From the NCBI RefSeq assembly GCF_013122565.1, contig NZ_CP053258.1: 64,000 bases of DNA; one strand, given 5' to 3'. Position numbers and translations under genes: made by a program. Source of the DNA: Escherichia coli. Its GTDB lineage: Bacteria; Pseudomonadota; Gammaproteobacteria; Enterobacterales; Enterobacteriaceae. The notes below the pieces were generated by a model, which was given only the letters and a program-made list of their open reading frames with translations, ran no database searches and was not told the origin of the DNA. Numbering within the stretch: the first letter of the stretch is position 1; each line of letters begins with the position of its first letter. Below are positions 1 to 64,000 of the stretch, piece after piece.

Positions 1-1014
1 GTAGTGACTTTGGAGCAATTGCCTGACATTCGCGATTTAGAACGTCAACATGAGCGGGGAATTCAGCATGAAATTGAAAGAGTTAAAGCTGAACTACATC
101 GACTGAACATTGAGTTGACCAAACGTATGTCTGAAGCCAAACGTGTGGATACCGGGGCGCTCGTTGAGGCAGGGGCAGATTTGGACGATATTCCTGTTTA
201 TTTACAGCGTTTGCAGGAACTGACCGAAGAAGCCCTGCCGGAAAAGCTCAATCGCTTCCTTGATTATCTTAATCGTTCATCCGATGACGGCGTAACACAA
301 CTGCTTAGCCATATTGAGCATGAGGTGCTGGTAATTGAGGAGCGCCTCAATGAACTCAATGAAACCATGTTCAGGGTTGATTTTCAGCCGGATCGCTACC
401 TGCGTCTGGATACCAAAAAAGTTGTCCATGAAAGCCTGCGCACGCTTGAAAAAGCACAGCGTCAGCTAAATGCCGCACGATTTGTTGATGATAATGGCGA
501 GAGCCATTATAAGGCTTTGCAGGTACTGGTGGCGCAATTGCGGGATGCTTGTGAACGAAACCGTACCCTGGGAGCAAAAGCGCTACTGGATCCCCGTTTT
601 CGACTCGAGTTCGCCGTATCGGTGATGGATCGTCAGAGCGGAAATGTGATTGAGTCTCGTACCGGCTCACAGGGTGGTAGCGGCGGAGAAAAAGAGATCA
701 TCGCTTCTTACGTGTTAACAGCTTCACTTAGCTACGCACTTTGTCCTGCGGGGAGCCGTTATCCGCTTTTCGGTACCATTATCCTTGATGAAGCCTTCTC
801 CCGCAGTTCTCATGCGGTGGCGGGTAGGATCATTGCCGCGCTTAGAGAATTTGGCTTACATGCAGTATTTATCACCCCAAATAAGGAAATGCGCCTGCTG
901 CGTGACCATACTCGTTCGGCGATTGTTGTCCACCGGCGCGGTCAGAATTCCAATATGGCCTCTCTGAGCTGGGAAGAGCTTGAACGACACTACCAGCGAC
1001 GGGGGAACGCGTAG
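1..1014 (+). CDS. jetC: C-terminal fragment of an SMC-like ATPase, Wadjet JetC / MksB-like (5' end lies outside the window)
   Basis: Supplied ORF 4..1014 reads through the window start. The translation carries an ABC/SMC signature-like SGGEK, a Walker B IILDEAF and a downstream His (H-loop-like), which together look like the C-terminal head of an SMC/Rad50-type ATPase. It is immediately followed by a Toprim-type gene, the JetC-JetD order. Confidence 0.55.
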   Translation, partial: VVTLEQLPDIRDLERQHERGIQHEIERVKAELHRLNIELTKRMSEAKRVDTGALVEAGADLDDIPVYLQRLQELTEEALPEKLNRFLDYLNRSSDDGVTQLLSHIEHEVLVIEERLNELNETMFRVDFQPDRYLRLDTKKVVHESLRTLEKAQRQLNAARFVDDNGESHYKALQVLVAQLRDACERNRTLGAKALLDPRFRLEFAVSVMDRQSGNVIESRTGSQGGSGGEKEIIASYVLTASLSYALCPAGSRYPLFGTIILDEAFSRSSHAVAGRIIAALREFGLHAVFITPNKEMRLLRDHTRSAIVVHRRGQNSNMASLSWEELERHYQRRGNA

Positions 1015-1015
1015 G

Positions 1016-2164
1016 ATGTATTCCCCAGATGAATTGCGTGAAAAGCTTGCCCGGCAGTGGGATAGCGCAAAACTTCGGGCTGAACGCTTACTGTCCCCCG
1101 GTAACTGGCCGCTCTGCCTGCCTATTGGTAAACCTTCCACGAAAATATTTGCAGAGCAGACTCAGCGCGTTTTGCAGCACGTACAGCGATGGAGGCAAGT
1201 TGCGGTTGGGCACGTGGAATGGGAAGCGGTGAGTTTTCGGGCAAGTGATACACCAGTATTAATGCCGTTGCGCTGGATTCTGAATAGCCCTTCTGAGTGG
1301 ATCAACGCCGCTGCGGATCCGGTTGTGAGCCGGGAATTTCGCTTGCTGGAAGGAATTATTGAACAAGTTAATCCCATTTTTCACCCGCTGTTGGTAAAGC
1401 ATCGCTCTCTCTGGCGGCACAAAGATCCGCAGGGCGTCATCAGCGCCGCCACGCTGGCCTGCCGACTAGAGCCGGGCTGCGCAAAAGGGCTGCCGTTAAG
1501 ATTGCTTTCCGGGCAAGGAGTGGATACCAAATTTATCGAGAATAATATTTCGTTATTAACCCGACTGTTAGACGTGCGGTTTTCAGGAGAAGCCAGCGAG
1601 CAGGGATTAACAACTTTTCTTGATGCTTTTGATGAGTCCAGTCACTGGGTTTTAGTTGTACCATTATCACCCGGCTTACTTCCTTTTAAAAAATGCCGGG
1701 TAACAACGGCGGAACTGGCAGAAACAACATTACCCGCGTCGCAAGTGCTGGTGGTTGAAAATGAGCAGTGTCTGCATCATCTTCCAGCATTATCTGACAC
1801 TATCGCGATTTTAGGCTGTGGCCTGGACGTGCAATGGCTATCCAGTTCGGTTCTGGATGAAAAACGCGTTGCCTATTGGGGGGACATGGATAGCTGGGGA
1901 TTACTGATGCTGGCGAGAGCCAGGCGCTGTCGTCCGACCCTTGATGCCCTGCTCATGAACCGTGAGTTGTTTGAGCAGTATGCCAGTCATAGCGCCGTTC
2001 CAGAACCGGTCATAGCGAAGGAAGCGGTACCCGATGGCTTGCTTAACGAAGAGGCCGATTTTTATCGCTACTTAACCCGTTTACCGCGTGGTCGTCTGGA
2101 GCAGGAGTTTTTGCCAGTGGGGATTGCGGAAGAGGCGCTTCTCAGGTGGGGAAAAGAGAGTTAA
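1016..2164 (+). CDS. jetD: Wadjet JetD / MksG-like Toprim-domain protein (DUF2220-type)
   Basis: ORF 980..2164; the likely start is the ATG at 1016 (MYSPDEL), one base after the upstream stop codon. The C-terminal half has LVVENEQ and YWGDMDSWG motifs consistent with the Toprim acidic residues of JetD/MksG. About 382 aa, the typical JetD size. Confidence 0.55.
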   Translation: MYSPDELREKLARQWDSAKLRAERLLSPGNWPLCLPIGKPSTKIFAEQTQRVLQHVQRWRQVAVGHVEWEAVSFRASDTPVLMPLRWILNSPSEWINAAADPVVSREFRLLEGIIEQVNPIFHPLLVKHRSLWRHKDPQGVISAATLACRLEPGCAKGLPLRLLSGQGVDTKFIENNISLLTRLLDVRFSGEASEQGLTTFLDAFDESSHWVLVVPLSPGLLPFKKCRVTTAELAETTLPASQVLVVENEQCLHHLPALSDTIAILGCGLDVQWLSSSVLDEKRVAYWGDMDSWGLLMLARARRCRPTLDALLMNRELFEQYASHSAVPEPVIAKEAVPDGLLNEEADFYRYLTRLPRGRLEQEFLPVGIAEEALLRWGKES

Positions 2165-2520
2165 AAAAGTCATGCTTGTTCTGGAAGGTTATTTACGCGG
2201 TATTTTGGTAGTGGTTGCGAAAAGTCTGCGTTGATGGTCCTGATACCTTACCGGATAGAGGGACTTTCCATCAGTCAGTTTAGATACTGTGGCAACTGTC
2301 GCCTTTAGGTGGACAAATGCATAAATTATTAAACTATTAAATTTCTTGTTTTCTGGCGGCAGAGAGAAGGTATATCAGAGGGTACTGAGGTGTATAAAAG
2401 TCACGAACATCCGTGAAAAGGCGAAAAAACCAGCCAATAGATAATGCTTTGCAACGGCCAGAAATCTACCGTAGCCAGAAAGTGAAAAAGCCCCGCTTTG
2501 CAGCGAGGCCTTATGAATAG

Positions 2521-2596
2521 TGGTGCCCGGACTCGGAATCGAACCAAGGACACGGGGATTTTCAATCCCCTGCTCTACCGACTGAGCTATCCGGGC
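2521..2596 (-). tRNA. pheV: tRNA-Phe (anticodon GAA)
   Basis: Reverse complement reads GCCCGGATAGCTCAGTCGGTAGAGCAGGGGATTGAAAATCCCCGTGTCCTTGGTTCGATTCCGAGTCCGGGCACCA: a 76-nt cloverleaf with a GAA anticodon loop and 3' CCA. Placement next to yqgA/speC indicates pheV rather than pheU. Confidence 0.9.
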
Positions 2597-2701
2597 AACG
2601 GGGCGCATTAAACCTGATTCGCCTCGTCTCGTCAATCAAATTTCTTCAATTTACTGCAGACTGCACAATCTATCATCACTTTGCCGATATTGCACGCATT
2701 G

Positions 2702-3409
2702 TCAGGCAAACCAGGCGGTCCAGGCGGCGGAAAGCGGCATTGCCAGAAGGAGTGCTGGAAGCATGTTGACCACCGGGAACATTTTAATGCCACAGATGCG
2801 TAATCCGGTTGCCAGCAGCAATAAACCGCCTACGGCGCTGAAGTCTGCCATCATCGACGGTGTGGTCAGCGGTAATATCAGCGCGGCAGCCCATGCCAGC
2901 GTTAACTGGATGATCAGTAATGGGATACTAATTACCGACACCGCGATGCCCAAAGAGCAGGCGAAGATCATCGCCGTAAAGAAATCAAGAAATGACTTGG
3001 CGATTAAAATACTCGGATCGCCGGTCATCCCTTCGTTCATCGCCCCGAAGATCCCGGTGCCGCTGGCGCAAAACAGGACAATAATCGCCACATAATTCTG
3101 AATAAAAGATTCATGCGCTGGCGTCTTACGTGAGTGACGAAACAGATTTTGTGCTTTGGCGACTGCTGTATTGACACCTTTCTCCAGCAAACAAATTTCG
3201 CCAATTAGAGCGCCAAGTAGCGTAGCTAAAACCATCGCTGGAAGGTTGGCGCATTTCACCACCAGTAAAATACCAATCCCCAGCGATGCCAGACCAAAAA
3301 TAGATGTCATGGAGACGCGGATACGTTCCGGTAAGCGTTGGCTGAGCAGTGCGCCGAGAACGCCACCCAGTAAGACTGCACTAGCGTTGATAAAAGGGCC
3401 GATGACCAC
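2702..3409 (-). CDS. yqgA: DMT-superfamily inner membrane protein YqgA
   Basis: 235-aa hydrophobic ORF; the length and the position between pheV and speC match K-12 yqgA. Confidence 0.8.
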   Translation of the reverse strand: MVIGPFINASAVLLGGVLGALLSQRLPERIRVSMTSIFGLASLGIGILLVVKCANLPAMVLATLLGALIGEICLLEKGVNTAVAKAQNLFRHSRKTPAHESFIQNYVAIIVLFCASGTGIFGAMNEGMTGDPSILIAKSFLDFFTAMIFACSLGIAVSVISIPLLIIQLTLAWAAALILPLTTPSMMADFSAVGGLLLLATGLRICGIKMFPVVNMLPALLLAMPLSAAWTAWFA

Positions 3410-3806
3410 AAGAGTTCCTGTTAACTGTATTGTCTGATTTTCTTATTATGAACTTTTTGCCTTGTTGATGGCTTGTCTGGTCGCAAAGACCTGGCTTGCA
3501 CGCTTTAGCGAAAGGTGCCATGATTGCGCGAATTTTCTCCTCTCTGTACGGAGTTTGCCCGATGCACGCCACCTCCTTACATTCTCTCGCTTATCGCCGT
3601 TTCGCGCGAAACTCTTCTCTTTTTATGCTACTACTCATGCGGTGAAGTTAACGCACGCTCACTGCAGGACAACAGTAAAATCAGAGCGTTTCTGCTTTTA
3701 CTGATGTCTGGCGGTCGGAGCTGGTGACCAGTTTGACCCATATCTCATGGGGCAGGGTTTTCCACCTTGTCCGGTATTCTTACTTCCCCGAAACGGGTTT
3801 GCGCTT

Positions 3807-5942
3807 ATGAAATCAATGAATATTGCCGCCAGTAGTGAACTGGTATCCCGACTTTCTTCTCATCGTCGCGTGGTGGCGTTGGGAGATACTGATTTTACGG
3901 ACGTCGCGGCAGTCGTCATTACCGCTGCGGATAGTCGCAGTGGCATTCTTGCGTTGCTTAAGCGCACCGGTTTTCATCTACCGGTGTTTTTGTATTCCGA
4001 ACATGCTGTTGAATTACCTGCGGGCGTTACGGCGGTAATCAATGGCAACGAGCAGCAGTGGCTGGAGCTGGAATCCGCAGCCTGTCAGTATGAAGAGAAT
4101 TTGCTGCCTCCGTTTTATGACACGCTGACGCAGTACGTTGAGATGGGCAACAGCACCTTTGCTTGCCCTGGGCATCAACATGGTGCGTTTTTTAAAAAGC
4201 ATCCTGCCGGACGCCATTTTTACGATTTCTTTGGTGAGAACGTCTTTCGCGCCGATATGTGTAATGCTGACGTAAAATTGGGCGATCTGCTTATTCATGA
4301 AGGATCGGCGAAAGATGCGCAGAAATTCGCAGCCAAAGTCTTTCATGCCGATAAAACCTATTTTGTGCTGAACGGCACATCGGCAGCGAATAAAGTGGTG
4401 ACGAATGCGCTGTTAACGCGTGGCGATCTGGTGCTCTTCGACCGTAACAACCATAAGTCGAATCATCACGGCGCGTTGATTCAGGCGGGGGCGACGCCGG
4501 TCTATCTGGAAGCTTCACGTAACCCGTTTGGTTTCATTGGCGGTATTGATGCGCACTGTTTTAATGAAGAGTATCTGCGCCAGCAAATTCGCGACGTTGC
4601 GCCAGAAAAAGCCGACCTGCCGCGCCCGTTTCGCCTGGCGATTATTCAGCTGGGAACCTATGACGGCACTGTCTATAACGCCCGTCAGGTGATCGATACC
4701 GTTGGGCATCTGTGTGATTACATTCTGTTTGATTCCGCGTGGGTCGGTTACGAACAGTTTATCCCGATGATGGCGGATAGCTCGCCGCTGCTGTTAGAAC
4801 TTAACGAAAACGATCCGGGGATCTTTGTGACTCAGTCGGTGCACAAACAGCAGGCGGGATTCTCACAGACGTCGCAGATCCATAAAAAAGATAACCATAT
4901 CCGCGGACAGGCGCGTTTTTGCCCGCATAAGCGGTTGAATAATGCCTTTATGCTCCATGCTTCTACCAGCCCGTTCTACCCGCTGTTTGCCGCGCTGGAC
5001 GTTAACGCCAAAATTCATGAAGGGGAGAGTGGGCGTCGGCTGTGGGCTGAGTGCGTTGAGTTGGGTATTGAGTCGCGCAAGGCTATTCTTGCGCGCTGTA
5101 AGCTGTTCCGCCCGTTTATCCCGCCCGTTGTTGATGGCAAATTGTGGCAGGATTATCCGACATCAGTGTTAGCCAGTGACCGCCGTTTTTTCAGTTTTGA
5201 GCCGGGGGCGAAGTGGCACGGCTTTGAAGGATATGCCGCGGATCAGTATTTTGTTGATCCGTGCAAGCTGTTACTCACTACACCAGGTATCGATGCCGAA
5301 ACTGGCGAATATAGCGACTTTGGCGTTCCGGCGACGATTCTGGCGCACTATCTGCGTGAGAACGGCATTGTGCCGGAGAAGTGCGATCTCAACTCCATTC
5401 TGTTCTTATTAACTCCGGCGGAAAGCCACGAGAAGCTGGCACAACTGGTGGCGATGCTGGCGCAATTTGAACAGCATATTGAGGATGACTCGCCGCTGGT
5501 CGAGGTGTTGCCGAGCGTTTATAACAAGTATCCGGTGCGCTATCGCGACTACACCCTGCGCAAGTTGTGTCAGGAGATGCACGATCTGTATGTCAGTTTC
5601 GACGTCAAAGACCTACAAAAAGCGATGTTCCGCCAGCAGAGTTTCCCGTCAGTGGTGATGAACCCCCAGGATGCGCATAGCGCTTATATTCGCGGTGACG
5701 TGGAGTTGGTGCGGATTCGTGATGCCGAAGGGCGAATTGCGGCAGAAGGGGCATTGCCTTATCCACCTGGCGTGCTGTGCGTGGTGCCTGGAGAAGTATG
5801 GGGCGGGGCGGTACAGCGTTATTTCCTTGCACTGGAAGAAGGCGTGAATTTGCTACCAGGATTTTCGCCGGAGCTGCAAGGTGTTTATAGCGAAACCGAT
5901 GCGGATGGCATGAAACGGTTGTACGGTTATGTGTTGAAGTAA
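3807..5942 (+). CDS. speC: Ornithine decarboxylase, constitutive
   Basis: ORF 3747..5942; the translation from the internal ATG at 3807 (MKSMNIAASSELV...) gives the 711-aa SpeC as I recall it. Fold type I PLP decarboxylase. Confidence 0.9.
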   Translation: MKSMNIAASSELVSRLSSHRRVVALGDTDFTDVAAVVITAADSRSGILALLKRTGFHLPVFLYSEHAVELPAGVTAVINGNEQQWLELESAACQYEENLLPPFYDTLTQYVEMGNSTFACPGHQHGAFFKKHPAGRHFYDFFGENVFRADMCNADVKLGDLLIHEGSAKDAQKFAAKVFHADKTYFVLNGTSAANKVVTNALLTRGDLVLFDRNNHKSNHHGALIQAGATPVYLEASRNPFGFIGGIDAHCFNEEYLRQQIRDVAPEKADLPRPFRLAIIQLGTYDGTVYNARQVIDTVGHLCDYILFDSAWVGYEQFIPMMADSSPLLLELNENDPGIFVTQSVHKQQAGFSQTSQIHKKDNHIRGQARFCPHKRLNNAFMLHASTSPFYPLFAALDVNAKIHEGESGRRLWAECVELGIESRKAILARCKLFRPFIPPVVDGKLWQDYPTSVLASDRRFFSFEPGAKWHGFEGYAADQYFVDPCKLLLTTPGIDAETGEYSDFGVPATILAHYLRENGIVPEKCDLNSILFLLTPAESHEKLAQLVAMLAQFEQHIEDDSPLVEVLPSVYNKYPVRYRDYTLRKLCQEMHDLYVSFDVKDLQKAMFRQQSFPSVVMNPQDAHSAYIRGDVELVRIRDAEGRIAAEGALPYPPGVLCVVPGEVWGGAVQRYFLALEEGVNLLPGFSPELQGVYSETDADGMKRLYGYVLK

Positions 5943-5946
5943 GAAT

Positions 5947-5981
5947 AAAAAAAACGGGTCACCTTCTGGCGACCCGTTTTT
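5947..5981. terminator. Bidirectional rho-independent terminator between convergent speC and nupG
   Basis: AAAAAAAACGGGTCACC-TTCTG-GCGACCCGTTTTTC: a GC stem flanked by an A-run on one side and a T-run on the other. Confidence 0.5.
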
Positions 5982-5991
5982 CTTTGCGTAA

Positions 5992-7248
5992 TTAGTGGCT
6001 AACCGTCTGTGTGCCTGTCGGGACACGAACGTGTTTATATTTGAACATCGCCATGAACGCGAAGGCCAGAACCACGGAGTAACCAGCGAAAATCAACCAT
6101 ACGGTCTGCCAGTCGGTAATGCCGTTTTGGGTGTACATCTCAACAACTTTACCGCTCACGATGCCGCCGAGGATACAGCCGAAGCCGTTAGTCATCATCA
6201 GGAACATCCCCTGCGCACTGGCGCGAATCGCCGGGCTAACTTCTTTTTCGACAAACACCGAACCAGAGATGTTGAAGAAGTCGAACGCACAGCCGTAAAC
6301 AATCATCGACAGAACCAGCAGTACGGTGCCGAACGGAGTCGGGTCGCCGTAAGCAAACAGCGCAAAACGCAGGATCCACGCCACGATACTGATCATCATT
6401 ACGTTCTTAATGCCGTAGCGGCTTAAGAAGAACGGGATGGTCAGAATGAACAGGGTTTCAGAGATCTGCGAAATCGACATGATGATTGACGCATGCTGCA
6501 CAATAAAGCTGCTGGCAAACATCGGATCTTTGTCGAAGCTGTGCAGGAAGGTATTACCGAACATATTGGTAATCTGCAGTTCCGCGCCCAGCAGCATTGA
6601 GAAGATGAAGAAGATGGCCATACGCTTGTTTTTAAACAGCGCGAATGCATCGAGGCCCAGCAGGGTTGTCCAGCTCTGATTCGCTTGCTGTTTAGCAACC
6701 GGAATATGCGGCAGAGTCAGGGTAAACAGAACCAGAATGGCGGAAAGTGCTGCGCCAATATACAGCTGCATGTGGCTTAATTCGAAGCCAGACAGGCTCA
6801 CCACCCACATTGCCATGATAAAGCCGATGGTGCCCCAGATACGGATTGGCGGGAAGTCAGTAACGATATCCATCCCGGCATTTTGCAGGCGATAGTAAGA
6901 GATGGTGTTGATTAACCCAAGCGTTGGCATATAAGCAAACGAGTTAATCAATATCACAAGGAACATCGCTTCCGGCGTCGTGACCTGTGCCGCCATGAAC
7001 AGCGTGATAGCGCCAATGGTGTGGCAAATGGCATATACCCATTTCGCACTTAACCATTTGTCGGCCACAATCCCCAGCAGCGCAGGCATAAAGACCGCGG
7101 CGATACCCAGTGAACTATAAACTGCGCCAATAGAAGCACCGTCAAACTTCAGGGTAACAAACATATAGGAGCCGAGGGTCGTCAGCCAACTTCCCCACAG
7201 ACAGAACTGCAGAAAAGAGAGGATTTTCAGCTGCAGCTTAAGATTCAT
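5992..7248 (-). CDS. nupG: Nucleoside:H+ symporter NupG (MFS)
   Basis: ORF 5992..7296 trimmed to the MNLKLQLKILSF start, giving 418 aa; matches NupG. Confidence 0.9.
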   Translation of the reverse strand: MNLKLQLKILSFLQFCLWGSWLTTLGSYMFVTLKFDGASIGAVYSSLGIAAVFMPALLGIVADKWLSAKWVYAICHTIGAITLFMAAQVTTPEAMFLVILINSFAYMPTLGLINTISYYRLQNAGMDIVTDFPPIRIWGTIGFIMAMWVVSLSGFELSHMQLYIGAALSAILVLFTLTLPHIPVAKQQANQSWTTLLGLDAFALFKNKRMAIFFIFSMLLGAELQITNMFGNTFLHSFDKDPMFASSFIVQHASIIMSISQISETLFILTIPFFLSRYGIKNVMMISIVAWILRFALFAYGDPTPFGTVLLVLSMIVYGCAFDFFNISGSVFVEKEVSPAIRASAQGMFLMMTNGFGCILGGIVSGKVVEMYTQNGITDWQTVWLIFAGYSVVLAFAFMAMFKYKHVRVPTGTQTVSH

Positions 7249-7449
7249 GTTAATTTCCTCACATCGTGATGCGGATGAGTGTTTGAAAAAGCACATTTGA
7301 CCGTGCGAGATGATGGGATTCTATCAACTTCGCGGACTGGTTTTTTGTTACCTGTGGCAAATAATTGCAAACATTCCCAATTTGCAAAACGAAATTGTGA
7401 TGTGGATAACATTTTTGCCCCTGAGCATCGTCAGGGGCGGTTAGTGGAA

Positions 7450-8556
<1,107 letters not shown>

Positions 8557-8593
8557 TTATGCAAGTTGCCGGAGGCGTGCTCCGGCACTGTTT

Positions 8594-8872
<279 letters not shown>

Positions 8873-8896
8873 TCATCCTCTTTATCGACTCACGCG

Positions 8897-9949
8897 CTAA
8901 ACCGGCGCGCCAGTGCGTAACTGCTGTAACAAACGCTCCACGGGAGCCGCCAGGCCAACTGACGGCGGTTGCGCTAAGTTATACCAGAGCGCATTGCCTT
9001 CATCCATGCAGCCGGTGAATGACGACACGGGAAGCCACATAGGCACAATATCTAAGTGGAAATGGCTGAAGGTATGGCGAAACGCGGTCAGTTGCGTCAG
9101 GTTATCGGCAGCAATCTGCCGTTGCGCCAGCCACTGCCGCAAACTTTCTTCGTCGGCAAACTGCGGGAAACAGTATAAACCGCCCCACAATCCGCTCGGC
9201 GGACGCTGCGCCAGCAATACTTCATCTTCGTGCTGTAACAGCAGAAAGTAGCCGGTGCGCTCCGGCAGCGTCTGTTTCGGTTTTTTGCCCGGATAAAGCG
9301 ACCAGCTATTATTGGCGGCGGCAATACATCCGTTTTGTAGCGGACAGAGCGAACATTTCGGCTTCGAGCGCGTACAAATCATCGCGCCCAAATCCATCAT
9401 CGCCTGATTAAACCGTTCCACGCCGACCGCGGGCGTCACCTGCTCGCTCAAACTCCATAATTTATTCTCGACCTCTTTTTTCCCAGGCCAGCCGCTTACA
9501 GCATAGCAGCGTGCCAGCACGCGTTTGACGTTACCGTCGAGAATCGGAAAGTGCTTACCCAGAGAAAGCGAGAGAATCGCGCCTGCGGTGGAACGCCCGA
9601 CGCCCGGTAACGCCGCGACTTCTTCAAAGGTTTCCGGGAATTTACCGCCGTGTAAGGTCGCCACTTGTTGTGCCGCTTTATGCAGATTGCGCGCGCGGGC
9701 GTAATAGCCAAGCCCGGTCCACAAGTGGAGAACTTCGTCCAGCGGCGCATTGGCGAGATCGGTCACCGTTGGGAAGCGCGCCATAAAGCGTTCAAAATAG
9801 GGGATAACGGTCGCAACCTGAGTTTGTTGCAACATCACTTCTGAGAGCCATACTTTGTAGGGCGTCTTGTCAATTTGCCAGGGCAGCGTTTTCCGCCCGT
9901 ATTTATCGTACCAGTCCAGAACCTGGGCTGAAAATTGCGACGCTTGCAT
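8897..9949 (-). CDS. mutY: Adenine DNA glycosylase MutY
   Basis: ORF 8897..9979 trimmed to the [14 protein letters not shown] start (350 aa); HhH-GPD motif and a C-terminal Cys cluster. Confidence 0.9.
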
Positions 9950-10109
9950 GGTCACCGAATTCACTGTTGTTGGGGGCAAGATTGCAGCACAGCGACGGCA
10001 GGGTGTAAACCGGAACTTTCCGCAGCCACGGCCTTATCATGCTTGCATCCGGCAACTAACTTTGGATAATGCCCGTTTTCAGAACACTTTCACAAGCGAC
10101 TAAATCTTT

Positions 10110-10829
10110 ATGAAAAACGACGTCATCTCACCGGAATTTGATGAAAACGGCCGCCCACTGCGCCGTATCCGTAGTTTTGTGCGCCGCCAGGGGCGACTGA
10201 CCAAAGGCCAGGAACATGCGCTGGAAAACTACTGGCCGGTGATGGGCGTTGAGTTCAGCGAAGATATGCTGGATTTCCCTGCGCTTTTTGGCCGTGAAGC
10301 GCCGGTGACGCTTGAGATTGGTTTTGGCATGGGGGCGTCGCTGGTGGCAATGGCTAAAGATCGCCCCGAGCAGGACTTCCTCGGCATTGAAGTGCATTCA
10401 CCGGGCGTTGGTGCGTGCCTGGCTTCTGCGCATGAAGAGGGCTTAAGCAACCTGCGCGTGATGTGTCACGATGCGGTTGAAGTGCTGCATAAAATGATTC
10501 CTGACAATTCATTGCGCATGGTGCAGCTCTTTTTCCCTGACCCGTGGCACAAAGCGCGCCATAATAAACGCCGTATCGTTCAGGTGCCGTTTGCCGAACT
10601 GGTAAAAAGCAAACTGCAGCTGGGGGGCGTATTCCATATGGCGACCGACTGGGAACCTTATGCAGAACATATGCTTGAAGTGATGTCTTCTATTGACGGT
10701 TATAAAAACCTGTCAGAGAGCAATGATTACGTACCGCGTCCGGCATCACGTCCGGTGACGAAATTTGAACAACGTGGTCATCGTCTTGGTCACGGAGTAT
10801 GGGACTTAATGTTCGAGAGGGTGAAATAA
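10110..10829 (+). CDS. trmB: tRNA (guanine46-N7)-methyltransferase
   Basis: 239-aa ORF; SAM-dependent methyltransferase; divergent from mutY as in K-12. Confidence 0.9.
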
Positions 10830-11155
10830 TGGCAAAGAACCGTAGCCGTCGTCTGCGTAAAAAAATGCACATCGACGAATTCCAGGAATTAGGATTTTCG
10901 GTGGCATGGCGATTCCCGGAAGGTACATCGGAAGAACAGATTGATAAAACCGTTGATGATTTTATTAACGAGGTTATCGAACCGAACAAACTGGCCTTTG
11001 ACGGCAGCGGTTATCTGGCTTGGGAAGGTCTGATCTGCATGCAGGAAATCGGCAAATGCACCGAAGAACATCAGGCGATTGTGCGTAAGTGGCTGGAAGA
11101 GCGCAAACTGGAAGAGGTACGCACCAGCGAACTTTTCGACGTTTGGTGGGACTAA
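10829..11155 (+). CDS. yggL: DUF469 protein YggL
   Basis: ORF 10799..11155 trimmed to [18 protein letters not shown] (108 aa); its start overlaps the trmB stop codon. Confidence 0.85.
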   Translation: MAKNRSRRLRKKMHIDEFQELGFSVAWRFPEGTSEEQIDKTVDDFINEVIEPNKLAFDGSGYLAWEGLICMQEIGKCTEEHQAIVRKWLEERKLEEVRTSELFDVWWD

Positions 11156-11177
11156 GAAAGCATACGGGCGATGACAA

Positions 11178-11275
11178 ATGCAAAACTGCCTGATGCGCTA
11201 CGCTTATCAGGCCTACAAAGATGCACGATGGAGTAGGCCGGATAAGGTGTTTACGCTGCATCCGGCATGGAAAAC
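11178..11275. repeat. REP/BIME palindromic elements
   Basis: GCCTGATGCGCTACGCTTATCAGGCCTACA and TAGGCCGGATAAGG...CATCCGGCA motifs typical of enterobacterial REP sequences. Confidence 0.6.
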
Positions 11276-11338
11276 GCGCACTTTGTTATCAATCTGGGGC
11301 CAGCAAATGCTGGCCTGATTTGTTCTTGAGGGAAGACT

Positions 11339-12058
11339 ATGATGCGCAAAATGCTGCTGGCGGCAGCACTTTCAGTGACGGCAATGACCGCTCACGCCGA
11401 CTACCAGTGCAGCGTCACGCCGCGTGACGATGTGATTGTCAGCCCGCAAACCGTGCAGGTGAAGGGCGAAAACGGCAATCTGGTGATCACGCCAGACGGC
11501 AACGTGATGTATAACGGTAAGCAATATTCCCTGAATGCCGCCCAGCGCGAGCAGGCGAAGGATTATCAGGCTGAACTCCGTAGCACCCTGCCGTGGATTG
11601 ATGAAGGCGCGAAAAGCCGCGTCGAAAAAGCCCGTATTGCGCTGGATAAAATTATCGTTCAGGAGATGGGCGAAAGCAGCAAAATGCGCAGCCGTCTGAC
11701 CAAACTTGATGCGCAGCTGAAAGAGCAGATGAACCGCATTATCGAAACGCGCAGCGATGGCCTGACGTTTCACTATAAAGCCATTGATCAGGTTCGCGCC
11801 GAAGGCCAGCAATTAGTGAATCAGGCAATGGGCGGAATTTTACAGGACAGCATTAATGAAATGGGCGCGAAAGCGGTGCTGAAAAGCGGCGGTAACCCAT
11901 TACAGAATGTGCTGGGAAGCCTGGGGGGACTGCAATCCTCAATCCAAACCGAGTGGAAAAAGCAGGAAAAAGATTTCCAGCAGTTTGGCAAAGATGTTTG
12001 TAGCCGCGTTGTGACTCTGGAAGATAGCCGCAAAGCCCTGGTCGGGGATTTAAAATAA
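11339..12058 (+). CDS. yggN: Periplasmic protein YggN (DUF2884)
   Basis: 239-aa ORF with an N-terminal signal peptide; position between yggL and ansB. Confidence 0.85.
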   Translation: MMRKMLLAAALSVTAMTAHADYQCSVTPRDDVIVSPQTVQVKGENGNLVITPDGNVMYNGKQYSLNAAQREQAKDYQAELRSTLPWIDEGAKSRVEKARIALDKIIVQEMGESSKMRSRLTKLDAQLKEQMNRIIETRSDGLTFHYKAIDQVRAEGQQLVNQAMGGILQDSINEMGAKAVLKSGGNPLQNVLGSLGGLQSSIQTEWKKQEKDFQQFGKDVCSRVVTLEDSRKALVGDLK

Positions 12059-23362: not shown

Positions 23363-24757
23363 TTAATCGTGAGCGCCGATTTCGCGCAGTTTACGACCTT
23401 TCATCAGATTACGTTCAATATGTTCCAGCGAAACGTGTTTGGTTTCCGGCACCAGCCACAATGTCAGCAGGATAAACAGTACGTTCAGAGCCGCATACAC
23501 CCAGAAGGTGTTGGCGTTACCCAGCGTGTTGAGCATGGTCAGGAACGTTGCGCCAACGATCATGTTGGCAATCCAGTTGGTGGCGGTGGAGCAGGTGATG
23601 CCAAAATCGCGGCCTTTCAGCGGCTGAATTTCGGAGCACAGTACCCAAATCAGCGGACCGGCACTCATGGCAAAACCGACAATAAACATCAGGAGCATGG
23701 CGATGGCGAAATACTGCGCCGACGGAGAGTGGATACCGATATGCATCATTGTACCGAGTACGCCCATACCAGCAGCCATCACCAGGAAGCCCAGCGTTAG
23801 CGTTGGTTTACGTCCCCAGCGGTCAACAAGGCCGATTGCGATAAAGGTGGCAAGTACGTTGGTCAGGCCGACAATCACTGTCCCCCACATTTGCTCGGTG
23901 GTGTTGGTATAACCCGCCAGTTCGAAGATTTTCGGCGCGTAATACATGATGACGTTCATCCCGGTGAATTGCTGCATTACCTGTAACAGTACGCCAAGGA
24001 ACACCGCGCGGCGGAAGTTGCTATTCTCTTTAAACAGCGCCCAGCCACTCTGTTTAACCTGCAAACTTTCACGGATTTCATCCAGTTCGCGTTTCGCTTC
24101 CGCGCTGGTGTCACGCAGGCGTAGCAGCACGCGTTCGGCATCAACAAAACGGCGTTTGGCGGCAAACCAACGCGGGCTGTCTGGCAGGAAGAAGACACCA
24201 ATCAGCAGCAAAATTGCCGGGATGATAATCACACCCAGCATCCAGCGCCATGCACCGGTGTAGCTGAAGGCGGTATCAGAAAGATAAGCACCGAGGATCC
24301 CGATAGTGATCATCAACTGATACATCGAGATCATACTGCCGCGAATTTTTTCCGGCGCAATTTCAGAGAGGTACAGCGGCGCGGTATAAGAGGCCACACC
24401 CACCGCCAGCCCCAGCAGAACGCGGGAAAGAATCAGTACTTCAACGTTTGGCGCAGCCGCAGAGAACAGTGAACCGGCAACAAACAAAATTGCGCCGATC
24501 ATCAGGCTCTTTTTGCGCCCGAGTTTAAAGGAGAGCCAGCCGCTGCCCACCGCACCGACTGCCGCACCGAACATCATGGAGCTTACGACCCATTCTTGCG
24601 TGTGCGAAGTAATCTGGAATTCATCTGCAATAAACGGCAGTGCGCCAGCAATTACACCGATATCCAGGCCAAAGAGTAATCCCGCCAGAGCAGCAAGGAA
24701 GCAGACGAAAAACGTCATTGCCTTGTTTGACCGCCCCTGTTTTTTAGCGTCAGGCAT
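23363..24757 (-). CDS. galP: Galactose:H+ symporter (MFS sugar porter)
   Basis: ORF 23363..24769 trimmed to [12 protein letters not shown] (464 aa); 12-TM sugar porter signature. Confidence 0.9.
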
Positions 24758-24839
24758 GATGCCCTCCAATATGGTTATTTTTTATTGTGAATTAAGATAG
24801 GTGAGTACGACGTAAAAAGATGTGAAGCAAATCACATCA

Positions 24840-24855
24840 GTGTAATCGCTTACAC
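24840..24855. promoter_or_regulatory. Candidate GalR/GalS operator in the galP promoter region
   Basis: GTGTAATCGCTTACAC, a near-perfect dyad of the GalR operator type, lies about 85 bp upstream of the galP start. Confidence 0.4.
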
Positions 24856-25144
24856 TAACATTTATCTTGGTTATGATTTAAGTGCATGAAAATAATTGAG
24901 TTATATCATCATAGATCAAACGCTGTTATCTGCAATTAAGACTTTACTGAAAAGAAATGTAACAACTGTGAAAGCCGAATAATAATATGAAAATATTACA
25001 AATCTTTGTCTGTTGTGGTTGGTGTAATCGGTTTCAGTTGTGATGATAATTTGCGGTGAAACGTGATCAGGAAGAATGATGTTATTGTGCGGGCGGTTTT
25101 TTTGCTGGGTGCGGCGTGAACGCCTATCCACCGCGGTGAGGTAA

Positions 25145-25175
25145 AAGAAAAAGGCCAGCGCGAGGCTGGCCTTTG
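25145..25175 (-). terminator. Rho-independent terminator downstream of metK
   Basis: GGCCAGCCTCGCGCTGGCC stem followed by a T-run when read on the minus strand. Confidence 0.45.
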
Positions 25176-25193
25176 AAAGCAGGTGAAGAAAGA

Positions 25194-26348
25194 TTACTTC
25201 AGACCGGCAGCATCGCGCAGCAGCTGCGCTTTGTCGGTTTTTTCCCACGGGAAATGTTCACGACCAAAGTGACCGTATGCTGCGGTTTCTTTGTAGATCG
25301 GGTGCAGCAGATCCAGCATCTGAATCAGACCGTATGGGCGCAGGTCGAAGAACTCACGTACCAGCAGAGTCAGTTGTTCAGAAGGCACTTTCTCAGTACC
25401 GAAAGTTTCTACCATGATGGAAGTCGGTTCAGCCACGCCGATTGCGTAGGAAACCTGAATTTCACAACGATCGGCCAGGCCAGCAGCAACGATGTTTTTT
25501 GCAACATAACGTGCTGCGTACGCAGCGGAACGGTCCACTTTTGATGGATCTTTACCAGAGAATGCACCGCCACCGTGACGCGCCATGCCGCCGTAGGTAT
25601 CAACGATAATTTTACGACCAGTCAGACCGCAGTCACCCATTGGGCCACCGATAACGAAACGACCGGTCGGGTTGATGAAGAATTTGGTGGCAGAAGTCAG
25701 CCATTCAGCGGGCAGAATTGGCTTGATGATCTCTTCCATTACCGCTTCTTGCAGCGATTTCTGGTCGATCTCTTCAGAGTGCTGAGTGGAAAGCACGACA
25801 GCATCAATACCAACGATTTTGCCGTCGTCATACTGGAAAGTCACCTGGCTTTTCGCGTCCGGGCGCAGCCACGGCAGAGTGCCGTTTTTACGCACTTCAG
25901 CTTGACGCTGTACCAGACGGTGTGCATAGGTGATAGGTGCTGGCATCAGCACGTCGGTTTCATTAGTTGCGTAGCCAAACATCAGACCCTGGTCACCCGC
26001 GCCCTGTTCCAGCGGATCGGCACGGTCAACGCCCTGGTTGATGTCAGGAGACTGTTTGCCGATAGCGCTCAGAACCGCACAGGAGTTAGCGTCAAAGCCC
26101 ATGTCGGAATGTACATAGCCAATTTCGCGAACGGTGTTACGGGTGATCTCTTCGATGTCTACCCAGGCGCTGGTGGTGATTTCGCCGCCAACTAAAACCA
26201 TGCCGGTTTTTACGTAGGTTTCGCAAGCAACGCGTGCTTTCGGATCCTGTTCGAGGATCGCGTCTAAAACGGCATCAGAAATTTGGTCAGCAATTTTGTC
26301 AGGATGCCCTTCAGAGACGGACTCGGACGTAAAAAGGTGTTTTGCCAT
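25194..26348 (-). CDS. metK: S-adenosylmethionine synthetase
   Basis: ORF 25194..26360 trimmed to [18 protein letters not shown] (384 aa). Confidence 0.9.
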
Positions 26349-26403
26349 ATTTAATATCACCTAAAGAGAATTTGGTTAGCTCAAACTGTTGTGTGGATTT
26401 TCT

Positions 26404-26655
26404 GTGGTAGCGGATCCTACCACGACTCTGCAGGTTAAAAACACTGGCAGTCTGAGTGTTAATCGGTATGGATGGATTAACATCTGGATGGCTATTTTAG
26501 GTCAATTCTTCACCCGATTTCCACTTTTTTTTGAATCGTGTCTCATTCTGCTAAAAACGTGGCTGGAAATTTTTCCTGACAATGCCGGCATTCTGCGTAT
26601 TTATCTTTTGCAATTTTCTGCCATTGTGGGGTATAAAACGCGGCGCGCGGCTTAA
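26404..26655 (+). CDS. yqgD: Small protein, probable YqgD
   Basis: ORF 26389..26655; an 83-aa product if started at the GTG at 26404. Position between metK and speA; weak support. Confidence 0.3.
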
Positions 26656-26867
26656 ATAAAAAGCACACGACGTTTCTTGCGTGTTGCCACTTCCAGCCGG
26701 GTTGAAATCAGAGTTTTGGCTTGTGGGTTCGTCTTAACAGGCGGCCGTGGAGGTGATACGAAATAATGAACCGTTGTCTGCTGCTTAACCTGTCTCACCG
26801 TTCTGGTGAAGATTCGTTCCCCGTACTCTGCATCTCTGCTTTGCATACCTGCCGATGTTATACCCAT
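26652..26867 (-). CDS. yqgC: Small protein, probable YqgC
   Basis: 71-aa ORF, the same length as K-12 YqgC as I recall it; weak support. Confidence 0.3.
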
Positions 26868-27002
26868 CTCGGCGCTTCTCAGGATTCAAGAGCTGGTTAC
26901 AGTTACTGAGGACTGAACAAGGGCGCTCTTGTAAAAACAAGAGTTTTCTCGTGGTTTCGCCGAACTGTCACACTTACGTTCGGTTATGTGCTTAATAATG
27001 TT

Positions 27003-27134
27003 ATGAAAAAGAAACCGGTTGCGCAGTTGGAGCGTCAGCATTCACTGCTGGAAAATCCATGTGCTTATGGGTTGTTATCGCAGTTCCAGGCTGCGATAGT
27101 CGTTAACTGTTTTACACTTAATAAAATAATTTGA
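27003..27134 (+). CDS. yqgB: Small acid-stress protein YqgB
   Basis: 43-codon [46 protein letters not shown] immediately upstream of speA; too short for the ORF track. Confidence 0.55.
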
Positions 27135-27142
27135 GGTTCGCT

Positions 27143-29119
27143 ATGTCTGACGACATGTCTATGGGTTTGCCTTCGTCAGCGGGCGAACACGGTGTACTAC
27201 GCTCCATGCAGGAGGTTGCAATGAGCTCCCAGGAAGCCAGCAAGATGCTGCGTACTTACAATATTGCCTGGTGGGGCAATAACTACTATGACGTTAACGA
27301 GCTGGGCCACATCAGCGTGTGCCCGGACCCGGACGTCCCGGAAGCTCGCGTCGATCTCGCGCAGTTAGTGAAAACTCGTGAAGCACAGGGTCAGCGTCTG
27401 CCTGCACTGTTCTGTTTCCCACAGATCCTGCAGCACCGTTTGCGTTCCATTAACGCCGCGTTCAAACGTGCGCGGGAATCCTACGGCTATAACGGCGATT
27501 ACTTCCTCGTTTATCCGATCAAAGTTAACCAGCACCGTCGCGTGATTGAGTCCCTGATTCATTCGGGCGAACCGCTGGGTCTGGAAGCCGGTTCCAAAGC
27601 CGAGTTGATGGCAGTGCTGGCACATGCTGGCATGACCCGTAGCGTCATCGTCTGCAACGGTTATAAAGACCGCGAATATATCCGCCTGGCATTAATTGGC
27701 GAGAAGATGGGGCACAAGGTCTATCTGGTCATTGAGAAGATGTCAGAAATCGCCATTGTGCTGGATGAAGCAGAACGTCTGAATGTCGTTCCTCGTCTGG
27801 GCGTGCGTGCACGTCTGGCTTCGCAGGGCTCGGGTAAATGGCAGTCCTCCGGCGGGGAAAAATCGAAGTTCGGCCTGGCTGCGACTCAGGTACTGCAACT
27901 GGTTGAAACCCTGCGTGAAGCCGGGCGTCTCGACAGCCTGCAACTACTGCACTTCCACCTCGGTTCGCAGATGGCGAATATTCGCGATATCGCCACAGGC
28001 GTTCGTGAATCCGCGCGTTTCTATGTGGAACTGCACAAGCTGGGCGTCAATATTCAGTGCTTCGACGTCGGCGGCGGTCTGGGCGTGGACTATGAAGGCA
28101 CCCGTTCGCAGTCTGACTGCTCCGTAAACTATGGCCTCAATGAATACGCCAACAACATCATCTGGGCGATTGGTGATGCGTGTGAAGAAAATGGTCTGCC
28201 GCATCCGACGGTAATCACCGAATCGGGCCGTGCGGTGACTGCGCACCATACCGTGCTGGTGTCGAATATCATCGGCGTGGAACGTAACGAATATACGGTG
28301 CCGACCGCGCCCGCAGAAGATGCGCCGCGCGCACTGCAAAGCATGTGGGAAACCTGGCAGGAGATGCACGAACCGGGAACTCGCCGTTCTCTGCGTGAAT
28401 GGTTGCACGACAGCCAGATGGACTTGCACGATATTCATATCGGCTATTCTTCGGGCACCTACAACCTGCAAGAACGCGCGTGGGCTGAGCAGCTTTATCT
28501 GAGCATGTGTCATGAAGTGCAAAAGCAGCTGGATCCGCAAAACCGCGCACATCGCCCGATTATCGACGAATTGCAGGAACGTATGGCGGACAAAATGTAC
28601 GTCAACTTCTCGCTGTTCCAGTCGATGCCGGATGCGTGGGGGATCGACCAGTTGTTCCCGGTTCTGCCGCTGGAAGGGCTGGATCAAGTGCCGGAACGCC
28701 GCGCTGTGCTGCTGGATATTACCTGTGACTCTGACGGTGCTATTGATCACTATATCGATGGTGATGGTATTGCCACGACAATGCCGATGCCGGAGTACGA
28801 TCCGGAGAATCCGCCGATGCTCGGTTTCTTTATGGTCGGCGCATATCAGGAGATCCTCGGCAACATGCACAACCTGTTCGGTGATACCGAAGCGGTTGAC
28901 GTGTTCGTCTTCCCTGACGGTAGCGTAGAAGTGGAACTGTCTGACGAAGGCGATACCGTGGCGGACATGCTGCAATATGTACAGCTCGATCCGAAAACGC
29001 TGTTAACCCAGTTCCGCGATCAAGTGAAGAAAACCGATCTTGATGCTGAACTGCAACAACAGTTCCTTGAAGAGTTCGAGGCAGGTTTGTACGGTTATAC
29101 TTATCTTGAAGATGAATAA
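27143..29119 (+). CDS. speA: Biosynthetic arginine decarboxylase
   Basis: ORF 27131..29119 trimmed to the ATG at 27143 ([17 protein letters not shown]), giving 658 aa. Confidence 0.9.
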
Positions 29120-29136
29120 TTAAGATTATTCCGCTG

Positions 29137-29176
29137 GCGGGTCGATTTATTTACGTAAATCGGCCCGCTTTCTTTT
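29137..29176 (+). terminator. Rho-independent terminator after speA
   Basis: GCGGGTCGATTTA...TAAATCGGCCCGC inverted repeat followed by TTTCTTTTT. Confidence 0.45.
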
Positions 29177-29264
29177 TATATATTCTTAAAAATAATTTAG
29201 CTGCTTTTCTTATTAAATAATCTCCCTACAATCGCTGCATTAATTAAATGCAGAGGGAACGGTT

Positions 29265-29996
29265 ATGAAAAAATGGAAAGTACGTAGCGCGTTGATAGCA
29301 TTAGTCGTGCTGCTGGCCGGTTGTTCCAGTAATGCGCAGTATAATAGCAGTGCATCGGGCAATGTCGGCACCGCCTGGGGTGGGGATGTGCACTCATCGG
29401 TTCAGGGCGTATCTGCTGAACGAGCCTGGCGCGATCCTGCAGAGATGATCGTTATTAGTTATTCGACTAATGTTCCTTCCGGCTACGACCGCGTTTATAG
29501 CATTCGTATTAACGAACTGGAATATGCTATTCGCGATGGTAATTTTAATTCTCTACCTATTACGCGGGCTTATGATTCATCCAATAATGAACCACGCTAT
29601 ATTGTCCATGCCAGAGTCGGAATGAATTATCAATTATATGTCCGTAATTACAGTCGTAACACCAACTACGAGATCGTTGCTACGGTTGATGGCCTGGATG
29701 TGCTGAACGGCAAGCAAGGTTCGCTGAATAACAACGGCTATATTGTGAATGCCGGAGATTCTTTAGCGATTAAAGGATTCCGCAAAGATAAACATACCGA
29801 AGCGGCTTTTCAGTTCGCCAACGTTGCTGATTCCTACGCCGCCAATTCGGCGCAAGGCGATGTGCGTAATACCGGGGTAATCGGCTTTGCCGCCTTTGAA
29901 TTACAAGGCCCGGCGCAAAACGCGATGCCGACGTGCTCTGGACAAGCCTTTCCGGCGGACAACAATGGCTATGCGCCGCCACCGTGTCGGAAATAG
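29265..29996 (+). CDS. Hypothetical lipoprotein (accessory; no K-12 counterpart recalled)
   Basis: 243-aa ORF with an N-terminal signal peptide and lipobox (LLAGC), AGGGA ribosome-binding site upstream, and its own terminator downstream. No family recognised. Sits in a speA–speB spacer of about 1 kb, against roughly 0.14 kb in K-12 from memory. Confidence 0.55.
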   Translation: MKKWKVRSALIALVVLLAGCSSNAQYNSSASGNVGTAWGGDVHSSVQGVSAERAWRDPAEMIVISYSTNVPSGYDRVYSIRINELEYAIRDGNFNSLPITRAYDSSNNEPRYIVHARVGMNYQLYVRNYSRNTNYEIVATVDGLDVLNGKQGSLNNNGYIVNAGDSLAIKGFRKDKHTEAAFQFANVADSYAANSAQGDVRNTGVIGFAAFELQGPAQNAMPTCSGQAFPADNNGYAPPPCRK

Positions 29997-30061
29997 CAAC
30001 CTCGCTTGATGCCTCGCCCATTTAAGGCGATAATTAACACAAACTTGTGTTTCGCAAATCC

Positions 30062-30103
30062 AACCCTTCCTCGTCGGGCCTAACGACGCGGAAGGGTTTT
30101 TTT
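30062..30103 (+). terminator. Rho-independent terminator after the lipoprotein gene
   Basis: AACCCTTCC...GGAAGGGTT stem followed by TTTTTTT. Confidence 0.45.
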
Positions 30104-30131
30104 ATATCGACTTTGTAATAGGAGTCCATCC

Positions 30132-31052
30132 ATGAGCACCTTAGGTCATCAATACGATAACTCACTGGTTTCCAACGCCTTTGGTTTTTTACGCCTGCCG
30201 ATGAACTTCCAGCCGTATGACAGCGATGCTGACTGGGTGATTACTGGCGTGCCGTTCGATATGGCCACTTCTGGTCGTGCGGGTGGTCGTCACGGTCCGG
30301 CAGCTATTCGTCAGGTTTCGACGAATCTGGCCTGGGAACACAACCGCTTCCCGTGGAATTTCGACATGCGTGAGCGCCTGAACGTGGTGGACTGCGGTGA
30401 TCTGGTATATGCCTTCGGCGATGCCCGTGAGATGAGCGAGAAGCTGCAGGCACACGCCGAGAAGTTGCTGGCTGCCGGTAAGCGTATGCTCTCCTTCGGT
30501 GGTGACCACTTTGTTACGCTGCCGCTGCTGCGTGCTCATGCGAAGCATTTCGGCAAAATGGCGCTGGTACACTTTGACGCCCACACCGATACCTACGCGA
30601 ACGGTTGTGAATTTGACCACGGCACCATGTTCTATACCGCGCCGAAAGAAGGTCTGATCGACCCGAATCATTCCGTGCAGATTGGTATTCGTACTGAGTT
30701 CGATAAAGACAACGGCTTTACCGTGCTGGACGCCTGCCAGGTGAACGATCGCAGCGTGGATGACGTTATCGCCCAGGTGAAACAAATTGTGGGTGATATG
30801 CCGGTTTACCTGACCTTTGATATCGACTGCCTGGATCCTGCTTTTGCACCAGGCACCGGTACCCCGGTAATTGGCGGCCTGACCTCCGATCGCGCTATTA
30901 AACTGGTACGCGGCCTGAAAGATCTCAACATCGTTGGGATGGACGTAGTGGAAGTGGCTCCGGCATACGATCAGTCGGAAATCACCGCTCTGGCTGCGGC
31001 GACGCTGGCGCTGGAGATGCTGTATATTCAGGCGGCGAAAAAGGGCGAGTAA
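30132..31052 (+). CDS. speB: Agmatinase
   Basis: 306-aa ORF of the arginase/ureohydrolase family (conserved His/Asp Mn-binding residues, e.g. GGDHF...DAHTD). Confidence 0.9.
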
Positions 31053-31200
31053 GTCATCTGCCTGGTTGAATTTTTTACACAGTCCCTTGTCTGGCACAAG
31101 GGACTTATCATTTAAAACCTATCCTGTTAATTAAGTCATCTTACCCTGACTGCTGTTTTTTAATGGATTGTTATTATCGCGTTTTTAATGGAATAAATAG

Positions 31201-32763
31201 ATGGAACGCACTCTTCCCTGGAAGCCTCTTCTTTGTTTGTTATTTCTTTTATCAACTGGCTGCGATAGAGCAGAAAAACAGAAAATTGCCGCACAGCTGC
31301 AACAAGACAAAGAAGCTATTTCCTCTGTCGTCAAAAAGAGTTATCGCGCATTATGTGGCCCTGAGTTTGTCACCAGCATAGATTCGCACGATCGCCTTGC
31401 GGAAATGCAGCAAGTATTTACGCCTGCTTTAATGGAGCCTGTACTGAAATACTGGCAAGAGTCACCCAAAACGTGTAAACGACGTTTCCCCAGTTATAGC
31501 GATCCTTCAGCGACCTTCGTCGAAGGCGACAAGGCGCAGATTGGTGCTTTTTTTGGTCACCAATCTGATATTGATATTCCAATGGAGTTAATCCGGCAAG
31601 GGGATGGTAAATGGAAGATTGCTGCGATTGATATTGCATCGTTACACGAGTTTGAAAAAAACGGTCGGGTTACTGATGAGGTGCAGAAAAAAATAGATTT
31701 GCTTAAAAAACGCTCATTCAAGCAACATAGGGATTCCCCTGTGCTGACGAGGACCGCGCCAGAGCGGGTCAGTAAGTCCCCTTTGACATCGATGGAGCAA
31801 ACAGTTACGGAGCAAGACTCTTCCTGGCTGGATGTCTTACTGACAATAGGCAAATATGCCCTTTATCTGGTAGCGATAATACTTATTCTCGCCTTGGTGG
31901 CTGTTTTGTGGATTGGTTATGGCCTGGTGTTCGCCGGACATCGCCTTTTCAAAGCATCCTGTAGAGATCCCTCAATTCAAAAAATTCCTGTGGCTGAACG
32001 TTGGGCAATGGCAGTCGGCGCGCCTTATGCCATTGCGGGTAACAATCACTGGGCGCGACGAGTCGTTAATGATGATTCCGAGGAAGCAGAGAATGATTGC
32101 AAAAGTGAAGTTGAGTCCCTTGCTGACATGTGGGGCGTCTTTGATCGGGATTCGTTACTTGAGCAACTCTTAGCTTTGTTTGTTGCAGGGCATCGTTCAG
32201 TTTATGAAGAACAGATCAAAAACGATAGCGAAATGCCGGATGCTGAATATCGCGCGTTCGCTCAGCAATTAGCCCAGAACGCGAAATCAAGTAGCGAAGC
32301 GAAAGAGCGTTTGTGGCAGCTACAGATGGTCAGAAAAAATCGACGTAAAATATGCGATATAGATTTTTGTGCCTGGGATATGGTGCGTTTTGTCATGCTA
32401 TGTAATAGCGGGGCGCAAGTGGGATACATTACCCAGCGTGAAATGGTCGATTTTTCGATGCTGGCAGCCAGACGCGTACAGCAACATTACAGAAGCTGGC
32501 GCGAATTGGCCGGGCATTTTTTGCTGGCCCGTTGGTACTGGAAAGCAACGGATAAACGGCACCTGATTACCCATATTCTTTTTAAGAAAGCCATTACATC
32601 TTTATTAAAAGAGCAGGGGAGTCCGTGGCGTACTTTACCCTGGGATACTCCATTACCTGAAGGAACAGAGACGGCTTTTGCCTGGGCTTGTGGCGTAAGC
32701 ACTGCCGATGTAGTAGAGGTGCGATTGGATACACCAGATAAAGCAATCTACGAAGCGAATTGA
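31201..32763 (+). CDS. Hypothetical 520-aa lipoprotein/membrane protein with a possible DUF1266-like C-terminal domain (accessory)
   Basis: N-terminal signal peptide with lipobox (LLSTGC), a roughly 190-aa soluble region, a long hydrophobic segment (LDVLLTIGKYALYLVAIILILALVAVLWIGYGLVFAG), then a roughly 280-aa C-terminal region with CAWDMVRF and LLARWYW motifs that remind me of DUF1266 (YbeR/YbeU-type). The family call is from memory only. Confidence 0.5.
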   Translation: MERTLPWKPLLCLLFLLSTGCDRAEKQKIAAQLQQDKEAISSVVKKSYRALCGPEFVTSIDSHDRLAEMQQVFTPALMEPVLKYWQESPKTCKRRFPSYSDPSATFVEGDKAQIGAFFGHQSDIDIPMELIRQGDGKWKIAAIDIASLHEFEKNGRVTDEVQKKIDLLKKRSFKQHRDSPVLTRTAPERVSKSPLTSMEQTVTEQDSSWLDVLLTIGKYALYLVAIILILALVAVLWIGYGLVFAGHRLFKASCRDPSIQKIPVAERWAMAVGAPYAIAGNNHWARRVVNDDSEEAENDCKSEVESLADMWGVFDRDSLLEQLLALFVAGHRSVYEEQIKNDSEMPDAEYRAFAQQLAQNAKSSSEAKERLWQLQMVRKNRRKICDIDFCAWDMVRFVMLCNSGAQVGYITQREMVDFSMLAARRVQQHYRSWRELAGHFLLARWYWKATDKRHLITHILFKKAITSLLKEQGSPWRTLPWDTPLPEGTETAFAWACGVSTADVVEVRLDTPDKAIYEAN

Positions 32764-32816
32764 TGCTCCAAATGATTGAACTTGTTTAATGACTGTGGCC
32801 GGCTCTGAATGAAAAT

Positions 32817-32842
32817 TTCTCCGACATTCCTGTCGGAGAAAT
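32817..32842. terminator. Hairpin between the convergent 520-aa gene and loiP
   Basis: TTTCTCCGAC-ATTCCTG-TCGGAGAAA inverted repeat. Confidence 0.35.
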
Positions 32843-32848
32843 ATGAAA

Positions 32849-33607
32849 TTACTTAACCCCATCCGCGCTCATGCGATCGCGAATATGCTGGGCGCGTTCG
32901 GCGGATGCCGGGTGGTCGTCAAACATTGAGCTTTGACGGCCTTCTTCCAGCTTCGCCAGTTTTTCAAAGCTGGTGGCAAGACCTGCCGGGCTGATGCCGC
33001 GTTGGCGCAGAAGATCGTAAGAATAATCATCGGCTTCTGCTTCCTGGCGCTGGGAGAATTGCGAATTGACTAATTTCTCGCCCAGATCACCAAGTTGTGA
33101 TTGAGATAAACTGCCGACAATCCCGCCCGCAGAGGCCGCAGCTACTCGCACGGCATTTGTACCAAGCGCTACCTGCATCCCTTTCTTCACATGGCCTAAC
33201 GCCACGTGCCCCATTTCGTGACCGATCACCGCTTCGACTTCGTTATCCGTCATCATATCCATCAGCCCGCTATAGACGCGGATACAGCCGTTAGCCATTG
33301 CAAAGGCGTTCACATCCTTCGCCATATACACTTTGTAATTTACCGGCTGACCGTTGATATTGTTGCCTAGCGCATTGGCAATAGTTGTCAGACGTTTAGC
33401 ATATTCGCTATTGGCTGGCGCAATCGTCGCCTTGCTGTCCATCTCCTGACATGCCTGATCGCTCAGGGCTTTCACCTGCGCATCACTCAAACTGTAAGCC
33501 TGAAAAGCTTCCGCTCCTGATGAAAGCAGTCCGTTGGAGTCCATATTCTGGCAACCGGTCAGTACCGTTGCCACGCTCATTGCTACCAATAAGGCGCGAA
33601 TTTTCAT
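32849..33607 (-). CDS. loiP: Outer-membrane metalloprotease LoiP (M48 family)
   Basis: ORF 32849..33826 trimmed to MKIRALLVAMSVATVLTGC (252 aa); HEMGH zinc motif. Confidence 0.85.
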   Translation of the reverse strand: MKIRALLVAMSVATVLTGCQNMDSNGLLSSGAEAFQAYSLSDAQVKALSDQACQEMDSKATIAPANSEYAKRLTTIANALGNNINGQPVNYKVYMAKDVNAFAMANGCIRVYSGLMDMMTDNEVEAVIGHEMGHVALGHVKKGMQVALGTNAVRVAAASAGGIVGSLSQSQLGDLGEKLVNSQFSQRQEAEADDYSYDLLRQRGISPAGLATSFEKLAKLEEGRQSSMFDDHPASAERAQHIRDRMSADGVK

Positions 33608-33884
33608 GTTTTCTCTTCCGCACAAGGTCAGGATTATTCTAAAAATGCGCCGTTTGCAGGTGAATCGACGCTCAGTCTCAGTATAAGGAAAAGCGCAGCA
33701 GACGGGCGAGAAGATTGCGCAACATGCGAGCATGATCCAGAGATTTCTGAAGCGGCAAAAGGATGTTCCATGTACATGACGCGCGGCTTGCGGTAAATTG
33801 TTGGCAAATTTTCCGGCGTAGCCCAAAACGCGCTGTCGTCAAGTCGTTAAGGGCGTGCCCTTCATCATCCGATCTGGAGTCAAA

Positions 33885-35876
33885 ATGTCCTCACGTAAAG
33901 AGCTTGCCAATGCTATTCGTGCGCTGAGCATGGACGCAGTACAGAAAGCCAAATCCGGTCACCCGGGTGCCCCTATGGGTATGGCTGACATTGCCGAAGT
34001 CCTGTGGCGTGATTTCCTGAAACACAACCCGCAGAATCCGTCCTGGGCTGACCGTGACCGCTTCGTGCTGTCCAACGGCCACGGCTCCATGCTGATCTAC
34101 AGCCTGCTGCACCTCACCGGTTACGATCTGCCGATGGAAGAACTGAAAAACTTCCGTCAGCTGCACTCTAAAACTCCGGGCCACCCGGAAGTGGGTTACA
34201 CCGCTGGTGTGGAAACCACCACCGGTCCGCTGGGTCAGGGTATTGCCAACGCAGTCGGTATGGCGATTGCAGAAAAAACGCTGGCGGCGCAGTTTAACCG
34301 TCCGGGCCACGACATTGTCGACCACTACACCTACGCCTTCATGGGCGACGGCTGCATGATGGAAGGCATCTCCCACGAAGTTTGCTCTCTGGCGGGTACG
34401 CTGAAGCTGGGTAAACTGATTGCATTCTACGATGACAACGGTATTTCTATCGATGGTCACGTTGAAGGCTGGTTCACCGACGACACCGCAATGCGTTTCG
34501 AAGCTTACGGCTGGCACGTTATTCGCGACATCGACGGTCATGACGCAGCATCCATCAAACGCGCAGTAGAAGAAGCGCGCGCAGTGACTGACAAACCGTC
34601 CCTGCTGATGTGCAAAACCATCATCGGTTTCGGTTCCCCGAACAAAGCCGGTACCCACGATTCCCACGGTGCGCCGCTGGGCGACGCTGAAATTGCCCTG
34701 ACCCGCGAACAGCTGGGCTGGAAATACGCGCCGTTCGAAATCCCGTCTGAAATCTATGCTCAGTGGGATGCGAAAGAAGCAGGCCAGGCGAAAGAATCCG
34801 CATGGAACGAGAAATTCGCTGCTTACGCGAAAGCTTATCCGCAGGAAGCCGCTGAATTTACCCGCCGTATGAAAGGCGAAATGCCGTCTGACTTCGACGC
34901 TAAAGCGAAAGAGTTCATCGCTAAACTTCAGGCTAATCCGGCGAAAATCGCCAGCCGTAAAGCGTCTCAGAATGCTATTGAAGCGTTCGGCCCGCTGTTG
35001 CCGGAATTCCTCGGCGGCTCTGCTGACCTGGCACCGTCTAACCTAACTCTGTGGTCTGGTTCTAAAGCAATCAACGAAGATGCTGCGGGTAACTACATCC
35101 ATTACGGTGTTCGCGAGTTCGGTATGACCGCGATTGCTAACGGTATCTCCCTGCACGGTGGTTTCCTGCCGTACACCTCCACCTTCCTGATGTTTGTGGA
35201 ATACGCACGTAACGCCGTACGTATGGCTGCGCTGATGAAACAGCGTCAGGTTATGGTTTACACCCATGACTCCATCGGTCTGGGCGAAGATGGCCCGACT
35301 CACCAGCCGGTAGAGCAGGTTGCTTCTCTGCGCGTGACCCCGAACATGTCTACATGGCGTCCGTGTGACCAGGTTGAATCCGCGGTTGCGTGGAAATACG
35401 GTGTTGAGCGTCAGGACGGCCCGACTGCGCTGATCCTCTCCCGTCAGAACCTGGCGCAGCAGGAGCGTACCGAAGAGCAGCTGGCAAACATCGCGCGCGG
35501 TGGTTATGTGCTGAAAGACTGTGTCGGTCAGCCGGAACTGATCTTCATCGCGACCGGTTCTGAAGTTGAACTGGCTGTCGCTGCCTACGAAAAACTGACT
35601 GCTGAAGGCGTGAAAGCGCGCGTGGTTTCCATGCCGTCTACCGACGCATTCGACAAGCAGGACGCGGCTTACCGTGAGTCTGTCCTGCCGAAAGCGGTTA
35701 CTGCACGCGTTGCGGTAGAAGCGGGTATTGCTGACTACTGGTACAAGTATGTTGGCCTGAACGGTGCTATCGTCGGCATGACCACCTTCGGTGAATCTGC
35801 TCCGGCAGAGCTGCTGTTTGAAGAGTTCGGCTTCACCGTTGACAACGTTGTTGCGAAAGCCAAAGCGCTGCTGTAA
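33885..35876 (+). CDS. tktA: Transketolase 1
   Basis: ORF 33855..35876 trimmed to the ATG at 33885 ([13 protein letters not shown]), giving 663 aa. Confidence 0.9.
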
Positions 35877-35895
35877 TCAGTAAGACGTTTTGTGA

Positions 35896-36268
<373 letters not shown>

Positions 36269-37177
36269 TTATTTAGTTGAGATAAACGGAACGGTGCTGC
36301 CGGGGATCATGGTATCGGGCAGTTTACCGTCCCAACGTTCGGCAGTGGTGAGGGCTACAAGTCCGGGATTATCCCGCAGAGCTTCACCGCGCAGGCGGAT
36401 TGCTTCTGCTTCAGCCGCACTTTTTAAACGAATAGTTTCAGCCTCTGCCGCGCCTCTTACGCGAATAGTTTCCGCTTCTGCTTTGGCTGCCGCCAGTTTA
36501 CTGTCTGCTTCTGCCTGGGCCTGAGTTACCGCTATTTGCGCCTGGATTTTCTCTGTTTCCAGATTTTGCTTACGCGTGGCAATGGCGACTTCTGCTTTCA
36601 TTCGGTCTTCAATCGACTTTTCATAAGCGTCAGAAAAATCAATATTTTCAATCTGGACCCCGTCAATTACCACTGGCCCAACAACCGCTTTGCGCATCGC
36701 ATTTTGCAGATCCTGAACCAGTTTTGTACGATCCTGTACGGCGCTGATGGCGGTATATTGGCCGAAAACGTTCTCCAGTTGAGTTGGCAACTGACGGACA
36801 ATCAGACGATCTTTTAATGCTTCAATGGTGTTGTAGGTGGTATAAACCGCGCCTGCTTCTGAAGGTTTAATGTGGAAGCTGACTGATACTGTCATTTGTG
36901 CCGGTTGCTGGTCGCGGCTGTAGGCCTGTAATCCCTGATAGACCACAGCCTGATTACGCGTGGAAATTTTCTCCACGCTTTCCATAAACGGGATCTTAAA
37001 ACCCAGACCCGGCTCGGCAACTTTTACGATTTTTCCGTAGCGCAGCAAAATGCCGCGTTCACCTTCATTAACGGTGTAATACGAGAGAAATGGCAGCACA
37101 ACCACGGCAAGCACGCCAATGGCGATAGCAATAGATTTTTGAGGGCGAAATGAGGTTATAGAAACAGGTGCTTTCAT
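36269..37177 (-). CDS. SPFH/band-7 (prohibitin/HflC-like) membrane protein (accessory)
   Basis: 302-aa ORF with an N-terminal TM helix (IAIAIGVLAVVVLPFL), an SPFH core with the PGLGFKIPF motif, and a C-terminal Ala/Glu-rich coiled-coil repeat (AEAETIRVRGAAEAETIRLKSAAEAEAIRLRG). It is not QmcA, HflK or HflC by sequence. Confidence 0.6.
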   Translation of the reverse strand: MKAPVSITSFRPQKSIAIAIGVLAVVVLPFLSYYTVNEGERGILLRYGKIVKVAEPGLGFKIPFMESVEKISTRNQAVVYQGLQAYSRDQQPAQMTVSVSFHIKPSEAGAVYTTYNTIEALKDRLIVRQLPTQLENVFGQYTAISAVQDRTKLVQDLQNAMRKAVVGPVVIDGVQIENIDFSDAYEKSIEDRMKAEVAIATRKQNLETEKIQAQIAVTQAQAEADSKLAAAKAEAETIRVRGAAEAETIRLKSAAEAEAIRLRGEALRDNPGLVALTTAERWDGKLPDTMIPGSTVPFISTK

Positions 37178-37554
37178 GACAATCTTCCTTGAGTAAAGTG
37201 TGGGAATATGTCACATGAGATGAGGAGAAAACAGCCGACAGGTGAGAATTCAGAATCTATAAAGGGGTATAGCGAAAAAACATTGCATTAGAAAAGTATG
37301 TTTTCGAACATTCAATAAATAAATAGAGACATGCATCACAAATACAATAACAAACAAAGCGTTGATTTTGTGATAAACATAACAAATACAAAGTCGACTT
37401 TAAAAATATCAATTTCATATTGTTGTTATTTAAGCTTTTATTATTTTGGTTTGTGGGGTTTTTCTTCTCGCGTACCCAATTGCTTTCATTAAATCGCACG
37501 AGTATTTTATTTTTACCGCCGGACGGTACCCTAAAAATAAAATAAGGATAATTT

Positions 37555-37998
37555 ATGCGGCTTAGTGATTATTTTCCAGAATCATCAATCTCAGTTATAC
37601 ATTCAGCAAAAGATTGGCAGGAAGCTATCGATTTCTCGATGGTATCATTGCTGGATAAAAACTATATCAGCGAGAATTACATTCAGGCAATTAAAGATTC
37701 CACTATTAACAATGGCCCTTATTATATTCTCGCACCAGGCGTGGCAATGCCTCATGCGCGACCGGAATGTGGGGCGCTTAAAACCGGGATGTCTTTGACG
37801 TTACTTAAACAAGGCGTTTATTTCCCGGAGAATGACGAACCGATTAAATTACTCATCGGACTTTCTGCTGCCGATGCCGATTCGCACATTGGCGCTATTC
37901 AGGCGTTAAGTGAATTACTGTGCGAAGAAGAAATACTCGAACAACTCTTAACAGCATCATCAGAAAAACAATTAGCGGACATTATCAGCCGCGGATAA
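37555..37998 (+). CDS. cmtB: Cryptic mannitol-type PTS enzyme IIA
   Basis: 147-aa ORF with a PTS EIIA-2 fold motif; preceded by a roughly 380-bp AT-rich leader. Confidence 0.85.
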   Translation: MRLSDYFPESSISVIHSAKDWQEAIDFSMVSLLDKNYISENYIQAIKDSTINNGPYYILAPGVAMPHARPECGALKTGMSLTLLKQGVYFPENDEPIKLLIGLSAADADSHIGAIQALSELLCEEEILEQLLTASSEKQLADIISRG

Positions 37999-38025
37999 TT
38001 ACTCTCTCCTCTACAGGATAATATT

Positions 38026-39414
38026 ATGGAAAACAAGTCTGCTCGTGCAAAGGTCCAGGCTTTTGGGGGCTTTTTGACGGCAATGGTCATCCCCAATATC
38101 GGTGCTTTTATTGCCTGGGGCTTTATAACTGCGTTATTTATTCCCACCGGTTGGCTGCCGAATGAACATTTCGCCAAAATTGTCGGCCCGATGATTACCT
38201 ATTTATTGCCCGTGATGATTGGTTCTACCGGTGGTCACCTGGTCGGCGGTAAACGCGGGGCGGTCATGGGCGGAATAGGTACTATTGGTGTGATCGTCGG
38301 CGCTGAAATCCCGATGTTCCTTGGCTCGATGATTATGGGGCCGCTCGGTGGTCTGGTGATTAAATATATCGACAAGGCGCTGGAAAAACGCATACCTGCC
38401 GGTTTTGAGATGGTTATCAATAACTTCTCATTAGGTATCGCGGGGATGCTCCTTTGTCTGCTGGGTTTTGAAGTGATCGGCCCGGCGGTGTTAATTGCCA
38501 ATACTTTCGTCAAAGAGTGTATCGAGGCGCTGGTACATGCGGGTTATCTGCCTCTGCTGTCAGTTATCAATGAACCGGCGAAAGTGCTTTTCCTCAATAA
38601 TGCGATCGATCAGGGCGTCTATTATCCGCTGGGAATGCAACAGGCTTCTGAAACGGGTAAATCCATCTTCTTTATGGTGGCGTCCAATCCGGGGCCTGGA
38701 TTAGGGCTGCTGCTGGCGTTTACCTTGTTTGGTAAAGGGATGAGTAAACGTTCTGCGCCCGGGGCGATGATTATTCACTTCCTCGGTGGGATCCACGAAC
38801 TGTATTTCCCGTATGTGCTGATGAAGCCGCTGACCATTATTGCCATGATTGCGGGCGGTATGTCTGGCACCTGGATATTTAACTTACTGGACGGTGGTCT
38901 GGTGGCTGGCCCAAGTCCGGGGTCTATCTTTGCGTACCTGGCACTGACGCCGAAAGGCTCGTTCCTGGCGACAATTGCTGGTGTTACGGTAGGTACCCTG
39001 GTGTCCTTTGCTATCACTTCGCTGATACTGAAGATGGAAAAAACGGTGGAAACGGAGAGCGAAGATGATTTTGCTCAGTCAGCCAATGCGGTTAAGGCGA
39101 TGAAACAAGAGGGTGCATTCTCATTAAGCCGTGTTAAGCGTATCGCTTTTGTTTGCGATGCAGGGATGGGATCGAGTGCGATGGGCGCGACCACCTTCCG
39201 TAAACGCCTGGAAAAAGCGGGGCTGGCAATAGAAGTAAAACATTACGCGATAGAAAACGTGCCTGCGGATGCGGATATCGTCGTTACTCATGCCAGTCTG
39301 GAAGGGCGCGTGAAACGTGTGACGGATAAACCGCTGATATTGATTAATAACTATATTGGCGATCCAAAACTCGACACTTTATTTAATCAATTAACCGCCG
39401 AACATAAACACTGA
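38026..39414 (+). CDS. cmtA: Cryptic mannitol-type PTS enzyme IICB
   Basis: 462-aa ORF with a multi-pass EIIC domain and a C-terminal EIIB motif (CDAGMGSS). Confidence 0.85.
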   Translation: MENKSARAKVQAFGGFLTAMVIPNIGAFIAWGFITALFIPTGWLPNEHFAKIVGPMITYLLPVMIGSTGGHLVGGKRGAVMGGIGTIGVIVGAEIPMFLGSMIMGPLGGLVIKYIDKALEKRIPAGFEMVINNFSLGIAGMLLCLLGFEVIGPAVLIANTFVKECIEALVHAGYLPLLSVINEPAKVLFLNNAIDQGVYYPLGMQQASETGKSIFFMVASNPGPGLGLLLAFTLFGKGMSKRSAPGAMIIHFLGGIHELYFPYVLMKPLTIIAMIAGGMSGTWIFNLLDGGLVAGPSPGSIFAYLALTPKGSFLATIAGVTVGTLVSFAITSLILKMEKTVETESEDDFAQSANAVKAMKQEGAFSLSRVKRIAFVCDAGMGSSAMGATTFRKRLEKAGLAIEVKHYAIENVPADADIVVTHASLEGRVKRVTDKPLILINNYIGDPKLDTLFNQLTAEHKH

Positions 39415-39428
39415 TTACAGAGGTAAAA

Positions 39429-40706
39429 ATGAAAACCAAAGTTGCTGCTATTTATGGCAAGCGGGATGTCCGTCTGCGCGAATTTGAACTGCCAGAAATT
39501 ACCGATAATGAACTGCTGGTGAGTGTAATTTCTGACAGCGTCTGTTTATCGACCTGGAAAGCGGCGTTACTCGGTAGTGAACATAAACGCGTACCCGACG
39601 ATTTAGAAAATCATCCGGTCATTACCGGGCATGAATGTGCCGGGGTTATTGTCGAAGTGGGTAAAAATCTCACTGGCAAATATAAAAAAGGCCAGCGTTT
39701 TGTATTGCAACCGGCGATGGGGTTACCAAGCGGATATTCAGCGGGCTACAGCTACGAATATTTTGGCGGCAATGCCACTTATATGATTATTCCCGAAATC
39801 GCCATTAATTTGGGCTGCGTATTACCGTATCACGGCTCTTATTTTGCTGCGGCGTCGCTGGCAGAGCCTATGTGCTGCATTATTGGTGCTTATCATGCCA
39901 ATTATCACACCACGCAATATGTTTATGAGCATCGCATGGGCGTCAAACCTGGCGGCAATATTGCACTGCTGGCGTGTGCAGGTCCGATGGGCATTGGCGC
40001 TATCGATTACGCCATTAACGGCGGCATACAACCGTCGCGGGTGGTGGTGGTCGATATCGACGACAAACGCCTGGCGCAGGTACAGAAGCTGCTGCCGGTG
40101 GAACTGGCGGCCAGTAAAGGCATTGAGCTGGTGTATGTGAATACCAAAGGGATGAGCGATCCAGTCCAGATGCTGCGGGCGCTTACAGGAGATGCCGGGT
40201 TCGATGACATTTTTGTTTATGCGGCGGTGCCTGCTGTCGTTGAGATGGCTGACGAATTACTGGCGGAAGATGGCTGTCTGAACTTCTTTGCTGGTCCGAC
40301 GGATAAAAACTTCAAAGTGCCGTTTAATTTCTACAACGTCCATTACAACAGCACGCACGTCGTCGGTACATCCGGCGGTTCAACAGACGACATGAAAGAG
40401 GCGATTGCCCTTAGCGCCACAGGGCAGTTACAGCCGTCGTTTATGGTGACCCATATCGGTGGCCTGGATGCGGTGCCAGAAACCGTGCTCAATCTGCCGG
40501 ATATCCCTGGCGGAAAAAAACTCATTTATAACGGCGTGACTATGCCGCTCACTGCCATTGCCGATTTTGCCGAAAAAGGCAAAACCGATCCGCTGTTTAA
40601 AGAGTTGGCGCGGCTGGTTGAGGAAACGCACGGCATCTGGAATGAGCAGGCCGAGATATATCTGCTGGCGCAATTTGGCGTTGATATCGGGGAGGCCGCG
40701 CAATGA
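39429..40706 (+). CDS. yggP: Zinc-type alcohol/polyol dehydrogenase-like protein
   Basis: 425-aa ORF of the MDR family, directly downstream of cmtA. Confidence 0.85.
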   Translation: MKTKVAAIYGKRDVRLREFELPEITDNELLVSVISDSVCLSTWKAALLGSEHKRVPDDLENHPVITGHECAGVIVEVGKNLTGKYKKGQRFVLQPAMGLPSGYSAGYSYEYFGGNATYMIIPEIAINLGCVLPYHGSYFAAASLAEPMCCIIGAYHANYHTTQYVYEHRMGVKPGGNIALLACAGPMGIGAIDYAINGGIQPSRVVVVDIDDKRLAQVQKLLPVELAASKGIELVYVNTKGMSDPVQMLRALTGDAGFDDIFVYAAVPAVVEMADELLAEDGCLNFFAGPTDKNFKVPFNFYNVHYNSTHVVGTSGGSTDDMKEAIALSATGQLQPSFMVTHIGGLDAVPETVLNLPDIPGGKKLIYNGVTMPLTAIADFAEKGKTDPLFKELARLVEETHGIWNEQAEIYLLAQFGVDIGEAAQ

Positions 40707-41668
40707 TGTCCCTGGCGTGGCCATTATTTCGCGTTACGGAACAGGCAGCGTTGGCTGCCTGGCCGCAAACCGGATGTGGCGACAAAAATAAAATTGATGG
40801 CCTGGCGGTCACCGCGATGCGCCAGGCATTAAACGACGTTGCTTTTCGTGGGCGAGTGGTTATCGGCGAAGGAGAAATTGACCATGCGCCGATGTTGTGG
40901 ATTGGCGAAGAGGTGGGCAAAGGCGATGGGCCAGAAGTCGATATCGCGGTTGACCCGATCGAAGGCACGCGAATGGTGGCGATGGGGCAGAGCAATGCGC
41001 TGGCGGTCATGGCTTTCGCCCCTCGGGATAGCCTGTTACATGCGCCCGATATGTATATGAAAAAGCTGGTTGTTAATCGGCTGGCGGCGGGCGCGATTGA
41101 TCTGTCTTTGCCTCTGACGGACAACCTGCGCAACGTAGCGAAAGCGTTAGGCAAACCGCTGGACAAGCTGCGCATGGTTACGCTGGATAAACCGCGCCTG
41201 AGTGCCGCAATTGAGGAAGCAAAGCAACTGGGCGTGAAGGTTTTCGCTCTGCCGGATGGCGATGTCGCCGCCAGCGTGCTGACCTGCTGGCAGGATAATC
41301 CTTACGACGTGATGTACACCATCGGCGGTGCGCCAGAAGGCGTGATTTCTGCCTGTGCCGTTAAAGCATTAGGCGGGGATATGCAGGCCGAGCTGATTGA
41401 CTTTTGTCAGGCTAAAGGGGATTACACGGAAAATCGGCAGATTGCAGAGCAGGAGCGCAAGCGTTGCAAGGCAATGGGCGTTGACGTTAACCGTGTGTAC
41501 TCGCTCGATGAACTGGTGAGGGGGAACGATATCCTCTTTAGCGCTACGGGCGTGACGGGCGGTGAGCTGGTGAACGGTATCCAACAGACGGCGAATGGGG
41601 TGCGGACGCAGACATTACTGATCGGCGGCGCGGACCAAACGTGTAATATAATAGACTCCCTGCATTGA
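40703..41668 (+). CDS. yggF: Class II (GlpX-type) fructose-1,6-bisphosphatase homologue
   Basis: 321-aa ORF whose start overlaps the yggP stop. Confidence 0.85.
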   Translation: MMSLAWPLFRVTEQAALAAWPQTGCGDKNKIDGLAVTAMRQALNDVAFRGRVVIGEGEIDHAPMLWIGEEVGKGDGPEVDIAVDPIEGTRMVAMGQSNALAVMAFAPRDSLLHAPDMYMKKLVVNRLAAGAIDLSLPLTDNLRNVAKALGKPLDKLRMVTLDKPRLSAAIEEAKQLGVKVFALPDGDVAASVLTCWQDNPYDVMYTIGGAPEGVISACAVKALGGDMQAELIDFCQAKGDYTENRQIAEQERKRCKAMGVDVNRVYSLDELVRGNDILFSATGVTGGELVNGIQQTANGVRTQTLLIGGADQTCNIIDSLH

Positions 41669-41689
41669 TGGTGATCTATCGGAAGACCA

Positions 41690-42199
41690 ATGGCGACGCT
41701 GACAGAAGATGATGTGCTTGAGCAACTGGATGCACAGGACAATTTATTTTCATTTATGAATACTGCGCATTCTATTTTGCTCCAGGGGATACGCCAGTTT
41801 CTGCCGTCGCTGTTTGTCGATAACGATGAAGAGATCGTCGAATATGCAGTGAAGCCGTTACTCGCCCAAAGCGGCCCGCTTGACGATATTGATGTTGCAC
41901 TGCGTTTGATTTATGCGCTGGGGAAAATGGATAAATGGCTGTACGCCGATATCACGCATTTTTCCCAGTTCTGGCATTACCTGAACGAACAGGATGAAAC
42001 GCCCGGATTTGCCGATGTCATGACCTGGGATTTTATCAGCAACGTCAATAGCATAACCTGCAATGCGACGCTCTATGACGCGTTGAAAGCGATGAAGTTC
42101 GCCGATTTCGCCGTCTGGTCAGAGGCGCGTTTTAGCGGAATGGTCAAAACGGCGCTGACGCTGGCAGTAACGACCACCTTAAAGGAATTAACGCCGTGA
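41690..42199 (+). CDS. yggD: MtlR-like protein YggD (FumE)
   Basis: 169-aa ORF in the conserved position. Confidence 0.8.
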   Translation: MATLTEDDVLEQLDAQDNLFSFMNTAHSILLQGIRQFLPSLFVDNDEEIVEYAVKPLLAQSGPLDDIDVALRLIYALGKMDKWLYADITHFSQFWHYLNEQDETPGFADVMTWDFISNVNSITCNATLYDALKAMKFADFAVWSEARFSGMVKTALTLAVTTTLKELTP

Positions 42200-42909
42200 A
42201 AATTGAATTAACGGTGAATGGGCTGAAGATACAGGCACAGTACCAGAACGAAGAGATTGAAAATGTACATAAACCGTTGCTGCGTATGCTGGCGGCCTTA
42301 CAGACGGTAAATCCGCAGCGGCGTACGGTGGTTTTTCTTTGCGCTCCGCCGGGGACGGGTAAATCTACCCTAACTACCTTCTGGGAATATCTCGCGCAAC
42401 AAGACCCGGAACTGCCCGCTATTCAGACGCTGCCGATGGATGGTTTTCACCATTACAATAGCTGGCTGGATGCGCATCAATTGCGCCCCTTCAAAGGCGC
42501 ACCAGAGACATTTGACGTTGCGAAACTGGCGGAAAATCTGCGCCAGGTCGTGGAAGGGGATTGTACGTGGCCGCAGTACGATCGACAAAAGCATGATCCT
42601 GTTGAAGATGCGTTGCACGTTACCGCACCACTCGTCATCGTCGAAGGAAACTGGTTGTTGCTGGACGACGAGAAGTGGTGCCAGCTAGCGCAGTTTTGTG
42701 ATTTCTCGATCTTTATCAATGCGCCAGCTACTGCGTTGCGGGAACGACTGGTGGGGCGCAAGCTGGCGGGAGGGTTATCGCTGGCAGACGCAGAAGCTTT
42801 TTATGACCGTACCGACGGGCCGAATGTTCGCCGGGTGCTGGAAGAGAGTCTGCCTGCAAATTTGACCTTAATGATGACCGCTACGGGTGAATATCGTCTG
42901 GTGGATTAA
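42196..42909 (+). CDS. yggC: P-loop nucleoside/pantothenate-kinase-like protein
   Basis: 237-aa ORF with Walker A PPGTGKST. Confidence 0.8.
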   Translation: MKIELTVNGLKIQAQYQNEEIENVHKPLLRMLAALQTVNPQRRTVVFLCAPPGTGKSTLTTFWEYLAQQDPELPAIQTLPMDGFHHYNSWLDAHQLRPFKGAPETFDVAKLAENLRQVVEGDCTWPQYDRQKHDPVEDALHVTAPLVIVEGNWLLLDDEKWCQLAQFCDFSIFINAPATALRERLVGRKLAGGLSLADAEAFYDRTDGPNVRRVLEESLPANLTLMMTATGEYRLVD

Positions 42910-43558
42910 CGTTCCTGATTAGACCATCTTCCAGTCGCACCACACGAGAGAAATGACGCCGGGTAAATGCGGCGTCATGACTGATTGCTACGACGCTCGT
43001 GCCTCGCTGGCGGCACTTCTCCAGCCAGCTTTCAAACACGCTCAACCAATTTTCGTCAAAATCCCGACTCGGCTCGTCCAGCAGCAATAGTGGCGGAGAG
43101 AGTGCTTCCAGGCAGGCGACGGCGACCATCCGTCGCTGCGCACTATGCAGATCCAACGGGTGCGCGCTGGCAGTGTCTGCTAACTGACAGCATTGCAGGG
43201 CAGCATGGGTACGTTGAGTGATTTCATCCGCCGGGCATTTTTGCAGTTTCAAACCAAATGCGATCTCGTCAGCGACGGTGCTGTGAAAAAGTTGGTTTTC
43301 CGCTTCCTGAAACAGTACGCCAACCTTTGCCGCGCGCTGGCGGTTTTTCAGGTTTTTCACCGCCTGTTGTTGCAGCATAACCGTACCGGCTGTGGGCGTA
43401 AGAAGACCTGCCATTACTCGTAACAGCGTCGATTTCCCTGCGCCATTGTCGCCGGTCAGCGCCAACCATTCACCTTGTTTGAGTTGCAGAGAAATGTCGC
43501 AAAGACAATCCGTTGCCGCGTCAGGCCAGCGATAAGTTATCTGATTTAACGTTAACAT
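42881..43558 (-). CDS. ABC-type ATPase, second ATPase of an ECF-type transporter module (accessory)
   Basis: ORF 42881..43591, probable start MLTLNQITYRW. Walker A GDNGAGKST, degenerate signature HSAQRR, Walker B LLLLDEPS. Its 3' end overlaps the yggC 3' end by 29 bp (convergent). Confidence 0.6.
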   Translation of the reverse strand: MLTLNQITYRWPDAATDCLCDISLQLKQGEWLALTGDNGAGKSTLLRVMAGLLTPTAGTVMLQQQAVKNLKNRQRAAKVGVLFQEAENQLFHSTVADEIAFGLKLQKCPADEITQRTHAALQCCQLADTASAHPLDLHSAQRRMVAVACLEALSPPLLLLDEPSRDFDENWLSVFESWLEKCRQRGTSVVAISHDAAFTRRHFSRVVRLEDGLIRNVNPPDDIHP

Positions 43559-44229
43559 AGTGGCTGGAGCGCTCCGTTTTGCAATTGCCACGCTTGCTGG
43601 CAGTAGTTCAGGAAAGGTGTGCGATGACGTTCAAAAAGAATAATCAGCGAACCACGTTCAAGCGCCCAGTGTTGTAAGCGCTGCAACAGCATTTCGCTGG
43701 CCTGCGGCGTCAGGCGGCTAAAGGCTTCATCAAGAATTAATAGCTTTGGCTGCATCGCGATAGCGCAGGCGATGACCACGCGCTGTGTCTCTCCACCGGA
43801 GAGTGTTGCCGGGTGACGATGGCGCAACGGCTGGCACTCGGTCAGAGTCAGGGCGGCATCAATCCGCGCCATAATCTCTGCTTCAGCAAGACACAGATTT
43901 TCTGGCCCAAAGGCAACTTCTTCTTCCACGCTAAAGGTACAGCCGGATAGCTGCAAATAGGGCGATTGCTGGACGAGCTGGATGGTGGCGGATTGTTCAT
44001 TAAGCGGGAGATGCCCAATGGGCGTACCGAGGAGCGTCCCCGTGCCTGTTATATCTCCTGGCAGAAAGTCCGGATACCAGCCCGCCATCAGTTGCGCCAG
44101 CGTACTTTTGCCACTGCCGTTGTCACCAAAGATGGCGACCATCCCCGGTTTGACATAGTGAAAGTCATAACAGAACGGAGGATTTGTTGAGTGTGTCGGG
44201 CAATAGCGAAACTGTTCTAACGTAACCAT
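43552..44229 (-). CDS. ABC-type ATPase, first ATPase of an ECF-type transporter module (accessory)
   Basis: 225-aa ORF with Walker A GDNGSGKST, signature LSGGETQR and Walker B LLILDEAF. Confidence 0.65.
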   Translation of the reverse strand: MVTLEQFRYCPTHSTNPPFCYDFHYVKPGMVAIFGDNGSGKSTLAQLMAGWYPDFLPGDITGTGTLLGTPIGHLPLNEQSATIQLVQQSPYLQLSGCTFSVEEEVAFGPENLCLAEAEIMARIDAALTLTECQPLRHRHPATLSGGETQRVVIACAIAMQPKLLILDEAFSRLTPQASEMLLQRLQHWALERGSLIILFERHRTPFLNYCQQAWQLQNGALQPLC

Positions 44230-44924
44230 ATCCAGGCTCCGAATTCAGCCAGCATCAGCAAGATCATGGTATAACGCGCTACGCGTTGTAGGGTGCTATC
44301 GGCTGGTGCCCACAACGTTGTTCGTCGGTTGTGGATCCGAAATGCCCGCATATCCAGCGCCGCACCGCGGACAGCCAGATCGTTAAGCGCATTGTGTGTT
44401 AGCGGAATAATTAATGCGGGCATCGCGCGTAAACGCTGATACCAGCCTTCATCAAGCGGCACGCCGCGGGCGCGCTGCGCTTCATGGATAATCGCTAATT
44501 GCCGTTTTAATTGCTCAACGACCAATAACGGCCCGGCAAACAGATAAGCGACGCCTGGCGGTAGACGAGAAGCAAACAAAGCGCGGATAAAACATTGCAC
44601 GGGGACGTACTGCATCCACAACTGTGAGGTTGAAACGATAGCCATAATGCGCAACCAGAGTGTAATGGCATACGTCCACCGTTCAGGCGAGCGTGGCGTG
44701 CCGCTAAGCCATTCTGTCAGCCAGCCACCGTGCACCAGCCACAGCCCGGCTCCCAGCGAGAACATCAGCCAGGCGACATATTTTGCCCGCCGCCGCGTGG
44801 CCTTAAGCGCGATAAGGCAGAAAAAGGTCGCCGCGCTATAGACCGGCAAAAGGGTCTGCGCGGGCAGAATAAGCGTGGTGCAGGCCGCCAGCGCCCACAG
44901 CGTTAAGGATGTAAACGGATGCAT
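44217..44924 (-). CDS. ECF transporter transmembrane (T) component, EcfT/CbiQ-like (accessory)
   Basis: 235-aa multi-pass membrane ORF of CbiQ/EcfT character; overlaps the downstream ATPase gene by 13 nt, and its start codon directly abuts the stop of the upstream S-like gene. Confidence 0.55.
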   Translation of the reverse strand: MHPFTSLTLWALAACTTLILPAQTLLPVYSAATFFCLIALKATRRRAKYVAWLMFSLGAGLWLVHGGWLTEWLSGTPRSPERWTYAITLWLRIMAIVSTSQLWMQYVPVQCFIRALFASRLPPGVAYLFAGPLLVVEQLKRQLAIIHEAQRARGVPLDEGWYQRLRAMPALIIPLTHNALNDLAVRGAALDMRAFRIHNRRTTLWAPADSTLQRVARYTMILLMLAEFGAWIWLR

Positions 44925-45503
44925 TTAGCGCACGGCAGCCATTGCCGGAAAATGGCGCGTGGTGCGAATCGGTAGCTGTCGCAGTAAAAGCCAGACAATC
45001 ACCGCTGTAAGAATTTTATCGACCAGGTTTGCGCCTATCACCGTAATCGCCACCGACTCCAACAGGTTTTGCCCCATCGAGTGCATCCAGGCAACGAACA
45101 AATCGGCTCCGCTACCGGTGACACCGCCGAACAGCGCAGTACGCAGCGGTACAGCGACGACCGTTACCGCAAGCGTAATAATCACGCCGCTGACAACGAC
45201 TTTTGGCAGGGTGCGGAACCAACCCGCTCGCGCCAGCCAACCAGCGACCAGGCCTATGACCATCGCGACGGGCGTAAATGCGGCGGCGATCGGGTCGGTC
45301 AGCAATCCCCAAAGTAAATTGGTCAGTAAGCCGGTCAGCATCCCGATCACCGGACCAAGCAGTACCGCGCTAATAAGTGTGCCGATGGAATCGAGAAATA
45401 TAGGTAATTTGACCATGCTGGCCAGTTGCCCGCCGATCATATTGATGGCGATAGATATAACGATTAACACCAGCGCCTGACTGGAAAAGTGGCGACGCGC
45501 CAT
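44925..45503 (-). CDS. Probable ECF transporter substrate-capture (S) component, substrate unknown (accessory)
   Basis: ORF 44925..45602 trimmed to MARRHFSSQALVLIV (GAGAGG ribosome-binding site upstream), giving a roughly 192-aa protein with about six hydrophobic helices, the size and topology typical of S components. Confidence 0.5.
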   Translation of the reverse strand: MARRHFSSQALVLIVISIAINMIGGQLASMVKLPIFLDSIGTLISAVLLGPVIGMLTGLLTNLLWGLLTDPIAAAFTPVAMVIGLVAGWLARAGWFRTLPKVVVSGVIITLAVTVVAVPLRTALFGGVTGSGADLFVAWMHSMGQNLLESVAITVIGANLVDKILTAVIVWLLLRQLPIRTTRHFPAMAAVR

Positions 45504-45525
45504 ATGAAAACCTCTCTGAAAATAG

Positions 45526-45957
45526 TTATTTAACGGGGGAAATATGCAACTCGTCGTAACCAGAAAGCGCGCAAGGCTGGCGGCTAAACGCCAGTTCCTC
45601 AAGGCAGCCGATCACCAGTTCAAGCGTGGTCCGCACGGTACAGCCGGGCATCATATGACCGCCAAGCATCGTGCCGTGTGGATCGGAAACGCAGAGATGA
45701 AGATGTTCACCACTCTGTTCCAGCGTGCCGTTCAATGCGATGACTTCGAACTTACCGCTTAGTAGGGCCGTGTTTTCTTGCCCGGCATAGCGTAAGGCGA
45801 CGTCAGTCAGACTGCCGGTACAACCTGCAATCCACGCGGCGTGGAGTTGTTGTTGCTGCGCGAAGGCGCGCAATAGGGAGAGAACTTCCTGCCCGGGGAG
45901 CAGGCGCAGCGCGTAAAAGCGTGCGGAGGAAGAATATAGGTAGGGCAATGCCATCAT
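45526..45957 (-). CDS. DUF296 / PPC-domain protein (accessory), first gene of the operon
   Basis: 143-aa ORF; the motif order GKFEVIALNG ... HLHLCVSDPHGTMLGGHMMPG ... TTLELVIG parallels the PPC (DUF296) domain as I know it from plant AHL proteins and bacterial homologues. Confidence 0.5.
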   Translation of the reverse strand: MMALPYLYSSSARFYALRLLPGQEVLSLLRAFAQQQQLHAAWIAGCTGSLTDVALRYAGQENTALLSGKFEVIALNGTLEQSGEHLHLCVSDPHGTMLGGHMMPGCTVRTTLELVIGCLEELAFSRQPCALSGYDELHISPVK

Positions 45958-46328
45958 TGGAGTACTCCGAAACTCGGACGTATTGCGGATAATATCGACG
46001 CTGCATCAGTCATATTCTGATATAAGTCAGGGTTTGTGACGGCACAACGAAAAGATTTTGCTACGCTTATTCGTGATTCTGCAAAGTGGAATAAATTCCA
46101 CAGGGGCGGGGCTGAAAACGTGACGTAAGTCAGATAATTGTCTTCTTTGACTGGACAATCATTCCTTTTATTCCATGTTTCGCTTATCCTAGCTGAAGCG
46201 TTTCAGTCGATTAAATGTTCGACAATTAACCAATCAGTCGCAGTTTGCGACAGGTAAGGTTTCCCCGGACGATTTGCTGGATTACTCTGTCTGGCAAATT
46301 TGCTCAGGGAAAACCTTGCAGGAGATCT

Positions 46329-47348
46329 ATGACCGTACGCGTAGCGATAAATGGCTTCGGTCGCATCGGGCGTAATGTGGTTCGTGCTTTGTATGAATCC
46401 GGACGCCGGGCGGAAATTACCGTGGTGGCAATCAACGAACTGGCGGATGCTGCGGGCATGGCGCATTTGTTGAAATATGACACCAGCCATGGCCGTTTTG
46501 CATGGGAAGTACGACAGGAACGCGATCAGCTTTTTGTTGGTGATGACGCCATCCGCGTATTGCATGAACGTTCACTGCAATCGCTCCCCTGGCGTGAACT
46601 TGGCGTTGATGTAGTCCTCGACTGCACCGGCGTATATGGCTCCCGCGAGCATGGCGAAGCGCATATTGCCGCCGGGGCCAAAAAAGTGCTCTTTTCACAT
46701 CCTGGCAGTAACGATCTCGACGCGACCGTTGTTTACGGCGTCAATCAGGATCAACTTCGTGCGGAACACCGCATCGTTTCTAACGCTTCCTGTACCACGA
46801 ATTGCATAATTCCCGTCATCAAATTGTTAGATGATGCGTACGGTATTGAGTCCGGCACTGTGACCACAATTCACTCCGCCATGCACGATCAACAGGTTAT
46901 TGATGCATACCATCCTGACCTGCGTCGCACCCGGGCAGCCAGCCAGTCGATCATTCCGGTCGATACTAAACTGGCCGCCGGTATCACACGATTTTTTCCG
47001 CAATTTAACGATCGCTTTGAAGCGATTGCGGTACGTGTGCCAACCATAAATGTGACGGCAATCGATTTAAGCGTGACGGTGAAGAAACCTGTAAAAGCCA
47101 ATGAAGTCAACCTGTTGCTGCAAAAAGCAGCACAAGGTGCATTTCATGGTATAGTTGACTATACGGAATTGCCGTTGGTCTCTGTAGATTTTAACCACGA
47201 TCCGCACAGTGCCATTGTCGATGGCACCCAAACCCGGGTCAGTGGCGCACACCTGATCAAAACGTTGGTCTGGTGCGATAACGAATGGGGCTTTGCTAAC
47301 CGAATGCTCGACACGACGTTAGCTATGGCTACTGTTGCTTTCAGGTAA
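46329..47348 (+). CDS. epd: D-erythrose-4-phosphate dehydrogenase
   Basis: ORF 46245..47348 trimmed to [15 protein letters not shown] (339 aa); GAPDH family. Confidence 0.9.
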
Positions 47349-47397
47349 GACGCAAGCAGCGTCTGCAAAACTTTTAGAATCAACGAGAGGATTCACC

Positions 47398-48561
47398 ATG
47401 TCTGTAATTAAGATGACCGATCTGGATCTTGCTGGGAAACGTGTATTTATCCGTGCGGATCTGAACGTACCAGTAAAAGACGGGAAAGTAACCAGCGACG
47501 CGCGTATCCGTGCTTCTCTGCCGACCATCGAACTGGCCCTGAAACAAGGCGCAAAAGTGATGGTAACTTCCCACCTGGGTCGTCCTACCGAAGGCGAGTA
47601 CAACGAAGAATTCTCTCTGCTGCCGGTTGTTAACTACCTGAAAGACAAACTGTCTAACCCGGTTCGTCTGGTTAAAGATTACCTCGACGGCGTTGACGTT
47701 GCTGAAGGTGAACTGGTTGTTCTGGAAAACGTTCGCTTCAACAAAGGCGAGAAGAAAGACGACGAAACCCTGTCCAAAAAATACGCTGCACTGTGTGACG
47801 TGTTCGTAATGGACGCATTCGGTACTGCTCACCGCGCGCAGGCTTCTACTCACGGTATCGGTAAATTCGCTGACGTTGCGTGCGCAGGCCCGCTGCTGGC
47901 AGCTGAACTGGACGCGCTGGGTAAAGCACTGAAAGAACCTGCTCGCCCGATGGTGGCTATCGTTGGTGGTTCTAAAGTATCTACCAAACTGACCGTTCTG
48001 GACTCCCTGTCTAAAATCGCTGACCAGCTGATTGTTGGTGGTGGTATCGCTAACACCTTTATCGCGGCACAAGGCCACGATGTGGGTAAATCCCTGTACG
48101 AAGCTGACCTGGTTGACGAAGCAAAACGTCTGCTGACCACCTGCAACATCCCGGTTCCGTCTGATGTTCGCGTAGCAACCGAGTTCTCTGAAACCGCTCC
48201 GGCTACCCTGAAATCTGTTAACGATGTGAAAGCTGACGAGCAGATCCTGGATATCGGTGATGCTTCCGCTCAGGAACTGGCTGAAATCCTGAAGAATGCG
48301 AAAACCATTCTGTGGAACGGTCCGGTTGGCGTGTTCGAATTCCCGAACTTCCGCAAAGGTACTGAAATCGTGGCTAACGCTATCGCAGACAGCGAAGCGT
48401 TCTCCATCGCTGGCGGCGGCGACACTCTGGCAGCAATCGACCTGTTCGGCATTGCTGACAAAATCTCCTACATCTCCACTGGCGGCGGCGCATTCCTCGA
48501 ATTCGTGGAAGGTAAAGTACTGCCTGCAGTAGCGATGCTCGAAGAGCGCGCTAAGAAGTAA
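47398..48561 (+). CDS. pgk: Phosphoglycerate kinase
   Basis: ORF 47335..48561 trimmed to the ATG at 47398 ([15 protein letters not shown]), giving 387 aa. Confidence 0.9.
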
Positions 48562-48565
48562 AAAA

Positions 48566-48595
48566 TCACAGGGCAGGGAAACCTGCCCTTGTTTC
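48566..48595 (+). terminator. Hairpin after pgk
   Basis: CAGGGCAGGGAAACCTGCCCTTG stem-loop followed by TTTCAG; weak T-tract. Confidence 0.35.
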
Positions 48596-48621
48596 AGCGC
48601 GCTTTTAGAGCACGCATTTTT

Positions 48622-48748
48622 TCATACTCTAAATAATTCGAGTTGCAGGAAGGCGACAAGAGAGTGAATCCCCAGGAGCTTACATAAGTAAGTGACCGGG
48701 GTGAGCGAACGCAGACGCAGCACATGCAACTTGAAGTATGACGAGTAT
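48622..48748. repeat. ERIC (IRU) element, about 127 bp
   Basis: Contains the ERIC core GTGAATCCCCAGGAGCTTACATAAGTAAGTGACCGGGGTGAGCG; a near-identical copy lies in inverted orientation at 63477..63605. Confidence 0.7.
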
Positions 48749-48775
48749 AAGGCCCGACGATACAGGACAAGAGAC

Positions 48776-49855
48776 ATGTCTAAGATTTTTGATTTCGTAA
48801 AACCTGGCGTAATCACTGGTGATGACGTACAGAAAGTTTTCCAGGTAGCAAAAGAAAACAACTTCGCACTGCCAGCAGTAAACTGCGTCGGTACTGACTC
48901 CATCAACGCCGTACTGGAAACCGCTGCTAAAGTTAAAGCGCCGGTTATCGTTCAGTTCTCCAACGGTGGTGCTTCTTTTATCGCTGGTAAAGGCGTGAAA
49001 TCTGACGTTCCGCAGGGTGCTGCTATCCTGGGGGCGATCTCTGGTGCGCATCACGTTCACCAGATGGCTGAACATTATGGTGTTCCGGTTATCCTGCATA
49101 CCGACCACTGCGCGAAGAAACTGCTGCCGTGGATCGACGGTCTGCTGGACGCGGGTGAGAAACACTTCGCTGCTACCGGTAAGCCGCTGTTCTCTTCTCA
49201 CATGATCGACCTGTCTGAAGAATCTCTGCAAGAGAACATCGAAATCTGCTCTAAATACCTGGAGCGCATGTCCAAAATCGGCATGACTCTGGAAATCGAA
49301 CTGGGTTGTACCGGTGGTGAAGAAGACGGCGTGGACAACAGCCACATGGACGCTTCTGCACTGTACACCCAGCCGGAAGACGTTGATTACGCATACACCG
49401 AGCTGAGCAAAATCAGCCCGCGTTTCACCATCGCTGCGTCCTTCGGTAACGTACACGGTGTTTACAAGCCGGGTAACGTGGTTCTGACTCCGACCATCCT
49501 GCGTGATTCTCAGGAATATGTTTCTAAGAAACACAACCTGCCGCACAACAGCCTGAACTTCGTATTCCACGGTGGTTCCGGTTCTACTGCTCAGGAAATC
49601 AAAGACTCCGTAAGCTACGGCGTAGTGAAAATGAACATCGATACCGATACCCAATGGGCAACCTGGGAAGGCGTTCTGAACTACTACAAAGCGAACGAAG
49701 CTTATCTGCAGGGTCAGCTGGGTAACCCGAAAGGCGAAGATCAGCCGAACAAGAAATACTACGATCCGCGCGTATGGCTGCGTGCCGGTCAGACTTCGAT
49801 GATCGCTCGTCTGGAAAAAGCATTCCAGGAACTGAACGCGATCGACGTTCTGTAA
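48776..49855 (+). CDS. fbaA: Class II fructose-bisphosphate aldolase
   Basis: ORF 48692..49855 trimmed to MSKIFDFVKPGVITGDD (359 aa). Confidence 0.9.
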   Translation: MSKIFDFVKPGVITGDDVQKVFQVAKENNFALPAVNCVGTDSINAVLETAAKVKAPVIVQFSNGGASFIAGKGVKSDVPQGAAILGAISGAHHVHQMAEHYGVPVILHTDHCAKKLLPWIDGLLDAGEKHFAATGKPLFSSHMIDLSEESLQENIEICSKYLERMSKIGMTLEIELGCTGGEEDGVDNSHMDASALYTQPEDVDYAYTELSKISPRFTIAASFGNVHGVYKPGNVVLTPTILRDSQEYVSKKHNLPHNSLNFVFHGGSGSTAQEIKDSVSYGVVKMNIDTDTQWATWEGVLNYYKANEAYLQGQLGNPKGEDQPNKKYYDPRVWLRAGQTSMIARLEKAFQELNAIDVL

Positions 49856-49878
49856 GTCATTCCTTTCTGCTTATCTCA

Positions 49879-49908
49879 AGGCCCGCTCTGCGGGTCTTTT
49901 TTTCGCCA
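49879..49908 (+). terminator. Rho-independent terminator after fbaA
   Basis: GGCCCGCTCTGCGGGTC followed by TTTTTTT. Confidence 0.5.
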
Positions 49909-50045
49909 AAAGCAAGGTGATACAGATGAGAAATCTGTGATCTATTTGGCAAAATTATGCTTTATTGTTTACCCTTGTCAGACTGCCCGTCATAAGGCGG
50001 CGGAGTGTATTTCTCCATTTTGAGTCAGTTGAAAAGGAATATTGA

Positions 50046-50906
<861 letters not shown>

Positions 50907-51044
50907 TCAACGCTGAGGCCAGATAATACTCTCTGGCCTCTCTCTTATTAGTTTTTCTGATTGCCAATTAATATTATCAATTTCCGCTAATAACAATCCC
51001 GCGATATAGTCTCTGCATCAGATACTTAATTCGGAATATCCAAC

Positions 51045-51680
51045 GTGTTTTCTTATTACTTTCAAGGTCTTGCTCTTGGGGCAGCTATGATTCTGCCGCT
51101 CGGCCCACAAAATGCTTTTGTGATGAATCAGGGCATTCGTCGTCAGTACCACATTATGATTGCCTTACTTTGCGCTATCAGCGATTTGGTCCTGATTTGC
51201 GCGGGGATTTTTGGTGGCAGCGCGTTATTGATGCAGTCACCGTGGTTGCTGGCGCTGGTCACCTGGGGCGGCGTAGCCTTCTTACTCTGGTATGGTTTTG
51301 GCGCTTTTAAAACAGCAATGAGCAGTAATATTGAGTTAGCCAGTGCCGAAGTCCTTAAGCAAGGCAGATGGAAAATTATCGCCACCATGCTGGCAGTGAC
51401 CTGGCTGAATCCGCATGTTTACCTGGATACTTTTGTTGTACTGGGCAGCCTCGGCGGGCAACTTGATGTGGAACCAAAACGTTGGTTTGCGCTCGGGACA
51501 ATTAGCGCCTCTTTCTTGTGGTTCTTTGGTCTGGCTATTCTCGCAGCCTGGCTGGCACCGCGTCTGCGCACGGCAAAAGCACAGCGCATTATCAATCTGG
51601 TAGTGGGATGTGTGATGTGGTTTATTGCCTTGCAGCTGGCGAGAGACGGTATTGCTCATGCACAAGCCTTGTTCAGTTAG
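51045..51680 (+). CDS. argO: Arginine exporter (LysE family)
   Basis: 211-aa membrane ORF. Confidence 0.9.
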
Positions 51681-51772
51681 GCGCTATCTGATGGAAAAAT
51701 AAAACAGAGGCGCTAAGCTTGCCTCCAGAGGTCCTGAATTTTAGGCAAGTCAAATAACACGGAGAGACTAAC

Positions 51773-52513
51773 GTGAAGTTCAAAGTTATCGCCCTGGCGG
51801 CATTAATGGGTATTAGCGGGATGGCAGCGCAGGCTAACGAATTGCCGGATGGACCGCATATTGTCACCTCCGGTACGGCAAGCGTGGATGCGGTGCCAGA
51901 CATTGCCACTCTTGCGATTGAAGTCAACGTGGCCGCGAAGGATGCCGCTACTGCCAAGAAACAGGCAGATGAGCGCGTCGCACAATACATTTCCTTCCTT
52001 GAACTCAATCAGATCGCGAAAAAAGATATCAGCTCAGCGAACTTACGCACCCAGCCAGATTATGATTATCAGGATGGTAAAAGTATCCTGAAAGGCTACC
52101 GTGCTGTGAGAACGGTGGAAGTCACGCTCCGTCAGTTAGACAAACTGAATTCCTTGCTGGATGGCGCGCTGAAGGCGGGTCTTAACGAAATTCGTTCTGT
52201 GTCGCTGGGCGTGGCGCAGCCGGATGCCTATAAAGATAAAGCGCGTAAGGCAGCGATTGATAACGCGATTCATCAGGCGCAGGAACTGGCGAACGGCTTT
52301 CATCGCAAACTGGGGCCGGTATATAGCGTGCGCTACCATGTTTCCAACTATCAGCCCAGCCCAATGGTGCGGATGATGAAAGCCGATGCCGCGCCGGTCT
52401 CAGCCCAGGAAACTTACGAGCAGGCCGCTATTCAGTTTGATGATCAGGTCGATGTGGTCTTCCAGTTAGAACCTGTGGATCAACAACCCGCTAAAACACC
52501 TGCCGCACAATAA
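51773..52513 (+). CDS. yggE: Periplasmic DUF541/SIMPL-like protein YggE
   Basis: 246-aa ORF with a signal peptide. Confidence 0.85.
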   Translation: MKFKVIALAALMGISGMAAQANELPDGPHIVTSGTASVDAVPDIATLAIEVNVAAKDAATAKKQADERVAQYISFLELNQIAKKDISSANLRTQPDYDYQDGKSILKGYRAVRTVEVTLRQLDKLNSLLDGALKAGLNEIRSVSLGVAQPDAYKDKARKAAIDNAIHQAQELANGFHRKLGPVYSVRYHVSNYQPSPMVRMMKADAAPVSAQETYEQAAIQFDDQVDVVFQLEPVDQQPAKTPAAQ

Positions 52514-52680
52514 TACTTGTAGCCCGACGTATTTGTCGGGCTAATGCTTTTACCCGATATTGCCTCCTTTTTCTGTAATTTTCTGTAAAACCATGACGTA
52601 ATCACCTATCTTTGCCCGCAATTTCATCAAGGATAGGCTGACTGAAACGGTTAAGCGGACAAGGATGCGGGGGAGGGAGT

Positions 52681-53577
52681 ATGGACATTTTTATTTCGAA
52701 AAAGATGCGCAATTTCATTTTATTAGCGCAAACCAATAATATTGCCCGGGCGGCAGAAAAAATCCATATGACGGCTTCGCCATTTGGCAAAAGCATTGCT
52801 GCGCTGGAAGAACAAATTGGCTATACGCTATTTACCCGCAAAGATAATAATATCAGCCTCAATAAAGCCGGACAGGAACTGTATCAAAAGCTGTTCCCGG
52901 TTTATCAACGACTTTCTGCGATTGATAATGAAATACATAACTCAGGACGTCGTTCACGAGAAATTGTGATAGGCATAGATAATACTTATCCGACAATTAT
53001 TTTCGATCAGTTGATTAGTCTCGGGGATAAGTATGAAGGCGTGACCGCCCAGCCAGTTGAGTTCAGCGAAAACGGCGTTATCGATAATCTTTTTGACCGT
53101 CAGTTAGATTTTATTATCTCCCCACAGCATGTATCTGCACGAGTTCAGGAACTGGAAAACCTGACTATCAGTGAATTACCACCGCTGCGATTGGGCTTTC
53201 TCGTTTCTCGCCGTTATGAAGAGCGTCAAGAGCAAGAGCTGCTTCAGGAGCTGCCCTGGCTACAAATGCGCTTTCAGAACCGGGCCAACTTCGAAGCAAT
53301 GATTGATGCGAATATGCGACCTTGTGGGATCAATCCAACCATTATTTATCGTCCCTACAGTTTTATGGCCAAAATCAGCGCCGTGGAGCGCGGACATTTT
53401 CTGACGGTGATCCCGCATTTTGCCTGGCGACTGGTGAATCCGGCAACGCTGAAATATTTTGATGCACCGCACAGGCCGATGTATATGCAGGAATATCTTT
53501 ATTCAATCAGAAATCATCGTTATACCGCCACGATGCTTCAGCATATTGCTGAAGATCGTGACGGGACGAGTCATTAA
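52681..53577 (+). CDS. ygfI: LysR-family transcriptional regulator YgfI
   Basis: 298-aa ORF with an N-terminal HTH; convergent with scpC, overlapping by 4 nt. Confidence 0.8.
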   Translation: MDIFISKKMRNFILLAQTNNIARAAEKIHMTASPFGKSIAALEEQIGYTLFTRKDNNISLNKAGQELYQKLFPVYQRLSAIDNEIHNSGRRSREIVIGIDNTYPTIIFDQLISLGDKYEGVTAQPVEFSENGVIDNLFDRQLDFIISPQHVSARVQELENLTISELPPLRLGFLVSRRYEERQEQELLQELPWLQMRFQNRANFEAMIDANMRPCGINPTIIYRPYSFMAKISAVERGHFLTVIPHFAWRLVNPATLKYFDAPHRPMYMQEYLYSIRNHRYTATMLQHIAEDRDGTSH

Positions 53578-55052
53578 CCCAGCATCGAGCCGGTTGCAAT
53601 TAAATTACGGTGTAAGTCGAAGACGTGGCTAAGATCGTGGTGAATATGTCCGCCAGGCGCATTTTCCAGATAGCGATGCAGATAATCCCGATACATAGGA
53701 TGTGCACAATTATCAATGATCGTGCGGGCGCGTTGAAGCGGGGAAAGACCGCGCAGATCGGCGATCCCTTGTTCGGTGATGATCACTTTGACGCTGTGTT
53801 CGCTGTGATCAACATGGCTGCACATTGGCACGACGGTTGAGATCTTGCCTTCTTTAGCAATCGACGGGGCCATAAAGATCGACAGATACGCGTTGCGTTC
53901 AAAATCACCGCTGCCGCCGATGCCGTTCATCAGATCGACCCCGGCTACGTGCGTTGAGTTGGCATGCCCGTAAATATCAAACTCCAGGCCGACGTTCAGA
54001 GCGATGACGCCCAGACGACGGATGATTTCCGGGTTATTGGAAATCTCCTGCGGACGCAACACAATGCGGCTGGCAAAGTAATCCATATTGTCGTAAATCT
54101 TGCGCAGGGAATCGGCCGAGATTGTCAGGCTGGAGGCGCTGGCCCCGCTGATTTTGCCGGTTTCCAGTAAATGCACCACCGATTCCTGTAGCACTTCCGA
54201 ATACATCATAAACGGAGGAATTTCCGGGTTTTCCCCCAGACGCGCCATTACCGCATTATTGATATTGCCCACGCCACTTTGCAGCGGCAGAAATTCCGGC
54301 GGAATACGCCCATGCGCCATTTCCTGCAATAAGAACGTGACCACGTTATCGGCAATCTGCTGGCACATGGGATTTTGCTTATCCAGCATATTACCGGCGT
54401 CGGGCAAGTTGGTTTCCACGACGGCGACAATCTTTTTCGGATCGATTTGCACATAGCGGGTACCGACGCGATCCATTGCATGGAAGATCGACACGCTATT
54501 GCGCCGCGGTGGCGCGCCAGGAATCACAATATCCGCCAGTTCTGCAACGCGCGGATCGTGATAGTGATTGAGTTCAATGATCACTTTCTTCGCTCGCAGC
54601 AGCCAGGTCGGCGCATTACCGATCCCGCTGGTTAACCAGACTCGACCATCTGGTGCCAGTGCCGATGCTTCAATGACGGCAACATCAATGTCGCCGAAGA
54701 AACCGTAATTGACCATTTGCGCCACTTCGCTCAAATGCAGGTCAACGAAACTCACCGCGCCCTGATTGATCTTTTTACGTAAACCGGACGATGTTTGATA
54801 TGGCGCACGCCAGGAAACAGCATCGGCGTCAGAAAGTACATCGTCAGCGGCGGCGCTGATTGACGCCCCCGTCAGCAGGCGAATTTGATACGGCTTTTTG
54901 GCCTCATGCTGTTCGTTAGCTCTGCGGGCAATCGCGGTCGGTAGGGCTTTCGGCGAACCCGCTGGGGTAAAGCCGCTAAATGCCACCATGTCGTTATGCT
55001 GGATAATTTCTGCCGCTTCATCGGCGGTCATCCTTGTCCATTGAGTTTCCAT
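53574..55052 (-). CDS. scpC: Propionyl-CoA:succinate CoA-transferase
   Basis: 492-aa ORF METQWTRMTADEAAEI...; last gene of the sbm operon. Confidence 0.85.
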   Translation of the reverse strand: METQWTRMTADEAAEIIQHNDMVAFSGFTPAGSPKALPTAIARRANEQHEAKKPYQIRLLTGASISAAADDVLSDADAVSWRAPYQTSSGLRKKINQGAVSFVDLHLSEVAQMVNYGFFGDIDVAVIEASALAPDGRVWLTSGIGNAPTWLLRAKKVIIELNHYHDPRVAELADIVIPGAPPRRNSVSIFHAMDRVGTRYVQIDPKKIVAVVETNLPDAGNMLDKQNPMCQQIADNVVTFLLQEMAHGRIPPEFLPLQSGVGNINNAVMARLGENPEIPPFMMYSEVLQESVVHLLETGKISGASASSLTISADSLRKIYDNMDYFASRIVLRPQEISNNPEIIRRLGVIALNVGLEFDIYGHANSTHVAGVDLMNGIGGSGDFERNAYLSIFMAPSIAKEGKISTVVPMCSHVDHSEHSVKVIITEQGIADLRGLSPLQRARTIIDNCAHPMYRDYLHRYLENAPGGHIHHDLSHVFDLHRNLIATGSMLG

Positions 55053-55075
55053 TTTTACTCCTTCGTTCGCAGGGA

Positions 55076-55861
55076 TTAATGACCAACGAAATTAGGTTTA
55101 CGTTTTTCGAGGAAAGCGTTCATCCCTTCCTGGTAATCTTCGCTGTCATAAACCGCGCGGCGCATCCCCTGAATACGTTCAAATTCATCGGAGTTCATGG
55201 TGTGTGCTTCGCCCAGTACACGCAGCTCTTCTTTGATAACGGCAATGGCTAACGGCGCTTTCTCAGAGATGTGGTGCGCCATTTGTAAGGTGAAATCTTC
55301 CAGTTCTTCCACTTCCACAACATGGTTGAGGATGCCGACAGCCAGCGCGCGCTGGGCGGTGATTGGCGAAGCGGTAAAAATCAGCTCTTTGACAATGTGG
55401 AAGCCCGCGTCGCGGGTCAGGTTGTGAATGCCGACCAGGTTATACGGGACGCCGAGGTTTACAGGCGTCATTGAGAAGGTTGAGGTACTGGCGGCGATGA
55501 TCAGATCGGAACTCATGATCATTTCAAATGCGCCACCCCAAACACTACCTTCCACCATCGAAATGATCGGTTTCGGGAATTTTTGGATCATGCGGGTGAT
55601 TTGACGCAATGGATCATCATAGGAGAGCGGATCGCGACCGCCAGACGGCAGTTCGTGAATATCGTGACCTGCGGAGAAGACTTTGGATCCACTCGGCGCG
55701 CGCAAAATGATACAGCGAATTTCCGGCCGGTTGAGATCGCTTAACGCCTGCATAAGATCATCAATAAAGACTTTACTTAAGGCATTAAGTTTTCGGCCAT
55801 AGTTAAACTCAATGACCGCCACTTTGTTGATAGTGGCAACGTTCACATACTGATAAGACAT
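55076..55861 (-). CDS. scpB: Methylmalonyl-CoA decarboxylase (crotonase fold)
   Basis: ORF 55076..55903 trimmed to MSYQYVNVATINKV (261 aa). Confidence 0.85.
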   Translation of the reverse strand: MSYQYVNVATINKVAVIEFNYGRKLNALSKVFIDDLMQALSDLNRPEIRCIILRAPSGSKVFSAGHDIHELPSGGRDPLSYDDPLRQITRMIQKFPKPIISMVEGSVWGGAFEMIMSSDLIIAASTSTFSMTPVNLGVPYNLVGIHNLTRDAGFHIVKELIFTASPITAQRALAVGILNHVVEVEELEDFTLQMAHHISEKAPLAIAVIKEELRVLGEAHTMNSDEFERIQGMRRAVYDSEDYQEGMNAFLEKRKPNFVGH

Positions 55862-55871
55862 AAAAATTCCT

Positions 55872-56867
55872 TTAATCAAAATATTGCGTCTGGATAAATT
55901 CACTGAGCTGCCGCAGGCCGGTGCGCGGTGAGAGCGTATTGTTTTTGACCGCTAAAAGCGTCTGGCGGTAATAGCGATCGAAATCTTCATTCGCGAACAG
56001 GTGATTCAGTACTTCTTCTTCGGTCTGCTTACGCAGCCATTCCACCGATTGTTGTTGCCGCACTTGTTGTAAACGACCACTGGCAGTTAGCGCGGTTTTG
56101 AAGTCGATGATGGCGTGCCAGATCTCATCGATTCCACGTTTTTCCAGTGCGCTACAAGTCAGAACCCGTGGCTGCCATTCGTCGTATTTACGTCGCAGAA
56201 TATGCAGGGCACTCTCGTACATATGCCGGGCAATGGCGACATTGGTATGGTTATCGCCATCGTCTTTGTTGATAACGATCAGATCAGCCACTTCCATCAG
56301 CCCTTTTTTAATGCCCTGCAGATCATCGCCGCCACCGGCAATTTGCAACGAGATAAAACAGTCCACCATGCGGGCGACTTCCGTTTCCGACTGCCCGACG
56401 CCAACCGTTTCGACAATCACTACGTCATAACCCGCCGCTTCGCATAACAGCATTAATTCCCGCGCTCGCTGACTGGCACCGCCCAGATGACCGGAGGATG
56501 GTACCGGGCGAATAAACGCCGTCTCGGCACGCGCCAGGTCATTCATGCGGGTTTTATCCCCGAGAATGCTACCGCCAGTGACCGGACTGCTGGGATCGAC
56601 CGCAATAACCGCAACCTTTAATCCATCACGAATCAACAACATGCCAAAGGCTTCAAGAAAGGTACTTTTCCCCGCGCCGGGTGTGCCGGTAACGCCCAGT
56701 CGCAGGGCGTTACCGCAGTACGGCATAATGGCATCAAGCAGTTGCGTACTTAGCGCCTGATGACGCGGGTGACGGCTTTCCACCAGCGTCATGGCCTGGG
56801 CGAGTGTGGCACGCTCACCCTGACGTAAGCGGCGAATACTTTCTGCCAGCGTGGCTTCATTAATCAT
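55872..56867 (-). CDS. argK: MeaB-like G-protein chaperone for methylmalonyl-CoA mutase
   Basis: 331-aa ORF with a P-loop GTPGAGKST. Confidence 0.85.
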
Positions 56868-59004
56868 GATGCTGGCTTATCAGATTCAGTACGTCGCGCA
56901 CGCTGTCGAGCATAGGTGTACCTGGACCATAAATCGCCGCCACGCCGCGCTCTTGCAGGAAGGCGTAATCCTGCGGCGGAATGACGCCACCCGCGACCAC
57001 GCAGATATCTTCGCGTCCCCATTTTTTCAGCGCTTCGACCAGTTCCGGGATCAGCGTTTTATGACCGGCAGCCAGTGAGGATGCGCCCACTACGTGAACG
57101 TCGTTTTCTACGGCCAGGCGGGCGATCTCTTCAGGTGTAGAGAACATCGGGCTTAAATCTACGTCGAAACCGAGATCGGAATAGGCGCTGGCGATCACTT
57201 TCGCGCCGCGATCGTGCCCATCCTGGCCCATTTTAGCGATCAGAATGCGCGGGCGACGACCATTGTCGGCAAGGAACTGCTCCGTTTGCGCAACAATGGC
57301 ATCGAACTCGGAGGCCGATTTCTCAGACTGATGATAGCTTTGCGCAATCACGCCGGTAACACACTGGCTTGGCACCAGATAACGGTCGAAAGCGGCTTCC
57401 AGCGCATCGGAAATTTCACCCAGGGTGGCGCGAACGCGAGCGGCATTAACAGCGGCAGCCAGCAGGTTTTCGTTATGCTGTGCGGCGTGAGTCAGGGCGT
57501 TCAACGCGGCGGTTACGGCGGCATCATCACGGGTGGCGCGAATGCGTTCCAGCGAAGCAATTTGCTCGTTACGCACCATCACGTTGTCGATCTCAAGTAC
57601 ATCGGTTTCGTCTTCGTGATCCAGTTTGTACTTGTTGACACCAACGATGACACGCTTGCCCTGGTCGATCAGCGACTGTTCGCGCGCTGAGGCCTCTTCG
57701 ATCATTCGTTTTGGCAGACCTGCTTCGATCGCTTTCGCCATGCCACCGGCTTCGTCGATCTGTTGGATAATAGCTCTGGCTTGTTTGACGATTTGATCGG
57801 TCAGCGACTCAATGTAATAGGATCCGGCCAGTGGATCGACGGTGCGGCAGAGTTCTGATTCTTCCTGGATGATGATCTGGGTGTTGCGGGCAATGCGTGC
57901 TGAGAAATCGGTAGGCAAACCAAGCGCTTCGTCAAAGGCGTTGGTATGCAGTGACTGAGTACCGCCCAGCGTCGCAGCCAGTGCTTCAATGGTGGTGCGG
58001 ATAACGTTGTTATACGGATCCTGTTCAGTCAGGCTCCAGCCTGAGGTCTGGCAGTGGGTACGCAGCGCCAGTGATTTCGGATCCTGTGCGCCAAATCCAC
58101 TGACCGCTTCGCTCCATAAATAACGTGCCGCACGCAACATGGCGACGTTCATAAACAGATCCATGCCGATGCCGAAGAAGAACGACAGGCGAGGAGCGAA
58201 GTCATCAATTTTCAGTCCGGCAGAGATTGCTGCTTTGATGTACTCAATCCCATCGGCGAGCGTAAATGCTACCTGCTGCACGCAGTTGGCACCCGCTTCA
58301 CCCATGTGGTAACCGCTGATACTGATGGTATTAAATCGCGGCATGTTGCCGGAACACCAGGCGATGATGTCGGCGATAATGCGCATTGACGGTTTTGGCG
58401 GGTAAATATAGGTGTTGCGGCAAAGATACTCTTTGAGGATATCGTTCTGAATGGTGCCGGTCAGTTTATCAGGTGTAACACCTTGCTCTTCTGCGGCGAC
58501 GATATAAAACGCCAGTACTGGTAGCACTGCGCCATTCATGGTCATCGAAACCGACATTTTATCCAGCGGGATCTGGTCGAACAGGACTTTCATATCTTCC
58601 ACGGTGTCGATAGCGACGCCCGCTTTGCCTACGTCGCCCGCCACTCGTGGGTTATCGGAGTCGTAGCCTCGGTGGGTGGCAAGGTCAAACGCAACGGAAA
58701 GACCTTTTTGCCCGGCGGCCAGGTTACGGCGATAAAAAGCGTTGGACTCTTTTGCTGTCGAGAAACCAGCATACTGACGGATGGTCCACGGTTGGGCGGT
58801 ATACATAGTGGCACGCGGGCCACGAACGTAGGGCGGCAAACCAGGAAGGGTACCTGTCACCTCCAGATTATCGAGATCGGCTTCGGTATACAGCGGCTTG
58901 ATGGCGATCCCTTCCGCGGTTTGCTGAACCAGCGAGTCGACAGTTTTCTCCCGACGGCTCAATTCCTTGTTGGCAAGCTGTTGCCACTCCTGCACGTTAG
59001 ACAT
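56860..59004 (-). CDS. scpA: Methylmalonyl-CoA mutase (sleeping beauty mutase)
   Basis: ORF 56860..59025 trimmed to [16 protein letters not shown] (714 aa); C-terminal B12-binding domain. Confidence 0.9.
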
Positions 59005-59207
59005 TATTTGCTCCGTAAAACGCAATCAAAATGAGGGTATTTGCGCCTACGGTGAGCTTTTTACGTGGGTTTGTCGCCAGCAAAAAAAATGCATTCAGAC
59101 GTCGTTTTTTGCCGCCTGAGATTTGTCTATTTTGTGATGTGATTCAAGGAATATAAAAAGAAGTGAGGATAACGCCTGATATGTGCTATCAGGCATTATT
59201 TGATGGA

Positions 59208-60101
59208 TTAATCCTGACGAAGGACTTTGTGACCATAATCGAGTAACGCATCAGTGACTTTACGCATCATGCGGCTTTCAGGAGCAAAGCGGTGCCAGTA
59301 GAGCATCCGTCGTTGAAATAGCCCAGGCGTTAAGTCAATCAGTTCGCCGCTGGCCAGCTCTTTCTCTATTTGCAGGTGCGGAATCATACAGCAGGTGGTG
59401 CCCTGGCGAGCAAGTTGCACGAACGCTTCTGAAGAATTAACGATATGGCAGGGTACGCTGCCAGGAGGCAGATCGAAGTTTTGCTGCAAAAAGGCCTGGT
59501 GCATATCGTCAAGATGGTCAAACGCGACCACTGGCGCTTTTAATAATGCCGAACGCGTTACGCCGTTAGGGAAATATTTTTCGGCAAACGGTTTTGAGCT
59601 GACGAACAGATAGTCGAGCGCACCAAGTTTATCGACAAGACAACTCGGCAGCGCCTGATGTTGAATACTCACCGCGCCGACCACTTCGCCGCGACGCAGA
59701 CGTTCCTGAGTGCGGGTTTCATCTTCTACCTGCAAGTTGAGGCGGATAGGCGAGTCAGCCAACACAGGAGCCAGTGCCGGAAGCAACCACGTCGCCAGAC
59801 TGTCGGCGTTGACCGCCAGTGAAAGCAGCAGCGGAGTCGAACCGGTTTGTTCATCACCCAGCCACTCTTCTTCCAGCAACTCCACCTGGCGCAGCAGTGC
59901 CAGCAGTTTTTGCCCTTGTTCCGTCGGGCGCGGCGGTACGGTACGCACCAACAGCGGCTGCCCGAACATATTTTCCAGTTGCTTAATGCGCTGTGAGACG
60001 GCTGATTGTGTAATGCACAGCTTTTGTGCCGCGCGCTCAAATCCTCGTTCACGTATCACCGCATCCAGTGCCTGTAATGTTCTGTAGTCCGGGCGTTTCA
60101 T
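59208..60101 (-). CDS. argP: LysR-family regulator ArgP (IciA)
   Basis: 297-aa [43 protein letters not shown]... Confidence 0.9.
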
Positions 60102-60170
60102 TGCTGTTGTCTGCTCCTGGTAAATGCTTTTTCCGCACTATGACACAATTTTGCGTTGGGTACAGAGCAT

Positions 60171-61496
60171 TTAACGCATACAAAAGCGGTCGTAATGGAA
60201 GTTTTGGCTGGCAATCCCATTTTCATATAACCCTTTGCTGAGCGCTTTGGCAAAACTCTGTGGGCCGCAAAACCAGAAATGGGTGTCACCTTTATTTGCT
60301 ATTTTATCAGCAAGATAGTGCGACTGTAGGCGCTCACCTTTATGCGCATCAAGCAGATGCAGTGTGACACTGGCCAGGGCACAAAGTGAGGTAAGTTTAT
60401 CAACATACCATGCATCCTCGCTTCGGCTGACGCAATACCAGAGATCCACAGGAACACGGGACGCGCCATGCTGGTTCAGATACTCAAGCTGGGCGATAAA
60501 GGGGGTAATGCCGATGCCTCCAGCTATCCATACCTGGCGGGAGCAAGGGAGAGTAAAATCAAACTTTCCCCATGGCCCTTCAACGATGGCGGACTGGCCG
60601 ATTTTTATCGAGGATGCAAGGGTAGAGGTATAATCCCCTAAATTTTTGATGGCAAAGCGCAACGTGTTCTTCTCTATTGCATATGAAGCGATAGTAAAAG
60701 GGTGAGATTCTTTACTGTGTGCGAACGTTAAGAATGCAAACTGACCCGGAGAATAGTCGATGGCATGTTCCAGCTCCAGTATGACTTCGGTAATTTGTCC
60801 CGGATGGTTAACAATACTTTTAATGGTGGCCTGATGCTTGTTTTTATTACCGTTTAATTTCAGCAGCGAAATGAAAGCCGCAAAGACGCCTGGGATGGTA
60901 ATTAAAATTAATAAATACGCCGCAGGAGTTTCCCACCAATATGATTTAAACAAAGCAGTAAACACATGAAAGGCAATTGCCAGATAAAAAACAGGGAACA
61001 AACGGTGAACAAGATGAAATAAATGATAGGGAACCTTTTTGCTTAGAGACACGAAAACCATCGCTATCATAATAAACATTGCACATTCACCCGCTAACAG
61101 TCCCGCATGAAGCCAATTTTCTTGTACTGGCGTCAGGTTAATATCAACGATTTTACCAGGGTGAGTAAGCCAGCAAAAGGCGACGAATAACTGGGGTAAT
61201 TTTTCATCCAGCCAGTGGGTGAAAGCAAAAGCTATGGCGCATATTCCTGCCCACTTATGTAATCGCCACGCTTTATCCAGACCGCCCAGCACTTTGTTAA
61301 ACCATGATGAACGCAGCGATAAACACATCGTCAGCGTCATCAGACACCACGCAAGGGTTCCCGTAAAAAAGAGTATGTTTTGTCGAAGGAACCATATTAG
61401 CGCGATTGGCTTTTCACGAAAAATATCACCGGACGACAAAAAAATAAGGCATGTGACAAAGCAAACCAATGTACCTGTAAGATTAGCTTTTTTCAT
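60171..61496 (-). CDS. NOX/FRE-family membrane flavocytochrome-like protein: ferric-reductase TM domain plus FAD- and NAD-binding domains (accessory)
   Basis: 441-aa ORF with N-terminal TM helices carrying spaced histidines (HKWAGICAIAFAFTHW ... HLFHLVH ... HVF), then HPFTIAS (FAD-binding-type) and GGIGITPF (NAD(P)-binding-type) motifs. Distinctly AT-rich by eye. Confidence 0.55.
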   Translation of the reverse strand: MKKANLTGTLVCFVTCLIFLSSGDIFREKPIALIWFLRQNILFFTGTLAWCLMTLTMCLSLRSSWFNKVLGGLDKAWRLHKWAGICAIAFAFTHWLDEKLPQLFVAFCWLTHPGKIVDINLTPVQENWLHAGLLAGECAMFIMIAMVFVSLSKKVPYHLFHLVHRLFPVFYLAIAFHVFTALFKSYWWETPAAYLLILITIPGVFAAFISLLKLNGNKNKHQATIKSIVNHPGQITEVILELEHAIDYSPGQFAFLTFAHSKESHPFTIASYAIEKNTLRFAIKNLGDYTSTLASSIKIGQSAIVEGPWGKFDFTLPCSRQVWIAGGIGITPFIAQLEYLNQHGASRVPVDLWYCVSRSEDAWYVDKLTSLCALASVTLHLLDAHKGERLQSHYLADKIANKGDTHFWFCGPQSFAKALSKGLYENGIASQNFHYDRFCMR

Positions 61497-61557
61497 TTTT
61501 TATTTCATTTTGGCAGAGGAGCATAGAATAGTTCCATGCTCCCGTTAAACAGGGTGA

Positions 61558-61818
61558 TTATTTATAGAAAATTACAGTGGCGTGGATATAATTTTTACCG
61601 GAGAAAGAACTGATGTAGTAATTACTGGCTTGCAATTCTTCCGCTTTCTCTTTGATTTGACTTTCAACGCCCGCTGGATTGCTATTGTGTGTGGAAATAC
61701 TCACTTTTGATATCTGTTCAAGATTATTGTCCGGTTTTTGTATCTCGGTTGCTGCAAATACGTGTCCTGTGAGAGTGCAAAGAAATAACGCGGCAAATAA
61801 ATTTTGCTTAATAGACAT
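61558..61818 (-). CDS. Small secreted YhcN/BhsA-family (DUF1471) protein
   Basis: 86-aa ORF with a signal peptide (LFAALFLCTLTGHVFA) and a C-terminus ending ...ATVIFYK, typical of BhsA/YdgH-like proteins. Confidence 0.5.
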   Translation of the reverse strand: MSIKQNLFAALFLCTLTGHVFAATEIQKPDNNLEQISKVSISTHNSNPAGVESQIKEKAEELQASNYYISSFSGKNYIHATVIFYK

Positions 61819-61834
61819 AATAACTCCTTTTATA

Positions 61835-62464
61835 TTAAAGAAAATGATTAAATACTTGTGTAATAAGATCAGGGATTTGCGCTAATGCATTTTGCTCGGC
61901 GAGTTCGCGTCCCGGTTGGGTTTTGTCGACGCCTTCCGCACGTAAAATATGTGTATTGGTAATGCCCATTAATTTCAGCGTGGCTTGCAGGTAACTTTCC
62001 TGATGATCCAGCGCCAGATGTGCTTTATCGCAATAGATACCGCCGCGCGTCGAGACAATAAACGTCGGTTTATCCGTCAGTAACCCAACGGCACCAGCGG
62101 AAGTAAAACGAAACGTTAAACCAGCCTGACAGACCTGATCTATCCAGGTTTTGAGGCCAGATGAAACGCTGTGATTAATCATCGGCGCGCCAATAATGAG
62201 CACATCGCACGATGCCAGTTCTTCAATAGCGGCGTGAATCCCATTCACCTCCTGCTGAATTTGTGCGTTCTCGCACTCCGCTTTACCGCAAAGCGCCAGA
62301 AAGGTTTCTTCACGCAAATGGGGCGGCGGCGTCAGGCCGACGTCGCGATGAATAATTGTGGCTTGCGGAAAGTGTTGGCAAAGCGCTTCTACCAGCGCCT
62401 GGCTTAATTTCCGCGAACTTGAATGCTTAAGCATTGGGCTGCTGTCGATATGGAGAATTTTCAT
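61835..62464 (-). CDS. FMN-dependent NADH-azoreductase-like flavoprotein (AzoR family)
   Basis: 209-aa ORF; MKILHIDSSP and the overall layout resemble AzoR/ACP-phosphodiesterase-family flavodoxin-like proteins. Confidence 0.6.
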   Translation of the reverse strand: MKILHIDSSPMLKHSSSRKLSQALVEALCQHFPQATIIHRDVGLTPPPHLREETFLALCGKAECENAQIQQEVNGIHAAIEELASCDVLIIGAPMINHSVSSGLKTWIDQVCQAGLTFRFTSAGAVGLLTDKPTFIVSTRGGIYCDKAHLALDHQESYLQATLKLMGITNTHILRAEGVDKTQPGRELAEQNALAQIPDLITQVFNHFL

Positions 62465-62564
62465 GGGCTTGCTCTCGTTTCTGCGATGAGAGAAGTTTAA
62501 CTGTTGTTGATATGGTGATTAAATAGACATAATTGAACTTCATTGTTGTGAAAATAGAACAATC

Positions 62565-63461
62565 ATGATCGACTGGAATGATTACTACTACTTTGCCCTG
62601 ATTGCCGATGAAGGCAGCTACAGCCAGGCGGCGCTGCGTGCGGGCGTGTCGAAATCGGTATTAAGCCGACGAATGGCTGCGCTGGAGGAGCGCCTTGGCG
62701 TACGGCTTATTCAGCGAACTACGCGGCGTCTGGCCCTGACGGCGGAAGGCGAACAGTTTGCCGTCGAATGTCGGGCGCTGGTGGCGCAGGGGGAACGGGC
62801 CAGAGCGGTGGTGATGGCCGCCCAGGAAAGCCCACAGGGAATGCTGCGCGTCAGCGCACCGGTATTTATGGCTGAAACATGGTTTGGTGAGTTTGTCAGT
62901 GAGTTTATCGCCCGCTGGCCCCTGGCGAAGGTGCAACTGCTGGCAATTAATCGCCCGGTGGATATGGTCGCTGAAGGCATTGATATTGCGCTGGTTACGG
63001 CTTCCGGCGCGCTTGCGGACTCGACGCTGCATTATAAAAAATTACATACCCAGGCCGATATTTTAGTTGCCAGTTCGCAGTGGCTGGCCCGCCATCCGCA
63101 GGTGAAGGTCATTGACGATCTTAACCGCGTTGACGGGATCCTCCGCCTGACGAACAATGGCGGGAGCCAGTGGCAGTTAATTAATGGCGAACAGGAGATT
63201 ACGCTGCAACCCGAGGCTCGTTTGCAGACGAATAACATTCGCGTCATGTTGCAGGCAGTGCTTGGTGGGAATGGCGTGGCGTTATTGCCTCAATTTGCCT
63301 GTAAACAGGGGCTTGCGAACGGTGAATTGGTGCGCCTGTTTGCACCGTGGAGCGGCATACCCAGACCGTTGTATGCTTTATTTGCGGGGCGAAAGGGGAT
63401 GCCCGCCATTGCGCGATATTTTATGGATGAGTTATCTGTACGGCTTGCCAACGGGGTCTGA
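62565..63461 (+). CDS. LysR-family transcriptional regulator, divergent from the AzoR-like gene
   Basis: 298-aa ORF with an N-terminal HTH (YSQAALRAGVSKSVLSRRMAALE). I recall K-12 carrying only a LysR pseudogene fragment (yqfE) at this position. Confidence 0.65.
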   Translation: MIDWNDYYYFALIADEGSYSQAALRAGVSKSVLSRRMAALEERLGVRLIQRTTRRLALTAEGEQFAVECRALVAQGERARAVVMAAQESPQGMLRVSAPVFMAETWFGEFVSEFIARWPLAKVQLLAINRPVDMVAEGIDIALVTASGALADSTLHYKKLHTQADILVASSQWLARHPQVKVIDDLNRVDGILRLTNNGGSQWQLINGEQEITLQPEARLQTNNIRVMLQAVLGGNGVALLPQFACKQGLANGELVRLFAPWSGIPRPLYALFAGRKGMPAIARYFMDELSVRLANGV

Positions 63462-63476
63462 CTCGCTTTTTTTGTA

Positions 63477-63605
63477 TATACTCGTCATACTTCAAGTAGC
63501 ATGTGCTGCGTCTGCGTTCGCTCACCCCAGTCACTTACTTCTGTAAGCTCCTGGGGATTCACTCTCTTGTCGCCTTCCTGCAACTCGAATTATTTAGAGT
63601 ATAAT
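63477..63605. repeat. ERIC (IRU) element, inverted relative to the copy at 48622..48748
   Basis: Its reverse complement matches 48622..48748 almost base for base, including the GTGAATCCCCAGGAGCTTACA core. Confidence 0.7.
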
Positions 63606-63639
63606 GCGTCTGAAATTTCATACCACAGGCGAAACGATC

Positions 63640-64000
63640 ATGACGCAGGATGAATTGAAAAAAGCAGTAGGATGGGCGGCACTTCAATATGTTCAGCCCG
63701 GCACCATTGTTGGCGTAGGTACAGGTTCTACCGCCGCACACTTTATTGACGCGCTCGGCACGATGAAAGGCCAGATTGAAGGGGCGGTTTCCAGTTCGGA
63801 CGCTTCCACTGAAAAACTGAAAAGCCTCGGCATTCACGTTTTTGATCTCAATGAAGTAGACAGCCTTGGCATCTACGTCGACGGCGCAGATGAAATCAAT
63901 GGTCACATGCAGATGATCAAAGGCGGCGGCGCGGCGCTGACCCGTGAAAAAATCATTGCTTCGGTTGCAGAAAAATTTATCTGTATTGCAGACGCTTCCA
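63640..64000 (+). CDS. rpiA: Ribose-5-phosphate isomerase A (5' part; 3' end outside the window)
   Basis: Translation from the ATG at 63640 gives [40 protein letters not shown]... and runs to the window edge; not in the ORF track because it has no stop in the window. Confidence 0.85.

Follow-up and report, generated by a model that had tools for sequence, protein, structure and literature searches.

In Escherichia coli, the reactive-chlorine operon rclABC encodes a flavoprotein (RclA), a periplasmic DUF1471 protein (RclB) and a membrane protein (RclC), with a divergently placed gene for an AraC-type regulator, rclR, and the stress-linked msrPQ system is under HOCl-responsive two-component control. 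MsrQ (YedZ) is a di-haem membrane protein built on a ferric reductase domain (FRD) that moves electrons from the cytoplasm to the periplasm. Among prokaryotic FRD proteins it alone has a known role (bioRxiv 10.1101/2023.10.16.562591), and together with Fre it forms a two-component NOX-like chain feeding MsrP (bioRxiv 10.1101/2023.10.16.562591; PMC5676040). The literature names no physiological acceptor for bacterial NOX proteins; it reports an exposed outer haem and suspects that the electrons go to a protein (PMC11564096; bioRxiv 10.1101/2023.10.16.562591). This family was delimited by Hajjar et al. 2017 (PMC5676040) with a set of sequence filters: an H[PSA]F[TS][LIMV] FAD motif, two bis-histidyl motifs H-x12/14-H lying at least 20 residues apart in transmembrane (TM) helices, and a predicted topology of three to seven TM helices with an FNR-type dehydrogenase domain at the C-terminal end. 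The biochemical marks of the family are a b-type haem spectrum (426/558 nm) and the NAD(P)H-dependent transfer of electrons to O2 or cytochrome c. Among its members was an uncharacterised 'EcNOX' (UniProt L2VL28) from E. coli KTE10, but stronger haem signals came from SpNOX of Streptococcus pneumoniae, then PaNOX, and EcNOX was not taken further (PMC5676040). Azoreductases, which also bear on the locus described here, are in one account NAD(P)H quinone oxidoreductases (PMC4051601).

Here we describe a four-gene redox module, already annotated yet unstudied, from the chromosome of an E. coli strain (NZ_CP053258.1), analysed within a window of 64,000 nucleotides.

Layout and putative control of the argP-rpiA module

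The argP-rpiA interval of this strain holds four intact ORFs (Table 1), at the positions given in the initial annotation, and the preceding stretch from scpA to argP is 98.8% identical to a K-12-type genome, which marks the window as E. coli. The gene identities proposed earlier were right, since Pfam domains match for all four proteins, and the divergent arrangement is borne out by the ORF coordinates and the 100-bp spacer: a LysR-type regulator gene faces a tightly spaced three-gene unit, with spacers of 16 and 61 nt and no predicted terminator. The AT-richness noticed beforehand in two of the genes is real, with GC contents of 56.7% for the LysR gene, 48.9% for the AzoR-like gene, 44.4% for the NOX-like gene and 36.8% for the DUF1471 gene against 51.2% for the whole window. 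None of the four proteins matched a PADLOC anti-phage defence model.

Table 1. Features of the module and its flanks (positions within the window)
Feature	Coordinates	Strand	Remarks
argP (flank)	59208-60101		
NOX-like flavocytochrome b gene	60171-61496	-	441 aa; last in operon
Stable RNA hairpin	61517-61543	-	12-bp stem without a U-run after it; in the DUF1471/NOX-like spacer
DUF1471 (YdgH/BhsA/McbA-like) gene	61558-61818	-	86 aa; second in operon
AzoR-like flavoprotein gene	61835-62464	-	209 aa; first in operon
Divergent control region	62465-62564		100 bp between AzoR-like and LysR start codons
Interrupted dyad ATTGTT-N10-AACAAT, putative LysR operator	62542-62563		inverted repeat
LysR-type regulator gene	62565-63461	+	298 aa, intact
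rpiA (flank)	63641 (start)		

The regulator carries HTH_1 (2e-19) and LysR_substrate (3e-32) domains, which together with the divergent target operon and an upstream dyad are the marks of the LysR type; its best NCBIfam models, PRK14997 and YafC, all scored under cut-off. The 22-bp dyad stops one base short of the LysR ATG and has its centre ~88 nt upstream of the AzoR-like ATG. In six module copies its arms are invariant and its spacer variable, and versions adjoining orthologous LysR/AzoR-like pairs read ATTGT...CAACAAT in Hafnia and ATTGTTGC-N6-GCAACGAT in Rahnella. Module copies with NOX-like proteins of 51% identity share 78% identity in the control region, the conserved blocks being the dyad and CTATTTAAtCAtCAT...AACnnTTAaAC. 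A search of this region for a T-N11-A box had been suggested; the dyad is not a canonical in-register box because its spacer is even (10 nt), although T-N11-A pairs can be read one base off. That the operon is LysR-controlled, as the initial annotation had it, is still putative; conservation of the dyad across module variants with proteins 40-70% identical speaks for it. A sigma-70 consensus scan of 62465-62564 gave no promoter match.

The hairpin ahead of the NOX-like gene has a minimum free energy of -17.4 kcal/mol (z = -4.8 against shuffles). The Salmonella and E. whittamii copies have a hairpin at the same spacer too; in the diverged Salmonella island copy it is of unrelated sequence (-21 kcal/mol for the spacer). 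We regard the hairpin of this strain as a candidate intra-operon attenuator or stabiliser.

The flavocytochrome and the co-encoded proteins

The 441-aa protein, identical to RefSeq WP_171460396.1 in an exact-sequence look-up, is a flavocytochrome of the SpNOX-like bacterial NOX family, with six helices, two haem sites and FAD- and NAD(P)H-binding regions. All three domains expected of it were matched in Pfam (Ferric_reduct at residues 45-174, 6e-14; FAD_binding_8 at 226-297, 1e-7; NAD_binding_1 at 324-420, 1.5e-6), and motifs and hydropathy place six TM helices and both of the anticipated bis-His haem sites, H80/H164 and H94/H177, with spacings of H80-x13-H94 and H164-x12-H177, the four residues lying in model helices 73-106 and 157-184. 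Held against the published filters (PMC5676040), H80/H94 and H164/H177 correspond to the bis-histidyl motifs, HPFTI at 265-269 to the FAD motif and GIGITP at 327-332, which would bind NAD(P)H, to its own motif filter, while TM helices followed by an FNR-type domain are found in the structural model, in its superposition on SpNOX and in the Pfam matches, so that, judged by its sequence, the protein has every published feature of a bacterial NOX. SpNOX is also its best PDB sequence match (8qq7, E=1e-25), with the four histidines aligned to H69, H83, H129 and H142, and across 35 homologs these histidines, R62, the HP (H265, P266) and GIG-P (G327, I328, G329, P332) residues, a CGP motif and F438 are invariant. 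The AF2 model (pLDDT 89.4, pTM 0.86) consists of six long N-terminal helices, then a beta-barrel and a Rossmann-like domain, and its top Foldseek match is SpNOX (TM 0.76/0.83), superposed over the full length. The two proteins have in common the six TM helices, the four haem histidines, HPFTI, GIGITP and the C-terminal aromatic residue F438, but they are only ~22% identical, and the E. coli protein is 41 residues longer, through a longer N-terminus and TM3-TM4 loop; its gene lies at the end of an operon, putatively under LysR control, that also contains the AzoR-like and DUF1471 genes. Eukaryotic-type NOX has a dedicated O2-reducing centre with conserved Arg/His near the outer haem; visual inspection of the E. 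coli protein puts Glu, rather than the His that we take for comparison, four positions beyond H94. EcNOX (L2VL28) is probably an allele of this protein. A single further NOX-like family turned up in E. coli, the plasmid-borne P0071, and its HPYTI falls outside the FAD filter of PMC5676040.

What the protein reduces is less plain. It could be a true superoxide-generating NADPH oxidase that releases reactive oxygen species (ROS) into the periplasm or outside the cell for signalling or competition, with the AzoR-like and DUF1471 proteins protecting the producer; it has the SpNOX fold and passes all the bacterial NOX filters, SpNOX reduces O2 in vitro (PMC5676040, PMC11564096), and the cost of ROS would fit the repeated inactivation of the gene described below. 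We consider this unlikely, since the SpNOX authors left open that O2 may not be the physiological acceptor of the bacterial homologs (PMC11564096), and the operon encodes nothing like a superoxide- or peroxide-handling protein.

An equally doubtful reading, suggested by the RefSeq name 'iron reductase', which several database entries bear, is that the protein reduces ferric or cupric ions in the service of metal uptake or homeostasis. The Ferric_reduct domain agrees with it, as does an E. coli plasmid paralog near a gene of the DUF305 family, which we take to be copper-associated, but a Fur box scan of the control region gave a best candidate with 7/19 mismatches, within background, the regulator is of the LysR type, and the module has no transporter or siderophore gene.

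The 209-aa protein matches Flavodoxin_2 (4e-41, model positions 1-189 of 198), and its closest PDB entry is 4c0w, 'FMN-dependent NADH-azoreductase 1' (1e-30), with the 1v4b group ('NADH-azoreductase, FMN-dependent') at 2e-22; we take these to be AzoR of Pseudomonas putida and of E. coli, respectively. It shares the full-length fold with AzoR azoreductases, and its N-terminal phosphate loop DSSP...SSSR (SS...S) aligns with that of 4c0w. It differs from them in remaining under the NCBIfam cut-offs (75.5 bits against 188 for azoreductase subfamily NF010075), in the flavin/substrate loop, where the clade alignment shows GAPM[I/F/Y]NHS (here PMINH) in place of the canonical PMYNF, in a conserved WIDQVCQAG motif, and in adjoining an orthologous LysR gene in every copy examined. 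We assign it to a distinct subclade of the wider Flavodoxin_2/AzoR-like superfamily rather than to the AzoR equivalogs, and predict a cytoplasmic AzoR-like FMN-dependent NAD(P)H:quinone/azo reductase.

The 86-aa protein belongs to the stress-protein family DUF1471 and carries a putative signal peptide: it matches YdgH_BhsA-like (PF07338, 5e-10), its gene has a strong AAGGAG ribosome-binding site, and the N-terminus, read by eye, is a hydrophobic Sec-type signal peptide, MSIKQNLFAALFLCTLTGHVFA/ATE, with a VFA/A site, leaving ~64 mature residues that end in a HATVIFYK-type motif. It has these traits in common with BhsA/YcfR and other DUF1471 proteins, but it is not the BhsA equivalog, because it scores 53.7 bits against the NCBIfam BhsA cut-off of 90; the match to the RclB model is weak (E=1e-6). 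We view it as a separate, fast-evolving DUF1471 paralog tied to the module.

A periplasmic neighbour invites comparison with MsrQ, in that the flavocytochrome might donate electrons to one specific periplasmic protein, either the co-encoded DUF1471 protein or a reductase encoded elsewhere, for example MsrP. Like MsrQ it is a di-haem FRD membrane protein with a presumed stress-linked role, and it can be viewed as an MsrQ-like domain joined to an FNR domain resembling Fre (PMC5676040; bioRxiv 10.1101/2023.10.16.562591); its extracytoplasmic loops are short in the model, the gene of a periplasmic protein lies directly upstream in two module variants, and a Dyadobacter homolog adjoins a PMSR (msrA-type) gene. 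We nevertheless hold such an arrangement to be quite improbable, given that the mature DUF1471 protein, in its sequence and in alignment with the Salmonella copies, has zero Cys, zero Met and no cofactor motif, and that it is missing from a three-gene variant of the module and is the least conserved part elsewhere (37% identity). This locus also differs from MsrPQ in having the donor domain as part of the same polypeptide, in lacking a nearby gene for a molybdoenzyme partner, and in its LysR-type regulator.

Distribution, decay and origin

At least 80% of the locus is present in 232 of the 5,426 complete E. coli genomes (4.3%), in agreement with the earlier view that it is uncommon in the species. 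The locus is not identical to that of K-12: a K-12-type chromosome has, as the initial annotation stated, a LysR remnant (yqfE) as the only ORF between argP and rpiA, a 231-nt 'LysR substrate-binding' frame corresponding to the last ~190 nt of the LysR gene. Three scraps are kept there, comprising 53 bp beside argP, ~54-62 bp from the AzoR-like gene and 212 bp from the 3' end of the LysR gene, and since these map to three separate parts of the module, the K-12 state derives from the full module by deletions. Remnants lie at the site in nearly all E. coli genomes; the module, intact here, has been lost by deletion in most of the species, K-12 included. It occupies the same site in E. whittamii, Escherichia sp. 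E1V33 and Escherichia sp. MOD1-EC7003, in each of which the NOX-like gene carries a deletion of its own. This gene is the part most often broken, frequently by a frameshift at a C5 tract, and may thus be dispensable or costly.

Such widespread loss and breakage could mean that the module is a silent relic without current function in this strain as well, the more so as AT-rich genes in E. coli are often silenced. This is most improbable, however, with four intact ORFs, a control region conserved together with its putative operator, and omega values of 0.03-0.29 for all four genes among intact alleles, which are under purifying selection.

The initial annotation had taken the AT-richness of the NOX-like and DUF1471 genes to suggest separate acquisition, and on that reading the locus would be a recent islet in which this strain gained the two genes independently. 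Besides their low GC, signs of mobility over long times fit such an origin: a diverged Salmonella copy lies among integrase, TraI and Fic remnants, and another Salmonella copy is 91-95% identical between core genes of only 85-88%. This interpretation did not survive the comparison and deserves hardly any weight. All diverged copies show the GC gradient LysR > AzoR-like > NOX-like > DUF1471, even the one from a host of 55.5% GC; no mobility genes or direct repeats flank the module in this strain; and the derivation of the K-12 state by deletion and the shared site in three other Escherichia lineages both contradict a recent gain. Module dS within E. coli is close to that of argP, and between E. 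coli and the syntenic Salmonella copy it is 0.18-0.37 for all four genes against 1.24 for the flanking argP; some Salmonella copies are thus far closer than their flanks, which points to later exchange between the genera. We conclude that the locus is an ancestral Escherichia module in decay.

Over deeper time, the diverged Salmonella island copy has the same four-gene order, at identities of 51% (NOX-like), 70% (LysR), 72% (AzoR-like) and 37% (DUF1471), and a version with three genes, lacking DUF1471, occurs in a different chromosomal setting; this retention of order is also an observation in favour of functional linkage. Hafnia and Rahnella have the LysR and AzoR-like genes only, from which it follows that the module was built stepwise, and an assembly order of LysR/AzoR-like pair, then NOX-like gene, then DUF1471 is supported. 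Counting against the function proposed below, NOX-like homologs of ~40% identity do not adjoin AzoR-like, DUF1471 or LysR genes.

Proposed function

We propose, at what we judge to be about an even chance, that the locus is a long-established accessory module of Escherichia for coping with redox stress. When induced, it would draw on NAD(P)H to reduce redox-active quinones or oxidants, and so defend the cell on either side of the inner membrane. The LysR regulator would bind the conserved dyad, at a position that would suit a regulator controlling its own gene and, in response to an effector, activating an operon whose promoter is otherwise weak; the dyad centre would fall near -65 only if the mRNA leader were ~25 nt. 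In the cytoplasm, the AzoR-like enzyme would reduce quinone- or azo-type electrophiles using NAD(P)H. In the membrane, the FAD of the NOX-like protein would take hydride from cytoplasmic NAD(P)H, and single electrons would pass from the inner haem (H80/H164) to the outer haem (H94/H177) and on to an acceptor on the periplasmic side; with an NAD(P)H domain of its own, the NOX-like protein need not be coupled biochemically to the AzoR-like enzyme. The DUF1471 protein would protect against stress, or serve as a partner, in the periplasm, and the hairpin probably reduces expression of the NOX-like gene relative to the two genes upstream. The LysR/AzoR-like pair would be the ancestral core, and the NOX-like and DUF1471 genes later additions.

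A bolder version, which we rate as a long shot, would make the operon a dedicated route of electron export to the envelope, in which the NOX-like protein has a specific periplasmic partner or substrate, whether the DUF1471 protein or, handled together with it, a quinone or an oxidised envelope component. If true, this E. coli/Salmonella module would show for the first time what a bacterial NOX reduces in the cell and what it is for, and would supply a biochemical function for a DUF1471 protein, in a genetically tractable host with natural knock-out alleles.

In layout, the module resembles rclABC/rclR, with a divergent regulator, a cytoplasmic flavoprotein reductase, a periplasmic DUF1471 protein and an integral membrane protein. 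The likeness is one of layout only: the regulator here is of the LysR and not the AraC type, the flavoprotein belongs to Flavodoxin_2 and not to the pyridine-nucleotide-disulfide reductases, and the membrane protein is a haem flavocytochrome.

A NOX-like protein and its neighbours

The module lies between argP and scpA on its left and rpiA on its right, and consists of three minus-strand genes with a divergent LysR gene. All four genes named by the initial annotation are in the ORF list, and their identities are upheld by Pfam. An identity of 98.8% between the scpA-argP flank and a K-12-type chromosome places the window in E. coli, and its 441-aa NOX-like protein is an exact match to RefSeq WP_171460396.1 / QJU27081.1, "ferredoxin reductase family protein [Escherichia coli]".

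Features of the module, its flanks and the NOX-like deletions of related lineages (window coordinates)
Feature	Position	Strand	Evidence or remark
argP, left flank	59208-60101		NCBIfam ArgP, 418 bits
NOX-like flavocytochrome, 441 aa	60171-61496	-	ORF list; Pfam Ferric_reduct, FAD_binding_8/6, NAD_binding_1
DUF1471 protein, 86 aa	61558-61818	-	ORF list; Pfam YdgH_BhsA-like (PF07338)
AzoR-like protein, 209 aa	61835-62464	-	ORF list; Pfam Flavodoxin_2
LysR regulator, 298 aa	62565-63461	+	ORF list; Pfam HTH_1, LysR_substrate
rpiA, right flank	start at 63641		
Dyad ATTGTT-N10-AACAAT	62542-62563		Most conserved element of the divergent region
Hairpin	61517-61543	-	In the 61-nt DUF1471/NOX-like spacer; -17.4 kcal/mol, z = -4.8
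C5 tract	~60501-60505		NOX-like gene nt 988-992; NADPH-binding motif codons
NOX-like deletion, Escherichia sp. MOD1-EC7003	60664-61698		
NOX-like deletion, E. whittamii	60519-61283		
NOX-like deletion, Escherichia sp. E1V33	60684-60961		

The description of the largest gene as encoding a full three-domain NOX-like protein is correct, as judged by published filters, by sequence and fold matches to the Streptococcus pneumoniae NADPH oxidase SpNOX, and by the Pfam domains found. Every element of the bacterial NOX filters of Hajjar et al. (PMC5676040) is present: HPFTI at 265, GIGITP at 327, and the histidine motifs H80-x13-H94 and H164-x12-H177, which sit within hydrophobic helices. By sequence, the top solved structure is SpNOX (8qq7, E=1e-25), and in this alignment the four histidines pair with SpNOX H69, H83, H129 and H142, the residues mutated in PMC5676040. 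Across 35 homologs of 32-90% identity, the four histidines, R62, H265-P266, G327-I328-G329-P332, C410-G411-P412 and F438 are invariant. The confident AlphaFold2 model built from the 35-homolog alignment (pLDDT 89.4, pTM 0.86) has six long helices followed by a two-lobed dehydrogenase domain, and a Foldseek search of this model against the PDB returns full-length SpNOX at the top (E=3e-26, TM 0.76/0.83), with human NOX5, DUOX1 and NOX2 next in rank.

An E. coli protein of this kind, "EcNOX" (UniProt L2VL28, strain KTE10), was once chosen and cloned, and was then dropped in favour of SpNOX and PaNOX for their stronger haem signals (PMC5676040). EcNOX is most probably an allele of the gene in the window, since the sole other NOX-like family found in E. 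coli (P0071/P0163, plasmid-borne, 38% identical) has the motif HPYTI and falls outside the published FAD filter (PMC5676040). This 435-aa plasmid paralog, carrying HPYTI for HPFTI, is a solo gene on E. coli plasmid contigs (loci L008-L010), with Tn3/IS91 transposases and an MFS transporter beside it and in one case also DUF305 and beta-propeller genes. The 90%-identity protein cluster that holds the window protein also includes many ArgP proteins of other genera; these look like a clustering artefact, possibly caused by ORFs called as fusions over the short gap between the NOX and argP genes, and the cluster's member count of 2,612 is unusable as a frequency.

The AzoR-like protein matches the solved azoreductase 4c0w, which we take to be Pseudomonas putida AzoR, at E=1e-30, and the 1v4b group, presumably E. 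coli AzoR, at 2e-22; it scores under the NCBIfam azoreductase cut-off (75.5 vs 188 bits), and in the clade alignment its subclade has the loop GAPM[I/F/Y]NHS in place of the canonical PMYNF. The DUF1471 protein combines a signal peptide, identified by inspection of the sequence, with the PF07338 domain; its mature part has neither Cys nor Met, and its NCBIfam score (53.7 vs a cut-off of 90 bits) rules it out as a BhsA equivalog. The regulator is an ordinary full-length LTTR to which NCBIfam assigns no equivalog. PADLOC returned no anti-phage defence match for any of the four proteins, and such a role was dropped.

Control region and operon layout

Copies with only 51% identity in the NOX-like protein still share 78% identity over the 100-bp divergent region, and the arms of the dyad in this region are invariant across six copies, with a variable spacer. 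The dyad can also be recognised beside the LysR genes of Hafnia (ATTGT...CAACAAT) and Rahnella (ATTGTTGC-N6-GCAACGAT). It stops one base short of the LysR ATG, with a centre some 88 nt upstream of the AzoR-like ATG; only if a leader of about 25 nt is assumed would the centre lie near -65 of the operon promoter, the classic position of an LTTR recognition site. The initial annotation had suggested searching 62465-62564 for a LysR T-N11-A box: the search yielded the conserved dyad, which has an even spacer (10 nt) and so is not an in-register box of this type. A second conserved block, CTATTTAAtCAtCAT...TTAaAC, probably contains the activation site together with a weak promoter. A scan of the 100-bp control region for the sigma-70 consensus gave zero matches, which is usual for activator-dependent promoters. 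No Fur box was found in the control region either, the best match having 7/19 mismatches, which is at background, and regulation by iron through Fur was rejected.

The three minus-strand genes are separated by gaps of 16 and 61 nt, and no intrinsic terminator is predicted in 60050-63700. The larger gap holds a hairpin, and a diverged copy of the module on a Salmonella island has one of unrelated sequence at the matching place. This suggests that NOX-like expression would be lowered relative to the two upstream genes, and the hairpin may serve as an attenuator within the operon or stabilise the mRNA. Downstream, 69 nt (60102-60170) without a predicted terminator separate the NOX-like stop from the start of argP on the same strand, so that the argP promoter must overlap the NOX-like 3' end; transcription of the module might run on into argP. 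In K-12, 53 bp of this gap are kept, and the next ~68 nt are unmatched.

Proposed function

Taken together, the gene content and the putative operator suggest a working scheme in which the LTTR would sense an effector and activate the operon. In the cytoplasm, the AzoR-like enzyme would reduce electrophiles of the quinone or azo type, and the DUF1471 protein would act in the periplasm. The NOX-like protein would pass electrons from NAD(P)H to FAD, then to the inner haem (H80/H164), the outer haem (H94/H177) and a periplasmic acceptor. Azoreductases are described as NAD(P)H quinone oxidoreductases (PMC4051601). For bacterial NOX, both the electron acceptor and the physiological role are open questions (PMC11564096; bioRxiv 10.1101/2023.10.16.562591). 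We rank an inducible reductive defence against quinones or oxidants first among the possible functions. True superoxide production by the NOX-like protein is placed second; according to the SpNOX work, the physiological acceptor may be something other than O2, the outer haem is exposed, and there may be a protein acceptor (PMC11564096). Metal reduction is placed third, and MsrQ-like electron donation to a protein partner fourth. The SpNOX authors name MsrQ as the sole FRD protein of prokaryotes whose role is known (bioRxiv 10.1101/2023.10.16.562591).

Our literature search on yqfE, the locus accessions, EcNOX and bacterial-NOX genomic context returned nothing on the locus beyond PMC5676040. 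Already known are the protein family, its generic RefSeq annotation in >200 complete genomes, and the E. coli member picked in 2017. What is new is an unstudied operon around a member of the bacterial NOX family, an incremental and unsurprising advance. Its value is as a tractable genomic-context clue to bacterial NOX physiology: a NOX set within a compact, conserved E. coli LysR operon, with quinone-reductase-like and periplasmic stress proteins and a clearly footprinted putative operator.

History and decay of the locus

The module is rare in E. coli, as the initial annotation had supposed of its NOX-like protein: at least 80% of the locus is present in 232 of 5,426 complete genomes (4.3%), at 96-97% identity, and nearly all the others hold remnants of only ~350-390 bp. 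The statement in the initial annotation that K-12 has just the LysR remnant yqfE at this position also proved sound, and the module accounts for the origin of this pseudogene. The K-12-type argP-rpiA spacer retains 53 bp next to argP, a ~54-62 bp piece of the AzoR-like gene (3' part) and, in the form of yqfE, 212 bp from the 3' end of LysR; with three remnants, the K-12 state must derive from the full module through at least two deletions. A scan of one genome per species located the module, again between argP and rpiA, in three other Escherichia lineages. All three have an intact AzoR-like gene, and each has lost a different internal segment of the NOX-like gene. Within E. coli, most dS values of module genes fall in 0.06-0.16 (the short DUF1471 gene is higher) and those of argP in 0.06-0.14, a similarity that fits vertical residence. 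Intact alleles are under purifying selection at all four genes (omega 0.03-0.29), the NOX-like gene being the most relaxed. The locus is an ancestral accessory module in decay, with K-12 in the derived state.

The AT-richness of the NOX-like and DUF1471 genes had been read as a sign of separate acquisition. GC content in the window (51.2% overall) is 56.7% for LysR, 48.9% for the AzoR-like gene, 44.4% for the NOX-like gene and 36.8% for DUF1471, and the same gradient recurs in every copy, including one whose host has 55.5% GC; the gradient belongs to the genes themselves. With this recurrence, the derived state of K-12 and the same-site copies in other Escherichia, a recent separate gain by the strain is rejected. 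Acquisition is the one point on which the reading of the initial annotation fails.

Within close relatives the module is one functional unit. The diverged Salmonella island copy keeps gene order and spacing amid integrase, TraI and Fic remnants, with protein identities to the window of 51% (NOX-like), 70% (LysR), 72% (AzoR-like) and 37% (DUF1471). A third variant (loci L022 and L032) sits in other chromosomal surroundings and lacks DUF1471, its LysR gene being divergent from the AzoR-like and NOX-like genes. Hafnia alvei and Rahnella have only the LysR and AzoR-like pair (AzoR-like 57% vs 48% identical to the window, LysR 40% vs 43%). These variants point to a stepwise build, from a LysR and AzoR-like core to which the NOX-like gene and then DUF1471 were added. 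Five NOX-like homologs of ~35-43% identity (Pantoea, Dyadobacter, Entomohabitans, Enterobacter and the E. coli plasmid paralog) have unrelated neighbours, which limits the module to close relatives. The ~38% identical homolog of Dyadobacter sp. 3J3 (L012) directly adjoins a PMSR gene (msrA-type methionine sulfoxide reductase), an echo of the MsrQ-MsrP link.

Some Salmonella enterica (loci L003/L004) likewise carry the module between rpiA and argP, and there it is 91-95% identical to the window, compared with 84.6% for argP and 88% for rpiA. Its dS of 0.18-0.37 is far below that of argP (1.24), so this copy crossed between the genera after their split, with recombination through the conserved flanks as the presumed route.

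Among E. coli carriers of the module the NOX-like gene is often broken. VCSW7, A16, ET350, 23CRST027 and ES5 have in common a C5-to-C4 frameshift within the NADPH-motif codons (GITPF), and ES5 has an additional T6-to-T5 frameshift. The five C4 genomes fall in two allele groups; the frameshift could be a mutation spread by recombination, recurrent slippage or a homopolymer sequencing error. SCU-313 has an IS1 inside the gene, as judged from annotation only. By annotation pattern the gene is split in 15 of the 60 best-matching genomes, five of these 15 having been checked. The other genes have fewer lesions: IS5 lies at the AzoR-like 3' end in SCU-482, and MOD1-EC7003 has a truncated DUF1471 gene and a frameshifted LysR gene. 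The module is intact in the window, SCU-172, EC09, Santai, PCN033 and DETEC-C31. At least seven lesions touch the NOX-like gene, an excess that is only suggestive of preferential inactivation because this gene makes up 43% of the module coding length, the five C5 cases share one frameshift and are not independent, and homopolymer error is possible. The intact, frameshifted, IS-disrupted and deleted versions in natural strains offer ready isogenic-like material for testable hypotheses on inducer, regulon and acceptor.

Between the LysR stop and rpiA lies an ERIC/IRU repeat (63481-63604, core 63519-63562) with 0-1 mismatch to both classical ERIC primer sequences, and a further copy is near 48664-48707. 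The Rfam scan gave only a sub-threshold match (V_AS5) over this repeat and one chance-level match; the repeat accounts for the V_AS5 match and for a multi-copy BLAST tail. K-12 and many module carriers lack it, their spacer being 56 nt vs ~178 nt, and SCU-172-type genomes have it.
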